Source of the DNA: Malacoraja senta
Taxonomy: Eukaryota
Length of the DNA stretch: 64,000 nucleotides
Assembly: GCA_038087875.1 (NCBI GenBank)
Contig: CM075987.1
Location: 26,104,001 to 26,168,000 of the forward strand
Reading direction: 5' to 3'
Shown: in pieces, positions 1 to 64,000 of the stretch
Position numbering within the stretch: the stretch's first letter is position 1
Layout: each line of letters begins with the position of its first letter
Made by a program: the position numbers and the translations under genes
The notes under the pieces: model-generated
The model's database searches: none
What the model saw: the letters and a program-made list of their open reading frames with translations, nothing else
Told to the model about the DNA's origin: nothing

Positions 1-117
1 CTTAATTGAGTTAAACTTAATTCAGACGAGTTCCCACCTATTAGTAAGCCACAATTTATTACGGTAAATGTGTTTTGCTAAATGAAAATCTGAATGACTG
101 ATTGCATTATTGAATGA

Positions 118-415
118 TTGATGGCATGTTGGCGCAGCGGTAGAGTTGCTGCCTCACGGCGCCAGAGACCCGGGATCGATCCCGACTACGGGTGCTGTCT
201 GTACGGAGTTTGTACGTTCTCCCCGTGACCCTGCGTGGGTTTTCTCCGACATCTTCATTTTTTCTCCCACACGTGCAGGTTTGTAGGTTACTTGGCTTAA
301 ATGTAAATTGTCCCAATTGTGTGTAGGATAGTGTTAGTGTGTGGGGATCGCTGGTCAACGCGAAAAAGGTGGGCCGAAGGGCCTGTTTTCGTGCTGTATC
401 TCTGAGCTGAACTAA
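118..415 (+). mobile_element. tRNA-derived SINE (HE1/V-SINE-like)
   Basis: Pol III A-box (tggcgcagcgg) and B-box-like (gggatcgatccc) head, conserved body, tail gggccgaagggcctgtt...gctgtatctct; about 30 similar copies in the window. Confidence 0.85.
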
Positions 416-507
416 AAATTATCAGTCAAGAATGTAGGAAGCTGTGTAGGAAGGAACTGCAGGGCTCGGCCGGACACGGCACCGCTCCAAGAGTCCGAGC
501 GCATTGT

Positions 508-1297
508 TTTTTTTGTGTTTCTTTTAAATTTTTTATTTATTAGAAGTACATTACATTACAACCACATACATTAGTACTCGTCACTTATGTCTTCTTACAA
601 TTAATGTACTCCATTTGTTTTTTACACTAGTAAAAGGAAAGGATAAGATTGAAAGAAAGAAGAAAGTGAAGGAAAAAGTGAGAGTGTAGAAAATGTGACA
701 ACAAAAAAGGACAAAGACCCTATAAGAACAAAATTAAAAACAAAAGAAAAAGAGTTAAGAAATAGACCCTAGAAAAGAAAGAGAAAGAGAAAGAGAAAAA
801 AGAGAGAAACAGATATTTTTATGAGCATTACGCAAATGGAACATACCAACTCTCCAACTTTCATCCCCCCTTACCTGACCTCAATTTTTTTAAGGTACCT
901 TTGCACCCTATATTTGTAATAATTCTATAAATGCAGACCACGTCAGATGGAAGTGATCTGGTTTACCTGCCAGGAGGAGTCTTATCTCTTCTAGGTGTAA
1001 TGTTTCGAACATATTTGAAATCCACATGTTTATAGTTGGTATTGGAGCCTTCTTCCAAAATTTTAGGATTAGCTTTTTTCCAGTTATTAACCCATAGTCT
1101 ATTAGTTTCTTTTGAAACACATTTAGTTCTGGACCATCTTCCGTTATTCCGAAGATAATCCATTCTGCTTTGGGTATCAGTCTTATTTTAAATAATTTTG
1201 TAAAGATTTCGAAAATTTCATTCCAAAATTTTTGAATTTTTGTACAGAAAACAAATGAGTGCGCTATAGTAGCTTCTTGGGATTGACATTTATCACA
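508..1297 (-). mobile_element. L1-clade LINE, 5'-truncated (ORF2 C-terminus, 3'UTR, polyA)
   Basis: Minus strand reads CDKCQSQEATIAHSFVFC...FW (zinc knuckle) into ORF 908-1120 ending WSAFIELLQI; A-rich tail; TSD agtccgag(c/a)gcattgt at 492-507 and 1298-1313. Confidence 0.85.
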
Positions 1298-1539
1298 AGT
1301 CCGAGAGCATTGTATCGGGATTCATCACAGCTTGGTTTAGGAACAGTTCCATCCAGGTTCATGGGCATGGTAAAATTGTCAATTGACCCTAGTGTGGGCA
1401 GATAGTGTTGATGCAACTGGTCGGCACAGATGCGGTGGGCCAAAGGGCCTGTTTCCGTGCTGTATCTCTAAACTAAACTAAAGAGATCTCTACCCATCTC
1501 TTCCCCACCTTAACCACCCTCCCCCCCCCTCCTGTCTGT

Positions 1540-1960
1540 GGTTTGAATGCGAAGTGGTAGGATATTGTCAGAGTGAGGCTAAATGCAAATTGGAGGAACA
1601 GCATCTCATATTTCGCTTGGGCAGCTTACAACCCAGTGGTGTGAGTATTGATTTCTCTCACTTCAAGTAACCCTTGCATTCCCTCTCTCTCTCTCCCTCC
1701 CCCACCCAAGACGCGCCAGCTTCTTGTTCTCACCCAGCAAACAGATAACAGTGGCCTGTTTCCTTTATCATCATTACCTTTTTGCATATCTTTCATTCAT
1801 TTATTCTATATATCTCTCTCTCTCCATCACCGTCTATATCTCTCGTTTCCCTCTCCCCTGACTCTCTGTCTGAAGAAAGGTCTCGACCCGAAACGTCACC
1901 CAATCCTTCTCTCCAGGAGATGCTGCCTGTCCCGCTGAGTTACTCCAGCATTTTGTGTCT
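1540..1960 (+). mobile_element. Penelope-like element 3' fragment (end of GIY-YIG domain plus tail)
   Basis: Encodes KCKLEEQHLIFRLGSLQPSG, matching the GIY-YIG C-terminus of the element at 16.2 kb; followed by the ctgaagaa..cccgaaacgtc tail. Confidence 0.85.
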
Positions 1961-2430
1961 CTGTTGGGATATTATCTTCTGAGTTGTAACGTCCCTGTGA
2001 AAACCGGAGAATGAATCAGATGGCAAGCAAATCACCAGCAACGCAGAATGTGACACTGCGTGTTAAGGCCAGCAAGATTGCCACTTTAGAACCAATAGAT
2101 TAATGAATCTTGCTCCGTGGATAAACAAATTGGTAACACGTTCGTCTATCCATCAATGATGGATTTTTTTGTTGTTCTGCAGATCAGTTTGATTGAAATT
2201 TTCAGTCTCAAAGCATAACTCATGTTGCTTGATGCACTTGCATTAATCCTGTAATCTATAAGATCTGACAAGCTGAGAGACTTCAGAAGGCCTTCCCTGT
2301 TATGCAACCCAATGGCCACATTAGGTCATTAATGTTTCCCATTCTGGTTCGCATTGTAATTCATTAAAGAGTGTTGGTGGAAGTTCATTAAATACGCACC
2401 CATCAAACTGCAAAAGTAAAGAAAATATTT
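1870..2430 (+). repeat. Dispersed duplication, copy A (partner 49376-49936)
   Basis: Near-identical (about 97% by eye) to 49376-49936, including ~470 bp of otherwise unique sequence. Confidence 0.95.
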
Positions 2431-2454
2431 GTCCTAACGGTCAGACAGAACGGG

Positions 2455-2660
2455 TTAGAGGGGGGATCTCTTTGAAAATCGCCGACTCGCGAAAGGCCTG
2501 GATAGAGTGGATGTGGAGAGGATGTTTCCACTCGTGGGAGAGTCCAGGACCAGAGGCTGTCACCTCAGAATACAAGGACGTTCCTTTAGGAAGGAGATGA
2601 GGAGGAATTTCTTTAGTCAGAGGGTGGAGAATCTGTGGAACTCATTGCCACAGACGGCTG
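2455..2660 (+). mobile_element. CR1 LINE 3' fragment
   Basis: DRVDVERMFPLVGESRTRG...NFFSQRV.NLWNSLP, typical CR1 ORF2 C-terminus. Confidence 0.85.
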
Positions 2661-3419
2661 GAGATGTCGGACTCGAGGAGCAGCGGCTGGTAGGGGTGGT
2701 GAACCGGTGTAATGCCTCCAGCGTCTTCAAGGTCCGCTGCAAGAGGCGCCCCCGGGACACAAAGATGGCCGTGCGAGGAGAGGAGAGGAGAGGAGAGGGA
2801 TGTTGTTTGCCGGGAACTGCTCCAGTACATCGAGCGTGTGGGGTCACTGACCTTGGACTTTGATTAGTGGTGCCAAAAATGGTGGGGCCTGCATGTGTAA
2901 TATATGCAAAAAGAATTTCACTTTGCAGTTGCAACTGTGACAGAGAAAGCAAAATTGAACTTTATTTTAAGATGAATAATCCTTTGACCAAAAGTTGCTT
3001 TGTAAAAAAATTCTTCCTTGTAGCTGTTGGAAATTGCAAGTACATGACGTAATTTAGCATAAATTTGCAGACTCATTAGTAGGCCTGCTTTATTTTTTCC
3101 ATGTATTCTAGAAATCCACTCAAACGAAAATCTCATGAAATAATTAAGTTAACTACAGATCCAAACCCCAAAATTCATCATTGTGATTTCAGACCGTGTT
3201 GGTTTGAACAGCCAGGCTTGTTCGTTCAAAGAACAATTTGATTTTGATTTGATTTGATATCTTTTATTTCGAACGAACGATTAAAAAAAGAAAAGAAAAG
3301 ATGAAAATGAATAATAAATAAAGGAAAATTATATATATACATATATATATACATAAATACATACACACATACATACATATACATGTACATATATACATAC
3401 ATACATATACAGATTCAGG

Positions 3420-3832
3420 TTCAGATTCAGAAAACTTTATTGTCTGTGGTAACAGAAAATCTTCTTTGGCGTGGCTCAACATACAAACAGGACAATGTAC
3501 TGATAAGCAGTCATACAATACAGATTTCTGCGAGCACGCACCGTGTGTATAGATCTTAAAAGCAAGTATAAGGATTAAAAACTGTAAAAATAGACAAGAT
3601 GAAAGTTGTGGATACGTGTAAAGTGACAGTGCGTCAGGGTTAATTTGTCCATTGTTCATTTTTTATTTAAGCTGTTTATGGCAATGGGTATGAATGAGTT
3701 TTTGTGGATGTTTTTCTTCGATAGGGGGACTTTATATCGGCGGCCTGATGGCAGAAGTTGGAAGGACTTGTGCAGGGGGTGGGTGGGATCCTGTGTAATG
3801 AGGTTGGCTTTCCTTTTAACTGCCTGGGTGTG
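3420..3832 (-). mobile_element. Rex1/Babar LINE 3' fragment
   Basis: ITQDPTHPLHKSFQLLPSGRRYK...HKNSFIPIAINSLN, then aataaa and a (tctgaa)n tail. Confidence 0.75.
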
Positions 3833-4597
3833 AAGTACTGATATACATATACACATATACACACATATACATAACATATATGTACATACATAAATTAAAA
3901 AATCAAAAGCCAATTTCAACATAATACACATTAGACTCGTTCGAAAAGGGGTAGGAAGAAGCCTATGCTTGTCAAGTCCCCCATTCTTTACCATTAACAA
4001 ATGCAAAATTCAATAAAATAAACTAAACAGACAAATCAAATGAAACTACTCCAATTAAGCTATTAAGAAAAAAAGAACCAAAAAAGAAAAGACCCAAAAG
4101 AACAACACCATTAACATCTGTGAGATTTACCTTCTCCTTCCTCATTACTGTACTTTTCAAAGATATATCTTTTGTACATTTTTTAAAATTGCATTATATT
4201 CATACTTTGTTTAATCGTTTCATCAAGACCATTCCACAAATGGCCATGGCCACAATCGACATGGCCACATTACAAGACCATAAGAAATTGGGAGCAGGAA
4301 TAAGGCTATGGGTTCTGAACTGAAAACATCAGAGGACCAATTGCACTGTAATTATTAATGATCATATTAAGTTGCTGAGCTTAAAACTGACACTACCTCT
4401 CCCCGAAACAGGTATTGCAGAGTCCTGGCTTGGAATAAAATATTATTCAATTAAGCAAATGGAGTTAGCACCACTGTGGGAGTGCACTGCAGTATTCAGC
4501 AGTAATTCCAAAACTGTGTTTGCAAGCGAGTGGTTGGGTATATAATTGGACTTTCTATCAGATAGGGCACCAGTAAAGATGAGTGAGGTGGTTCTAA

Positions 4598-5125
4598 ACA
4601 TAGAAACAGAGAAAATTAGGTGCAGGAGTAGGCCATTCGGCCCTTCGAGCCTGCACCGCCATTCAATATGATCTTGGCTGATCAACCATCTCAGTATCCT
4701 GTACCTGCCTTCTGTCCATACCCCCTGATCCCTTTAGCCACAAGGGCCACATCTAACTCCCTCTTAAATATAGCCAATGAACTGGCCTCAACTACCTTCT
4801 GTGGCAGAGAATTCCACAGATTCACCACTCTCTGTGTGAATTTTTTTTTCTCATCTTGGTCCAAAAAGACTTCCCCCTTATCCTTTACCTGTGACCCCTT
4901 GTTCTGGACTTCCCCAACATCGGGAACAATCTTCCTGCATCTAGCCTGTCCAACCCCTTAAGAATTTTGTAAGTTTCTATAAGATCCCCCCTCAATCTTC
5001 TAAATTCTAGCGAGTACAAGCCGAGTCTATCCAGTCTTTCTTCATATGAAAGTCCTGCCATCCCAGGAATCAATCTGGTGAACCTTCTCTGTACTCCCTC
5101 TAAGGCAAGAATGTCTTTCCTCAGA
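4598..5125 (-). mobile_element. CR1 LINE 3' fragment
   Basis: LRKDILALEGVQRRFTRLIPGMAGLSYEERLDRLGLYSLEFRRLRGDLIETYK, plus 3'UTR. Confidence 0.9.
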
Positions 5126-5719
5126 TTCCTCAAAGGACATTGAACGCATGTCCCAAGGTCTTGGACATGTTCTGCTTCTCCTCCTTCACGGGCCTTGCCT
5201 CTCCCATTATGCGAGAGAGCCGCACTCCCCTTTCTTCCCGCCATTGAGCTTTATCTCCTGAGCTTTGCCCCCTTTCGTGTTTAGTTTAGTTTAGTTTAGA
5301 GATACAGCGCAGAAACAGGCCCTTCAGCCCACCCAGTCCACGCCGGCCAGCGATCCCCGCACATTAACACTATCCTATTTATACTTACACCAAGACAACT
5401 AACCTAACCTTTGTTCGTCGAGCAATCTCCCAGATTACTCCAAGTGATCACTGTATTTGGTGCTGTTAAATAAAGTTTGATCTAGCCGATCTTTGTGTTG
5501 TGTTTTGAAGTTCTCTTTAACACCTTTAGCATAATATTGGTGGACCTTCCACAAGTTGTGACATGAGACTCGAGATGAAATGACAGAAAGTCTTTTGTTT
5601 CGCATGAAGATTGGTAAAGTGATGTACTGTAAGTCTGGTCAAATGAGCTGGGCCATGTGGATGACATCTTTGCACACCAATCACCTGGGAAAGGCCTGCT
5701 TATTCTGCACTGGGGTGAT

Positions 5720-6012
5720 AGTTTAGTTTAGAGATACAGCGCAGAAACAGGCCCTTCGGCCCACCGAGTCCACACCGGCCAGCGGTCCCTGCACATTAAC
5801 ACTATCCCACACACGCTAGGGACAATTGTACACATATACCAAGCCGATTAACTTCCAAACCTGTACGTCTTTGGACCGTGGGAGGAAACCGAAGATCTCG
5901 GAGAAAACCCACGCAGGTCACGGGGAGAACGTACAGACAGCACCCGTGGTCAGGATCGAACCCGGGTCTCCAGCGCTGTAAGGCAGCAACTCTACCGCCC
6001 TCTGTGCCACCG
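5720..6012 (-). mobile_element. tRNA-derived SINE
   Basis: Full reverse copy; a partial 3' copy also lies at ~5280-5405. Confidence 0.85.
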
Positions 6013-6489
6013 ATATTGAAGGGGTTATTTCAGCTGCTTGATGGAGTATGATAATGCTGAGTCTTAAAAGAGAAATTATATAGCTCAAATAAATAATGAT
6101 AGACCCTCTCAGGTACGAAAGAAGTACGAAAAAATGTGACCACATTATTGCATCTCTCTGAAATGTGTGAACACAAAAAAGAGAATTACTGCAATCATGA
6201 CCCATTTGGAAAAACGGTGACTTCACAAACTGCCCCGAAGCTGATTTTGTGATTTTTATTGGCACATTTCCCCTTTTACAGTATCTGAATCCACTTCAAA
6301 TGTTCCGTAAATAATGCGTTAATAATGTATGCTGATTCCTAAATGCTCTTCCTGTCAAGATTAGGAGGCGAACGTGAGCCCATAAAATGACTTCAATAAA
6401 AAAAAAAAAAATGACAATGAACTAGGCAGGCACCAGAGCGTAAACTAGCAGGCGTCGTTCTGGGCTGTAGATCCATGTTCATGTTCCAG

Positions 6490-7200
6490 GAATAGAATTA
6501 GGCCATTCGGCCCATCAAGTCTACTCCGCCATTCAATCATGGCTGATCTATCTCTCCCTCCTAACCCCATTCTCCTGCTTTCTCCCGGTAACCCCCAACA
6601 TCCGCACTATTCAAGAATCTGTCAATATCCATCGACTTGGCCTCCGCAGCCGTCTGTGGCAATGAATTCCACAGATTCACCATCCTCCGACTAAAGAAAT
6701 TCCTCCTCATCTCCTTCCTAAACGAACATCCTTAATTCTGAGGCTGTGGCCTCTGGTGAAGTGACTTAACTTGTTCATAAGGTCATAAGTGATAGGAGCA
6801 GAATTAGGCCATTCGGCCCATCAAGTTTACTCCGCCATTCAATCATGGCTGATCTATCTCTCCCTCCTAACCCCATTCTCCTGGCTTCTCCCCATAACCC
6901 CTGACACCCGCACTAATCAAGAATCTGTCTATCTCTGCCTTCAAGATATCCATTGACTTGGCCTCCACAGCCTTCTGTAGCACAGAATTCCGTAGATTCG
7001 CCACCCTCTGACTAAAGAAATCCCTCCTCATCTCCTTATTAAAGGAATGTCCTTTAATTCTGAGTGTGTGAGTTCTGGTCTTAGACTCTCCCACTCACAG
7101 AAAATCCCTCTTCACATCCACTCTCTTACCTAACCCTTTCACTGTTCGGTAAATTTCAATGAGGTTCCCACTCATCCTTCTGAACTGCAGCGAGTACGGG
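6490..7200 (-). mobile_element. Two tandem CR1 3' fragments
   Basis: CR1 3'UTR gaattaggccattcggcccatcaag occurs twice; ORF 6867-7094 is the CR1 C-terminus. Confidence 0.85.
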
Positions 7201-7554
7201 CCAAACGCAGGCAGGCGTGATTACTGTAGATGGGACATGTTGGATGGTCCGGGCAAGTTGGGCCGAAGGGCCGGTTTCCACATTGTATGCCTCCACGACT
7301 AGAACATTGGAAAGCCGTGGAAAAATAAGGAACTCTAAAACTCTCAGATTTAACAATGGATATTTTAAAGTCAAGTCAAGTCAATGGATATTTGTAAGGC
7401 AGAGATAGATAGATTCTTGATTAGTGCGGGTGTCAGGGGTTATGGGGAGAAGGCAGGAGAATGGGGTTAGGAGGGAGAGATAGATCAGCCATGATTGATT
7501 GGCAGAGTGGACTTGATGGACCGAATGGCCTAATTCTGCTCCTATCACTTTTGA

Positions 7555-8095
7555 TAGTTGCCATCATAGAGTCTGTCCTCACCTTCTCCATCATGGTCTG
7601 GTTTGGCTCAGCCACCAAGCACGACACCCGGAGGCTGCAGCGCATCGTTCGATCAGCCGAGAAGGTTGTTGGCTGCAACCTTCCCCCCACCATCGACGAA
7701 CTGTACACTGCAAGGGCCAGGAAGTGAGCGGGTAAGATAATTTCTGACCCCTCTCACCCTGGCCACAAACTCTTTGAATCACTTCCCTCTGGAAGGCGAC
7801 TCCGGACTGTCAAAGCTGCCACAGCCAGACATAAAAACAGCTTTTTTTCCACGAGTAGTAGCTCGACTCAACAACCAAAAATCTGTAGCCTCCTTTTGCT
7901 CTGGTATTTTTTTTCACTCTTCACATGTTTAAATGATAATGTTTTATTTTTAATTGTCTACTGTATATCGTGTTGTTACTTGTGAGCAAAGCAGCAAGGC
8001 AAATTCCTTGTATGTGAACATTCTTGGCTAATAACATTTATTCAATTCAATTATTCAATTCAATTCAATTCAGTTCAATTCAATTCAATTCAATT
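7555..8095 (+). mobile_element. Rex1/Babar LINE 3' fragment
   Basis: AIIESVLTFSIMVWFG...RRLQRIVRSAEKVVG, ending in an (aattc)n tail at 8043-8095. Confidence 0.8.
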
Positions 8096-8594
8096 TTTGT
8101 TTCTTAAATAATACCATTATGTTCAATACTAGGCTTCAGGGAAGGAAGTCACTCACTCTTATCTCTTCTTGTCTACATATGTCAGCATATATGACAACCA
8201 AGGGGCATGTCGACACAGATTCCATTACCTCCCCACCACATGTATAGTTTAACACACTGCTGTGTCTCGATGCTGGGCGAGAACATTTTTTTAACATGAG
8301 AGGAGGGATGCCAAAGAGCTTTGCGTTTCTTCTCGCAGGCATGCTTCCCAATTTGCCGAGAGCTGAATTCCTCTTTGTCACTTTCTGAGCACTTCAGGTT
8401 CTGCTTGTCAACAGCTGACATCTTGTTCTCGACAGATTTTAATTAATATTTGAGAGTTTCTCAGCTTGTCTCCCGCAGATCCCTCGAGCATTGTCTAGGA
8501 ACACCGTGGCTGCATGCCTCAGCAGTACCTGATTGCGGTGATCAGTTGGGAAAGGAGTGTAATCATCGCGTTAGCCGGAGGACCACCTCCAATT

Positions 8595-9416
8595 TAGTCT
8601 ACTTCAGTTTAGTTTAGAGATACACCGTGGAAACAGGCCCTTCGGCCCACCGAGTCTGCACCGACCAGCGATCCCTGCACATTGACACCATCCAACACAT
8701 ACTAGGGACAATTTACTCTTGTACCAAGCCAATTAACCCTCAAACCTGTAAAGTCACTATCTCACTTAGGCGATTTTGTTGGCGACTACAGGCGACTAGG
8801 CTGTCATCACAAGGTCGCGGGGTGACACCTGTATGGTCGTGAGTTGTCTCCTCAAGTCGCCTAAAGAGTCGTAACGTTTTTCTGGTCGCCGCTTGATTGT
8901 GAAATGTTCAAAACTCTTCGGTGACTGTGGGCTTGATGTAGCTTGTCTTTGGTGGTAGGTGCTGTCGTAGGTTGTCGCCAGGATGACGTAGGTGGTCGCC
9001 GGGTGCTGACTTCGGTGAATTCCATTGGCGACTACCTACGTCAACCGGCGACAGCTACCGGCGACTGAATTGTCTTCAGTTGTTTTCAGTTGTCGCCGAC
9101 AGGGTCGTAGCTTGTTGCGGGTGGACGTAGGTTGACTTTGGTTGTCACCTGTGCGGTCGTAGGTGGACGTCCTAATGGGTCGCCGGTTGTCGGTAGCTTG
9201 ACGTCGACTAGGTGGTAGGTTGTCGTAGACGTTGTCGCAGGTGGGGTCCAGTCGCCGGTAGGCGCCGAAAAAATCGCCCAAGTGGGACAGGCCCTAACTC
9301 TTCGGAGTGTGGGAGGAAACCGAAGATCTCGGAGAAAACCCACGCAGGTCACGGGGCGAACGTGCAAACTCCGTGCAGACAGGGGCAGCAACTCTACCGC
9401 TTCCGCCACCGTGCCG
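8595..9416 (-). mobile_element. tRNA-derived SINE interrupted by a MITE
   Basis: SINE halves at 8595-8751 and 9295-9416 are colinear. Confidence 0.8.
8752..9294. mobile_element. PIF/Harbinger-like MITE
   Basis: Imperfect TIRs (..cacttaggcgatttt / aaaatcgcccaagtgggacaggccc), TAA on both sides, internal gtcgcc/gtaggt repeats. Confidence 0.75.
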
Positions 9417-10386
9417 CGTAAGCGTAACAAGGTCCAGCGTTGAGTAGTGTCTTAAACTGTTTGGTAACTTGATGGCCTTTATAAAACTGGATTAGATTTA
9501 AAACCAAACTAACACTGTGCAGAATGCTGGACACACACATGAGCCTGATTTCCTTCTCTCCAGAGATGCTGCCTGACCCGCTGAGCTACTCCACCACATT
9601 GTGTCCATAATCTATCGTTGTCCTCCGGAGATGCTGCCTGACCCGCTGAGTTGCTCCAGCACTTTCTGCTTTTTTTTTTCAGTACAGTAAGAAAAACTAG
9701 GCTTGTGCTTAAAATGCTTTTGTCTTCACTGCTACAAGTGTATGATTGGCATTTTAGGGGGGAAAAAAAGACATTCGCTTGAACATGAAGGGGTCGTATT
9801 GTTATCGGGATGTTTGTATCAGAGCTCAGGCACACGTGATTTTTGTGTGCAGGGAATGACTATTGTGTTCCTCGGTTGGTCATCTGTCAGCCCAGAACGT
9901 GACAACACCCTGCTGGTTAGGCGACACTCAGGAAAAACGTGCAGGAGGGAAGATACACAGCAGTGATTTGGTATTTGTGTGAACTGAACGCTCACAAAAT
10001 ACCTTGTGACGGTTGCAATTTAGCGATGACAGATATTTGCATAACACTGGCACAATTCACAGAGGAGCAATGGGTAATAAAATGCTGAGGTGACTTTAAA
10101 AATAAATTGCTGCCAGGAATAACCACTGAGGAAAATAGCCATCAGTGAGCTAGGGAGAAGATGGACACAACATGCTGGAGTAACTCAGCGGGACAGGCAG
10201 CGTCTCTGGAGAGAAGGAACGGGTGGCGTTTCGGGTTCGAGTCCCTTCTTCAGACTGAGCTGGAAGCTTTTGAAGGGATATTCAGACAATGGCTGCACTG
10301 TCAGAATGCAGAGATGTGTAGAGCTGTGGACTTCATAGACGCAGTAAGAGGCAAGACCACGAAGGGATAAGTTCATAAGAAATCGA

Positions 10387-10690
10387 GCGGCACGGTGGTG
10401 CAGCGGTAGAATTGTTGCCTTGCAGCGCCAGAGTCCCAGGTTCAATCCTGACTACGGGTGCTGTCTGTAGGGAGTTTGTACGTTCTCCCTGTGACCGCGT
10501 GGGCTTTCTGCGGGTGCTCCGGTTTCCTCCCACATTCCAAAGACGCACAGGTTTGCAGGTTAATTGGCTTGGTAAATGTAAAAATTGTCCCTAGTGTGTG
10601 TAGGATAGTGTTAGTGTGCGGGGATCGCTGGTCGGCGCGGACCTGGTGGGTCGAAGGGCCTGTTTCCGTGCTGTATTTCTAAACTAAAAA
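10387..10690 (+). mobile_element. tRNA-derived SINE
   Basis: Full-length family copy. Confidence 0.85.
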
Positions 10691-10856
10691 ATGTTGATCA
10701 TGACTGATCTTCCATGTCATAACCATTTTCTTGCCCTATCTTCCTTGATTATCTTAACGTCCAGAAACCTATTGGTCTCTGTTTTGAATGTTCGACCTTC
10801 CCCATCTCCCCGGAGTAGAAAATTCCGAACGGGTCACCCAGGAGAAGGATGCCCTA

Positions 10857-11156
10857 TTTTAGTTTGGGGATACAGTGTGGAAACAGGCCGCTCGGCCCAC
10901 CGAGTCCGTGCTGACCTCACTCACCCACCCACACTGGTTCTATCCTATACACACTCGGGACAATTTGCGGAAGCCAATTAACCAGCAGACCTGCACGCCT
11001 TTGGAATGTGGGAGGAAACCAGAGAACCCAGAGAAAAACCACTCAGGTCACGGGGAGAACGTACAGACTTCGTACAGACAGCACCCGTAGTCAGGATCGA
11101 ACCCTGATCTCTGGCGCTGTGAGGCAGCAACTCTACCGCTCTGCCATTGGGCCACC
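10857..11156 (-). mobile_element. tRNA-derived SINE
   Basis: Reverse family copy. Confidence 0.8.
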
Positions 11157-11398
11157 CTTGAGCTGCCATATATTAAATGCATGACACGAGATATCGACAG
11201 GCTGCAGGACTCTCCTTGCAAGTCCTTACCTGTCTTTTGAATGACATGGACTGAAAAACTGCTGAAAACCAGTTTGATATTTACACCCCTGGGTAATGAG
11301 ACCAAAATTGCATGCAGTCCTCAGGTTAGCTTATACTTCCTATGGTTTGGTTGAGGGCACTTTTCCAATCTCATTGTTGGTGTTTCCTGCACCCTAAT

Positions 11399-11730
11399 AG
11401 CCCTGTCCCACGGTACGAGTTCATTCCAAGAGCTCTCTCTCCCGAGTTTGCCCTGATTCGAACTCGGAGATTTACGGTAATGGCCGCTCGTCGGTACTCG
11501 GGGCTCTCGTGGACATTTCTCAACATGTTGAAAAATCTTCACGAGTCTTCCCGTGCTTACCTGCCGTTAGCGAGTCTTCCCGAGTACCTGCCGTTAGCGT
11601 TACGAGCCGCTAAGAGGCGTCTCCATGCTCCGACGTACCCGCTACGTTCATTCTCCGTGCTTACCACGAGTTTGATTTTTTTTTAAACTCGGGAGAGCTC
11701 TTGGAATGAACTCGTACCATGGGACAGGGC
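11399..11730. mobile_element. PIF/Harbinger-like MITE
   Basis: Long TIR gccctgtcccacggtacgagttcattccaagagctctc..; nearly identical to 21158-21487. Confidence 0.85.
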
Positions 11731-11829
11731 AACATGCCTGTTGTAAGCAGCCTAGGTCCCAGCATGTCGAAGGGCAGGTCACTCATGCCCAGTAAACCAT
11801 GAGGTTTATTTGTGTCAGGTCTCTGTAAC

Positions 11830-12065
11830 GTGTTGTCACCTCGCCCACAGCTAAACAATGGCCTGTTTCCTTTATCATCGTAAAGTTTTTTGTATATCTT
11901 TCACTCATTTGATCCTTATCTCTCTACATCACCATCTATATCTCTCGTTTCCCTTATCCCTGACTAGTCTGAAGAACGGACTGGACCCAAAACATCACCC
12001 ATCCCTTTTCTCCAGAGAAGCTGCCGGTCCCGCTGAGTTACTCCGGGTTTTTGTGCCCATCTTCG
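11830..12065 (+). mobile_element. PLE 3' tail fragment
   Basis: Homologous to 1740-1960. Confidence 0.75.
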
Positions 12066-12544
12066 GTCATTTATCCCGATTTCATTGACTGCCTTAGACT
12101 GAAGCAGAGCCAATACCCTGAATTATTCAACAGATTCAAAATAATGATCAGTATTGGGAGTGCAGATGATGCTTTGCACTTGGATTTAAGTACGTTAACC
12201 GCAGACGAATCGATTAAATATTAACGTTTCCAAAGAGCTCGACTAGACAGTCAACGCTCTGCTGGCATTGGAGATGATATTTGTCAAGTTCCCCGGTGCT
12301 TGAGCGGAAGACCTGTTTAAATTGGGATTCAGGCCAGACTGCCCTTGAGTTGAAATCTCAAAGAGTGAATCTCCAAGAGCTGCTCCCTCAGGTCCTCCTA
12401 AATTGATTCATCTGGCCACTTGCCATGATCTTGGAGTTGTAGACTGAGATACTGAGTTGCTCCAGCATTTTGTGTCCATCTTGAGTGTCAGTTCTGTCGA
12501 TACCGAGCTGTATTTTTTACGTTTTCGTGAAGTGACCTAACGTG

Positions 12545-12915
12545 TTCATAAGGTAAAAAATGATAGGAGCAGAATTAGGCCATTCGGCCCATCGAGTCTA
12601 CTCCGCCATTCAATCATGGCTGATCTATCTCTCTCTCCTAACCCCATTCACCTGCCTTCTCCCCATAACCCCTGACACCCGTACTGATCTAGAATCTATC
12701 TATCTCTGCCTTAAAAATATCCATTGACTTGGCCTCCACATCCTTTTGTGGCAAAGAATTCCACAGATTCAACACCCTCCTGAGAAATTCCTCCTCATCT
12801 CCTTCCCAAAGGAACGTCCTTGAATTCTGAGGCTGTGGCCCCTGGTCCTAGACTCTCCCACTAGTGGAAACATCCTCTCCACATCCACTCTCTCCAGGCC
12901 TTTCACAATTCTGTA
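12545..12915 (-). mobile_element. CR1 3' fragment
   Basis: Same family as 6778-7200. Confidence 0.85.
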
Positions 12916-13664
12916 TTCACTATTTCACTATTCACTATTGTTGGAACAGCAAACTAATTGAACCCATTTTCAACGAGTTTTGAGAAGCTTGTGTGAAGGC
13001 AATTTACTTTCGAAAGGACGGCGCTTAATTCTGCTTTTATTCCGAAAACCTTTCTGTGGAGAGAGAGAAAAAAATCAAGGCATGGAGTGTTGATTGTTTT
13101 TGTTCCAATTTAGCTGTAATGATCAATTATGACAGAGAGAGTTCTGCTTTTCTTTCTGCAGTGAAATTGTTCTGCTGGCACTGGCTGGAATCAAATCCTC
13201 ATTATTTTACCCTCAAGAGCCAGTTGTAAGCAACATATTCACCAACTAGCAGTGATAGAGTTGACCCTTTCATCCTCATCAGCAGTTCAAATATGCACAT
13301 GCCAACAGGACTGGAAACATAGATTGATAGCACTGAAGCCAGGCACAAAAATGCTGGAGTAATTCAGCGGGACAGGCAGCATCTCTGGAGAGGAGGATGT
13401 TTTGGTTACGGTTTAGTTTATTGTCACGTGTAACGAGGTACAGTGAAAAGCTTTTGTTGCGTGCTATCCAGCCAACGGAAAGACAATACATGATTACAAT
13501 CCAGCTGTCCACAGTGTACAGATACACGATAAGGGAATAACGTTTAGGGCAAGGTAATGTCCGATCAAAGCAAGCTCCATGGTGGCGCAGTGGTAGAGTT
13601 GCTGCCTTACAGCGCTTGCAGCGCCAGAGACCTGGGTACGATCAATTAACCTACAAACTTACGA

Positions 13665-14185
13665 ATACATAGATACATAGATACATAGAAAATAGGTGCA
13701 GGAGTAGGCCATTCGGCCCTTTGAGCCTGCACCGCCATTCAATATGATCATGGCTGATCATCCAACTCAGTATCCCGTACCTGCCTTCTCTCCATACCCC
13801 CTGATTCCACAAGGGCCACATCTAACTCCCTCTTAAATATAGCCAATGAACTGGCCTCAACTACCCTCTGTGGCAGAGTTCCAGAGATTCACCACTCTCT
13901 GTGTGAAAACGTTTTTCCTCATCTCGGTCTTAAAGGATTTCCCCCTTATCCTTAAGCTGTGACCCCTTGTCCTGGACTTCCCCAACATCGGGAACAATCT
14001 TCCTGCATCTAGCCTGTCCAACCCCATAAGAATTTTGTACGTTTCTATAAGATCCCCTCTCAATCTCCTAAATTCTAGCGAGTATAAGCCAAGTCTATCC
14101 AGTCTTTCTTCATCTGAAAGTCCTGACATCCCAGGAATCAGTCTGGTGAACCTTCTCTGTACTCCCTCTATGGCTATAATGTCCT
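13665..14185 (-). mobile_element. CR1 3' fragment with (catagata)n tail
   Basis: ORF 13857-14273 contains [18 protein letters not shown]...QRVVNLWNS. Confidence 0.9.
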
Positions 14186-14981
14186 TCCCGCCAGAATGTG
14201 GGGGGAAACAGGAGCACCCGGAGAAAACCCACGCGGTCACAGGGAGAACGTACAAACTCCCTACACACAGCACTTGCAGTCAGTATCAAACCCAGATCTG
14301 TGAGGCAGCAACTCTACCGCTGCACCACCTTGTCACCATAAAAAATGCCATAAAATAAGCCCTCTTTAAAATAGTATACTGTATGTTTTAAAAGAAGAAA
14401 GGAAAAGAAAATTGCATGTCAACTATTTTAAAATTGGGTGCTGAATGATTTTCCACTGATTGAATAAATAATTACTCATTTCTAATATGTCCATATAATG
14501 TGAATGGGTGATTACCCTTTGAAATTGGTTTTTTATTTCTATGGGTAGCAAAATGCTGTTACATCACCACATAGGAAAGCTGAATCTGAAGATTTGGATC
14601 ATTGCTAATCTCATTCTTATACAAAGAAAACTTCAAATAGGGTCATCGAGTGAAACAGCGTGGAAACAAGCCCTTCGGTCCAACTTGCCCACACCGGCCA
14701 ACATGTCCCAGCTACACTAGTCCCACCTGCCCGCGTTTGGTCCATATCCCGATGGTCCCTACCTCAACTACCTCCTCTGGCAGGTCATTCCATACACCCA
14801 ACAGCTTTTGTGTAAAAAAGTTGCCCCTCGAGTTCCTATTACATCTTTTCCCCCTCATAAACCTATGTCTTCTGGTCCTCGATTCCCCTTACTCTGGGCA
14901 AGAGACTCTGTGCATCTAGCCCGATCTATTCCTCTCATAATCTTGTACACCTCTATAAGAACAAAACAAGTTCTAATAACA

Positions 14982-15069
14982 GGTACACAAAAATGCTGGA
15001 GAAACTCAGCGGGTGCAGCAGCATCTATGGAGCGAAGGAAATAGGCAACGTTTCGGGCCGAAACCCTTC
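14982..15069 (-). mobile_element. Solo PLE tail insertion
   Basis: Perfect 15-bp TSD caagttctaataaca at 14967-14981 and 15070-15084. Confidence 0.85.
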
Positions 15070-15259
15070 CAAGTTCTAATAACAATCTGATTATGCTGTG
15101 GTTGCAGCTACTGTGAATGGTATCCTTAAACAAAAACAAATCCCAAATTTAGTTTTAATGATTTCAATTTGAATCCACCATTTTGAATCCACCATTTGCT
15201 TTGATGAGACCTGGTGATGAGATGAATGTTCCAAAATTCTGGCTGTTTGTTCCATAATT

Positions 15260-15545
15260 GGGCGGCATGGTGGCGCAGCAGTAGAGTTGCTGCCTTACAT
15301 TACCAGGGACCCAGGTTCAATCCTGACTATGGGTCCTGTCTGGACGGAGTTTGTACGTTCTCCCCGTGACCTGCGTGGTTTTCCTCCCACACTCCAAAGA
15401 CGCTCAGACTTGTAGGATAATTGGCTTGACAGCAATTGTCAAATTGTCCCCGGTGCGTGCAGGATAGCGGTAGTGTGCGGGGATCGCTGGTCGGCGCGGA
15501 CCCGTTGGACCAAAGGGTCTGTTTCCTTGCTGTATCTTTACACTG
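15260..15545 (+). mobile_element. tRNA-derived SINE
   Basis: Family copy. Confidence 0.85.
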
Positions 15546-16055
15546 AATTTAAAAAAATCACCTGACTCGGTAGGAACCGAATCCTACGCAACTCGGATTG
15601 AAATGTGTACAAACAGCAGAACCGCAACAGTTGTATTTCCACTCAGACACTTGTTGCTGCAGTTATGTGCGTCTACCCGATCTATTCCTCTCAAGAGATG
15701 AACAGGACTTTATCCTTCCACCTGACAAATCTTTCTTCCGCATTGACGATAACCTCAAACAATCAATTGGTTTGTCTGATCTGCGAGGTGCCTTCAGTGA
15801 ATTACAAGGTCATTAGTAAGACTTGATGTGCTCTCTGGTGACAGCAGTGGACTCAGCCGGGGCAAGTGAAAATCAGGCACTATCAATTTGTCAATACATC
15901 CCTTGGTGCTTGTCAGGCTCTGCACCTCTCTCTTAAACCATCGTTCATCACCTTGACCTGTTCGATGTGTTGACCTCTCCTTTAGTTTAAGGTACACAAA
16001 AATGCTGGAGAAACTCAGCGGGTGCAGCAGCATCTATGGAGCGAAGGAAATAGGT

Positions 16056-16083
16056 AACGTTTCGGGCCGAAACCCTTCTTCAG
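16056..16083 (-). ncRNA. Hammerhead-ribozyme-like core in the PLE tail
   Basis: CUGAAGA-A-GGG[UUUCGG]CCC-GAAAC-GUU; helix I is only ~2 bp, so activity is unproven. Confidence 0.5.
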
Positions 16084-16199
16084 ACTGATAGGGGGTGGGG
16101 AGAAGAAAGGAAAAAAGGAAAAGGAGGAGGAGGAGCCCGAGGGCTGGGGGATGGGAGGAGGCAACCAGATGGCTGATGAAGGGGAGGGGACAGCCAGGG

Positions 16200-16540
16200 C
16201 TAGCAGAATTGGGAGAATTCAACGTTCAGGCCACCAGGATGTAGACTGCCCAAGCGGAATATGAGGTGCATTTCCTCCAATTTACGGTGTTGCTCGCTGT
16301 GGCCATGGAGGAGACCCAGGACAGAGAGGTCAGATACGGAATGGGAGGGGGAGTTGAAGTGTTGAGCCACCGGGAGTTCAGGTTGGTTATTGCGGACCGA
16401 CCGGAGGTGTTCGGCGAAACGATCGCCAAGCCTCCGCTTGGTCTCACCGATGTAGATCAGCTGGCATCTAGAGCAGCGAATGCAATAGATGAGGTTGGAG
16501 GAGATGCAGGTGAACCTCTGTCGCACCTGGAACGACTGCT
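16200..16540 (-). pseudogene. GIY-YIG endonuclease domain of the PLE ORF
   Basis: C-terminal part of ORF 16200-16733: LIY...YIGET, with C-C-H-H residues. Confidence 0.88.
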
Positions 16541-18885
16541 TGGGTCCTGGAATGGAGTGGAGGGGGGAGTGAAGGGACAAGTGTTGCATCTCTTGCGGTT
16601 GCAAGGGAAAGTACCAGGGGAGGGGGTGGTATGGAGGGAAGGGAAGAATTGACAAGGGAGTTACGGAGGGAGCGGTCTTTGCGGAAGGCAGACATGGGGG
16701 GAGATGGGAAGATGTGGCGAGTGGTGGGGTCACGTTGGAGGTGGCGAAACTGACGGAGGATCACTTGTTGTATGTGACGGCTGGTGGGGTGAAAGGTGAG
16801 GACTAGGGGACTGTGCCTTTGTTGTGAGTGGGGGGGGATGGATGGGGAGAGAGAGCAGTGTTGCGGGGTATGGCAGAGACCCTGGTGCGAGCCTCATCTA
16901 TGGTGGAGGAGGGGAACCCCCGTTCCTGAAGAATGAGGACATTTCAGATGCCCTGGTGTGGAACGCCTCATCCTGGGAGCAGATGCGGCGTAGACGGAGG
17001 AATTGGGAGTGGGGGATGGAGTCCTTACAGGAAGCAGGGGTGGGAAGAAGTGTAGTCCAGATAGCCATGGGAGTCGGTAGGTTTGTAGTGGATGTCGTAA
17101 GGAGTCTATCACTGCGATGGAGATAGTGAGGTCAAGGAATGGTAGGGAAGTGTCGGAAATGGTCCAGGTGTATTGAGTGCCGGATGGAAGTTGGTGGTGA
17201 AGCGGATGAAGTCAGTCAGTTGTGTGTGGGTGCAGGATGTGCACCAAAACAATCATTCGATGTAGCGGAGGTAGAGGTCGGGGATGGGGCCCTGGTACGC
17301 ATTGAACAGGGATTGTTCTACGTACCCGACAAAGAGGCAGGCGTAGCTGGGGCCCATGCGTGTGCCCATAGCTACGCCTTGTATTTGGAGGAAATGGGAG
17401 GAGTCAAATGAAAAGTTATTAAGTGTAAGTACCAGCTCCGCTAGGCGGAGGAGGGTGTCAGTGGCCGGGTATAGATTGCTTCTACGGTCGAGAAAAATCG
17501 GAGGGCTTTGAGACCATCCTGGTGGGGGATGGAGGTGTACAATGACTGGACGTCCATGGTGAAGATGAGGGGGTGAGGGCCTAGAGAGTGGAATCGCGGA
17601 GATGACGGAGAGTGTCTGAGGTGTCTTGAACATAGGTGGGGAGGATTTAACCAAGGGGGATATGTATGGAGTCGAGGTAGGTGGAGATGAGTTCGGTGGG
17701 CACGAACAGGCAGAGACAATGGGTCTACCGGGACAGTCAGGTTTGTCGATTTTGGGGAGAAGGTAAAAGCGGGCTGTGCGGGGCTGTGGGATCGATGAGG
17801 TTGGAGGCTTGGTCGGGCAGGGCGTGGAGTGGATGAAGTTGGTGATGGTGCTGGAGATGGTGGCCTGGTGCTCGTCAGTGGGGTCATGGTCCAGGGGTAA
17901 GTAGGAAGAGGTTGTCCGAGAGGTTGGCGCGTGGCCTCAGCTTTGTAGAGGTCGACGCGCCAGACTACCACGGCACCTCCCTTGTCGGCGGGTTGATAAC
18001 CCAATCTAGGTTGTTGCGGAGTGAGTCGATGGCAGTGCGTTCAAGGGGGAGAGATTGGAGTGAGACAGGGGAGTGGAGAAGTTGAGGCGGTTGATGTCAC
18101 GGCGGCAGTTTTTAATAAAGAGTTCTAAAGCCGAAGGCTGCGAGGGGGGTTCCATGAGGATGGGGTGCGTTGGAGACGGGAAAAGGGTCATCAGTGGGGA
18201 GCGAGGACTGCTTCCCATGGAAGTGAGCTGTGAGGCGGAGGCGACGGTAGAAGCGTTCCAAGTCATGGAGGGCACGGAACTCATTGAGATGGGGACGGAG
18301 GGGGACAAAGGTAAGACCTCTGCTGAGGACAGACCGTTCGATGTCGGAGAGGGGGGAGGTCGGGGGGGATGGTGAACACCCGGCAGGGATGGGGGTTGGG
18401 GGCGGAGGAAGGCAGGTGGGTGTAATGGGGACGAGGCGATGTGTGGTGGGGGGGTGGTGGGTGGTCAGGGGGTGGGGGGTGAGAGGGCAGTGGTGTGGGT
18501 GTGGAAGAGAAGTGGTCCATAGTTGGAGGAGGGATGGGGAAGAATCAGTGGAACTGCCACTGAGATAACCAGGGCTAGGCAGACTAGCGCTAGATCCAGT
18601 GGAGTCAAACCCAGGAGAGTGGGAGTGAGCAGCGTGGAGGCTTCAGGCCCAGTACAGAGTCCAGTTTGCAGGTAAGGCGACGGCTGCGGGCTGCTGGAGG
18701 GAGGTGCGGTGGCGAGGGTCAGCGGACCCGACGGTCGGGGTCCGTGGGCAGTGTAGTCGGGGTCGGTGGGGCTGGAGGGAGGTGCAGTGGCGAGGGTCGG
18801 CGGAACCCGATGGTCGGGGTAGGTGGGCAGTAGAGTCGGGGTCCACGGGCGATGCGTGGGAGGTCCCGGTAGGCGGATGGTCGGT

Positions 18886-19236
18886 GTTTAGTTCAGTTTA
18901 GTTTAGTTCAGTTTAGTTCAGTTTAGTTTTGTTTAAAGATACAGCGTCGAAACAGGCCCTTCGGCCCCTTACCGTGTCCGCGCCAACCAGCGATCCCCGC
19001 ACCCTAGCACTATCCTACACACTCCAGGGACAATTTACAATTATACCTAATCCAATTAGCCGACAAACCCGTAGGTCTTTGGCGTGTGGGAGGAAACCGG
19101 AACCTCCGGAAAAAAAACCCACGCAGGTCACGGGAGAAGGTAGAAACTCTGTACAGACGGCACCCGTAGTCAGGATCGAACCCGGGTCTCTGGCGCAGTG
19201 AGGAAGCAACTCTACCGCTGTGCCACCGTGCCACCC
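18886..19236 (-). mobile_element. tRNA-derived SINE
   Basis: Full reverse copy; the PLE sits in its (tttag)n tail. Confidence 0.88.
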
Positions 19237-19759
19237 CATCTTTCTGTCCTCCTTAGATGAAAGGCAGGAGTAGGTCCCTGCTCCTTTGATAACCAGTTTT
19301 AAGCTGGCTTTGTGTTTGCTTTTTTGGGGGGAAAATAAAATTATATTTTGTTGCTTGCAATATACCAGTGCTCAAGATCTTTGCAGCGAAAATATGAAAA
19401 GATATTGTAAATTGGATAACAATATAATTTTAAAACAGGACACGAGTTAATTATAATAATTAAACTTCTAATAAGCATTACGTGATTAATACTGTATTAG
19501 GAATTATTCAAGGAACCTTACTGTTAAATATTAATGACCTCAAATGAGAAATTATGAAATTATAACCATATTGCTGTTTGCCATTAACTTAGAATTCCAT
19601 ATTTCCAAATCCCGCTGTTGCTTGTCTCCTGACTTTAACCACCTCTCTGCTGTGAATTTAATTCAGTTGATATAATTTTCCTTCCCAAAAAAATAGTTGA
19701 GAATTCAACTCTCTCAGCACCACTTTCAAAACCCACACTTTCCACTACTATATGCATAG

Positions 19760-19882
19760 CATCATGAGAGGACTAGATCGGGTAGACGCACAGAGTCTCT
19801 TGCCCAGAGTAGGTGAATCGAGGTCCAGAGGACATAGGTTTAAGGTGAAGGGGAAAAGATTTAATAGGAATCTGAGGGGTAG

Positions 19883-19913
<31 letters not shown>

Positions 19914-20210
19914 TTTGTTTTTTTAAGAGCCCTATCTAGCTCTCTCTTGAAAGCATCCAGAGAACCTGCCTCCACCGCCCTCTGAGGCAGAGAATTCCAC
20001 AGACTCACCACTCTCTGTGAGAAAAAGTGTTTTGTCATCTCCGTTCTAAATGGCTTACCCCTTATTCTTAAACTGTGGCCCCTGGTTCTGGAACCTACGC
20101 TGCACTCCCTCAATAGCAAGAATGTCCTTCCTCCTCAAATTTGGAGACCAAAACTGCACACAATACTCCAGGTGTGGTCTCACTAGGGCCCTGTACAACT
20201 GCAGAAGGAC
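19760..20210. mobile_element. Cluster of CR1 fragments in both orientations
   Basis: MRGLDRVDAQSLLPRVGESRSRGH (+); [19 protein letters not shown] (-). Confidence 0.85.
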
Positions 20211-21119
20211 CACCAGCTCCCCGATGTTAAAGTCCGCAGGCTCCCGCGGTTGGAGCTCCGAGGTCAAGCCCTGGCAAAGGGATCGCCAGCTCCACGATGG
20301 TAGGCCCCGCAGGCTCCTGAAGTCGGTCTCCAGCAAAGGCCGCCAACTCCACCATGTTAGGCCGCAGTGCGGACAGAGATGCTATACGGAAAAATACTGC
20401 ATCTCCGTCGAGGAGAGAAGTTGAGAACTTCTTCAAAGTGGTCACAAGTTGAGGAGCTTCCGCAGTGGAGCAGTCTGCATGTTCTCCCCGTGACTGGGTG
20501 GAGTTCCAGTTTCTTCCCACACTCAAAGGACGTACAGGTTTGTTGGTTAATTGGCTGAGGTAAAAATCGTAAAATGTCTCAAGTGCGTAGGGTAGTGTTA
20601 GTGTGCGGGGATCGCTGGGCGGCGCGGACTCGGTGGGCCGAAGGGCCTGTTTCCGCGCTGTATCTCTAAAGTCTAAAGATGCTGCTTGACCCATAGGCTT
20701 CCTCCAGCAGTTTCTTTGCTTTGCCCCAGATTTCAGCATCATGTCTCCAGATGTTTAACCTTTGCACCCAAGGATTAAGTGGGCACCGTTGCCATTTATC
20801 ATCAATCCTGTTAAAACTAATCAAATTTCTGTTCAGTGCTTCGAGAGCTTCATAAAACACGTTCTGCTTGGTTGGGGCCTGTTAGTTTTGAGATTAAGTC
20901 AAAATGATCTGCCTATGTGACAGTTGGATGATATTATGGGATAAACAGCATTCTCAAGTGAAACACCATAGCTTTGGTACATTTGCATAAGTTGCTAATA
21001 AACCTGATGGGATATTGCACCAGCGTCTTCTCATAGGTAATATAGAGATGATAGGACAGTACAGGAGCAGGAACAGGCCCTTCGACCCACAATGTCTGTG
21101 TCAAACATGATGCTCAGAT

Positions 21120-21750
21120 GGGCGGCACGGTGGCGCAGCGGTAGAGATGCTGCCTCAAAGCCCTGTCCCACGGTACGAGTTCATTCCAAGAGCTCTCCCG
21201 AGTTTGCCCTGATTCGAACTCGGAGATTTACGGTAATGGCCACTCGTCGGTACCCGGGGCTCTCATGGACATTTTTCAACATGTTGAAAAATCTTCACGA
21301 GTCTTCCCGTGCTTACCTGCCGTTAGCGAGTCTTCCCGAGTACCTGCCGTTAGCGTTACGAGCCGGTAAGAGACGTCCCCGAGCTCCGACGTACCCGCTA
21401 CGTTCATTCTCCGTGCTTACCACCAGTTCGATTTTTTTTAAACTCGGGAGAGCTCTTGGAATGAACTCGTACCGTGGGACAGGGCTTTTACAGCGCAAGA
21501 GACCCGGGTTTGATCCTGACTGCGGGTGCTTGTCTGTACGTTCTCCCCGTGACCTGCGTGGGTTTTCTACGGGAGCACCTGCTCTCCACAGACGTACTGG
21601 TTTGTAGGTTAATAGGCCTCAGTTAAATTGTAAATTGTTCCTAGTGTGTGTGGGATAATGTTAGTGTGCGGGGATCGCTGGTCGGTGTGGACTCGATGGG
21701 CCGAAGGGCCTGATCCCGCTCTGTGTCTCGAAGCTAAACTGAACTAAATA
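21120..21750 (+). mobile_element. tRNA-derived SINE interrupted by a MITE
   Basis: Head 21120-21157 resumes at 21488. Confidence 0.85.
21158..21487. mobile_element. PIF/Harbinger-like MITE
   Basis: TIR aagccctgtcccacggtacgag...ctcgtaccgtgggacagggctt; 3-bp TSD TCA/TTA. Confidence 0.88.
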
Positions 21751-21974
21751 AACCACTCCTCTCTGCCCAATCCATATCCCTCCACTCCCTACATTTCCAA
21801 GTGCCTTGCCAAAAGCCTCTGAAGCACCATCTCCCTGGCAGCGTGTTCCAGGCACCTACCAACCTCTGAATCTTTCCCCTGCACGTCTCCTTCAAGCTTC
21901 GCCCCTCTCACCTTAAAGCTCTGCCCTCCACTTTTGGATATTTCCACCAGCATCTGGAAAAAACGGTTTTCTTT

Positions 21975-22137
21975 GTCGCCTGTATGGTCGTGAGTCGTCT
22001 CCTCAGTCCCCCAAAGAGTCGTAGCGTCTTTCTGGTAGCCGCTGGATTTTCAACATGTTGAACATTTTCGGTGACCTGCAACGACCTATGACGGGTGCCG
22101 GCAGTCACCGAAAAAGTCCCGTAAGTGGGACAGGCCC
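21975..22137. mobile_element. Partial Harbinger-like MITE
   Basis: Single terminus aagtgggacaggccc; interior similar to 8825-8925. Confidence 0.65.
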
Positions 22138-22457
22138 GTAAACCTCTCATAATTTAATCAACAATTTGTATTCATAATTGCTTTCCAGTAACCAAACTGG
22201 GAAATCGATGTGCGGAAAGGAACCGCAGATGCTGGTTTATCCCGAAGGTAGACGCAATGTTCTGGACGGGCATAAGTTTGTAAGTTCATTTGTTCTAGGA
22301 GCAGAATTAAGCCATTGGCCTGACTCTGCCGCTGCACCACCGTGCTGCCCTTAAATACGCTACAAAGGCTGTTCACTGTACCTCGGTACACGGGACGATA
22401 ACAAATAAACTAATGACATGACATTCCAGATGTTTAGGAGGCTGCTAAGCTCGAGTG

Positions 22458-22780
22458 AACGGTGGCGCAGCGGTAGAGTTGCTGCCTTCCAGCGAATGCT
22501 GCGCCGGAGACCCGGGTTCGATCCCGACTACGGGTGCTGCCTGCACGGAGTTTGTACCTTCTCCCCGTGACCTGCGTGGGTTTTTCTCCGAGATCTTCGG
22601 TTTCCTCCCACACTCCAAAGACGTGCGGGTTTGTAGGTCAACTGGCTTGGTGTCAATGTAAAAATTGTCCCTATCGGGTGTCGGATAGTGTTAGTGTGCG
22701 GGGATCGCTGGTCGGCACGGACCCAGTGGGCCGAAGGGCCTGTTCCGCGCTATATCTCTCAACTAAATCTAAAACTAAAC
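22458..22780 (+). mobile_element. tRNA-derived SINE
   Basis: Family copy. Confidence 0.88.
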
Positions 22781-23471
22781 ACATGAGGTTCCGACAGGCA
22801 AAGTACAGGAGACCAAAAGAGTGCACGGTGCATTTTATTAGCCTCGTTAATGAACATCAGCTGAAATATCCACCGTTAGAAGCTTGTCACAAAACTGAAG
22901 CTGATAGCTCCATAATATAAGAACTGCTATTACAGTTCTGAAACAGACTTTAAATTACATGGTGGGTGGTGAAACTTTGCACAGTGGCGCAGATTTATGG
23001 ATGCATTGGTCACGAGGATAGATAAAAAACCATGTTGACAGTGGGATGATGCAATAAATGATTATGGTATCGGGAGATAACATGAACGGAAATGTCAATG
23101 CTCCTGTCCCTCAAGGCAAAGAAAGAACTGGATGACACTAACACTCATCTTTCAAGTACTACTACACAGCAATTGATGGTTAGAGTTAGATTTGCATCAG
23201 CTAATTAAAATCTTAACACTTTTCTTTCGTCATAAGGTCATAAGTGATAGGAGCAGAATTAGGCCATTCGGCCCATCGAGTCCACTCCACCGTTCAATCG
23301 AGGCCGGTCTATCCCTCCCTCCTACCTCCAATTCTCCTGCCTTCTCCCTGTAACCCCTGACACCGTACTAATCAAGAAATCTATCTGTCTCTGCCTTAGA
23401 AATATCCTCTGACTTGGCCTCAACAGCCGTCTGTGGCAAAGAATTCCACAGATTCACCACCCTCTGACTAA

Positions 23472-24147
23472 AGGCTCTGTCTTACCTGTTTGCGGTCATC
23501 GGCGGTGAAGCGCGGCGTCGCGGTAGCGGGGACCGCACGGCAACGGCGAGAGCGCCAAGCCTATCCACGGGAGCGCCGCTCGGATGCTGCGCGGGGGCCG
23601 AGTAATTCAACACGGCGGGTCCCCACGTGCTTGCGGTAAGTAAAAAAAAGGGCGGGCCGACTGCGATGACGTCGGCCGGCCGCACGTGACTCACTAGCGG
23701 CGGCTGTGGCGGCGGCCGTCCTGATCGCGGCGCTGTAGCGGTGGCTGTGCCTGCGGCCGTGCCGCACACACGTGCCTCACTGGCGGAGGCTGTGGCGGTG
23801 GAGGTTTGACGCACGGCGCTCGAGCCACACTGGCGGCGGCCCGTGCGGGCGGCCGTGCCGCACACGTGCCTCACTGGCGGAGGCTGTGGCAGTGGAGGTT
23901 TGACGCACGGCGCTCGAGCCACACTGGTGGCGGCCCGTGCGGGCGGCCGTGCCGCACTTGTGCATCACTGGTGGAGGTGGTGCGGTGAGTATATAGTTCT
24001 CAACATTGACGGTTTTATTTTAGCACCGTGCTTTGGGAACACCGCCGCACGGCCCCCGGAATTGTACGTTCTCACGAGTGCGCAGTCTATGGCGGCAGAT
24101 TCTTCCCGTTTCGCCGCCAATGACCGCAGACTCGTGAGACAGGCCTT
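23472..24147. mobile_element. GC/CpG-rich Harbinger-like non-autonomous element inserted in a CR1 fragment
   Basis: Imperfect ~45-bp TIR (aggctctgtcttac..tgcggtcatcggcgg / ccgccaatgaccgcagactcgtgagacaggcctt); TAA TSD at 23469-71 and 24148-50; CR1 (23230-23471) resumes afterwards. Confidence 0.8.
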
Positions 24148-24547
24148 TAAAGACTTCATATGAAACCATAATTGATCTGCACAGTTTTGCTGTACCACCC
24201 TATGTTGGACTTGCACCATAAAAATATACGACTTCATTGGATTTTTCCAGCACATAATGGCTTCAATTTGACTGTAGGTGTAAATCAGTGTGGTAGATGT
24301 TCCAATCACTTTTCAATTCCAGTTATGAATAATTTAGCGTGACTCGTCTCTTTATTTGTCCCTCTTGTTTCCTTCTCTAACACAAGGAGAAGCTTACTCT
24401 GCCACAAGTTGTTTCAATTGCTGCTACATCAGTAGAAACTCTTGGGTCTGGTATTGCTATTCTGTATCCCTCTAAAACTTTATTGTATTTACCAGCTCCA
24501 CCAGTTCCAAAAACTTGTTTGACGTGATGCCAGGGACTTGAAACTAA

Positions 24548-24800
24548 TTTTTAGTTTGGTTTAGTTTAGCGACACAAAGGAGCGGAAACAGCAAGGAGTC
24601 CGCGCCGACCAGCGATCCCCGCACTTTAACGCTACCCTGCACACACTCGGGACAATTTATATTTATACCAAGCCAATGAGCTCTACAAAACTTTGGAGGT
24701 CTCGGAGAAAACCTACGCAGATCACGGGGAAAACTTGCAAACTCCGTACAGACAGCACCCGCAGTCGGGATCGAACCCGAGTCTCTGTTGCTGTGAGGCA
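24548..24800 (-). mobile_element. tRNA-derived SINE
   Basis: Reverse, degenerate copy. Confidence 0.75.
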
Positions 24801-24935
24801 AAGGTTATCTTACTGTTTAGACAAAGGAGCATATTAGGTTAAAATGGGGGGGGGGGGGCATGATAAATGCAAACATCAATTACAACTTGGACAAGCGACA
24901 GTAAGTGCTTTGAATAGTGAGCTCTAGAGTCATAG

Positions 24936-25236
24936 GTAGATAAAAATGTGGAAGAACTCAGCGGGTGAGGCAGCATCTATGGAGCGAAGGAATAGGCGAC
25001 GTTTCGGGTCAAGATCCTTCAGACTGATGTGGAGGAGGGGGGAGGCGGGAAGAAGAAAGGAAGAGGTGGAGACAGTGGGCTGTGGGAGAGCTGGGAAGGG
25101 AGGGGAAGGAGGGGAGAAAGCAAGGACTACCTGAAATTGGAGAAGTCAATGTTCAAAGCTTACCACAGTCAAACGTACCACAGCCACATTTGCTCTCTCG
25201 TGACTTGCCAGCGCCTCCATCTTGTATCTTCGTCTA
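24936..25236 (-). mobile_element. PLE 3' fragment with ~80 bp filler
   Basis: 14-bp TSD ctctagagtcatag at 24922-24935 and 25237-25250. Confidence 0.8.
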
Positions 25237-26287
25237 CTCTAGAGTCATAGAGTCGCACAGCATGGAAACAGGCCCTTCGGCCCAACTTGCCCACACCGGC
25301 CAACATGTCGCATCTACACTAGTCCCACCTCTAACATAACTTCTAGCGCTATTGCAGACACTGGCCAGCCTTTCTATTAAAACTATTTAAATGCAAAGCA
25401 GGTTGATCAACTTCCATTAACTTGCCTGCTTCTGTTATATATACTGCCGACTTAATAAGATCCTACAGGAATTTAAGTTCAAGAAGGTATGGGTCTGACT
25501 GGAAGGCTAACATTGATGGAAATACAACTGTGCTGAGGTCTGATCCAAAGCAGCAACTCCTGGGTTTAATTCAGTGTAAGAGTGACTCTCTGTGAGTTAA
25601 TCTCTCCTGAGAACCAAGCTAGATATTTTAAATAAGTACCGTACATTTCAATGGTGTTTTACACAGGGTTTGTATTCAACAGCAGAAGCCCAGGGATCCT
25701 GAAACTCTGGTGGGAGCAAGGAATGGAAATGAAGTACAAGTGCCGGAGTAACTCTGAGTCTGAAGAAGGGTCTCAACCCGAAACGTCACCCAATTCCTTT
25801 TCTCCAGAGATGCTGCCTGAACCCGCTGAGTTACTCCAGCATTTTGTGTCTACCTGTGGAGGGAATGCACAGGCAACATTTTGGGTCAGGACCCTTCTTC
25901 AGACTGATGAGTGAAGAAGGGGTCCCGATACAAAATGCGGCCTGTCCATTCCCCCCACAGATGCTGCCTGACCCACTGAGTTTCTGAGGCACTTTGTATT
26001 TTACTCAGAATTCCAGCACCTGCAATTCCTTCCACTGAATGAAAATTGTTGGACTGTTTTAAAAATTGAGGTCACAACAGCAAATGAATACCCAATGGTT
26101 ATCACTGGGCAAGATTTCATTGGGAGTTTAGCATTTCAATCGTCTACATTCGTTTTTTCTTGAAGAGAGAAGACACAAAAAGCTGGAGTAACTCAGGCGG
26201 GACAGGCAGCATCTCCTGGAGAGAAGGAATGGGTGACGTTTTGGGTTGAGACCCTTCTCAGACTTTTTTTCTCGTTTGGGATAATGT

Positions 26288-26780
26288 TCATAAGTTTATA
26301 AGTGATAGGACCAGTATTAAGCCATTCGGCCCATCAGGTCTACTCGCCATTCAATCATGGCTGATCTATCTTTCCCTCTTAAACCCCATTCTCCTGCCTT
26401 CTCCCCAGAACCCCTGACACCTGTATTAATCAAGGATCTATGTATCACTGCCTTAAAGGTATCCATTGACTTGGGCAATGAATTCCACAGATTCACAACC
26501 CTCTGACTAAAGAATTCCTCCTCATCTCCTTTCTAAAGGTATGTCCTTTAATTCTGAGGCTGTGGCCTTTAGTCCTGGACTCTCCCACTGGTGGAAACAT
26601 CCTCTCCGCATCCACTCTATCCAAGCCTTTCACTATTCGGTATGTTTCAATGAGGTCCCCCCCTCACCCTTCTAAACTCCAGCGAGTACAGGCCCAGAGC
26701 CGTCAAATACTCATCGTATGTCAACCTACTCATTCCTGGGATCATTCTTGTAACCTCCTCTGGACTCTCTCCAGGGCTAG
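26288..26780 (-). mobile_element. CR1 3' fragment
   Basis: LALERVQRRLQE..., plus CR1 3'UTR. Confidence 0.85.
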
Positions 26781-26884
26781 CAAATCAATGCTCAGATTGT
26801 GTCTATAATTGTGAAAATGATGCACTACAGACGAGTGCACCAAATGCAAAGATTTCAGAAGGTAGACACAAATCGCTGGAGTAA

Positions 26885-27275
26885 AGCCCCTGTCCCACTT
26901 AGGAGACCTGAACAGCAACCTCTGGTGACCTTGCCCGTCACCCAAAAAAAAAATCATGGTCGAGGTGACCTGCAACCTCCTACCACCTCCCACGCATATG
27001 TTGAAAACCTTCCTCGACTATGAAGAAAACCAGCTTCGACTATCCCTGCGACTAAAAAATGATCGATTTTTCAAACGGCAACCTATTTTTAGTCGACGCC
27101 AGTTTTAATCACGATGAGAAAATAGCAGCAACCTAGATGAAGCCTCGACCACGCGGAAACCACTTTCAACCATTAGGGAGAGTGACCAAAACCTCCGGCT
27201 GACCTCATGGAAACCTTGGGTGGCGGGCAAGGTCAGCAGAGATTGCTGTTTAGGTCTCCTAAGTGGGACAGGGCT
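26885..27275. mobile_element. PIF/Harbinger-like MITE in a PLE tail
   Basis: TIR agcccctgtcccacttaggagacct / aggtctcctaagtgggacagggct; TAA TSD within ggag-taa-ctca. Confidence 0.88.
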
Positions 27276-27803
27276 TAACTCATTGACTTGGTCTCCACAA
27301 CCTCCTGTGGCAATGCATTACACGGAATCACCACCTCCTGACTAAAGAAATTCCTCCTCGCCTCCTCCCTAAAGGTACGTCCTTTAATTCTGAAGCTATG
27401 ACCTCTAGTCCTGGACCTGGACTCTCCCACTAGTGGAACATCCTCTCCACGTCCACTCTATCCAGGAAACCCCTTTTTGATTCCAGTGCCAAACGAGAGT
27501 TGATAGGACATGCCCAGCACGCACACGCACAGAAGACACAGTCAACGGTGCCCTGCAGCAACGCTGTCGTTCTCGCAAAACCACAAAGGCACAACACTGC
27601 TTATTGTGCCCGTCACACAGGATCGCAAAGAGATTTGCCAACTGAGAACGTTAGCCTTACGGCCATGGATTTATTCAGATGCCTTGAACTCCGCAAATCC
27701 CATGTGGCATCTGCCACCTCGTTTCAAACCGAGACCATTGTAGGGGGGAAAGAAATATACTCAGAGAACAGTGCAGGTATCACCAGTAGCTCAACTGCAA
27801 AAC

Positions 27804-28100
27804 GGGCAGCACGATGGTGCAGCGGTAGAGGTGCTGCCTCACAGCACCAGAGACCCGGGTTCGAACCTGACCGCGGGTGCTGTCTATACCGAGTTTGTCC
27901 AATTCTCCCCGTGGCCTGCGTGGGTTTTCTCCGGGTGCTCCGTTTTCCTCCCACACTTCAAAGACGTACAGGTTTGTAGGTAAATTAGCTTGGTCTAAAA
28001 ATATAAATTGTCGCTCATGTGCGTGGGGTAGTGTTAATGTGCGGGGATCGCTGGTTGGCGTGGAATCGGCGGGCCGAAGGGACTGTTTCCGCACTGTATG
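27804..28100 (+). mobile_element. tRNA-derived SINE
   Basis: Family copy. Confidence 0.85.
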
Positions 28101-28605
28101 AGGTGGATCCATAGAGGATCCAATGCCGCAATTCGTCAACATCTATGGACCTACGCCTGCAAACGCCTCGACCTTTCTGAGATTCATATTGCAGTTACTT
28201 CTACAGTACAACTAATAGCAATTCAAAGTCATTTGAAGATGGCAGTATTTGCATATTAATTAGCATTTCTGTTCCGAAGAATAACCTCTTTAAAATAGAT
28301 GCCTTTGGTTTATATCAGCATTTAACAATTCACTGTATAATCAATGCCCTATCTCACCAAAGTAGAACTAAGGATTCATGATCTCAGACCCTTTCTGAAT
28401 TAACAGGATTTGGATCAATTGCTCGAATAACCTGCGATAATATTTTGGTTCCATGAGATCAATATATGCCTTAAAACAATACACTTAAGGCGAAATTATT
28501 GATAATCATCAGATTTTTGTTTTTGTTTATACATTCATGGAGATGCACCTATTGCCCAGTAGTTTGTACTTCTGCCACGGACCTTCACATCAGATAAAAC
28601 TATTG

Positions 28606-28920
28606 GTCGGCACGGTGACGCAGCGGTAGAGTTGCTGCCTCACAGCGCCAGAGACCCGGGTTTCGATTCTGACTGCGGGTGCTGTCTGTACAGGGTTTGT
28701 ACGTTCCTCCCCGTGACCTGCGTGGGTTTTCTCCGGGTGCTTGTTTCCTCCCCACACTCCAAAGACGTGCAGGTTTGTGGTTTAATTTGGCTTCAGTCAA
28801 AATTGTAAATTGTCCGAAGTGTGTTGGATAGTGCTAGTGTGTGGGGATGGGTGGCTGGCGTGGACTCGGTGGGCCGAAGGGCTGTTTCCGCGCTGCAACC
28901 TCTAAACTAAACTAAATAAA
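28606..28920 (+). mobile_element. tRNA-derived SINE
   Basis: Family copy. Confidence 0.88.
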
Positions 28921-29084
28921 GGCAAACTGTTACTTGAAATTTCTAGCACCAATTAACAGATAATGTATAAAATAACCCACTCTTGCCTTCCAGTACATTT
29001 TAATTGCAGACACAGTTAGAATAGAGGGTCTGCAGCCAAGTAAGAAGGAATACATTGAGAGGTACAATTCATTGAACAACAACA

Positions 29085-29552
29085 ACAAGATTGTGGACGC
29101 AGCCCAGACCATCACACAAACCAACCTCCCTTCCATTGACTCCATCTACACCTCACGCTGCCTCGGCAAGGCCAGCAGCATAATCAAGGACCAGTCGCAC
29201 CCCGGCCACACCCTCTTCTCCCCTCTCCCTCGGGCAAATGGTACAGAAGTGTGAAAACGCACCCCAGTAGATTCAGAGACAGTTTCTTCCCAGCTGTTAT
29301 CAGGCAACTGAACCATCCTACCACAGCCAGAGAGCAGTGCTGAACTTCTATCTACCTCGTTGGTGACCCTTAGACTATCCTTGATCGGACTTTGCTTGCT
29401 TTACCTTGCACTAAACGTTATTCCCTTATCATGTGTCTGTACACTGTAAACGGCTCGATTGTAATCATGTATTGTCTTTCCGCTGACTGAGTTAGCATGC
29501 AACAAAAGCTTTTCACTGTACCTCGGTACACGTGACAATAAACTAAACTGAA
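29085..29552 (+). mobile_element. Rex1/Babar LINE 3' fragment
   Basis: IVDAAQTITQTNLPSIDSIYTSRCLGKASSIIKDQSHPGH; 3'UTR ends gtgacaataaactaaactg. Confidence 0.8.
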
Positions 29553-29867
29553 CCACATCTGGGAGTTGGGGATTGGATTAAACAGTGAAGGATTCCTGCC
29601 TGTTATAGATCTGAAGGGAAATTAATTTAAGACTCAACATGATATCTGCTGGGACCTGAAATTAAAGTTTAAAAAAATACGTTTGCCACGTTGAACATTA
29701 AATAGCACTAGCTGGGCAATTAAACTTAATGAGGACAAGAAACGGAAACATCAGACAAATCAAAAAAGATGGGAGGGTGTGTGTGGATGTCGAGAGCCAA
29801 TTCACATATGGAAACAAAGAGAAGTTTAGTGGAGTGAGCCCTGAAATGCCACCTTGGAGATCAAATA

Positions 29868-30232
29868 GTGAAAGGCTGGATAGAGTGGATGTGGAGAGGA
29901 TGTTTCCACTAGTGGGAGAGTCTAGACTGGAGGCTACAGCCTCAGAATAAAAAGACGTACCTTTAGGAAGGAGATAAGGAGGAATTTCTTTAGTCAGAGG
30001 TTGGTGAATCTGTGGAATTCATTGCCACAGACGGCGGTGGAGGCCAAGTCAATAGATATTTTAACGCAGAGATAGTTAGATTCTCGATTAGTATGGATGT
30101 CAGGGGTTATGGGGAGAAGGCATGAGAATGGGGTTAGAGAGGGAGAGATAGATCAGCCATGATTGAATGGCGGAGTAGACTTGAGGGGCCGAATGGCCAT
30201 ATTCTGCGCCTCTCACTTTTGACCTTATGAAC
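29868..30232 (+). mobile_element. CR1 3' fragment
   Basis: LDRVDVERMFPLVGESR, plus 3'UTR. Confidence 0.85.
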
Positions 30233-30794
30233 TGATGAAATTCGGTCAGGGTCCCGAGTTACTTGATTCTTTGGGAAAAGTTACTGATTCTTTTGGAAAA
30301 TTTGAACCTTGCATTGAGAATTTAAAAAAAACTGCAGATGAGGGAATTTTGAAATCACACCACAAGTGTCTGGGATACTCAGCAGGTTGGGCAGCACCTA
30401 TGGTGAAAGAAGAAAGGTTAATGTTCCAGATCAATTTACAACATCTTTCCTATAACGTGCTGCCGAGTCTGAACACAATATTCGACACGTCTTATATAAA
30501 AGCAACTCGACCTCCCAACTTCTGTATTCACTGGGAATAATGTCAAGTCATGAAATGGTGCGGGTTTGACATGGTTTAGGAGCAGAAATACATAGAAACA
30601 TAGAAAATAGGTGCAGGAGGAGGCCATTCGGCCCTTCGAGCCAGCACCACCATTCATTGTGATCATGGCTGATCTTCCCCAATCAATGAATAGAAACATA
30701 GAACATAATTCTACATTCAAATCAGAGAAAATAAAATATAAATAAAATCAAGGAGTGGCTGGAGTGAAAATTGAAAAGAAGAACTACCCTTGTC

Positions 30795-31510
30795 GGAAAC
30801 TGTCTTTTTCTTTCATATCCCCTCATCTATGTTTCAGATGTTGGGCCAGGCTCTTGCACAGTGGACAGCCTTCTCGTCTGTCACCGCTAGATCTCCCAGG
30901 CAGCAATGTTCACCAAGAAGTGGGCATCTTAGTCGGTGTGGCATGGATTGTACAGATGTTCCACATTCACATTCTGCGTCTGCCACTTCTGCATAGCCCC
31001 GTGTGCTCATATTGGTCTTGCATCGGCCCATCCCGGTACGAAGCCTATTGAGGGACCTCCAGGTGTTCCAGTCACACCTGTGTCCAGGTGGTGGCTGTTC
31101 CTTGGTTGGGATGGGCATCTTTACATGGTGGTGGTTTTCACTGCGATTCCTTTTCCCACAAGGCTAGTCTGGTTGCTTGAGGGAGACTGTGACAGTGGCT
31201 GGACTGTGTGAAGGAAGCTCTTTCCTCCACTTCAGCCGTTTTAGGGCTGGGTGGATGGGAGTGACAGAATGGCGGGTGTCCCCAACTTGCCGACTACGTT
31301 CAGTTCCACCGGCTACTGCTCTGCGGATTCCTAGAGGAGCAATACCGGCCAAGACATGCGAGCTCTCCACATCCGCTGGTTTTAGGCAGCCAGTGATGCT
31401 TCTGCAGCTGTCTATAAGGGCGGCATCAACTTCTTCACATGAGGTGACCTCTCCCAAACAGGACAAGCATACTCTGCAGCAGAGTGGCCACAGCGCAAGA
31501 GCAGTTGACC
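30795..31510 (-). mobile_element. Vingi/Ingi-group LINE relic (C-terminal region)
   Basis: SAAEYACPVWERS, CRSITGCLKP..LAGIAP.GIRR, WRSLNRLRTGMGRC..CECG..QSM.H..RCP; tail ggatatgaaagaaaaaga. Confidence 0.75.
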
Positions 31511-31512
31511 CC

Positions 31513-31965
31513 AGTGTGGGCGCATTGGGAGAGTTGCCGCCTTACAGGGTTCACAGCGCCGGAGACCCCGGCTCGATCTCGACTACGGGTGCTGTCTGTG
31601 CGGAGTTTGCACGTTCTCCCCGTGACCGCGTGGGGTTTTCTCCGAGATCTTCAGTTTCCTCCCACACTCCAAAGACGTACAGGTTTGTAAGTTAATGGGC
31701 TTGGTGTAAATGTAAAAAATTATCCCTAGTGTGTCTAGGGTGGTTAGTGTGCGGGGATCGCTGGTCGGTGTGGACTCGGTGGGCTGAAGGCCTGTTTCCT
31801 GTGCTGTATTTCTAAATTAACTCAACTCAATTCTAAAGACGTCCAGGTTCGTTGGCTTGTTATAAGTGAAAAATTGTACCTAGAGTGTGTAAGTGTGCGG
31901 GGATCGCTGGTCGGTGCGGACTCGGTGGGCCGAAGGGCCTGTTGCCGTGCAGTATCTCTAAAGTA
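31513..31965 (+). mobile_element. tRNA-derived SINE plus an extra 3' fragment
   Basis: Family copy 31513-31830 and a second 3' half at 31840-31965. Confidence 0.8.
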
Positions 31966-32426
31966 AAGGTTATGCTTGCCTTAGGAAGGCTGCTGGCTGT
32001 TTTTGTTATTCAGAATAAAATAGTCTGCTTTTTCACAGACGTCCATTTCATTTTACGGGGCCCAAGAGTATTGAGTTGTAATGTGTTTCATCCAGGATGA
32101 GAGGCCGTCTGTTTCAAGGAGATTGAATTTTCCGTAGGTTATTAGGGCTAATTGCTCAGGTTACTTGTCACCAACGTTACTTTGGGGAATGGAGGAAATT
32201 TAGTAAATTGATATAATTATCGATAGCACGATTCCGACAAAGAAATGAGTCATCTCTTTATCATTACAAATTAGATTGGGGTCTGTTCAACGTCCTTGCT
32301 TGAGTGAAAAGGCTGCATATTGCAAGCACTTGCTTAACAGTAAAATATGAAAGAGGTTTTTAAAGAATTAGTTTCCGTTTCAGCTCTTTGGTGGTTAGCG
32401 ACAAATCTATTGTTCGTTCTCCTGAA

Positions 32427-32712
32427 GGGCGACACGGCGGAGCAGCGGTAGAGTTGCTGCCTCACAGCGGCAGAGACCCGGGTTCGATCCTGACTACGGG
32501 TGCTGTCTGTACGCAGTTTGTCCGTTCTCCCCGTGACCCGCGTGGGTTTTCTCCGGGTGCTCCGGTTTCCTCCCATCTCCAACGACGTGCAGGTTTGTAT
32601 GTTAATTGGCTTCTGTGAAATGTCCTTAGTGGGTAGGATAGAACTAGTGTATGTGTTGGTTGGCATGGATTCGGTGGGCCGAAGGGCCTGTTTCAACGCT
32701 GTCTCCCTAAAT
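32427..32712 (+). mobile_element. tRNA-derived SINE
   Basis: Family copy. Confidence 0.85.
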
Positions 32713-32774
32713 GTTACAAACTAACACATGTCTGATGGTTTCTTCAATCATCCCCTCTCCCCTGTGAAGTAGGC

Positions 32775-33055
32775 GCTGGGCCTGTACTCGCTGGAGTTTG
32801 GAAGGATGAGGGGGACCGCATTGAAACTTACCGAATAGTGAAAGGCCCGGATAGAGTGGATGTGGAGAGGATGTTTCCACTAGTGGGAGAGTCTAGGACC
32901 AGAGGGCACAGCCTCAGGATTGAAGGACATTTTTTTAGGAAGTAGATTCAGTCAGATGATGGTGAATCTGTGGAATTCTTTGCCACATAGGCCATCAATT
33001 TATATATTTAATGCAGAGATAGATTCTTGATTAGCACAGGTGACAGGGGTTATGA
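32775..33055 (+). mobile_element. CR1 3' fragment
   Basis: ctgggcctgtactcgctggagttt...gatagagtggatgtggagagg. Confidence 0.85.
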
Positions 33056-33099
33056 TACCGACTACTCAAGACTGTCAAGTTAACTCGCTCTTGGCTGGG

Positions 33100-33405
33100 A
33101 GTCGCTGGAGTCAAGAGGCACCAATGCCCGCGTATGTACTGTCTACAAGGAGACTCATGGCATCATCCCCAGTAATATCTCTCACCTCATTCAATCCAAG
33201 ACCCAGAAATCTACAAGACAGTCCACAGGACACTTTATTTATACTAGAATCAGAGCAAACAAAAATAGCTATCTACAGTCACTATATCCATGGCCTATCC
33301 CAGAGTGGAACAGCCTTCCTGACACCACCACACATGCACCAACCTTGTCACTCTTCAAGACACAGCTCGACAACTTGGACATGGATCATCTCACCAAACT
33401 TGCCC
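33100..33405 (+). mobile_element. Old CR1/L2-group LINE C-terminal relic of a distinct family
   Basis: Frameshifted YKETHGII..YTRIRANK..SLYPWPIPEWNSLPD resembles the FFP..I.EWN.LP terminal motif. Confidence 0.45.
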
Positions 33406-33408
33406 ACA

Positions 33409-33625
33409 AGGTAGACAAAAGTGCTGGAGAAACTCGGCGGGTGAGGCAGCATCTATGGAGCGAAGGAAATAGGTGACGTTTCGGGTCGAGACCCTTCTTC
33501 AGACTGAATTCCTTCTATTCAGACCTATTTCCTTCGCTCCATAGATGCCGCCTCACCCGCTGAGTTTCTCCAGCGTTATTGTCCACCTTTGATTTTCCCA
33601 GCATCTGCAGTTCTTTCTTAAACAC
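33409..33625. mobile_element. Inverted (hairpin) pair of PLE tails
   Basis: Reverse tail 33409-33506 followed by forward tail 33523-33625. Confidence 0.85.
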
Positions 33626-33643
33626 ATAAAAAATCTAAATAAC

Positions 33644-33842
33644 NNNNNNNNNNNNNNNNNNNNNNNNNNNNNNNNNNNNNNNNNNNNNNNNNNNNNNNNN
33701 NNNNNNNNNNNNNNNNNNNNNNNNNNNNNNNNNNNNNNNNNNNNNNNNNNNNNNNNNNNNNNNNNNNNNNNNNNNNNNNNNNNNNNNNNNNNNNNNNNNN
33801 NNNNNNNNNNNNNNNNNNNNNNNNNNNNNNNNNNNNNNNNNN
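33644..33842. other. Assembly gap (Ns)
   Basis: Run of N. Confidence 1.
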
Positions 33843-33937
33843 NCTGCCTGTCCCGCTGAGTTACTCCAGCATGTTGTGTCTATCTTCAGTGCGAACCGGC
33901 ACCTGCAGTTCCTTCCTACACAAAAGGTTGGAGTTCA

Positions 33938-34350
33938 ATACAATTGAACCATCGATCTACCTCAATGGTGACCCTCGACTATCCTTGATCAGACTTTGCT
34001 GGCTTTACCTTGCACTAAACGTTATTTCCTCAACATGTATCTATACACTGTAAACGGCTCGATTGTAACCACATTCTGTATTGTCTTTCCGCTGGCTGGA
34101 TAGCACGCAACAAAAGCTTTTCACTGTACCTTGGTACACGTGACAATAAACTGAACTGCCTGAAGTTCCTCCCTAGAAAAGCACTTGTAACTGAACTGCT
34201 TTCAAGAGAGAGCTAGATAGGGCTCTTAAAGATAGCGGAGTCAAGGGATATGGGGAGAAGGCAGGAACGGGGTACTGATTGGGGATGATCAGCCATGATC
34301 ACATTGAATGGCTCGAAGGGCCGAATGGCCTACTCCTGCACCTATTGTCT
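33938..34350 (+). repeat. Composite segment (Rex/Babar 3'UTR, unique linker, CR1 tail) with an inverted copy at 42978-43774
   Basis: Shared unique linker gcctgaagttcctccct.aaaagcacttgtaactgaactg and shared junction atacaattgaacc. Confidence 0.85.
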
Positions 34351-34674
34351 ATTGTCTATTGAACTGAATTGAAGGACAGGCAAATACCACAGCGTCTAGG
34401 ATCAAGGTTGCAACCATTTGAGAAAAAGATCATGTCTTCAATGAAGCTGAAATATGTGCCTTCCTTTTCATTTGAAGACCATTTCACATTAATCAATTCA
34501 TTGTAGGAAGAAGGTCATGTTCACATTGTCCTATTAGCGGGTCAGAATACATAATGGTACCCAGCCTAGAGGCCAGAAGTTTTGTGAATTGACTCTATAC
34601 CTATTTACCTGAAAGCGGATGCTCCTGAATAGTATCAACAGAGTGTATTTTGTTTGGAGATTGCCTTTTGATCA

Positions 34675-34993
34675 GTTTTAGTTTAGTTTAGTTTAAAGTT
34701 TAGACATACTGCGCGGAAACAGGCCCTTCGGCCCACCGATTCCGTGCCGACCGGCGGTCCCTGTACACTATTCTACACACTGGGGACAATATACAATCTT
34801 TACTGAAAGCCAATTAACCTACAAACCTGGACGTCTTTTGAGAGCGGGAGGAAACTGGAGCACCCGAGGAAAACCCACGCAGGTCACGGGAAGAAGGTAC
34901 AAACTCCGTACAGACAGCATCCCTAGTCAGGATCGAACCCGGGTCTCTGGCACTGTGAGGCAGCAGCTTGACCGCTGCGCCACCGTGCTGCCC
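34675..34993 (-). mobile_element. tRNA-derived SINE
   Basis: Full reverse copy. Confidence 0.88.
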
Positions 34994-35184
34994 TTGTTGT
35001 TAAAATAAGATTGCCCCCCCGTAACTTGCTGAGACTCTGGCAAGAGAACTAGATTAGTGTCGAGAGGAACTGCAGGACGGCTGATGTTGTAAATCGAGAC
35101 CCTTCTTCAGTCCTGGATTGCCCCCTGCTATCCTGGAGGAGACTCATCCTTTCAGTTAAAAAACAATACCAATTGTGGGGTGAG

Positions 35185-35962
35185 TGGGGCAGCGGTAGAG
35201 TTGTTGCCTCAAAGCACCAGCGCTCGTTCAATCCTGGCCTTGGGTTTTGTCTGTGTGGAGTTTGCATGTTCTCCCCGTGACCACGAGGGTTTCCTCCAGG
35301 TGCTCCAGTTTCCTTCCACAGGCCAAAGACGTGCGGGTTTGTAGTTTAATTGGCCCCTGTCCGAGAGAAATGCCCCTTATGAATCGGGAGTGGGTGAGAA
35401 AGTGGGATTGCATCGAACTAGTGATTGAAGGTCGATGTGGACTCTGCCCTTACTGTCTCTCTAAACTCGAAACTAATTAGCAAAATTCATCCTGCTGATT
35501 AAAGTCTGTAAATATTGCAATTAGTAATGCGGCTGTTATGTTTTCTGTTCAACACTGGGATCACGTTTCAGAAATAATCTGAATAAGTAATAAGAAATGT
35601 TGAGACTTCTTGAATATTTGGTAGATGCTGAATAAGACCTTTCCCTCTTTGTCAAACTTCGTAACTTCATTGAATGTTTTGGTATGTAGGGTGGTGCAGC
35701 GGTAGAGTTGCTGCCTCACAGCGTCAGAGACCCGGGGTTCAATCCTGACTACGGGTGCTGTCTGTACGGAGTTTGAACATCCCCCCAGCGACCACGTGGG
35801 TTTCCTCCACACTTGAAAAACGGACAGATTTGTAGGTTAATTGCCATCTGTAACCTGTCCCTTAGTGTGTAGGATTGTGCTGGTGTACGGGGAGATTGCT
35901 GGTCGGCGTGGAATCAATGGGCTGGAAGATCCTATTTCACGCTGTATCTCGAAGGTCTAAGT
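35185..35962 (+). mobile_element. Two older SINE copies (35185-35475 with variant 3' region; 35688-35962)
   Basis: SINE head and body motifs. Confidence 0.75.
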
Positions 35963-36554
35963 CTAACGGTATCCCTCGAAGTAGTTTAAGATCTCATATT
36001 TGTCTTTCCAACTACTTTATTCTCTATTTATAAGGAATCCACTCAACTATCCCTCTCAAAATGATAACGCCATCTTTTACCAATCTTGTAACTCCGCATT
36101 GAAGATGGAGTCTGGCAATAGCCGGTCAAATCTCATCACCCTTACCTCCACGGGACTTAAACTGCTATTCATATTCTTTAGCTTACTGCTGTGTCACATC
36201 AAAGAAAGTCATTTTCAACAATTGAACAATAGATGTGGTGTTTTAGTGTGATGCTTTTGTTTTCTATTTTGTGTTTGTGGTCGACTCGAGTCATTACTTA
36301 AGCTGGAAATGATTGAAATTCAACTCCCAAGACTGCTGTTCTCGCATCCTCGATCTACTGAAATAAAGAATCTCAAACTGTTTTTTGTTTTTTCCCCTCA
36401 CCAAAGTTTATAAACTATTCTTCTGCACTTCTTCTGACAGTTTGCCGTATTGAGTACCCATTCAAGCCACGACTCTCATCATTGTAACGGATTCCCTCTT
36501 CATTCAGTGCATTGTAGCCACGGAGGGTCTATGCATCTACAACATCCACTGCAG

Positions 36555-37135
36555 TTACAGGTGTAGCGTTGCTGCCTCACAGCGCCAGAGACCCGGGTTC
36601 GATCCTGACTGCGGGCGCGGTCTGTACGGAGTTTGTAGGTTCTCACCGTGACCTGCGTGGGTTTTGTCCGGGTGCTCCGGTTTCCTCCAAAGACGTACAG
36701 GATTGAAAGCTAGACAAAAAATGCTGGAGGAACTCAGCGGGTGAGGCAGCATCTATGGAGAGAAGGAATGGGCGACGTTTCGGGTCTCGAGACCCTCCTT
36801 CTCTCCATAGACGCTGCCTCACCCGCTGAGTTCCTCCAGCATTTTTTGTCTACCGTCGATTGTTTCAGCATCTGCAGTTCTTTCTTACACAGGTTTGAAA
36901 GCTAATTGGCTTCTGCAAATTGCCCCAGTGTAGTAGGATGTGAAACTGGGAAAACATGGAACTGGTTTAAGTGTAAATTGGTGTAAATGTAAATTGTCCC
37001 AAGTGTGTGCAATAAGCATTATAGAGCTCCACTCTATGATCTTTGGTGTGTAAGACAGTGTTAGTGTGCGGGGACCACTGGTCGGCGCGGACCCGGTGGG
37101 ATGAAGGGCCTGTATCTCTGAGCTAAATTAAACTA
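36555..37135 (+). mobile_element. SINE interrupted by a PLE hairpin (36713-36888)
   Basis: TSD acagg(a/t)ttgaaagcta at 36697-36712 and 36889-36904. Confidence 0.82.
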
Positions 37136-37717
37136 AAGACGTCTAATATAGTGACATTACTCCTAATTCACACTTATGATCTGAGTTTAGCTCAGGAGGG
37201 AGAAGGAATCGGAATGTAGACACAAAATGCTGGAGTAACTCAGCGGGACAGGCAGCATCTCTGGAGAGAAGGAATGGGTGACGTTTCGGGTCGAGACCCT
37301 GCTTCAGACTGAGAGTTGTCGGACTGTTGTGAACAGTGGGAGCCAGGGGACGATCTTGTCCACGGACACGATCTGAAGAGAAGTTAATCGCTAATCGATT
37401 GGAGGTAACTCGTCAATAAAAAGCTTGCTCGTGGTCCCAGCAATAAAGCTAATGGCTAATTAAAATATCATATTTCGCATCTCTTGCAACAATCAAATAC
37501 AAATATGCCCTGTGAATGTATTTTGAGAAACCAGAGAAATAAAGATGAGATTTAGGCTTATGATGAATTAGATTCCTCATCAGTATTGAAGTATTAAATA
37601 ACCCTTACTCTTAGGAACAACTGATGGATGGCTGATACCACGGGAATTAGGAAGCTGTAGTTATTGATAAATCTTTGCTTCCCTGGCTCTTACAGATACT
37701 GACCAACCGACACAGAT

Positions 37718-38509
<792 letters not shown>

Positions 38510-38510
<1 letters not shown>

Positions 38511-39545
38511 CATAAGGTCATAGGAATAGGAGTAGAATTAGACCATTCGGCCCCTAAAGTCTACTCCGCCGATAGACACCAAATGCTGGAGGTAACTCAG
38601 CGGGACAGGCAGCATCTCTGGAGAGAAGGAATGGGTGACTTTTCGGGTCGCGACCCTTCTTCAGGCATGTCTGATCTATCTCTCCCTCCTAACCCCATTC
38701 TCCTGCCTTCTCCCCATAACCCCTGACACATGTACTAATCAACAATCTATCTATCTCTGCTTTATAAATATCCACTGACTTGGCCTCCACAGCCCTCTGA
38801 GGCAAATAATTCTTTCTCTCCAGAGACGATGCCGCTGAGTTATTCCAGCAGTTTGTGTCTATCTCTCATTTGATGAAGTGTTTCTGTAAAGGTTGAAGCC
38901 AACTTCACTGCAATCAAAGTGGAGCTGTTACTCTGCAGAAATGTATTGACATTTACATTCAGGCAATTTTATCTAGATAAATTTGGCTTTGATTCTCGGT
39001 TTGCCTGTCTTCCTGTATCTGAGAAAGAAGCAGCTTGCATTCAAATAATACGTTGGGATGTCTCAAATGCATTCGAACCACCATCGTTTATAAGGTCGTA
39101 AGGGATAGGAGTATAATTAGACCATTCGGCCCATCAAGTCTACTCCTCCATTCAATCATGGCTGATCTACCTCTCCCTCCTCACACCATTCTCCCGCATT
39201 CTCCCCATAACCTCTGACACCTGTACTAATCAAGAATCTGCCTTAAAAATATCCACTGATTTGGCCTCCACAGCCGTCTGTGGCAGAGAATTCCACAGAT
39301 TCACCACCCTCTGAATAAAGACATTCCTCCTCATCTCCTTCCTAAAAAGAACGTCCTCTAATTCTGAGGCTGTGCCCTCTAGTCCTGGACTCTCCCACTA
39401 GTGGAAACATCCTCTCCACATCCACTCTATCCAAGCTTTCACTATTCTGTACGTTTCAATGAGTCCCCCCTCATTCTTCCAAACTCCAGCGAGCACAGGC
39501 CCAGTGTCGACAAACGCTCATCATAGGTTAACCTACTCATTCCTA
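38510..39545 (-). mobile_element. CR1 3' fragments (38510-38810, containing a PLE tail; 39090-39545)
   Basis: CR1 3'UTR and C-terminal motifs. Confidence 0.8.
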
Positions 39546-39969
39546 GTTATTTTGGACAAACACAGCCACTGGGGTAAAATCTGATAAACACATGAAAAAA
39601 AACATGGAAAAATATTGTTTGTACAGGCTGAGGGAAAATGTGAGCTTCAAAGTGGGCCTTCAAAAACAATTTCATCCTTTACATTCATGTGAAGAATTAA
39701 TGGGGCCTCATCTGAAAACGTCATCCTTCGAGAGAGAGCAGCATCCCTTCTATCCTAACCTGTCAGCTATGATCACGAGATCAATGCAGCAGATAGACTT
39801 GAAATACCAATCATCTTCCCCAAAGGAAATAACCTTACCCATAAGGGCCACTCAAACAGGGTTTTGTCAAATCTAATGCATCATCTTGGTAAATGGGATA
39901 TCAAAGTATTGAATCTAATCCATAAAATATAGTGGGTGGTATTGTAGATAGTGAAGATGAGTGTCAAAA

Positions 39970-40790
39970 ACCCAGTCTATCCAAGTCACCTTGCAGTCTC
40001 CTAGCATCCTCCTCACAGCTAACACTGCCCCCCAGCTTAGTGTCATCCGCAAACTTGGAGATGTTGCCTTCAATTCCCTCATCCAGGTCATTAATATAAA
40101 TTGTAAATAGCTGGGGTCCCAGCACTGAGCCTTGCGGTACCCCACTAGTCACTGCCTGCCATTGTGAAAAGGACCCGTTTACTCCTATTCTTGCTTCCTG
40201 TTTGCCAGCCAGTTCTCTATCCACATCAATACTGAACCCCCAATACCGTGTGCTTTAAGTTTGTATACTAATCTCTTATGTGGGACCTTGTCGAAAGCCT
40301 TCTGAAAGTCCAGATACACCACATCCACTGGTTCTCCCTATCCCACTCTACTAGTTACATCCTCGAAAAATTCTATAAGATTCGTCAGACATGATTTACC
40401 TTTCTTAAATCCATGCTAACTTTGTCCAATGATTTCACCACTTCCAAATGTGTTGCTATCCCATCTTTAATAACTGACTCTAGCAGTTTCCCCACTACCG
40501 ATGTTAGACTAACTGGTCTGTAATTCCCCCTTTTCTCTCTCCCTCCCTTCTTAAAAAGTGGGGTTACGTTTGCTACCCTCCAATCCTCAGGAACTACTCC
40601 AGAATCTAAAGAGTTTTGAAAAATTATCACTAATGCATCACTATTTCTGGAGCTACTTCCTTAAGTACTCTGGGATGCAGCCTATCTGGCCCTGGTGATT
40701 TATCGGCCTTTAATCCATTCAATTTACCCAACCCACTTCCCGACTAACCTGGATTTCACTCAGTTCCTCCATCTCCTTTGACCCCTGGTC
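39970..40790 (-). mobile_element. CR1 internal fragment, reverse transcriptase domain (frameshifted)
   Basis: [63 protein letters not shown]. Confidence 0.92.
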
Positions 40791-40799
40791 AATGTGCAG

Positions 40800-41560
40800 T
40801 AGTATAAAGACTTTGGTGAGACCACATATAGTGTATTGTGTTTTGGTCATCATGTTACAGGAACGATGTTGTCAAGCTTGAAAGGGATCAGAGAAGATTT
40901 ACAAGGATGTTGCCATGACTCGAGGGTCTGAGCTACAGGTTGAACATGCTGGGTGGGGGTTATTCTTTGGAGTTCAGGAGGATAAGGGGCGATCCTATTG
41001 AGGCAAAATCATGAGAGGAATAGGTTGGGTAGATGCAGAGTCTTTTGCCCAGAGTAGGGGAATCGAGAACCAGGGGACATAGGTTTAAGGTGAAGGGGAA
41101 AAAGATTTCTAGACAATAGACAATAGGTGCAGGGGTAGGCCATTCGGCCCCTCGAGCCAGCACCGCCATTCAATGTAATCATGGCTGATCATTCCCAATT
41201 AGTACCCCGTTCCTGCTTTCTCCCCATATCCCCTGACTCCACTATTTTTAAGAGCCCTGTCTAGCTCTCTCTTGAAAGTATCCAGAGAACCGGCCTCCAC
41301 CGCCCTCTGAGACAGAGAATTCCACAGACTCACCACTCTCTGTGTGAAAAAGTGTTTCCTCGTCTCCGTTGTAAATGGCCTACTCCTTATTATTAAACTG
41401 TGGCCGCTGGTTCTTGCCAGGAAATGGGAACCTGAGGGTAGCTTTTTGTATACAAAGGGTGTGGAGAGTACGTACTGAGTTGCTGGAGGAGGTAGTTGAG
41501 GCAGGGACATTGAGACAAGTATATGGATAGGTAGGATTTGGAGGGATATGGGCCAATGGA
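40800..41560. mobile_element. CR1 fragments in both orientations
   Basis: VRPH..Y..W, ERDQRRFTRML (+); FFTQRVVSLWNSL (-). Confidence 0.8.
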
Positions 41561-41589
41561 GATCCAGGAGAAAACCTACGCAGCTGTGG

Positions 41590-41988
41590 GGGCGGCACGG
41601 TGGCGCAGCGGTAGAGTTGCTGCCTCACAGCGCCAGAGACCCGGGTTCGATCTTGACTACGGGTGCTGTCTGTACGGAGTTTGTACGTTCTCGCCGTGAC
41701 CTGCGTGGGTTTTCTCCGGGTTCTCCCGTTCCTCCCACATTCTGAAGACGTACAAGTTTGTCCGTTAACTGGCTTTTGGGTAAAATTTGTAAGTTGCCCC
41801 TAGCGTGTGCAGGATAGTGTGTAGTGCGCGGGGATCGCTGGTCGGCGCGGACCCGGAGGGCTGAAGGGCCTGTTTCCACGCTGTATCTCTAAACTAAACT
41901 AAACTAGACAGCGCCCGTAGTCGGGATCGAACCCGGGTCTGCGGTGCCGTGAGGCAGCAACTCTACCGCTGCGCCACCGTGCCACCCC
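41590..41988 (+). mobile_element. SINE (41590-41906) followed by an inverted SINE head (41907-41988)
   Basis: Full copy plus reverse-complement tRNA head. Confidence 0.88.
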
Positions 41989-42544
41989 GTCTGCCAGCAC
42001 ATTGGACGACCTTGCAATTCACGTCGGTGGGGACTGCCTGCAAGATGCAACTCTGTCAACAGAGACTGCGTGGAGCAAAACACTCTGGTGTAATATATTT
42101 AAACCCTGTCAGCCCCGTCTTGACATGGTGGACTGGCGGACACACTCATAACACTGCCTGCCGCAAAGAATACTGATGGGAGCAGCAAACTAACTTGGTG
42201 GACTGAGCTCACCTGAGGTAAGGTTTCTGCTTCAGGATGTGTGACAAAATAGCTTGCAGCAATATTTTAACTGCAATCACAGTGGCAAGCGAGAATTGCA
42301 GCCTTATGCCCCGGTAATGATAAACGAGGCAATGCGACGGATAAAATGAGAGTGTGGAGATTTGAAATATAGCTGAAAGATGCATCAACATGATCCAATT
42401 CCAAGTAGATTGTGGAAGCAAATCTAAAATAGAAGTACTAGGCCCGTCCAGCCTATTGATAACATTTGGTCACGTTCTCATCTGAATTCTAATTATCTGC
42501 CTTATTGCCATTATCTTTAATTAGAAAGAATGGCAGAAATTAAT

Positions 42545-42855
42545 TTAATTTAGTTTAGTTTAGAGATACAGCGCGGAAACAGGCGCTTTCGGCCCACCGA
42601 GTCCGCACCGACCAGCGATCCCCGCACACTAACACTATCCTACACACACACACACTAGGGACAATTTACATTGATACCAAGTCAATTAACCTTCAAACTT
42701 GTACGTCTTTGGAACCTGGAGGAAACCGAAGATCTCGGAGAAAACCCACGCAGGTCACGGGGAGAACGTACAGACAGCACCCGTAGTCGGGATCGGTCCC
42801 GGGTCACTGGGCCTGTTGAGGCAGCGTGTCTACCACCTACACCATTGTGCCATCC
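42545..42855 (-). mobile_element. tRNA-derived SINE
   Basis: Reverse copy. Confidence 0.85.
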
Positions 42856-43336
42856 CACTTAAAGAAGGGTTCTTTTTTTTTCTAGTCTTTTGGAACAAAT
42901 AGATTGCACATTTGTAAACGGGCATGAGCTCAGTTAAGCACCTTCCCTGTTAGTGAAAAAGTGGAATTTAATTATTATAGACAATGGGTGCAGGAGTAGG
43001 CCATTCGGCCCGTCGAGCCAGCACCGCCATTCAATGTGATCATCCCCAATCAGTACCCCGTTCCTGCCTTCTCCCCATATCCCTTGACTCCGCTATCGTT
43101 AAGAGCCCGATCGAGCTCTCTCTTGAAAGCAGTTCAGTTACAAGTGCTTTTGTAGGGAGGAACTTCAGGCAGTGTAGGCAGTTCAGTCTAGTTTATTGTC
43201 ACATGTACCGAGGTACAGTGAAAAGCTTTTGTTGCGTGCTATCCAGTCAGCGGAAAGACAATACAGCATGTGGTTACAATCGAGCCGTTTACACTGTATA
43301 AATACATGTTAAGGAAATAACGTTTAGTGCAAGGTA

Positions 43337-43697
43337 GATACATACATAGAAAATAGGTGCAGGAGTAGGCCATTCGGCCCTTCGAGCCTGCACCGCCATT
43401 CAATACGATCATGGCTGATCATCCAACTCAGTATCCCGTACCTGCCTTCTCTCCATACCCCCTGACCCCTTTAGCCACAAGGGCCACATCTAATTCCCTC
43501 TTAAATATAGCCAATGAACTGGCCTCAACTACCCTCTGTGGCAGAGAGTTCCAGAGATTCACCACTCTCTGTGTGAAAAAGTTTTTCCTCATCTCGGTCT
43601 TAAAGGATTTCCCCCTTATCCTTAAGCTGTGACCCCTTGTCCTGGACTTCCCCAACATCGGGAACAATCTTCCTGCATCTAGCCTGTCCAACCCCAT
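43337..43697 (-). mobile_element. Young CR1 3' fragment inserted in the duplicated segment
   Basis: [25 protein letters not shown]...GYGEKAGTGY intact; nearly identical to 13680-14030. Confidence 0.9.
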
Positions 43698-44660
43698 AAA
43701 CCCCGTAAAGCCAGCAAAGTCTGATCAAGGATAGTCGAGGGTCACCATTGAGGTAGATAGTGGTTCAATTGTATCAATCAGTACCCCGTTCCTGCCTTCT
43801 CCCCATATCTCCTGACTCCTCTATTTTTAAGAGCCCTATCTAGCTCTCTCTTGAAAGTATCCAAGGAACCAACCTCCACCGCCCTCTGAGGCAGAGAATT
43901 CCACAGACTCACAACTCTCTGTGTGTTTCCTCATCTCAGTTCTAAATGGCTTACCCCTTATTCTTAAACTGTGGCCCCTGTTTCTGGACTCCCCCAACTT
44001 ATTATAAATAAGTATTGGGTTATGTGGAGAAGGCAGGAGAATGGGCTTGAGAGGGAGATATAGATCAGCCATGACTGGATGGCAGAGTAGACTTGATGGG
44101 CTGAATGGCCCAATTCTGCTCCTATCACATGGACTTCTGAATTCATAAGTAAAACCATAATGTCTATCCATATATATTAAATATTGATGACTGTGTTTTC
44201 ATGGATTGGCTAGTCCCAGGATGTTCCTGTGCCAGCAAGTAAGTTCTCAAATGCTCTAACTAATGCAATTAATTTATGATAGTCTCATAATAAATTTAGT
44301 TGGATTAATAATTAGTTTGTGTTGCAAACTCTTCACAGCTGTAGAGTGCTTTAATATGAATCCGTCTGGCCTTTCAGTTGCAACAATGATAAGTGCTTTA
44401 AGAAGTGCCTCTGTATCCCCACTAATTTATCATTAAATCCAGACACAACTCATTCCCAGCGATTTACTGTGCGTAATGCAAATGGAGGAATTAATAAGTA
44501 ATACCTTGCATAATAGTGCATTTATTTTGCATGACCACTTTCTGAACTGTTTCTGATTCTGGTTTCCAAGTAGCGTGGAAACCACTATCCATACTTAGCG
44601 TGCAGGAAAGAACCGCAGATGCTGGTTTAAATCGAAGGTAGACACAAAATGCTGGAGTTA

Positions 44661-44887
44661 AGGGCCCTGTCCCACTTTCACGACCTAATTCGCGACCTCT
44701 GCCGAGTTTGCCCTTGACTCATACTCGCAGCATGGTCGTCACGAGGTCGTAGGTAGGTCGTAGCAGGCCATGATGCTAGTCGTAGGTACTCGTGGCATCA
44801 AGTAGGTCGGGCGTTTTTCTAGCACGATGAAAAATGTCCACGAGTAAAAAAGGTTGTGAATTAGGTCGTGGAAGTGGGACTGGCCCT
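44661..44887. mobile_element. PIF/Harbinger-like MITE in a PLE tail
   Basis: TIR agggccctgtcccactttcacgacctaattc / gaattaggtcgtggaagtgggactggccct; TTA/TAA flanks at the ggag-taa-ctcag site. Confidence 0.85.
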
Positions 44888-45142
44888 TAACTCAGCGGGA
44901 CAGGCAGCATCTCTGGAGAGAAGGAATGGGTAATGTTTTGGGTCGAGACCCTTCTTCAGATTCTTCAATATTTTGCAGTTGTAGGTATCTTCATGAAGTG
45001 ATTGTGCACAAATAGTCACTTGTGAAGTGGCAAGTTGTGTTTGAGTTGGGTTTATTTGTAACCAGGTATCCGACTGCCCGCAGCCGACCACGACGTTTGT
45101 TTCCCTTCTCATTGTTACTTTTCTGCATGTCTGTCATTAGTT

Positions 45143-45435
45143 TTTTAGTTTAGCTTAGAGATACAGCGTGGTAACAGGCCCTTCGGCCCACCGTGTCCGC
45201 GCCGACCAGCGATCCCCTACACACACTAGGGACATTTTACAAATCATACCTGCACCACTGCACGTCTTTGGAGTGTGAGAGGAAATCGGAGATCTCGGAG
45301 AAAACCGGCACAGGTCACGGGGAGAACGTACAAACTCCGTACAGTCAGCACCCGTAGTTTGGGGTCAAGCCCTTGGTCTCTGGCGCTGAAAGCGCTGTAA
45401 TGCGGCAACTCCAACGCCGTGCCACTGTACTGACC
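45143..45435 (-). mobile_element. tRNA-derived SINE
   Basis: Reverse copy. Confidence 0.8.
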
Positions 45436-45503
45436 CAAGTTTGTTCTCTATCTCTCCACAACACCGTCTATATCGCTCGTTTCCCTCTCCCCTGACTCTC
45501 AGT

Positions 45504-45531
45504 CTGAAGAAGGGCCTCGACCCGAAACGTC
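45504..45531 (+). ncRNA. Hammerhead-like core in a PLE tail (representative copy)
   Basis: CTGAAGA-A-GGG cctcga CCC-GAAAC-GTC. Confidence 0.45.
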
Positions 45532-45919
45532 ACCTATTCCTTCTAATAATAAAATTAGTGTTAGTTCAGTTGTGAGATGCAGTGTGGTTCCGTGCATCCT
45601 GCCATCTTCAGCAAGTGTCTGAACAACCAGCATTCAGTTTTGAGGCTGTCCAGACAAGTCTCCTGCTGACAGCAGAATGTCCTTTTTAAATAATGGAAAC
45701 ACTACAAAGTTGTATGATGTGTTGGTAGATGCAATGTGACTGCTCCTTTGCAGTTTTCTTTGCCGGAATAGTGATATTATTCTGAGCATGCCTGCAGCAG
45801 AGTAACTTAGTTTACGTAAATGCTTGGTTCAATCTGATCTGAAAGAAGTGTCTAAGGTCACGAGGGGAATAGATAAGGTGCATGCACAGAGTCTCTTAAT
45901 AGACAATAGACAATAGGTG

Positions 45920-46014
45920 TTTATCTGAAGGGTTTTTGCCCGAAACGTTGCCTATCTCCTTCGCTCCATAGATGCTGCTGCACCCGCTGAGTTTCCCCAG
46001 CATTTTTGTGTACC
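45920..46014 (+). mobile_element. Solo PLE tail insertion in a CR1 tail
   Basis: 15-bp TSD aatagacaataggtg at 45905-45919 and 46015-46029. Confidence 0.85.
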
Positions 46015-46894
46015 AATAGACAATAGGTGCTGGAGTAGGCCATTCGGCCCTTTGAGCCATTCAATGTGATCATGGCTGATCATCCCCAATCAGTACCCCA
46101 TTCCTGCCTTCTCCCCATATCCCCTGATTCTGTTATCTTTAAGAGCCCTATCCAACTCTCTCTTGAAAATATCCAGAGAACCTGCCTCCACCGCCCTCTG
46201 AGGCAGAGAATTCCACAGACTCACAACTCTCTGTGAGAAAAAGTGTTTCCTCGTCTCCGTTCTAAATGGCTTGCCCCCTTATTCTTAACAAGGGAAGCCT
46301 GGAATGTGGAATTCTCTACATGTGGAATTCTCTGACACAGAAGGCAATGGAGGCCAATTCACGGGATGTTTTCAAGAGAGAGTTAGATTTAGCTCTTCGG
46401 GCTAACGGAATCAAGGGATATGGGAAGAAAGCAGGAACGGGGTACTGATTTTTGGACGATCATATTGAATGGTGGTTCTGGCTCGAAGGGCCGATTTGGC
46501 CTACATTCCATGTTTCCATGTAAGAGAAGGGAAATCAGAAGGGAACCAGAGGAGTTAGTTTTAAAGTGAGAGAGGAAAGATTTAATGGGAATCCAAGGGG
46601 AAACCTTTTAAACACAGAGGGTGGTGGGTGTATGGAACGAGGTGCCAGATGAGGTGGTAGAGGCTGGTACTGTAACAACATTTGGACAGGTACATGGACA
46701 GGAATGGTTTAGAGGGATATGGACCAAACTCGGGCAGGTGAGACGAGGCACCTTGGTCAGCATGGGCCAGTTGGGCTGAATTGTAACATGTTCTGTTGAT
46801 ATAAATAATCAAATATGACAAACAAATAATCTTAACTCTTTAGTCTTGAAATTAGAGTCATACAGTTTAATTTCAAGACAGAAAAGTTAAGGTT

Positions 46895-47440
46895 ACTGAG
46901 CAGCTTGCACCCCAGCGGTATGAAAATTGACTTCTCTAAATTCAAGTACCCCTCTCTCTCCATCCCTCCCCCATCCTAGCTCTCTGAGTGGTTTGACTTT
47001 CCTCCGGAGTAAATTTGATCTTTGTACACTTCGTTGTCACCTTCCCCCAGCGAACATTGATCGATTCTATATTTCCCTTGAACTTCGTCCCCTTTGATCT
47101 CTCGTTTTCACACCTTACCCTTCCACATCTCTCGTTTCCCTCTCCCCTGACTCTCAGTCTGAAGAAGGACCTCTCCCATTCCTTCTCTCCAGAGGTGCTG
47201 CCTGTCCCGCTGAGTTACTCCAGCATTTTGTGTCTATCTTCGGTGTAAACCAGCGTCCGCAGTTCCTTGTGCATCGAAGGATTTGCAGACGGTGGTTTAA
47301 ATCGAAGATAGACACAAAATGCTGGAGTCTGAAGAAGGGTCTCCACCCGGAATGTCACCCATTCCTTCTCTCCAGAGATGCTGCCTGTCCCGCTGAGTTA
47401 CTCCAGCATTTTGAGTCTGTCTGCAGTTCCTTCCTACATA
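46895..47440 (+). mobile_element. PLE 3' fragments
   Basis: cagcttgcaccccagcggtatgaaaattgacttctct (end of GIY-YIG domain) plus repeated tails. Confidence 0.8.
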
Positions 47441-48304
47441 TTTGTCACATTAAGGGAAAATGAAATTCTTACTTTGGAGGAACCAAAGAACTGGTAAGAA
47501 GAAAGAAGGGGAAAAAGGAAAAAAAAAAAAGAAAAAAAAAGAAAAAGTGTTCGGCACGGACATGAAGGGCCGAGATGGCCTGTTTCCGTGCTGTAATGGT
47601 TATATGGAATGTAAAATAGAATGAGAACAGACTAAAATAGACAATAAATAGATAATAACGGCGGCACGGTGACGCAGCGGTAGAGTTGCTGCCTTACAGC
47701 GCCAGAGACCCGGGTTCAATCCTGACTACGGGTGCTGTCTTAGACCACCCTATACTTAAAATAGTTTATACCTTATACTAAATAGAGGTTATGCATTTCC
47801 TAGATATTTCTTTTATGTTTCTCTGGTGCAGTGACATTAATGCACAGATTTGCTCTTCTACTGGTTTCAATTTGTGACATTTATAAGCGGTGATTGGAAG
47901 TGTACATTATGTGTTAATGTACACGAGGAAACTTTCCACTGGAACCTGGTATCATCACCTGGAGCAGAAATGTTCACAGTACAGCAGATTTGATTTATCG
48001 TTTCAATCTACGCAGTTAATTCTGAAGCAATGCTTCATCTGTGCAAGGCCAATCTCTTTGTAACACAGACTTCAATTGAAGAATTCAGAGTCCCATTTGC
48101 AGGTGATTGAATACTGATCAGCGATCGTCTCATTTGCATACATCACAAAGATTGGTATGACTCCATCAAAGATGATTTGGCATTGTAGATTTAATTCATA
48201 AAGGAATAAATGGTTTATATTAACTCTGCAGAGAGCTGAATTTGAAACGAGCTCTCATTTCATTTTCCGTTGCATCTGAATTCTCTGCGGGTTGATTTTG
48301 CTGC

Positions 48305-48710
48305 CTCTGGAGAGGGTCCAGAGGAGGTTTATGAGTAATGATCCCAGGAATGATTGGGTTAACGTACGATGAGCGTTTGACGGCACTGGGCCTGTACTCG
48401 CTGGAGTTTAGAAGGATGAGGGGGCACCTCATTGAAACTTACTGAATAGTGAAAGGCCTGGATAGAGTGGATGTGGAGAGGATGTTTCCACTGGTGGGAG
48501 AGTCCAGGACCAGAGGTCACAGCCTCAGAATAAAAGGACGTAATTTTGAGATAGGATGAGGAGGAAATTTCTTTAATCAGGCGGGGTGAATCTGTGGAAT
48601 TCTTTGTCACAGATGGCTGTGGAGGCAAAGTCAGTGGATATATTTAAGGCAGAGATAGATAGATTCTTGATTAGTACGGGTGTCTGAGGTTATGGGGAGA
48701 AGGGCGATTA
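48305..48710 (+). mobile_element. CR1 3' fragment
   Basis: LERVQRRF..MIPGMIGLTYDERLTALGLYSLEFRRMRG. Confidence 0.88.
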
Positions 48711-49375
48711 GGAGAGAGGTAGACACAAAAAGCAGCAGTAACTCAGTGGGACAGGCAGCATCCCTGGAGAGAAAGAATGGGTGATGTTTCGGGTCGAGAC
48801 CCTTCTTCAGACTGGTTGGGGATAAGGGAAACGAGAGATATAGACGGTGATGTGGAGAGATAAAGAACAATGAATGAAAGATATGCAAAAAATAGTATGT
48901 CCTTTTATTCTGAGGCTGTGGCCTCTGGTCCTAGTCTCTCCCTAATGAAGAATCTGTCGATCTCCGCCTTAAAGATTCCCATTGATTTGGCTTCCACAGC
49001 CGTGTGTGGCATTTCTGGTGAGGACCTGTTAAAGTTCCACAACCCAGCATCGTAGGAACCAATTAGCGATGAATTAATGCTCTGGCAATCTATAGCTCGG
49101 AGAAAGGATTTCAACATTTAATAGTAATGACCAGTGAACCAGAGCTGTGGGCAGAGGCAGTTGCTTTTGCTTATAATGAGAGGCTAATGACTAAGACTAC
49201 TTCAGCTCAAAGAATGGATTTGTAGATACAATAATTATAAGTATTGCGTTGTATGACAGCATGTAAATATTTTTTTTTGCAGAGGCCAATTTATATTCTC
49301 TTTCTACTTAATTGCTTTTGGTGGAAGACTGTGATGGGAAAGGAGACACAGGTTTCCGGGGTGGAGGGCAATGAT

Positions 49376-49936
49376 CTGAAGAAGGGTCTCGACCCGAATC
49401 GTCACCCAACCCTTCTCTCCAGGAGATGCTGCCTGTCCCGCTGAGTTACTCCAGCATTTTGTGTTCCTGTTGGGACATTATCTCCTGAGTTGTAACGTCC
49501 CTCTGAAAACCGGAGAATGAATCAGATGGCAAGCAAATCACCAGCAGCGCAGAATGTGACACTGCGTGTTAAGGCCAGCAAGATTGCCACTTTAGAACCA
49601 ATAGATTAATGAATCTTGCTCCGTGGATAAACAAATTGGTAACACGTTCGTCTATCCATCAATGATGGATTTTTTTGTTGTTCTGCAGATCAGTTTGATT
49701 GAAATTTTCAGTCTCAAAGCATAACTCATGTTGCTTGATGCACTTGCATTAATCCTGTAATCTATAAGATCTGACAAGCTGAGAGACTTCACAAGGCCTT
49801 CCCTGTTATGCAACCCAATGGCCACATTAGGTCATTAATGTTCCCCATCCTGGTTCCCATTGTAATTAATTAAAGAGTGTTGGTGGAAGTTCATTAAATA
49901 CGCACCCATCAAACTGCAAAAGTAAAGAAAATATTT
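49376..49936 (+). repeat. Dispersed duplication, copy B (PLE tail plus copied flank)
   Basis: Matches 1870-2430; bracketed by gggc(a/g)atga at 49366-74 and 49944-52. Confidence 0.95.
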
Positions 49937-50620
49937 CAGACTCGGGCGATGACTGTTAATCCTACAAACTAACATGGGTCACAAGTACTTCTGTTTTTTA
50001 ACGTAACAATTTGAAATTCTCCGTCCAGTTTAGTTTAGTTTCAGGCACAAAATGCTGGAAGTAACTCAGCGGGACAGGCAGCATCTCCTGGAGAGAAGGA
50101 ATGGGTGATGTTTCGGGATTGAGACACTTCTTCAAAGTTTAGTTGAGTTTCGAGATACAGCGGGGAAACAGCCCCTTCGGCCCACCTAGTCTGCGAGTCA
50201 CGTCCAAGCAGTGCTGAACTACATCTTTAGTGACTCTCGGACTATCCTTGATCGGACTTTGCTGACTTTACCTTGCACTAAACGTTAATCTCTTATCACT
50301 GTCAATGGCTCGATTGTAATCATGTATTGTCTTTCTGCTTACTGGATAGCAAAAAAGCTTTTCACTGTACCTCTGTACACGTGACAATAAACTGACTGAC
50401 CAGCGATCCCCGCACACAAACACTACCCTCCACACACACGCATGGGACAATTTACAATTATACCGAAGCCAATTAACCTACAAACCTGTACGTCTTTGGA
50501 GTGTGGGAGGAAACCGGAGATACTGGAGAAAACCCACGCAGTTCACGGGGAGAACGTACAAACTCCGTACAGACAGCACCCGTAGACAGAATGGAACGCA
50601 GGACTCTGGCGCTGTAATAA

Positions 50621-50933
50621 AAGGCCTGTGCCACGGGCGTGCGACTCCATGCGGCAAGCGCGACCTAACCGCAAGCGGGGGCCGCGCGGAGGTCGAGTGA
50701 CGTCAAGACGGTGCGTACGGCGTCGAGGCGGTGCGCACGGCCGCCCGAATTTTTGAACACGGTCAGTATTTCGGAGCCCCGCGCGATGTCGGGACCAGCT
50801 CCGCACAACTCCATACGGCTCCCGCGATCGAAGTGGGACCGGCCCCGTGACCTCCTCGCGGCCCCCGCACGGCCCCCGCTTGCGGTTAGGTCGTGCTTGC
50901 CGCATGGAGTCGCATGCCCGTGGGACAGGCCCT
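50621..50933. mobile_element. PIF/Harbinger-like MITE in a SINE head
   Basis: ~68-bp TIR aaggcctgtgccacgggcgtgcgactccatgcggcaagc..; TAA TSD; host SINE (minus) at 50398-50970. Confidence 0.88.
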
Positions 50934-51609
50934 TAAGGCAGCAACTCTACCGCTGCGCCACCGTGCCGCCCTTTGTTTTCATAAACTTCACTCCCATGGA
51001 TTGGGAGTTAGTGCAAAGTAAGTCTACGAAACCAAAGCTGATTAGCTTCTGACTTTTAAATAAGATGAGGTGGTGAGGAGACCCTGCTGCGGTGATAATG
51101 GACAATGTTCCTTCAACCTGCAAGTACAAAACTACTGCTGTCATTTGGAACTGCATTGCATTTGGCTTTCTGCAGAATGAAACACTGCAAACTACAGATT
51201 AGAGAAGTATAGAACGAACAAATGCAAGAATGCGAAATCTTTCATTCATTTGTTCCATATCGCTCCATATCACCCTATATATATATATTATACAGAAAAA
51301 TAAATGTATTTACACCCACACACATATATAAACATATATACAGTCTGATGAAGTGTCTCCATCCGAAGCGTCACCCATTCCTTCTCTCCAGAGATGTTGC
51401 CTGACCCGCTGAGTTACTCAGCATCTTGTGTCTATCTTCGGTTTAAACCAGCACCTGCACTTCCTTCCTGAGATTTGAGATTTCTTCGATCAGACGTATT
51501 TTGTAAAGTGTTCTTTTATTTAACTCTCCAATTTTCTTTCTAAACTGACATTCTTCTGACATTTCTTTGTTGTTATATCAGGTCTTTTGGACAATTCAAC
51601 TACTTTGAA

Positions 51610-51940
51610 TGATGCACAGAGTCTCTTGCCCAGAGCAGGGGAATCGAGGACCAGAGGACATTGGTTTAAGGTGAGGGAGGAATGATTTAATAGGAATATG
51701 AGGGGGTACTCTTTTCACACAAAGGGTGGTGGGTGTATGGAACGAGCTGCCAGAGGAGGTAGTTGAGGCAGGGACTATTGCAACATTTAAGAAACACTTA
51801 GACAGGTACATGGATAGGGTGGGCTTAGAGGGATGTGGGCCAAACGCAGGCAGGTGGAAGTAGCGTAGATGGGACATGTGGGTCAGTGTGGGCAAGTTGG
51901 GCTGAAGGGCCTGTTTCCACACTGTATCACTCTATGACTC
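51610..51940 (+). mobile_element. CR1 3' fragment
   Basis: gatgcacagagtctcttgcccagag...gggcctgtttccacactgtatcactctatgactc. Confidence 0.85.
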
Positions 51941-52650
51941 GAAGTTTCTGTGCCTGTGTCCCTGTGACTCTGTGATGCTGTGACTGTGACTCTAAAGCCC
52001 CTGTCCCACTTTCACAACCTAATTGGCGACCTCTGCCGAGTTCGCCCTTGACTCATACTCGCAGCATGGTCGCCACGAGGTCGTAGGAGGTCTTCGTAAC
52101 TCTTCCTCATGCTCGTGAGTGGTCTCCGCGTACCCGTGGCATCAAGTAGTTCGCGGCGTTTTTTCAGCCTGATAAAAAATATCCACGAGTAAAAAAAAGG
52201 TCGGCATGGAAAAAATTGATACTTTTTACTCGTAGGTAGGTCGTAGTAGGCCGTGATGGTAGTCGTGGGTAGTCGTAGGTCGGTAACTGGCCCGAGGAAA
52301 AAAAAAAATTCCACTCGTAGCTAGTCGTAGTTGGTCTTAGGTGTGGAAGACTGAGGTCGAGGGGGGTCGTAGGAGGTCGTAGACATAGTCGTAGAAGGTC
52401 GTAGGAGGTCTTTTACTTCGGCGAGTCAACACGACCTTGACATTTTTTTCAACTCGTCTGTGGTCTTCTAAACTCATGGATTAGGTCGTCCAAGTGGGAC
52501 AGGCCCTTAAGACTCTGCGACTCTGTGACTCTAAGACTCTGGGGTCTCTGTGGTCTCTGTGACTCTGTGACACTGTGATGCTGTGACTCTGTGACTCTAA
52601 GACTCTGTGGCTCTAAGACTCTGTGACTCTGTGACTCTGTGACTCTATGG
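51930..52650. repeat. (gactctgt)n 8-mer array split by the MITE
   Basis: Units at 51930-51995 and 52508-52650. Confidence 0.85.
51996..52507. mobile_element. PIF/Harbinger-like MITE
   Basis: TIR agcccctgtcccactt..acctaat / attaggtcgtccaagtgggacaggccct; TAA TSD; related to 44661-44887. Confidence 0.85.
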
Positions 52651-53264
52651 CTGACAAATAGACCAAAAGGTTTGAGAGAAAGTATTATTGTTTACAATGA
52701 CATTGGTTTATTATTGGTGCTAGAACTGAGGTACAGTGAAAGGCTTTTGTTTGCGTGCAAACCGATTAAATCAGATCATGCTGCACATGTAACAAGTCAT
52801 CTCCAAGCATATTGTGTGTTTGTCCTGCCCCTCCTATCTTGCACCTTCCCACCCCCCACCTTTCCCCCTCCCCACCTCCGGACCAAAACCATCACCTACC
52901 CATGTACTCCAAAGTTGCTGCCTGACCCACTGAGTTACTCCAGCACTTTATGCCTTTGACATCCTTGGCAGCCGGGAAGAAAGCTCAAGCAAGAAAAAAG
53001 TTGAAGGTGTCTTTCACAACAATAGCTATTCATTTAAAATATTGTGAATTTTAAAACATGACCAATACCATAAATCAGATGGCATGGCCAGATTGAATGT
53101 TGTAAATGCAGTCTCAATGCAGTAGGTATGGCAGGAGTCAGTGGTATTTAAAGTGATGGATGTTTTATAGAATTACCCTTTCGTTAGAACAATCTCATTC
53201 CCTTCATCACCCAAGCTTCAGATGCAAAAATGAGTTACTGAATTTTGCCCATGGTATTGTACGG

Positions 53265-53932
53265 TACTATGGTGCAGCGGTAGAGTTGCTGCCTCAACGT
53301 GACAGAGATCCGGGTTCATAAATTCAGAAGTGGTAGGAACAGAATTAGGCCATTCGGCCCATCAAGTCTACTCCACCATTCAATCATGGTTGATCTATCT
53401 TGTCCTCGGAACCCCATTCTCCTGCCTTCTCCCCATAACACCAATACTATTAGATAGTCAACTCTAAAGATAGCCAACTCTGCCGTAAAAAATACCCATT
53501 GACGACCTCCACAGCCTTCTGTGGCAATAAATTCCACAGATTCACCACCCTCTGACTCAAGCAAATTCCTCCTCATCTCCTTCCTAAAGGAACGTCCTTT
53601 AATTTGGAGGCTATGACCTCTGGTCCTAGACTCTTCCACTAGTGGAAACATCCTCCCCACATCCACAACCTATCCAGGGTTCGAACCTGACTACGGGTGC
53701 CATCTGTACAGAGTCTGTACGTTCTCCCTGTGACCCAAGTGGGTTTTCTCCAGGATCTCCGGGTTCCTCCCACACTCCAAAGACATGCAGGTTTGTAGGT
53801 TAATTGACTTGGTATAATTACATATTATCCCTAATGTGTGTAGGGTAGTGTTGGTGTGCGGGGATCGCTGGTCGGCGCGGACTCGGTGGCCGAAGGGCCT
53901 GTTTCCGCGCTGTATCTCTAAACTAAACTAAA
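53265..53932 (+). mobile_element. SINE interrupted by a reverse CR1 3' fragment (53316-53675)
   Basis: Head ends atccgggttc and resumes atccagggttcgaacc. Confidence 0.85.
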
Positions 53933-55552
53933 AACGATTGCAACTCTCCAGGCAGCAGTCCTCTTATACCTGGAGGTATTCAGGACTTTGAGATGAGTAG
54001 TGGAGAGACCATTTAGATAACACTACAGAATTGGAGAGAGGGCTGCATTCTGCCTATGATGACAGCTTGCATTAAATGTTTTGTGAATTATGTGCGTGCT
54101 GGACATTCATATTGCTCTAATGGAATTTTTACACCATGAACATTGGATCCATGAGGTGATTAGGAAAAACAGGTGACAACCTCAATGCATCTTTTGGTAA
54201 ACGCACTGGAAATTGTATGAATTGCCCCCGCACACAATGATGTCTCCATGAGAAGTAGGACAAAGAGTTTAGTTTAGTTTAGAGATACAGCATGGAAACA
54301 GGCCCTTCGGCCCACCGAGTCTGCCCCAACCAGCAATCCCCGCAGATTAACACTAACCTGCACACAGTAGGGACAATTGTTACATTTATCCAATCTAATT
54401 AAAACCCCTGTCTCACTGTGCGAGCTGACCCACGAGGTACCCCGAGTTTAAAACAAATTTAACTCATGGTAATCACGTACGATTAACGTAGCTGGGAACG
54501 TTGGAACTCGTGGACGCAACTTAGCGACTCTTGGCGCTAACTGCAGGTACCCGTGAAACTTGTTAACTCTTGGAAAAGTTCAAACATGTTTAAAGTTTTC
54601 CACGAGTAAAATGTACTCTTGTGGTTAAAAATTGAAACATTTAAACTCGTTGTAAGAACGCAGTGGCCCGTGCGTTTACCTTAGTGACTCGTGAGTCTCT
54701 ACCGTGGGAACTCTTTAACTCAGCGGGCAGGCAGCATCTCTGGAGAGAAGGAATGGGTGATGGGATGACATGTCCAAATTGGGGGGGAGTGGGGGGTTGG
54801 AGGAGGGAGGGGGGGTGGAGGAGAGAGGGTGGAGAGTGGAGGGAGAGGAGGGGGAGACAGATGGGGGTGTCTTCATTCACTAGTGGCGGGTACCGGTCAC
54901 TGAAACAGGCAGGTGAGATTTCACATCCACCTTGTGTGTGTGTGTCTCTCTCTCCCTCCCTCCCTCTCACACAGGCTGAGAGACTCTGCCTCTGTGAGTG
55001 TACTTCCCTTTCTCCCCCTCTCCCACACACAGTAAGACCGAGGTAAGTCCATCTGTGTAAGTCCATCTGTGTCTCCCACATACACAATAAAACTCTGCTT
55101 TGTGTATGTATATACGTCTCCCCCCATTTCTCTCTTTCTCCTCCCCCCCCACCTCTCTCTTTCTCCCCCCACACACAATAAGACCGATGTATTCTGCTTA
55201 GTCTCTCTTCCCTACCACACACACAGATAGACCGAGGTCCTGTGCGCTCTTTCTCTCCCCCCCACAGTCATGCCGAAGTACACCACACTGCCTCTGTGCC
55301 TCTCTCTCTCTGTCTCTCTCCCCCTCTCTCCTTCATACACAGTCAGAGGTCCACACTGTCTCTGTGTGTCTCTCTCCCCTACACACACACACACAGAGGT
55401 ACACACTGCCCGTTGTGTGTGTGTGTGTCTGCATCACCCACACACACTGTTAAAGGTACTCCATGCTGCCTGTGTGTGTGTGTGTCTCTCTCTCTCTCTC
55501 TGTCCCACCCCCCACACCCCACACACAGTCATTCAGTCAGAGGAACTCCACG

Positions 55553-55672
<120 letters not shown>

Positions 55673-56765
55673 CTCTGTCTCTCCCTATCACAGTCAGATA
55701 GAGGTACTCCCCCCGCAGTCTCTCCGCGGCCTCTCCCCGGGCAGGGTGCATCTGCCTCCCTCAGGCTGCCCAGGCAGTTAGACACGACTCCAGTGGCGGG
55801 CTCCATGCACAGCTCCTGCTGGACGGCTGGGAGCGGCGACGGAGGACAGGGGGAAGTTGGCCACCGGGAGATAACCTGTTTTATTACATATCGATGTCTG
55901 AAGAAGGGACTCGACCTGAAACGTCACCCATTCCTTCTCTCCAGAGATGCTGCCCTGTCCCGCTGAGTTACTTCAGCTTTTTGTGTTCATCTTCGACCAT
56001 TTAATTTACTTTTTAAAGAAACTTATACAATGTGCAAACGTTTTGATCATGTGGAGAATATTTGAATAACTTGTAAATAAGTCACATTTCGAATGGTAAT
56101 GTAATGGAGCTTAGAATTTTCTGGAGTGGCTTTAAAGGGGTGCCACCTACAGAAGGGACTTACATAGATACATAGAAAATAGGTGCAGGAGTAGGCCATT
56201 CGGCCCTTCGAGCCTGCACCGCCATTCAATATGATCATGGCTGATCATCCGACTCAGTATCCCGTACCTGCCTTCTCTCCATACCCCCTGATCCCCTTAG
56301 CCACAAGGGCCACATCTAACTCCCTCTAACTCCCGACTTCACGGTGTGATATAGCAGTGAGATGTGGATAAGCTCGGATAGAACTCAGGTGTGCAGTAAT
56401 ATTGAACTCAGCGCTGCACGGAAATCTTCCAAGTAGATAAAATTAAATTTAATTTAAAAATAAAAACTGCTGGCAATATTCCGCAGGTCGGTTTGCGTCT
56501 GTGGAAATAGAGACAAAAGTTAACATTTCAGGACAATGACCCTTCCACAGATGCTGTCTTCCTTACTGGGTGTTTTAATTAATGTTTCCTGCTTTTGTTT
56601 CACGCAATTTTCTTTCTCGTTTTATGGATAAATGTCAGTATGTGATCTAAATCAAATAAATGTCAGAACATGGTTCAAAATGGTAGCGCTGATCCTTCGG
56701 GGGTAAGCAGTGCGATGCCGGACCAGGATCAAAGGTCAAATGTTTCTAGGCAGTCTCGGCTCTCC

Positions 56766-56817
56766 ATGCAGTCCGAGTCTCGCTGGATCCTCGTAATCCT
56801 CTGCCTCTGTCAAATGG
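56766..56817 (+). CDS. Possible signal-peptide (leader) exon, MQSESRWILVILCLCQM/G
   Basis: Acceptor-like tgtttctag at 56741-49, ATG at 56766, hydrophobic core WILVILCLC, phase-1 donor G|GTGAGT at 56818; no downstream exon found. Confidence 0.3.
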
Positions 56818-57098
56818 GTGAGTTTAACCTGACCCCCCCCCCCCCAACCTCCCTCCACCTCAACTCACGCCTGGTCACCAAAGCAGCTCAGGAGGCGAAC
56901 CCTGAGCTCCGTCTCCCAACAATTTGTAGGTCACATCAATAGATGCGGCCGCGCTGAATTCTATCTTTAACTCAAAGCCGCAGGATGGAGATGTTGCTTA
57001 TTAAAACAGACCTTCATTGACGGTTGGCTTAAGAGTAACTCGGGAAAGGAACTTGTTAACTCGGGAGACGAACTTGGAACATTGCAGAAATGACAATT

Positions 57099-57570
57099 TT
57101 TCTTTTTTTTTCTTTTTTTAAAAATTATTTTTATTAGAAGTACGGTAAATTACAATAATACACAACACATATATCTTAATACATTTTTTGTACCGCTTCA
57201 TTTTTTTGAGCTTTAAGAAAGAGATAGAAGTAAGGAAAGTAAAGAAAGTGCGCAAGAGTCGTGAGGTGCAAGAGAGTGTTGTGAAAAGAAAGCCCCTTAG
57301 AAAAGAAGTTAGAGAAGGAAGTAAAGTAAGAAAGTAGACCCTAGAAAAGAAAGAAAATAAAGTAGGAACAATCGCAGAAAGGGAACCACCAACCAAGTCT
57401 GTTTTTGTTGTTTTACCTCCCATTACCAGGTCCTGATACCATTTATTTATGTATTTATTTTTTAAATTACTATTGCACCTCATGCTTGTAATAGGTCCAG
57501 AAACGTCGACCACGTCTTTTGGAATTGGTCTGCTTTACCTGCTAAGAGGAATCTCATCTCTTCCAGATGT
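57099..57570 (-). mobile_element. L1-clade 3' fragment
   Basis: HLEEMRFLLAGKADQFQKTWSTF, similar to 908-1000; polyA; TSD cagaaatg(a/g)ca(a/g)tt at 57085-98 and 57571-84. Confidence 0.85.
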
Positions 57571-57730
57571 CAGAAATGGCAGTTAACGGCAAACTTGAGT
57601 CATACCCGTGGGAACTCGGTTAAACTCTTGATCATACACTTGGAGTCTCGTGCACAACCACGAGTCTTTCGCTCGGGGTACCTCGTGGGTCAGCTCGCAC
57701 AGTGTGACAGGGCTTTAACTAACAAACCTG

Positions 57731-57921
57731 AAGGTGGACACAAAAAGCTGGAGTAACTCAGCGGGACAGGCAGCATCTCTGGAGAGAAGGAATGGGTGAC
57801 GTTTTGGGTAAGATCATCCATTCCTTCTCTCCAGACATGCTGCCTGCCCCGCTGAGTTACTCCAGCTTTTTGCATCTATCTTTGGTTTAAACCAGCATCT
57901 GCAGTTCCTTCTTACTCAGCC
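57731..57921. mobile_element. PLE hairpin insertion
   Basis: Inverted tails; TSD aacaaacctg at 57721-30 and 57922-31. Confidence 0.85.
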
Positions 57922-59007
57922 AACAAACCTGTGTGTCTTTGGAGGGTGGGAGGAAACCAGTTCTTGGAGGAAACCCACGCAGGTCACATGGAACCATAGA
58001 AAAATAGAAACATAGAAAATAGGTGCAGGAGTAGGCCATTCAGCCCTTCGAGCCAGCATCGCCATTCAATATGATCATGGCTGATCATCCAAAATCAGTA
58101 CCCCGTTCCTGCTTTTTCCCCATATCCCTTGATTCGTTTAGCCTGAAGAGTTATATCTAACTCACGGGGAGAACGTACAAGCTCCGTACGGACAAACACC
58201 CTTGGTCAGGATCGAACTTGGGTCTCTGGCGCTGTAAGCGCTGTAAGCGCTGTAAGGCAGCAACGCTACCGCTGGGCCACCGTGCCGCCCACAAGTGCGG
58301 AGTGAGCAGAGTTCTTAACAACAAGCAACTCCTTCCCATTAATGTAGAATTGGGGGGAAAAACTGGAGAAATTGAAAGTATCAGCGAGGAAAATAAATCA
58401 CGGCTCTGCATAGCGTCACAGAGCAATAAAACGTTCTGGCATGCTGTGTAACATAATGCCATTAGTTTGGAGCAACATTAGTGATGCATGGTTTATACAT
58501 TAAATATCAGCATTCTAGAATCATCGCATATAGCTTCCTGGCAAATCAGAGTTGCACTTAAGAAAATATTGGATTTCGATTAATGTCCTTCCTGACATTG
58601 CAGTTCAGATTGGGACAAAAGTGGACTCGTGAACATAACCTCACAATACACCAAATTACCCGTTAACCGGTGTTCAAAGGTGCAGGAGTTGTGTGAGCTT
58701 TAGTTACTACAGCATTTTGTGTCTATCTTTGGTACAGTACATGGAAAGGACAGGTTTTGGAGGGCTACGGGCCAAATGCGGGCAGGTGGGACTAGTGCAG
58801 CTGGGACCTGTTGGCCAGTGTGGGCAAGTTGGGCCTGTTTCCACACTGTAGCACTCTATCACTAATAGCGAATCTGCCAATCTCAGCCTTAAACATATCC
58901 CATATTGACTTGGCCGCCAAATGAATTCCACAAATTCACCACCCTTTTTTAACCAATATTGGGTGAGCCTTTCCCTTTGGCTTCTTGCACGAGAGCCCTG
59001 AACCGGA

Positions 59008-59392
59008 GACAATTCAGTCGCCAGTATCTGTCGCGGTTGACGTAGGTTGACGTAGGTAGTCGCCAATGGAATTCACCGTAGTCAGCACCCGGCGACAACC
59101 AACGTCACCTGGCGACAACCTGCGTCATCCTGGCGACGACCTACCACAGCACCCACGTCAGAAGACAAGCTACGTCAAAAGCCCACAGTCGCCGAAAAGT
59201 TTTGAACATTTAAAGATCCAGCGGCGACCAGAAAAACGTTACGACTCTTTAGGCGACTTGAGGAGACTCCTCACGACCATACAGGCGTCACCCCGCGACC
59301 ACATGTGGTCGCGGGGTGACGCCAGTATGGTCGTGAGAGTGGATGCCTAGTTGCCTTTGGTCACCGAAAAAATTGCCTAAGTGGGACAGGGG
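59008..59392. mobile_element. Partial Harbinger-like MITE (reverse copy of the 8752-9294 family)
   Basis: Reverse-complement match to 8760-9080; terminus ctaagtgggacagggg. Confidence 0.8.
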
Positions 59393-59761
59393 TAAAAGGA
59401 GGTTAATTGGCCACTGTAATTTGCCCCTGTTGTGTGTGTGTGAGAGTGGATGAGAAGGAGGGACAAGGTGTGAATGGGTGATCGATGATCGGCGTGGACT
59501 TGGTGGACCAAAGGGCCTGTTTCCATGCAATATTTCCCCGTGAAATGACTACTTCAGCTAAATTGGTATGTTTCCTTCTTCCCCACATCCTGGGGGAAAA
59601 AAAAAAACAGCTCGGCAGCGAAATATTTCAACCTGCAAAATTAATATAGAGAAACATAACGAAATATTCCAGGTCTGGATGACTGGCATCCTATCTTCAC
59701 CCCCATCACTGTGCCCAGGGGATTCTTCAGTGCATGATAGCAGGAGAGACACTCAACTATC

Positions 59762-59901
59762 TTCTTCTTCTTGCGTATGGCGTGCACAGCCTAAAGTTGT
59801 CGGAGAACTTGTTCTATTCAATCTTATTTGATTGTGCACGCCGGGTTGATTGCATTCGTCGAAACAGGGTGGACCACGTGAAGGTTGCAATCTCCCACCC
59901 C
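59762..59901 (-). mobile_element. Short non-autonomous retroposon with 5' HDV-like ribozyme and (GAA)n tail
   Basis: TSD (c)actcaactatc at 59750-61 and 59901/2-12; minus strand ends CCATACGCAAGAAGAAGAA. Confidence 0.85.
59848..59901 (-). ncRNA. Minimal HDV-like self-cleaving ribozyme (predicted)
   Basis: P1 GGGGUGG/CCACCCU (G1-U wobble), J1/2 GA, P2 GAUUGCA/UGCAAUC, P3 ACC/GGU, L3 UUCACGU, vestigial P4 (GUUUCGA), J4/2 CGAA. Confidence 0.8.
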
Positions 59902-59989
59902 ACTCAACTATCGGAACTTCGTAAAAGAACCTTGTGCGGTATTGCATAAAGCGTTGGTTAAAGAAGGTGAAAAGGTTTTCACTATAATA

Positions 59990-60290
59990 CGAAGATAGAC
60001 ACAAAATGCTGGACTAACTCAGGGGGACAGGCAGCAAAGCATCTCTGGAGAGAAGGAATGGGTGACTTTTCGGGTCGAGACCCTTCTTCAGACTGATGTC
60101 AGGGGAGTGGGCGGTACAGAGATAGATTGTAGTCGGAGACAGTAAGACTGGTTGGAGAACTGGGAAGGGGAGGGGATGGAGAGAGAGGGAAAGCAAGGGT
60201 TACTTGAAGCTACTTGAAGCAGCCCCCGCTGAGTTACTCCAGCATTTTGTGTCTATCTTTGACTTCAACCCGCATCTGCAGTTCTTTCCT
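59990..60290. mobile_element. PLE 3' fragment with inverted tail
   Basis: Reverse tail 59990-60210, then forward tail 60225-60290. Confidence 0.8.
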
Positions 60291-60304
60291 GCTCGCTATA
60301 TAAT

Positions 60305-60772
60305 ATCTTTTTTAAATTCTTTCTTTAATTTATTTTTATTTTTTAGAAGCAAGTACAATAATGTGGGGCCAAAGTACCTAATACTTATCGACATATTACA
60401 TTTCATATACAACTTCTTATTTTTTATTTAATAATGAAGCAAAAATAAGAAATGAAAGATTACAAAAGGAAAGATTGAGATGAAGTGTTGCGTGAGATAG
60501 CAAAATAGCCCTAGAAAAAAAATGAGGAGAAAAAAAGGAGAGAAGAAAGAAAGAAAAGAGAAACAAAGAGAAGTGGAAAGAAGATTGAAAGCGATATATC
60601 TATTTGATAATCCTACCCCCCGTCACCTGTTTCTGAACCATTATATTTCTATGATTGTGTTGCTTGTAGAAAGTCGATAAAGGGAGACCATATCAATAAG
60701 AGGTCTACCTTACCTACTAGAAGGAGTCGTATTTCTTCAACATATGCCATTTCTGACAGATTTGAAATCCAC
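60305..60772 (-). mobile_element. L1-clade 3' fragment
   Basis: EEIRLLLVGKVD..IWSPFIDF and A-rich UTR like 508-1000. Confidence 0.7.
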
Positions 60773-61104
60773 GGTTCCTTTTCTTGATTGCAGGATGAGG
60801 TGAATCGCTTCACAGGCAATAATGTATTTCGGAAACGGAGTCACCATATTAATGTGGCAGTTCATTTGCATTCAGCAAATCTTCTGTGATAATGACCGGA
60901 TGGAGTTTCTGCAGAAAGAACCATTCATCAAAATCCTTGTCTTTAAAATAACTAATTAATAAAGCATACATCTGACAAATTACGAATAGGTGTAGCACTT
61001 AGCTCCTCGAGCCAGATCTGCTATTTAACGAGATCTTGAACGGTCTGATTGCAAGGCAAATTCAATGTTCTCGTAAATTAGCAGAGTCCATTCGTAAGCT
61101 CTTG

Positions 61105-61950
61105 TAGTTTTGTTCAGTTCAGTTTATTGTCACGTGTACCGAGGTACAGTGAAAAGCTTTTTGTTGCGTGCTAACCGGTCAGCGGAAAGACAATACATGG
61201 TTACAATCGAGCCGTTTACAGTGTACAGATACATGATAAGGGAATAACGTTTAGTGCAAGGTGAAGCCAGCAAAGTCCGATCAAGGATGGTCCGTGGGTC
61301 TCCAATGTTCCCACTGGTGGGAGAGTCTAGGACCAGACGTCACAGCCTCAGAATTAAAGGGCGCTCTTTTAGAAAGGAGGTGAGGAGGAACTTCTTTAGT
61401 CAGAGGATAGTTAATCTGTGGAACTAAATGTGTAAGAAAGAACTGCAGATGCTGGTTAAAATCGAAGGTAGACACAAAATGCTGGAGTAACTCAGTGGGT
61501 GAGGCAGCGTCTCTGGAGAGAAGCAATGGGTGACGTTTCGGGTCGAGACACTACTTCACACATCTCGACCCGAAATGTCACCCATTCCTTCTCTCCAGAG
61601 ATGCTGCCTCACCCGCTGAGTTACTCCAGAATTTTGTGTCTACCTTTGATCTGTGGAACTCGTTGCTATAGTGGGCTGTGGAGGCCAAGTCAGTGGATAT
61701 TTTTAAGGCAGGGATAGACAAATTCTTGATTAAAACGGGTGTCAAGGGTTATGGGGAGAAGGCAGGAGAATGAGATTAGGAGGCAGAGATCAGCCATGAG
61801 TGAATGGTGGAGTAGACTGGATGGGCCGAATGGCCTAATCCTACCCCTATAACTTGTGAACTTGTGAATCATTGAGGTAGATAATAGTTCAGCACTGCTC
61901 TCTGGTTGTGGTAGGATGGTTCAGTTGCCTGATAACAGCTGGGAAGTAAC
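61105..61950. mobile_element. Nest: Rex/Babar 3'UTR (-) containing CR1 (+, 61305-61870) containing a PLE hairpin (61426-61648)
   Basis: PLE TSD atctgtggaact at 61414-25 and 61649-60. Confidence 0.8.
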
Positions 61951-62332
61951 TGAGAATGCCCCCTGCCTCCCTCCTCCCACCCCAAGGCCGTGCACTCTGT
62001 TGTTTCGTCAAAACGGATAATACGACAAGATTCTAGAACCAAGGGTGTCGGAAACTCATTGGTGGACCAGTATTATATTTACACATCTGTTGTGGTGCTG
62101 CAAATACTGTAAGAGATTCATTGTTAAAGCACTGTTGACTCTTGACTCTATCTCTCGTTTCCCTTTCCCCTGACTAACAACCTGAAGAAGGGTCTCGAAT
62201 CGAAACGTCGCCCATTCCTTCTCTCCAGAGATGCTGCATGTCCCGCTGAGTTATATATCATCTGTGAGGAGGTATTGACATCTGATCTTAACTTGCCCCT
62301 CGTGATTTACAACGGTTTAATTTGCCCTCAAT

Positions 62333-63190
62333 GCGCGGTGGCCCAGCGGTAGAGTTGCTGCCTCACAGCGCCAGAGACCCGGGTTCGATCCTGACTACGG
62401 GTGCTGTCTGTACAGAGTTTGTACGTTCTCCCCGTGACCTGCGTGGGATTTCTCCGGGTGCTCCGGTTCCCTCCCGCATTCCAAAGACGTGCGGGTTTGT
62501 TGGCTAATTGGCCTCTATAAATTGTCGCTACTGTGTGTAGGGTCAAACTAGTGCACGGCTGATCACTGGTCAGAGTGTCTCTGACGATCCTCCACTGCTT
62601 CTACTCAGCGGCTGTGGAAAGCATCTTGTCCGGAAACATCACAATCTGGTTTGGGAACTGCTCTGCCCAGGACAAGAAGGCTCTGCAGAGAGTAGTGCGT
62701 TCGGCCGAATGCACAATGGGAACTACACTCGCCCCCCTGCAGGAACTATACATCAGAAGGTGCAGATCCAGAGCCAGCAACATTATGGGGGACCCCTTCC
62801 ACCCCAGCAATGGACTGTTCCAGCTGCTACGGTCAGGCAAACGCCTCCGTTGCCATGCTGTGAAAACAGAGAGGATAAGAAGGAGTTTCTTCCCAGAGGC
62901 CATTAGGACTGTAAACTCCTATCTCACCAGGGACTAACTTACTGAACCAAACTACCATTGTGTTGTGTCTTTTTCAAATTGCTGTTTTTTCTTTTTTTCC
63001 TCCCACAAATATGTAATTACCGATTCTGTTCCATTCTGTTTTGTAGCTTTTTTGCGCTTTGCCACTTTTCATTTCACTGCACATCTCGTATGCGTATGTG
63101 ACGAATAAACTTGACTTGACTTGACTTGGTCGGCGTGGACCCAGTGGGCCGAAGGGCCTGTTTCCACACTGTATCTGTAAACTAAGCTAA
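62333..63190 (+). mobile_element. SINE interrupted by a Rex1/Babar fragment
   Basis: SINE 62333-62573 resumes at 63127. Confidence 0.8.
62575..63126 (+). mobile_element. Rex1/Babar LINE 3' fragment
   Basis: FYSAAVESILSGNITIWFGNCSAQDKKALQRVVRSAE...SFFPEAIR; tail aataaa(cttga)n. Confidence 0.88.
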
Positions 63191-63637
63191 GCGCTATTGT
63201 TTGATGCTATGCAGTTGGGGATTCAGCAGCTCATCTCCAAGAGCTGGAAAATGTACTCATTGTTCCAATGTAACTTTAGCAATCAACTTCACTGAATTGA
63301 TTGCAAAATTTGCTGAAAACATTTTGTTTGATTAACAGTAAACAAAAGAGTGGATGCAGCAAATTGCATCGTCATATAAATGTGTGATGCACAGATTCTG
63401 GAATGAATAATATCCCCATTACCTTTCAAAGTAATCACTCATTACTTGCAAATCTCCCATAAATCGGAGGCGATATTGAAGTCTGAAGATGCCTATTACT
63501 TGCTTCTAAATATTTGCTAGTTTTATTGCCTATATTTAAAGTCTGCAAGAATGCATGTTTCACTTTTGGGAGACGTTACGATAGATATTTGTTGTCTCGC
63601 AGATATGATGGAAATTAAGTAGAAGGTTTAAAAATTA

Positions 63638-63948
63638 GGGTGGCATGGTGGCGCAGCGGTAGAGTTACTGCCTTTCAGCGCCAGAGACCCAGGTTCGATC
63701 CTGACCACGGGTGCTGCCTGTACGGAGTTTGCATGTTCTCCCAGCGACCTGCGTGGGTTTTCTCCGGGTGCTCCGGTTTTCTACCACAGACATGCAGGTC
63801 AGTAGGTTGATTGACTATGGTAAAAAAAATTGTAAATCATTCCTTGTGAATGTAGAATATTGTTAGTGCGCGGGGATCGCGGGTCGGCGTGGACTCGGTG
63901 GGCTGAAGGGCATGTTTCCGCGCTGTATCTCTAAACTAAACTAAACCA
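63638..63948 (+). mobile_element. tRNA-derived SINE
   Basis: Full family copy. Confidence 0.88.
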
Positions 63949-64000
63949 AAGTGTGTTCGAGATTGCAACAACGTTCTGAATTTAAAAAAATTATCCCCCC

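What the first reader, a model, noticed from the sequence alone, without database searches (positions are those of the whole stretch)
49366..49952. PLE-tail-initiated copy of ~470 bp of unique DNA from 47 kb upstream
Seen: 49376-49936 duplicates 1870-2430 at about 97% identity. The copy starts exactly at the CTGAAGA hammerhead-like motif and shares private tail variants (ccaggaga, cccaa). It runs ~470 bp into non-repetitive flank, ends in ttcagact (reverse complement of the tail start agtctgaa), and is bracketed by gggc(a/g)atga. The 1.5-2.0 kb copy keeps a longer PLE, so it is the likely donor. Inference: 3' transduction or template-switch copying by PLE machinery, landing locally in cis.
Basis: partly seen in the sequence, partly recalled or inferred. 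Interest (0 to 1): 0.7.

Follow-up and report, generated by a model that had tools for sequence, protein, structure and literature searches.

The report
Old local duplication beside retroelement tail
A 562-base piece of DNA, made of the end of a Penelope-type jumping gene plus ordinary neighbouring sequence, was copied once to a nearby site long ago, more likely by DNA repair than through RNA, and the two copies have since partly overwritten each other.

Summary
The duplication is real: 1869-2430 = 49375-49936, 562 bp, 14 substitutions, no gaps. In public contigs the 470-bp part is low-copy and the right junction is bridged, so it is neither a PLE subfamily body nor an assembly artefact. Direction 1.9 kb to 49.4 kb is supported: the donor PLE's own degenerate 15-bp target duplication has its right copy inside the copied block. 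The copy has a 9-bp target duplication, a 7-bp filler and no poly(A), and starts where 11 of 44 tail pieces in the window start. Corrections: one 'private' variant is shared by 4 tails, the filler has three equally weak sources, and no empty site was listed. A relative about 7% diverged appears to carry both junctions, so the event is old; the 97.5% identity is best explained by later gene conversion and a constrained 178-bp core. Mechanism is not shown. Local landing, filler, no poly(A) and internal RT initiation in the one PLE studied in vitro favour DNA-templated copying (about 0.67), most likely primed by an incoming PLE tail (0.45), over RNA 3' transduction (0.2). Closest known: repair-mediated duplications; PLE capture of host DNA.

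The parts
1555..1569 (+). Left copy of the degenerate 15-bp target duplication of the donor PLE (overlaps the PLE's first bases)
   Evidence: 12 of 15 identical to 1962-1976; reached by 0.075% of 20000 random flanks; boundaries chosen after seeing the data
1563..1960 (+). Donor: 5'-truncated PLE 3' end (last 34 codons of the ORF at 1563-1664, then pLTR and hammerhead-like tail)
   Evidence: tblastn E 4e-8 to the ORF at 16203-16760, which has a Pfam GIY-YIG hit at E 1.7e-4, just below the curated cut-off
1869..2430 (+). Donor block that was copied: 92 bp of tail plus 470 bp of native downstream flank
1962..1976 (+). Right copy of the donor PLE's target duplication; lies inside the copied block and reappears at 49468-49482
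2072..2249 (.). Constrained core, donor copy (counterpart of 49578-49755)
   Evidence: identical to the copy; conservation inferred
2441..2449 (.). 9-bp inverted match to the donor's own 1865-1873; its first letters are one possible source of the copy's filler
33644..33843 (.). 200-N assembly gap between donor and copy; true distance unmeasured
49366..49374 (+). Left copy of the 9-bp target duplication of the inserted block (12 bp if the following CTG is counted, with one extra T)
49375..49466 (+). Copied PLE tail, starting at the family's common 5' end; the GAAA of the hammerhead-like core is changed at 49399
   Evidence: core motif recalled, no Rfam match
49467..49936 (+). Copied 470 bp of low-copy flank; no open frame of note, no poly(A) at its end
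49504..49791 (.). Probable gene-conversion tract: 1 difference in 288 bp against 13 in 274 bp outside
   Evidence: holds the four alleles that both copies share against organisms B, C and D
49578..49755 (.). Constrained 178-bp core with no listed difference in organisms B and C; holds two inverted TGATNNAT sites at 49654-49670
   Evidence: 57 difference rows were hidden
49937..49943 (.). 7-bp filler CAGACTC between copied block and right target duplication; source ambiguous
49944..49952 (+). Right copy of the 9-bp target duplication

Best explanation
A one-off, old, DNA-templated local duplication that began as a PLE tail insertion. Steps: (1, shown by anatomy) a truncated PLE inserted at 1563-1960 into unique DNA. 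(2, inferred) A staggered cut at 49366-49374 received an ordinary short tail whose 5' end lies at the hammerhead edge. (3, inferred) During second-strand synthesis or repair the new tail strand paired with the homologous tail at 1869-1960 on the same chromosome and was extended on that DNA through 470 bp of flank, as in synthesis-dependent strand annealing. (4, inferred) The strand was released at 2430 and joined to the other target end with a 7-bp filler, leaving a 9-bp target duplication. (5, inferred from relatives) The event predates the split from organism D; a central tract was later homogenised by gene conversion. A variant in which the tail at 49375 was already in place and was broken later cannot be told apart and is counted here.
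For: Direction: donor PLE target duplication lies inside the block, 12 of 15; no comparable duplication around a solo tail at 49375-49466 or around the whole unit at the donor. PLE-type left end: 11 of 44 tail pieces start within -5..+2 of the core, the copy at -1; a uniform break in the donor PLE would hit a 7-bp window 1.8% of the time. DNA template: donor lies in cis; no poly(A); filler present; target duplication with filler and microhomology and without poly(A) is a listed class of repair-mediated duplications, 2 of 39 proximal cases, which reach 619 bp (PMC2671141); the donor is a 398-bp fragment. Age and conversion: organism D contigs run 28 letters past each junction, with 30 substitutions in 403 bp of left flank; 9 differences in 470 bp where 23 are expected (p about 0.001); 1 of 288 inside against 13 of 274 outside the tract; both copies share alleles against B, C and D at 49539, 49564, 49577, 49756.
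Against: No step of the mechanism is shown; it is one event. The 9-bp duplication is shorter than the 14-16 bp seen at 5 of 40 PLE units in the window. The filler is not the tail 3' end that a first-strand remnant would leave. About 40 other tails lie in the window, most of them closer to 49.4 kb than the donor. 47.5 kb is far beyond the 5-kb cut-off of PMC2671141 (824 of 1136 within 5 kb, 58 further on the same chromosome). D's contigs pass the junctions by 28 letters, under the tool's 31-letter rule, at depth 3 and 4.7. The clustering of shared against copy-specific sites is not significant alone (p 0.09, or 0.25 if 49848 counts as shared).
Confidence: 0.45

Rival explanations
1. Plain repair-mediated duplication with no PLE enzyme: a staggered double-strand break at 49.37 kb invaded the donor by microhomology, copied 562 bp and was end-joined with filler. 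The start at the hammerhead edge is chance, or follows the small hairpin just upstream of it.
For: Size, filler, target duplication without poly(A) and a cis donor fit PMC2671141. Duplication length differs from the family's 14-16 bp. A 6-bp match GTTTCC lies within one base of register in the donor and acceptor left flanks, and CTG is shared at the junction; both are weak.
Against: The left end falls in the 8-bp window that holds 11 of 44 tail 5' ends, about tenfold above chance, although the finding was picked out for this very feature.
Confidence: 0.22
2. RNA-based 3' transduction by PLE machinery: a read-through RNA from the donor was reverse transcribed from a nick at 49.94 kb, starting 470 nt past the tail and ending at the usual 5' point; or, on an antisense template, starting at the hammerhead edge and running into the flank.
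For: Family-typical 5' end; target duplication; same orientation; ATTAAA at 2387 and AGTAAA at 2415 near the donor end. PLE capture of host DNA with 8-10 bp duplications is reported in a rotifer, and that paper argues for antisense templates (PMC3846280). Weak 3'-end priming is seen in vitro (PMC11167929).
Against: An RNA copy has no known reason to land within about 50 kb of its source (own estimate: of order 1 in 10^4 to 10^5 for a gigabase genome). No poly(A). The dominant in vitro start is internal to the PLE RNA and would skip the flank. In the rotifer cases the captured DNA lies between pLTRs; here there is one tail. None of the other 33 tail 3' flanks compared shares its first 60 bp with another.
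Confidence: 0.2
3. Reverse direction and recent: 49.4 kb is the native site, and the 1.9 kb copy arose only in this lineage, about half-way along its branch, so no gene conversion is needed.
For: D appears to have the 49.4-kb arrangement; both copies share lineage-specific alleles; total substitution counts alone fit.
Against: Needs three coincidences: the 9-bp duplication at 49.4 kb (about 1%), the 15-bp duplication around the donor PLE (0.075%), and an organism C contig that stops at exactly 49936 with 34 unaligned letters. No duplication brackets the unit at 1.9 kb.
Confidence: 0.06
4. The 470 bp is the body of a high-copy PLE subfamily, or the second copy is an assembly artefact.
For: An N gap separates the copies; no long reads were seen.
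Against: Depth over the 470 bp is of the same order as the flanks in 4 of 4 runs (X1 about 51 against 27) while the tail is 10^6-10^7. One X1 contig spans 49504-50045 across the right junction. The copies differ at 14 sites and have unrelated flanks.
Confidence: 0.02

Closest known systems
Repair-mediated duplications by capture of proximal DNA (Pace et al. 2009, PMC2671141; abstract, parts 1-2 of 8 and passages read)
   Same: Two copies only, same chromosome, 562 bp (their proximal maximum is 619 bp), no poly(A), filler, short microhomology; target duplication with filler occurs in their Table 1.
   Different: Distance about 47.5 kb against under 5 kb for their confident set; acceptor is not inside a repeat; the left end coincides with a PLE 5' hot spot; empty site not seen.
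PLE capture and mobilisation of host DNA in Adineta vaga (Arkhipova et al. 2013, PMC3846280; passages and sections 6 and 11 read)
   Same: Host DNA joined to pLTR sequence inside a short target duplication (8-10 bp there, 9 here); includes non-coding cases.
   Different: There the cargo lies between pLTRs and an empty allele was found. Here there is one tail upstream of the cargo, at most an 8-bp inverted remnant downstream, and the donor is local.
Poseidon PLE of Anolis in vitro (Frangieh et al. 2024, PMC11167929; parts 1-2 of 4 read)
   Same: Sharp tail 3' ends with an optional extension and nicking of both strands fit the ordinary tail units of this window.
   Different: Internal initiation would not copy downstream flank; its preferred targets are AT-rich, and the target here is 6 of 9 G+C.
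L1 3' transduction, and L1 cDNA recombination with resident L1 copies
   Same: Element 3' end followed by donor flank inside a target duplication; for the second, a new cDNA pairing with a resident copy and duplicating its flank.
   Different: No poly(A); different element class; transductions are normally dispersed.

Membership tests
Repair-mediated duplication (PMC2671141) | Found at only one other place in the genome | tested here: inconclusive
   One other match in the window; flank-level depth in 4 of 4 runs, but no genome is held and the tool warns that depth is not copy number
Repair-mediated duplication (PMC2671141) | No poly(A/T) tract; filler, microhomology or deletion at the junctions | tested here: met
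   7-bp filler, CTG shared at the left junction, no A or T tract of 5 at the end
Repair-mediated duplication (PMC2671141) | Donor within 5 kb (their working cut-off) | tested here: not met
   Offset 47,506 bp across an N gap; the cut-off is called ad hoc in the paper, so this lowers membership of their confident set, not the mechanism
Repair-mediated duplication (PMC2671141) | Empty orthologous site in an outgroup | tested here: inconclusive
   None listed in 3 relatives; D appears filled, B and C unclear, 61 joints hidden
PLE insertion unit | pLTR or tail of a GIY-YIG PLE | tested here: met
   Donor continuous with an ORF end that matches a GIY-YIG-bearing ORF; copy carries its last 92 bp
PLE insertion unit | 3' junction at the tail end or its 30-40 bp extension | tested here: not met
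   Right junction is 470 bp past the tail end
PLE insertion unit | Family-typical 5' end | tested here: met
   11 of 44 pieces start within -5..+2 of the core; the copy at -1
PLE insertion unit | Target duplication of family length | tested here: inconclusive
   9 bp (12 with microhomology) against 14-16 bp at 5 of 40 units; most units show none; 8-10 bp in PMC3846280
PLE insertion unit | Inverted partner head-to-head at the 5' side | tested here: not met
   7 head-to-head and 2 convergent adjacencies among other units; the copy has no partner, only a possible 8-bp inverted remnant at the far end. The partner is optional in the family
PLE cargo mobilisation (PMC3846280) | Cargo lies between two pLTRs | tested here: not met
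   One tail inside the target duplication
RNA-based 3' transduction | Read-through transcript of the donor and an RNA-derived 3' end | not testable with these tools
   No RNA holder listed, which is no evidence either way; no poly(A) in the copy
Minimal hammerhead ribozyme of PLEs (PMC4209133) | Conserved core and self-cleavage | tested here: inconclusive
   Core motifs recognised by eye from recall; no Rfam match; fold not better than shuffles; the copy's GAAA is changed at 49399; activity not testable
Conserved non-coding element with Pbx-Hox sites (PMC3261376) | Constraint across species and TGATNNAT(KR) motif | tested here: inconclusive
   178 bp without listed difference in B and C (p 0.0003-0.007 for B) but 57 rows hidden and only close relatives; 2 TGATNNAT sites against 0.14 expected, neither with the KR extension

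The most novel reading that the evidence does not exclude
Penelope-type tails act as primers for copying neighbouring DNA: a freshly inserted tail pairs with a resident tail tens of kilobases away (or a read-through RNA is used) and drags in its flank. Here this duplicated a constrained, enhancer-like 178-bp element, and both copies have been kept and homogenised across several species. With a tail about every 1.5 kb in this window, this could be a general engine of small regulatory duplications in such genomes.
Probability: 0.2. Interest if true: 0.6.

Novelty: new member of a known kind. Interest (0 to 1): 0.32.

Why it matters
As it stands this is one old duplication of a known class. It shows that high identity between close paralogs can hide age, and that a PLE-looking end does not prove an RNA route. 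If a genome screen finds many such copies, it would settle whether PLEs move downstream flank by RNA or by pairing with resident copies, which bears on the unresolved late steps of PLE integration, and would give a route for duplicating regulatory elements in tail-rich genomes.

Tried and rejected
Whole-genome search: no genome is held. Rfam: 0 matches at gathering score in the window, 2 chance-level matches in 1800-2500. Folding of both tails, the core and both right ends: no z-score below -1.2; no RNA structure claimed. Coding role: six-frame translation of the 470 bp shows only short open stretches; Pfam on 125 frames (122 of 142 non-repeat frames plus 3 others) found only retroelement domains and weak chance hits, so no host gene was identified. 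No RNA holder listed; no evidence either way. One 24-base core pattern in metagenome contigs: 0 matches. Earlier scan notes by place, by sequence and by the first word set: none. A bacterial promoter and terminator scan is not meaningful for this genome and was used only for the coordinates of the inverted repeat. Circular-intermediate model (filler from donor 1858-1864, 6 of 7): possible, not distinguishable from the other two filler sources. Solo tail at 49375 with its own target duplication: best score 5, within the null. Organism B as an empty site: the last 30 letters of its left contig begin at 49370, the same position of the target duplication as 49948 where its right piece begins, as adjacent contigs over an empty site would; but that contig matches three bases into the tail and nothing extra is laid at 49948-49979. 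Left open. Organism C's uncovered right flank is a blank, not evidence. Literature searches for PLE transduction and for templated insertion or cDNA-primed strand annealing listed no paper describing PLE 3' transduction of downstream flank in a vertebrate; the library lacks most subscription papers, and no supplements were opened.

Full report
1. Observation. Self-BLAST of the window gives 1869-2430 against 49375-49936, 562 bp, 97.5%, no gaps, same strand. There are 14 substitutions, 5 in the 92-bp tail and 9 in the 470-bp remainder, which has no third match in the window. The copy reads: left flank, GGGCAATGA (49366-49374), the block, a 7-bp filler CAGACTC (49937-49943), GGGCGATGA (49944-49952), right flank. 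A direct repeat scoring this well was found in about 1% of 4000 random pairings. Three details need correcting. CCAGGAGA occurs in 4 tails of the window, so only CCCAA is confined to the pair. A 200-N gap at 33644-33843 lies between the copies, so 47.5 kb is an assembly distance. The 'inverted tail start' is one of three readings of the filler: the reverse complement of the common tail start (8 of 8, two letters shared with the donor; this 8-mer occurs 16 times in the window, 13 in tails), donor 2442-2446 after an 11-bp skip, or donor 1858-1864 (6 of 7). None can be preferred.

2. The donor. PLE homology at the donor starts at 1563: its 34 codons match the end of the ORF at 16203-16760 (E 4e-8), which has a GIY-YIG hit just under Pfam's cut-off. 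The element runs to the usual tail end at 1960. Around it lies a degenerate 15-bp duplication, 1555-1569 and 1962-1976, 12 of 15 identical; 0.075% of 20000 random flanks did as well, with boundaries chosen after the fact. Its length matches the 14-16 bp seen at 5 of 40 PLE units in the window, a score that 0 of 294 null pairs reached (two of the five sit in short tandem-like sequence). The right copy of this duplication is inside the copied block and reappears at 49468-49482. The 470 bp is therefore the native flank at 1.9 kb, and 49.4 kb is the acceptor. No comparable duplication brackets a solo tail at 49375-49466 or the whole unit at the donor.

3. The left end. Of 44 tail pieces mapped, 11 begin within -5..+2 of the CTGAAGA core, 14 further upstream and 19 further downstream; the copy begins at -1. 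So the copy's left end is a typical end for this family. An earlier unchecked note on another genome reports the same clustering (e1-7858714); I checked it only in this window. The hammerhead label rests on recalled core motifs and on passages of PMC4209133; Rfam and folding gave nothing.

4. Public contigs. No genome is held. Of 24 runs listed I laid 4, one each of coded organisms A to D, on 49000-50045. All are contigs; 57 difference rows, 61 joints and 600 loose ends were hidden, and counts were incomplete over the tail. (a) Copy number: depth over the 470 bp is of the order of the flanks in 4 of 4 runs (A 51 against 27; B 35 against 22 and 18; C 15 and 12 against 15; D 7-9 against 5 and 4), against 10^6-10^7 over the tail. 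The tool warns that depth is no copy number, but a high-copy subfamily is excluded. (b) Junctions in A: one contig spans 49504-50045 across the right junction, another runs 25 letters into the tail at the left. Run X1 may be the source sample and is not independent. Its long contig carries donor alleles at 6 of 6 sites that differ between the copies in its span, either a collapsed bubble or a more fully converted haplotype. (c) D, with 30 substitutions in 403 bp of left flank, has contigs running 28 letters past the left junction and 28 past the right, through filler and duplication, at depth 4.7 and 3. This is under the tool's 31-letter rule, but the match is specific and the contigs differ from A. 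D also shows two versions of 49609-49704. (d) C has a contig that stops at exactly 49936 with 34 unaligned letters, as the donor arrangement would; its acceptor site is unclear. (e) B is unclear, with one sign for a filled and one for an empty site. No empty-site joint was listed.

5. Age and homogenisation. If the copy is as old as the split from D, about 23 differences are expected in the 470 bp at the 4.8-5.2% seen between organisms; 9 are found (p about 0.001). The differences are clustered: none in 244 bp (p about 0.004); 1 in 288 bp inside 49504-49791 against 13 in 274 bp (4.7%) outside (boundaries post hoc). Both copies share alleles against B, C and D at 49539, 49564, 49577 and 49756, all inside that tract. 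The simplest reading is an old duplication with a later conversion tract. Against: the ordering of shared and copy-specific sites is not significant alone (p 0.09-0.25), site 49848 does not fit neatly, and a recent reverse-direction event fits the substitution counts, though it needs three coincidences. Separately, B and C show no listed difference over 49578-49755 (178 bp; p 0.0003-0.007 for B depending on how hidden rows are counted). This suggests constraint. The core holds two inverted TGATNNAT sites (0.14 expected), the Pbx-Hox motif of PMC3261376 (passages), without the KR extension. This is a lead only; no host gene was found in the window.

6. Mechanism. Shown: two copies, direction, junction anatomy, low copy number. 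Inferred: everything about the route. An RNA route explains the left end and the target duplication, and PLEs can carry host DNA (PMC3846280). It does not explain landing beside the source, the filler or the lack of poly(A), and the Anolis PLE starts reverse transcription inside its RNA with only a weak 3'-end product (PMC11167929). A repair route explains locality, size, filler and duplication (PMC2671141) but leaves the left end to chance. A hybrid explains most: a new tail inserts at a staggered cut, pairs with the homologous donor tail in cis, copies 470 bp of flank on DNA and is end-joined. It does not explain the filler's letters, the short duplication or the choice of a distant tail. 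I give hybrid 0.45, plain repair 0.22, RNA transduction 0.2, reverse direction 0.06, repeat or artefact 0.02. The weighting by distance is my own estimate and depends on the join across the N gap.

7. Comparison and novelty. It works like a repair-mediated duplication and meets their junction criteria but not their 5-kb cut-off. It is not a canonical PLE insertion (3' junction not at the tail) nor the rotifer cargo arrangement (one tail, not two). My searches listed no description of PLE 3' transduction or tail-primed flank capture in a vertebrate, but the library is partial, and the L1 analogues are recalled, not read. No supplements were opened; Figure S1 and Table S1 of PMC2671141 may hold closer parallels. 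One case with an unproven route is a new member of a known kind. Interest 0.32; 0.6 if a genome screen shows tail-primed flank copying to be recurrent and the core to be a functional element.

Noticed in passing
window 49578-49755 and 2072-2249: 178 bp with no listed difference in two relatives about 5-6% diverged; holds a perfect inverted pair of TGATGGAT sites with a 1-bp spacer (49654-49670). Possible regulatory element.
   Followed up: partly
window, 44 tail pieces: 11 of 44 PLE tail pieces start within 8 bp at the upstream edge of the hammerhead-like core, not at the recalled cleavage site about 28 bases downstream.
   Followed up: partly
window 49504-50045, run X1 record 8: One contig joins donor alleles at all six differing sites to the acceptor's right flank: collapsed assembly bubble, or a haplotype with a longer conversion tract.
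   Followed up: no
window 49052, 49224, 49269: All four runs have an extra A behind 49052 and G at 49224, so the window may carry a rare allele or an assembly error there; the T run at 49267-49270 varies.
   Followed up: no
window 1865-1873 and 2441-2449: A perfect 9-bp inverted repeat brackets the donor block and includes a base private to the donor tail; about 1% by chance by my estimate.
   Followed up: partly
window 50043-50134: A minus-strand tail with the same CCAGGAGA variant lies 90 bp right of the insertion, with a 16-bp target duplication in a SINE-like head; convergent with the copied tail.
   Followed up: partly
window 16187-18700: A long, frameshifted PLE of another subfamily on the minus strand with RT-like and GIY-YIG parts.
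   Followed up: partly
window 11393-11730 and 21153-21485: Two 94%-identical 338-bp elements with about 50-bp terminal inverted repeats; look like a miniature DNA transposon family (label recalled).
   Followed up: no
window 25751-26033 and 47119-47428: Three-piece plus-minus-plus PLE tail units, each with one convergent and one head-to-head junction.
   Followed up: no
window 49849-49944, run X4: Organism B has five contigs and raised depth over this stretch, suggesting several versions near the right end of the block.
   Followed up: no

What the first reader, a model, noticed from the sequence alone, without database searches (positions are those of the whole stretch)
59750..59912. A 140-bp retroposon headed by a minimal HDV-like ribozyme
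Seen: a perfect 11-12 bp TSD ((c)actcaactatc) brackets a minus-strand insert. Its first 54 nt read GGGGUGG-GA-GAUUGCA-ACC-UUCACGU-GGU-CCACCCU-GUUUCGA-CGAA-UGCAAUC. Every element of the HDV nested double pseudoknot is present in order: 7-bp P1 opening with G-U, perfect 7-bp P2, 3-bp P3, an L3 like UCCUCGC, one possible P1.1 pair, and a CGAA linker carrying the catalytic-C position. P4 is almost deleted. The predicted cleavage site (before G1, 59901) falls at the TSD boundary. Established: HDV-like ribozymes define the 5' ends of R2, RTE and trypanosomatid L1Tc/ingi elements and their short derivatives. Inference: this is a SINE-like family with no Pol III promoter, cut out of host transcripts by self-cleavage and mobilised in trans. 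I am not aware of one described from a cartilaginous fish, but cannot search.
Basis: partly seen in the sequence, partly recalled or inferred. Interest (0 to 1): 0.9.

Follow-up and report, generated by a model that had tools for sequence, protein, structure and literature searches.

The report
Ribozyme-headed short retroposon family
The insert is one of thousands of copies of a 140-base jumping element whose first 54 bases fit a stripped-down self-cutting RNA of the hepatitis-delta type, and the same genome holds sister families and a protein-coding element with close relatives of that RNA, some matching the ribozyme so far known only from a mammalian gene.

Summary
Window 59762-59901 (minus strand) is a 140-nt retroposon with a (GAA)n tail and an 11-12 bp target-site duplication (TSD).

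- **Copy number:** the genome has 5,770 places matching its first 35 nt with at most 2 mismatches.
- **5' ends:** in 26 of 26 independent copies examined the TSD abuts G1.
- **Fold:** the first 54 nt fit an HDV-like double pseudoknot lacking P4. The best Rfam match is weak (RF02682, 15.9 bits against a threshold of 44) but covers exactly 59848-59901.

The stronger evidence is comparative. The genome holds other elements with the same fold at their 5' ends:
- F2, about 205 nt, with a real P4.
- E, about 172 nt, also P4-less.
- A 3.1-kb RTE-like LINE.

Across six lineages 99 of 102 helix cells pair, and 12 of 17 helix positions show two or more pair types. The LINE and families B-E exceed Rfam's threshold for the "mammalian" CPEB3 ribozyme, at up to 64 bits.

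Cleavage, RNA 5' ends and the mobilising partner are inferred, not shown. This is a new variant of a known kind (ribozyme-terminated non-LTR elements and their short derivatives). The CPEB3-type link is the most interesting lead.

The parts
59902..59912 (-). Upstream copy of the target-site duplication (gatagttgagt; the next base, 59901, is G1 and also matches the repeat).
   Evidence: TSD scan.
59848..59901 (-). Putative minimal (P4-less) HDV-like self-cleaving ribozyme, nt 1-54 of the element. The predicted cut is 5' of G1 (59901).
59895..59901 (-). P1 5' strand (nt 1-7, GGGGUGG).
   Evidence: Pairs with 59866-59872..
59886..59892 (-). P2 5' strand (nt 10-16). J1/2 is 59893-59894.
   Evidence: Seven Watson-Crick pairs with 59848-59854..
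59873..59885 (-). P3 (ACC/GGU) closing L3 (UUCACGU, 59876-59882). C22 (59880) can pair with G37 (59865) as a one-pair P1.1.
   Evidence: The Rfam CPEB3 consensus has the same L3.
59866..59872 (-). P1 3' strand (nt 30-36). Nt 32 is A here and G in most copies (U5-A or U5.G). Nt 31 is C or U.
59859..59864 (-). Six-nt linker in place of P4 (nt 38-43, UUUCGA).
   Evidence: Family E has a linker of the same length.
59855..59858 (-). J4/2, CGAA. C44 (59858) stands at the catalytic-cytosine position.
   Evidence: All six lineages compared have C-N-A-A here.
59848..59854 (-). P2 3' strand (nt 48-54).
59778..59847 (-). Body of the element (nt 55-124). It holds a 10-bp long-range stem, nt 60-69 (59833-59842) with nt 114-123 (59779-59788).
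   Evidence: the fold z-score is only -1.26. No similarity to the LINE body.
59762..59777 (-). 3' end: ACGCAA followed by the (GAA)n tail. Tail length varies between copies.
   Evidence: Family F2 has the same ACGCAA(GAA)n end.
59750..59761 (-). Downstream copy of the target-site duplication (gatagttgagtg).

Best explanation
The insert is a copy of a non-autonomous, non-LTR retroposon family that I call F1. F1 has no promoter-type head of its own.

Proposed mechanism:
1. F1 is transcribed as part of longer host or neighbouring transcripts.
2. Its first 54 nt fold into a P4-less HDV-like (delta-like) double pseudoknot.
3. The fold cuts the RNA just 5' of G1, with C44 in the CGAA linker as the catalytic cytosine.
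4. The freed RNA starts exactly at G1 and ends in ...ACGCAA(GAA)n.
5. It is copied into new sites by target-primed reverse transcription, using the enzymes of an autonomous LINE. This leaves 8-15 bp target-site duplications.

The likely helper is an RTE-like LINE of the same genome, or an older relative of it. That LINE carries a closely related ribozyme at its own 5' end and a short 3' end with a similar terminal motif and AAG/GAA repeats.

Shown here: the family structure, the 5' ends at G1, the TSDs and tails, the fold with compensatory changes across lineages, and the presence of the ribozyme-headed LINE.

Inferred: the cleavage itself, read-through transcription as the source of the RNA, and the identity of the helper.
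For: **Family**
- 540 first-look candidates; 40 of 40 scored hits cover nt 1-140 at 96-100% identity.
- 5,770 places match nt 1-35 with at most 2 mismatches; the reversed-pattern control gives 0.
- 30 loci were read. Five of them (L003-L007) are duplicates of one insertion, leaving 26 independent copies. All 30 start with GGGGTGG and carry variable (GAA)n tails and their own TSDs.
- The TSD abuts G1 in 26 of 26 independent copies. The boundary is unambiguous in 16; in 10 the next base is also G.
- Of 39 copies picked by their 3' end alone, 37 continue upstream as F1 and 2 do not.
- In Logan contigs of four coded organisms, cover is high from about 59760 to 59902 and 0 outside. Loose ends of low agreement sit at 59901/59902.

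**Fold**
- RF02682 aligns over its full length to exactly 59848-59901, at 15.9 bits, E 2.6 against 4,227 families.
- The strict descriptor hits the window once and 32 shuffles never.
- Variants reaching 5% in those contigs lie, within the ribozyme, only at nt 31 and 32 (both keep the pair), nt 41 and 42 (linker) and nt 45.

**Comparison with sister heads**
- F2: 839 candidates, 40 scored at 91-100% identity. It has the same architecture with a 5-bp P4 and scores 32.8 bits, E 0.0014, on RF02682.
- On an F1+F2 alignment, 99.5% of cells pair, against 29-41% when partners are slid. Six pairs changed on both sides.
- Across six lineages (F1, F2, Rz3, LINE-A, B, E), 99 of 102 cells pair and 12 of 17 positions show two or more pair types. 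L3 U-Y-C-M-C-G-Y, the G after P1 and J4/2 C-N-A-A are kept in all six.

**No Pol III-type head**
- No tRNA, 5S, 7SL or snRNA match at E up to 10.
- ARAGORN finds nothing.
- F2 carries an internal TTTTT.

**Candidate helper (LINE-A)**
- The copy read is about 3.1 kb and starts at G1 of a CPEB3-type ribozyme.
- It carries Exo_endo_phos, Exo_endo_phos_2 and RVT_1 domains and a 3' UTR of about 35 nt ending in ACGAAAAGAAGAAG.
- An 11-bp TSD abuts G1.
- 3' ends: 225 candidates, 40 scored at 98-100% identity.
- 5' ends: 22 candidates, 10 of them reaching nt 1-4.

**Precedent**
- R2 SIDEs need only a 5' ribozyme and a 3' end bound by an autonomous element's machinery (PMC3414825, passages read).
Against: - **No experiment and no RNA data:** no listed sequencing run is on record as RNA, and all runs were contigs, which cannot show RNA ends.
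- **Rfam thresholds:** F1 itself is far below the gathering score (15.9 against 44) and gives no RF00622 match at E up to 10. F2 is also below threshold (32.8 against 44).
- **Weak elements:** P1.1 is a single pair and P4 is absent. Activity therefore rests on analogy with P4-less drz (preprint 10.1101/2023.06.13.544163, passages read; the Riccitelli 2014 activity data are recalled, not read).
- **No purifying selection visible in copies:** C44 is T in 4 of the 37 F1 copies among the 39 picked by their 3' end. That is the level of other CpG decay. It is expected for dead copies and so gives no support either.
- **Within-family variation:** all of it is one-sided (CpG-type). Compensatory evidence comes only from comparing families.
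- **Helper not established:** the LINE-A tail motif differs from F1's (ACGAAAAG... against ACGCAAG...). F1 shares no other sequence with LINE-A apart from the ribozyme architecture. No LINE sharing F1's last 39 nt was found.
- **Copies without the fold:** four inspected copies have the segment between the P2 arms inverted, which destroys the fold, yet they start at G1 and three of the four have their own TSDs; the fourth (L039) lacks its 3' end. This fits a rearrangement during or after copying, but that is not shown.
Confidence: 0.8

Rival explanations
1. The head is an inherited but catalytically dead or very slow ribozyme fold. F1 RNA would get its 5' end another way, for instance by transcription starting at G1 from a few master loci. 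The fold would be kept for another role: binding by the LINE protein, 5'-end protection, or help with 5' joining.
For: F1 is P4-less, has a one-pair P1.1 and scores only 15.9 bits on RF02682. Four inverted-core copies, which cannot form the fold, still begin at G1; three of them have TSDs. No RNA or cleavage data exist.
Against: All positions recalled as catalytically important in HDV-like ribozymes (G1-U pair, L3 U/C/G, catalytic C, the two As) are intact in F1. They are kept in five other lineages while the helices covary. Family E, with the same P4-less layout, passes Rfam's CPEB3 threshold (37.0-43.7 bits). The 5' end coincides to the base with the predicted cut in F1, F2, E and the LINE.
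Confidence: 0.12
2. F1 is an ordinary SINE. [quoted passage not shown]
For: Sharp 5' ends and high copy number are typical of SINEs. F1 has no run of four or more T. Nt 37-47 faintly resemble a B box (my recollection of the consensus, not a test).
Against: There is no match to tRNA, 5S, 7SL or snRNA families at E up to 10, and no ARAGORN hit. The same head type sits on a 3.1-kb protein-coding LINE and on F2, which holds an internal TTTTT.
Confidence: 0.04
3. The resemblance to an HDV-like ribozyme is chance.
For: Helices of this layout alone are common: 85 hits in 32 shuffles of the window.
Against: With the conserved core bases added, there are 0 hits in 4.1 Mb of shuffles. Covariation across six lineages also argues against chance, as do significant Rfam matches of the sister heads.
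Confidence: 0.01

Closest known systems
R2 SIDEs and R2/R1 hybrid SIDEs of Drosophila (Eickbush and Eickbush 2012, PMC3414825; abstract and passages read)
   Same: Both are short non-coding elements made of a 5' HDV-like ribozyme plus a 3' end that an autonomous non-LTR element's machinery can use. They are not Pol III SINEs. The ribozyme frees the element from a co-transcript. The P3-L3 core of R2 (their primer ACCTCCTCGTGGT) is close to that of F2 and F1.
   Different: SIDEs sit in rDNA target sites at low copy and carry a full-size ribozyme. F1 is dispersed (5,770 head matches), has TSDs at unrelated sites, a (GAA)n tail and no P4.
HDV-like ribozyme-terminated LINEs: R2, RTE, Baggins and others (Ruminski et al. 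2011, not held, abstract recalled; summary read in review PMC6765202)
   Same: A ribozyme at the exact 5' end of promoter-less non-LTR elements that are co-transcribed with host sequence. LINE-A here is of this kind and RTE-like in build.
   Different: As I recall that abstract, HDV-like ribozymes seemed dedicated to LINEs and hammerheads to SINEs. Here at least three short families (F1, F2, E) carry HDV-like heads. The hosts described there are, as far as I could read, mainly insects, nematodes and some chordates. I found no paper on such dispersed short families in a fish or other vertebrate.
L1Tc/NARTc and the Pr77 hallmark of trypanosomatids (PMC3185411, PMC4035085; abstracts seen in listings)
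   Same: A LINE and its short non-autonomous derivatives share a 5' HDV-like ribozyme.
   Different: Pr77 is also an internal promoter. The derivatives are truncated versions of the LINE, whereas the F1 body is unrelated to LINE-A.
Minimal (P4-less) HDV-like ribozymes: drz-Mtgn and theta ribozymes (10.1101/2023.06.13.544163, passages read)
   Same: A double pseudoknot without the P4 domain, 50-60 nt long.
   Different: Those come from metagenomes and phages, next to tRNAs, and the preprint calls the origin and function of the first ones undetermined. F1 and E are eukaryotic retroposon heads, with P4-bearing sisters in the same genome.
Mammalian CPEB3 ribozyme (Rfam RF00622)
   Same: The L3 is identical (UUCACGU), as are the G-U after P1 and the CGAA in J4/2 (Rfam consensus printed). 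LINE-A and families B-E pass the family's gathering score at 37-64 bits.
   Different: CPEB3 is a single-copy intronic ribozyme of mammals, 'not found outside of mammals' (PMC8233481, passage read). F1 itself gives no RF00622 match at E up to 10, has P3 ACC/GGU instead of GCG/CGC, and has no P4.

Membership tests
HDV-like (delta-like) self-cleaving ribozymes | Nested double pseudoknot: P1, P2 crossing P1, P3 inside P1, P1.1 between L3 and the base after P1. | tested here: met
   P1 of 7 bp, P2 of 7 bp, P3 of 3 bp and one P1.1 pair are all present. 99.5% of cells pair on the F1+F2 alignment, with six pairs changed on both sides. 99 of 102 cells pair across six lineages.
HDV-like (delta-like) self-cleaving ribozymes | Conserved core bases: G1 in a G-U (or G-C) pair at the cut, U/C/G of L3, catalytic C in J4/2 followed by N-A-A. 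The list of bases is recalled, not taken from a call. | tested here: met
   G1-U36, L3 UUCACGU, and C44-G-A-A are present. The same pattern holds in all six lineages. With these bases required, 0 hits in 4.1 Mb of shuffles.
HDV-like (delta-like) self-cleaving ribozymes | Score at or above the gathering threshold of a curated Rfam HDV-like model. | tested here: not met
   F1: RF02682 at 15.9 bits against 44, and nothing at gathering level in the window. Rfam models cannot score P2, and they expect a P4. Sister heads do better: F2 at 32.8 against 44, LINE-A, B-E at 37-64 against 35 on RF00622.
HDV-like (delta-like) self-cleaving ribozymes | Site-specific self-scission giving 5'-OH and 2',3'-cyclic phosphate. 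| not testable with these tools
   Only the coincidence of copy 5' ends with the predicted cut is available.
Minimal (P4-less) HDV-like ribozymes | P4 domain absent, replaced by a short linker. | tested here: met
   Six nt lie between G37 and C44. F2 has a 5-bp P4 at the same place.
Non-LTR retroposon spread by target-primed reverse transcription | Dispersed copies, each with its own target-site duplication and a 3' simple-repeat tail. | tested here: met
   26 of 26 independent copies qualify. Tails vary in length.
Non-LTR retroposon spread by target-primed reverse transcription | A partner LINE in the genome that shares the 3' end. | tested here: inconclusive
   LINE-A ends in ACGAAAAGAAGAAG against F1's ACGCAAGAAGAAG. 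BLAST reports no F1 match to LINE-A. Contigs of three coded organisms (runs X1, X2, X19) show another family sharing only F1's last 39 nt, which I could not fetch.
Classical SINE (Pol III, with a tRNA-, 7SL- or 5S-derived head) | Head derived from a Pol III gene with an internal promoter. | tested here: not met
   No such Rfam match at E up to 10, and no ARAGORN hit. The term 'SIDE-like' or 'SINE-like' fits better.
RTE clade (applies to LINE-A only) | About 3.2-3.9 kb; one long ORF with APE and RT; an unusually short 3' UTR of A-rich tri- to pentamer repeats (PMC1291365, passages read). | tested here: met
   About 3.1 kb, with Exo_endo_phos, Exo_endo_phos_2 and RVT_1, and a 3' UTR of about 35 nt ending in AAG repeats. 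No phylogeny of the RT was made, so clade membership itself is not tested.
CPEB3 ribozyme family (Rfam RF00622) | Match at or above 35 bits. | tested here: not met
   F1: no RF00622 match at E up to 10. The threshold is met by LINE-A, B, C, D and E heads. In the genome search, 39 of 60 matches are over the cut-off; 8 of 8 loci rescanned pass.

The most novel reading that the evidence does not exclude
The guild to which this insert belongs consists of an apparently recently active RTE-like LINE plus several short families, two of them naturally P4-less. The guild carries ribozymes that are sequence-level relatives of the 'mammalian' CPEB3 ribozyme.

On this reading, the CPEB3 ribozyme is an exapted retroposon head of this lineage. 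These elements would supply the missing outgroup for it. F1 and E would show how a minimal HDV-like ribozyme arises in nature by loss of P4.
Probability: 0.4. Interest if true: 0.8.

Novelty: new variant of a known kind. Interest (0 to 1): 0.7.

Why it matters
Ribozyme-terminated non-LTR elements and a few short derivatives are known, so the principle is not new. Three things stand out here.

1. **Scale and setting.** Thousands of dispersed copies of at least three short families sit in one chordate genome of 1.94 Gb. The same F1 family is abundant in contigs of four coded organisms.

2. **Natural P4-less ribozymes with a clear job.** They have P4-bearing sisters beside them. The one source read (a 2023 preprint) calls the origin and function of minimal drz undetermined.

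3. **The CPEB3 link.** Heads that pass Rfam's CPEB3 model sit on a LINE whose copies are 98-100% alike. [quoted passage not shown] If the host is indeed not a mammal, which I could not verify, these elements make the origin of that ribozyme directly testable.

All of this rests on sequence analysis. One cleavage assay would settle the core claim.

Tried and rejected
- **RNA evidence:** The look-up of sequencing runs listed no RNA holder. All 24 rows are Logan contigs, from 12 studies. Read laying therefore could not show RNA starts.
- **Earlier notes of this scan:** nothing was found by sequence or by place.
- **Covariance model on the own genome:** A pattern given as a reference is not accepted either.

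**Search for the partner LINE**
- Ribozyme 3' part followed by non-F1 sequence: 9 hits, none a LINE.
- L038/L040: the ribozyme is followed by unique DNA, and a CR1-like LINE lies on the other strand with a different tail.
- F1's last 39 nt plus flank: 37 of 39 fetched hits are F1, 2 are truncated or other.
- F2's last 56 nt: 18 of 20 are F2, 2 are truncated at different points.
- Tail motif in all held loci: only F1 and F2.
- A family sharing only F1's last 39 nt is visible in contigs (loose end at 59800), but I could not reach it without typing a sequence not held in a locus.

**Other checks that led nowhere**
- RF01788 (drz-agam-2-2) on the genome: no match.
- Copy number of family C: the search was swamped by an unrelated repeat downstream. 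Families D and B were not counted; did not complete because the machine was busy, and only the first was repeated.
- Organism: the protein atlas on a CR1-like RT gave only 'Chordata', so 'cartilaginous fish' stays untested.
- Selection on C44 from genomic copies: rejected as a test, because copies decay neutrally after insertion.

**Literature limits**
- Ruminski et al. 2011 is not held.
- Repbase and Dfam cannot be searched, so an existing repeat-library entry for F1, F2, E or LINE-A cannot be excluded.
- No supplements were read.
Full report
**1. The observation**

On the minus strand, the 12-nt string gatagttgagtg stands at 59912-59901 and again at 59761-59750. Between them lies a 140-nt insert (59901 down to 59762). 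It opens with GGGGTGG and closes with ACGCAA plus a short GAA repeat.

The last g of the upstream repeat (59901) is also the first base of the insert, so the duplication is 11-12 bp.

The helices are all there:
- P1: nt 1-7 with 30-36, opening with G1-U36.
- P2: nt 10-16 with 48-54, seven Watson-Crick pairs.
- P3: nt 17-19 with 27-29.
- L3: a 7-nt loop, UUCACGU.
- G37 can pair with C22.
- A six-base linker stands in place of P4.
- J4/2: CGAA, with C44 at 59858.

The minimum-energy fold of the 54-mer returns P1 plus P3. The fold of the whole element returns P2, and also a 10-bp stem between nt 60-69 and 114-123. Neither energy is unusual against shuffles, as expected when a pseudoknot cannot be scored.

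**2. Is it more than chance?**

I used a strict descriptor: P1 of 7 bp, P2 of 6-7 bp, P3 of 3 bp, L3 with U, C and G at positions 1, 3 and 6, a G after P1, and C-N-A-A before the 3' strand of P2.
- It hits the 64-kb window once, at this site. In the loci held at that time, the loci that were hit are all ones fetched as F1 or F2 copies or as Rz3; the hit positions inside them were not checked.
- It gives no hit in 32 dinucleotide shuffles of the window, 4.1 Mb scanned over both strands.
- The helices alone are common: 85 hits in those shuffles and 3 in the real window. The conserved core bases carry the weight.

Rfam at gathering level finds nothing in the window. At E up to 10, the top match in 59500-60200 is RF02682 (HDV ribozyme of F. 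prausnitzii). It is aligned over its full length to exactly 59848-59901 on the minus strand, at 15.9 bits against a threshold of 44, E 2.6 for 4,227 families. That is weak, but it falls in the predicted place. Rfam models cannot score P2, and they expect a P4.

**3. It is a family with sharp ends (here called F1)**

- The window's genome is 1.94 Gb in 6,182 contigs. A search with the 140 nt gives 540 first-look candidates. All 40 scored hits cover nt 1-140 at 96-100% identity.
- An exact count with the first 35 nt, allowing 2 mismatches, gives 5,770 places (2,878 plus 2,892). The reversed pattern gives none.
- Of 30 loci read with flanks, five are duplicates of one insertion, leaving 26 independent copies. 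All 30 begin with GGGGTGG, have GAA tails of different lengths and carry their own duplications.
- A scripted scan places the duplication directly against G1 in 26 of 26. The boundary is unambiguous in 16. In 10 the base after the downstream repeat is also G.
- The base before G1 is T in 15 of 26. This looks like a target preference.
- Of 39 copies chosen only by their last 39 nt, 37 continue upstream as F1, some with internal deletions. Two have other sequence upstream. 5' truncation is therefore rare.
- Logan contigs of four coded organisms (runs X1, X2, X4, X19) cover 59760-59902 at great depth and nothing beyond. Loose ends of low agreement at 59901/59902 and 59760-59766 are the signature of many different flanks.
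- Whether those runs are RNA is not on record, so they say nothing about expression.

**4. Variation within F1**

In those contigs, variants reaching 5% inside the ribozyme occur at only five positions:
- nt 32: A here, G in 62-84% of depth. U5 pairs either way.
- nt 31: C or U. G6 pairs either way.
- nt 41 and 42, in the linker.
- nt 45, the base after the putative catalytic C.

These are one-sided, CpG-type changes. They are compatible with the fold but are not covariation.

Genomic copies decay neutrally. C44 is T in 4 of the 37 F1 copies among the 39 picked by their 3' end, about the level of other CpG sites. I therefore do not use copy variation as evidence for or against function.

**5. 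Sister families supply the covariation**

*F2.* Searching the genome with RF02682 gave five matches of 25.9-36.7 bits. All belong to a second family, F2.
- It is about 205 nt long, with 839 candidates. Forty were scored at 91-100% identity, and 39 of those start at nt 1-3.
- 24 copies were read. They begin at G1 next to their own duplications, end in ...AAACGCAA(GAA)n and contain an internal TTTTT.
- Their head has the same layout as F1: the same P3 (ACC/GGU), an L3 of UCCCCGU, a G after P1, CGAA in J4/2 and a 5-bp P4.
- Typical copies score 32.8 bits, E 0.0014, on RF02682.

On an alignment of eight F1 and eight F2 heads, 99.5% of cells pair, against 29-41% when the 3' partners are slid. Six pairs differ on both sides: P1 positions 6 and 7, and P2 positions 11, 13, 14 and 16. 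A seventh pair (P1 position 5) reads U.G, U-A or C-G. This amounts to one comparison of two lineages, so I widened it.

*Rz3.* RF00094 finds one single-copy site, Rz3, at 43.8 bits against 50.

*CPEB3-type heads.* RF00622, Rfam's 'mammalian CPEB3 ribozyme', finds 60 matches among only 59 scored candidates of 102,231. Thirty-nine are over the 35-bit cut-off and the best is 64.2 bits, E 2.7e-14. Twenty were fetched, and eight were rescanned, giving 37.0-59.7 bits. They fall into:
- family A, the LINE described in section 6;
- families B, C and D, with P4;
- family E, which has no P4.

*Family E.* It has a six-base linker of the same length as F1's. It is about 172 nt long and ends in ...CGATAAGAAG(AAG), with its own duplications. 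There are 1,639 candidates; 40 were scored at 90-100% identity (the query's own locus at 100%, the other 39 at 90-94%), and all start at nt 1-3.

*Six lineages together.* For one representative each of F1, F2, Rz3, A, B and E:
- 99 of 102 P1, P2 and P3 cells pair. Two of the three misses come from E, whose P1 fits better as six pairs in another register.
- 12 of 17 helix positions show two or more standard pair types. P1 position 5 alone shows five.
- L3 (U-Y-C-M-C-G-Y), the G after P1 and C-N-A-A in J4/2 are constant.

This is the main support for reading F1's first 54 nt as an HDV-like ribozyme.

**6. The autonomous element (LINE-A)**

Family A heads are followed by a short leader and an open frame that starts with an endonuclease N-terminus. 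One full copy was read (L167).
- It starts at G1 directly after the 11-nt string AATCACAACCT.
- It runs about 3.1 kb and carries three overlapping frames with Exo_endo_phos, Exo_endo_phos_2 and RVT_1 (E 1.6e-33). This copy is frameshifted.
- It stops about 35 nt before its end and finishes with ACGAAAAGAAGAAG, followed by the same 11-nt string.
- Its 3' end has 225 candidates. Forty were scored at 98-100% identity.
- Its 5' end has 22 candidates. Ten reach nt 1-4 and three start at nt 40-58. This is the usual picture of a young LINE with few full-length copies, and those begin at G1.

Size, single long frame and very short 3' UTR of A-rich trimer repeats match the description of the RTE clade in PMC1291365 (passages read). 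I made no RT tree, so 'RTE-like' describes its build only.

The short families share with LINE-A the ribozyme region. In addition, F2 matches its last 30 nt at 77% and E its last 18 nt at 89%. F1 gives no BLAST match to LINE-A at all: it shares the ribozyme architecture, not detectable sequence. F1 and F2 share 19 nt of tail at 95%. The bodies are unrelated.

LINE-A, or an older relative ending in ACGCAA(GAA)n, is thus the plausible helper of F1. The match of tails is imperfect, and I found no LINE that shares more. Contigs of three coded organisms (runs X1, X2, X19) show a further family that shares only F1's last 39 nt (loose end at 59800). I could not fetch it.

**7. Mechanism and rivals**

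Best reading (0.8): F1 is read through from outside, cuts itself free 5' of G1 and is copied in trans.

Rivals:
- The fold is kept but catalysis is lost, with the 5' end set in another way (0.12).
- F1 is a classical Pol III SINE (0.04). Against this: no tRNA, 5S, 7SL or snRNA match at E up to 10, nothing from ARAGORN, the same head on a coding LINE, and a TTTTT inside F2.
- The resemblance is chance (0.01).

One observation sits awkwardly. Four inspected copies have the segment between the two P2 arms inverted, which destroys the fold. They still begin at G1, and three of the four have their own duplications; the fourth (L039) lacks its 3' end. A junction pattern finds 11 places genome-wide. 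Two are ordinary copies with substitutions and five were not inspected. At roughly one or two per thousand copies, and carrying different subfamily states, they look like recurrent rearrangements at the 7-bp inverted repeat during or after copying. That is not shown.

**8. Comparison with what is known**

- Ribozyme-terminated non-LTR elements (R2, RTE, Baggins, L1Tc) and short derivatives (R2 SIDEs, NARTc) are established (PMC6765202, PMC3414825, PMC3185411, PMC4035085; passages or abstracts read). F1 works like a SIDE.
- F1 differs in being dispersed and high-copy, in its GAA tail and in lacking P4.
- P4-less drz are described from metagenomes and phages, with origin and function called undetermined for the first ones.
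- The P3-L3 core here is close to the 'most conserved' R2 motif CCUCCUCGUGG (PMC5035012).
- I found no paper on such families in sharks, skates or other fish. 'HDV-like' with 'shark' gave 2 irrelevant papers, with 'skate' none, with 'fish' and 'retrotransposon' 32, of which 20 were listed and none relevant.
- The library lacks Ruminski et al. 2011, and Repbase and Dfam cannot be searched.
[quoted passage not shown] Searches for 'CPEB3 ribozyme' with 'non-LTR' (14 papers, 12 listed) or with 'lamprey' (3 papers) showed no report of CPEB3-type heads on retroposons.
- The host organism is coded. I could confirm only 'Chordata' for one LINE protein. Both 'cartilaginous fish' and 'not a mammal' remain untested here.

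**9. Verdict**

It is a new variant of a known kind. Its main value is the wider picture it opens: a guild of HDV-like and CPEB3-type ribozyme-headed elements, with two natural P4-less forms. A single cleavage assay and a 5'-end RNA library would turn the inference into a result.

Noticed in passing
G000:C1:86602702-86605811 (locus L167, positions 13 to about 3122); other copies in L147-L150, L152-L154, L160: An RTE-like LINE of about 3.1 kb (APE plus RT, 3' UTR of about 35 nt ending in AAG repeats). Its first base is G1 of a ribozyme scoring 52-64 bits on Rfam's CPEB3 model. Its 3' ends have 225 candidates at 98-100% identity, and about 10 copies reach the 5' end.
   Followed up: partly
Genome-wide; examples in L147-L166: Sixty matches to RF00622 ('mammalian CPEB3 ribozyme'), 39 of them over the 35-bit cut-off, from only 59 scored candidates of 102,231. 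They form at least five head types (A-E). One (C: L156, L157, L159) matches the Rfam consensus even through P4.
   Followed up: partly
L162-L166 (for example G000:C2:193290450-193290639): Family E is a second P4-less ribozyme head, with the same linker length as F1. It sits on an element of about 172 nt ending in ...CGATAAGAAG, with its own TSDs. It has 1,639 candidates and still passes the CPEB3 model (37.0-43.7 bits).
   Followed up: partly
L062-L086, L108-L127 (for example G000:C5:21888986-21889193): Family F2 is an element of about 205 nt with a P4-bearing HDV-like head (32.8 bits on RF02682), an internal TTTTT, and the same ACGCAA(GAA)n end as F1. It has 839 candidates.
   Followed up: yes
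G000:C1:320228970-320229052, minus strand (L087 1571-1653): A single-copy HDV-like ribozyme (RF00094 at 43.8 bits against 50, E 2.4e-4). About 52 nt downstream stands an AAACGCAA motif, then a possible decayed repeat of the upstream flank. It may be an old one-off insertion of the same guild.
   Followed up: partly
L034/L052, L035/L055, L036/L054, L039/L051: F1 copies in which the 31 nt between the two 7-nt P2 arms are inverted relative to the rest. All four start at G1; three have their own TSDs, and L039 is cut off at its 3' end. A junction pattern finds 11 places in the genome, of which 2 are ordinary variants and 5 were not inspected.
   Followed up: partly
window 59800 (loose ends): Contigs of runs X1, X2 and X19 match F1 only from nt 102 to the tail. 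They then share a different upstream sequence (agreement 0.63; 5, 8 and 42 contigs). This is another family, or a LINE, with F1's last 39 nt.
   Followed up: no
26 independent F1 loci (L001-L030): The base before G1 is T in 15 of 26. In 10 of 26 the base after the downstream TSD copy is G. These suggest a target preference and/or microhomology at the 5' junction.
   Followed up: no
window 16200-16760, minus strand: An open frame with a GIY-YIG domain just under Pfam's cut-off (22.2 bits against 22.6, E 1.7e-4). Further open frames lie up to about 18900 on the same strand. It is probably a Penelope-like element.
   Followed up: no
L040 (G000:C2288:64000-73900), positions 620-673 and 8850-9067: An isolated F1 ribozyme (nt 1-54) is followed by unique DNA. 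8 kb away lies a rearranged F1 copy: nt 1-27, then nt 122-44 inverted, then nt 33-140. A CR1-like LINE with an ATGTATCT-repeat tail lies between them on the other strand.
   Followed up: partly
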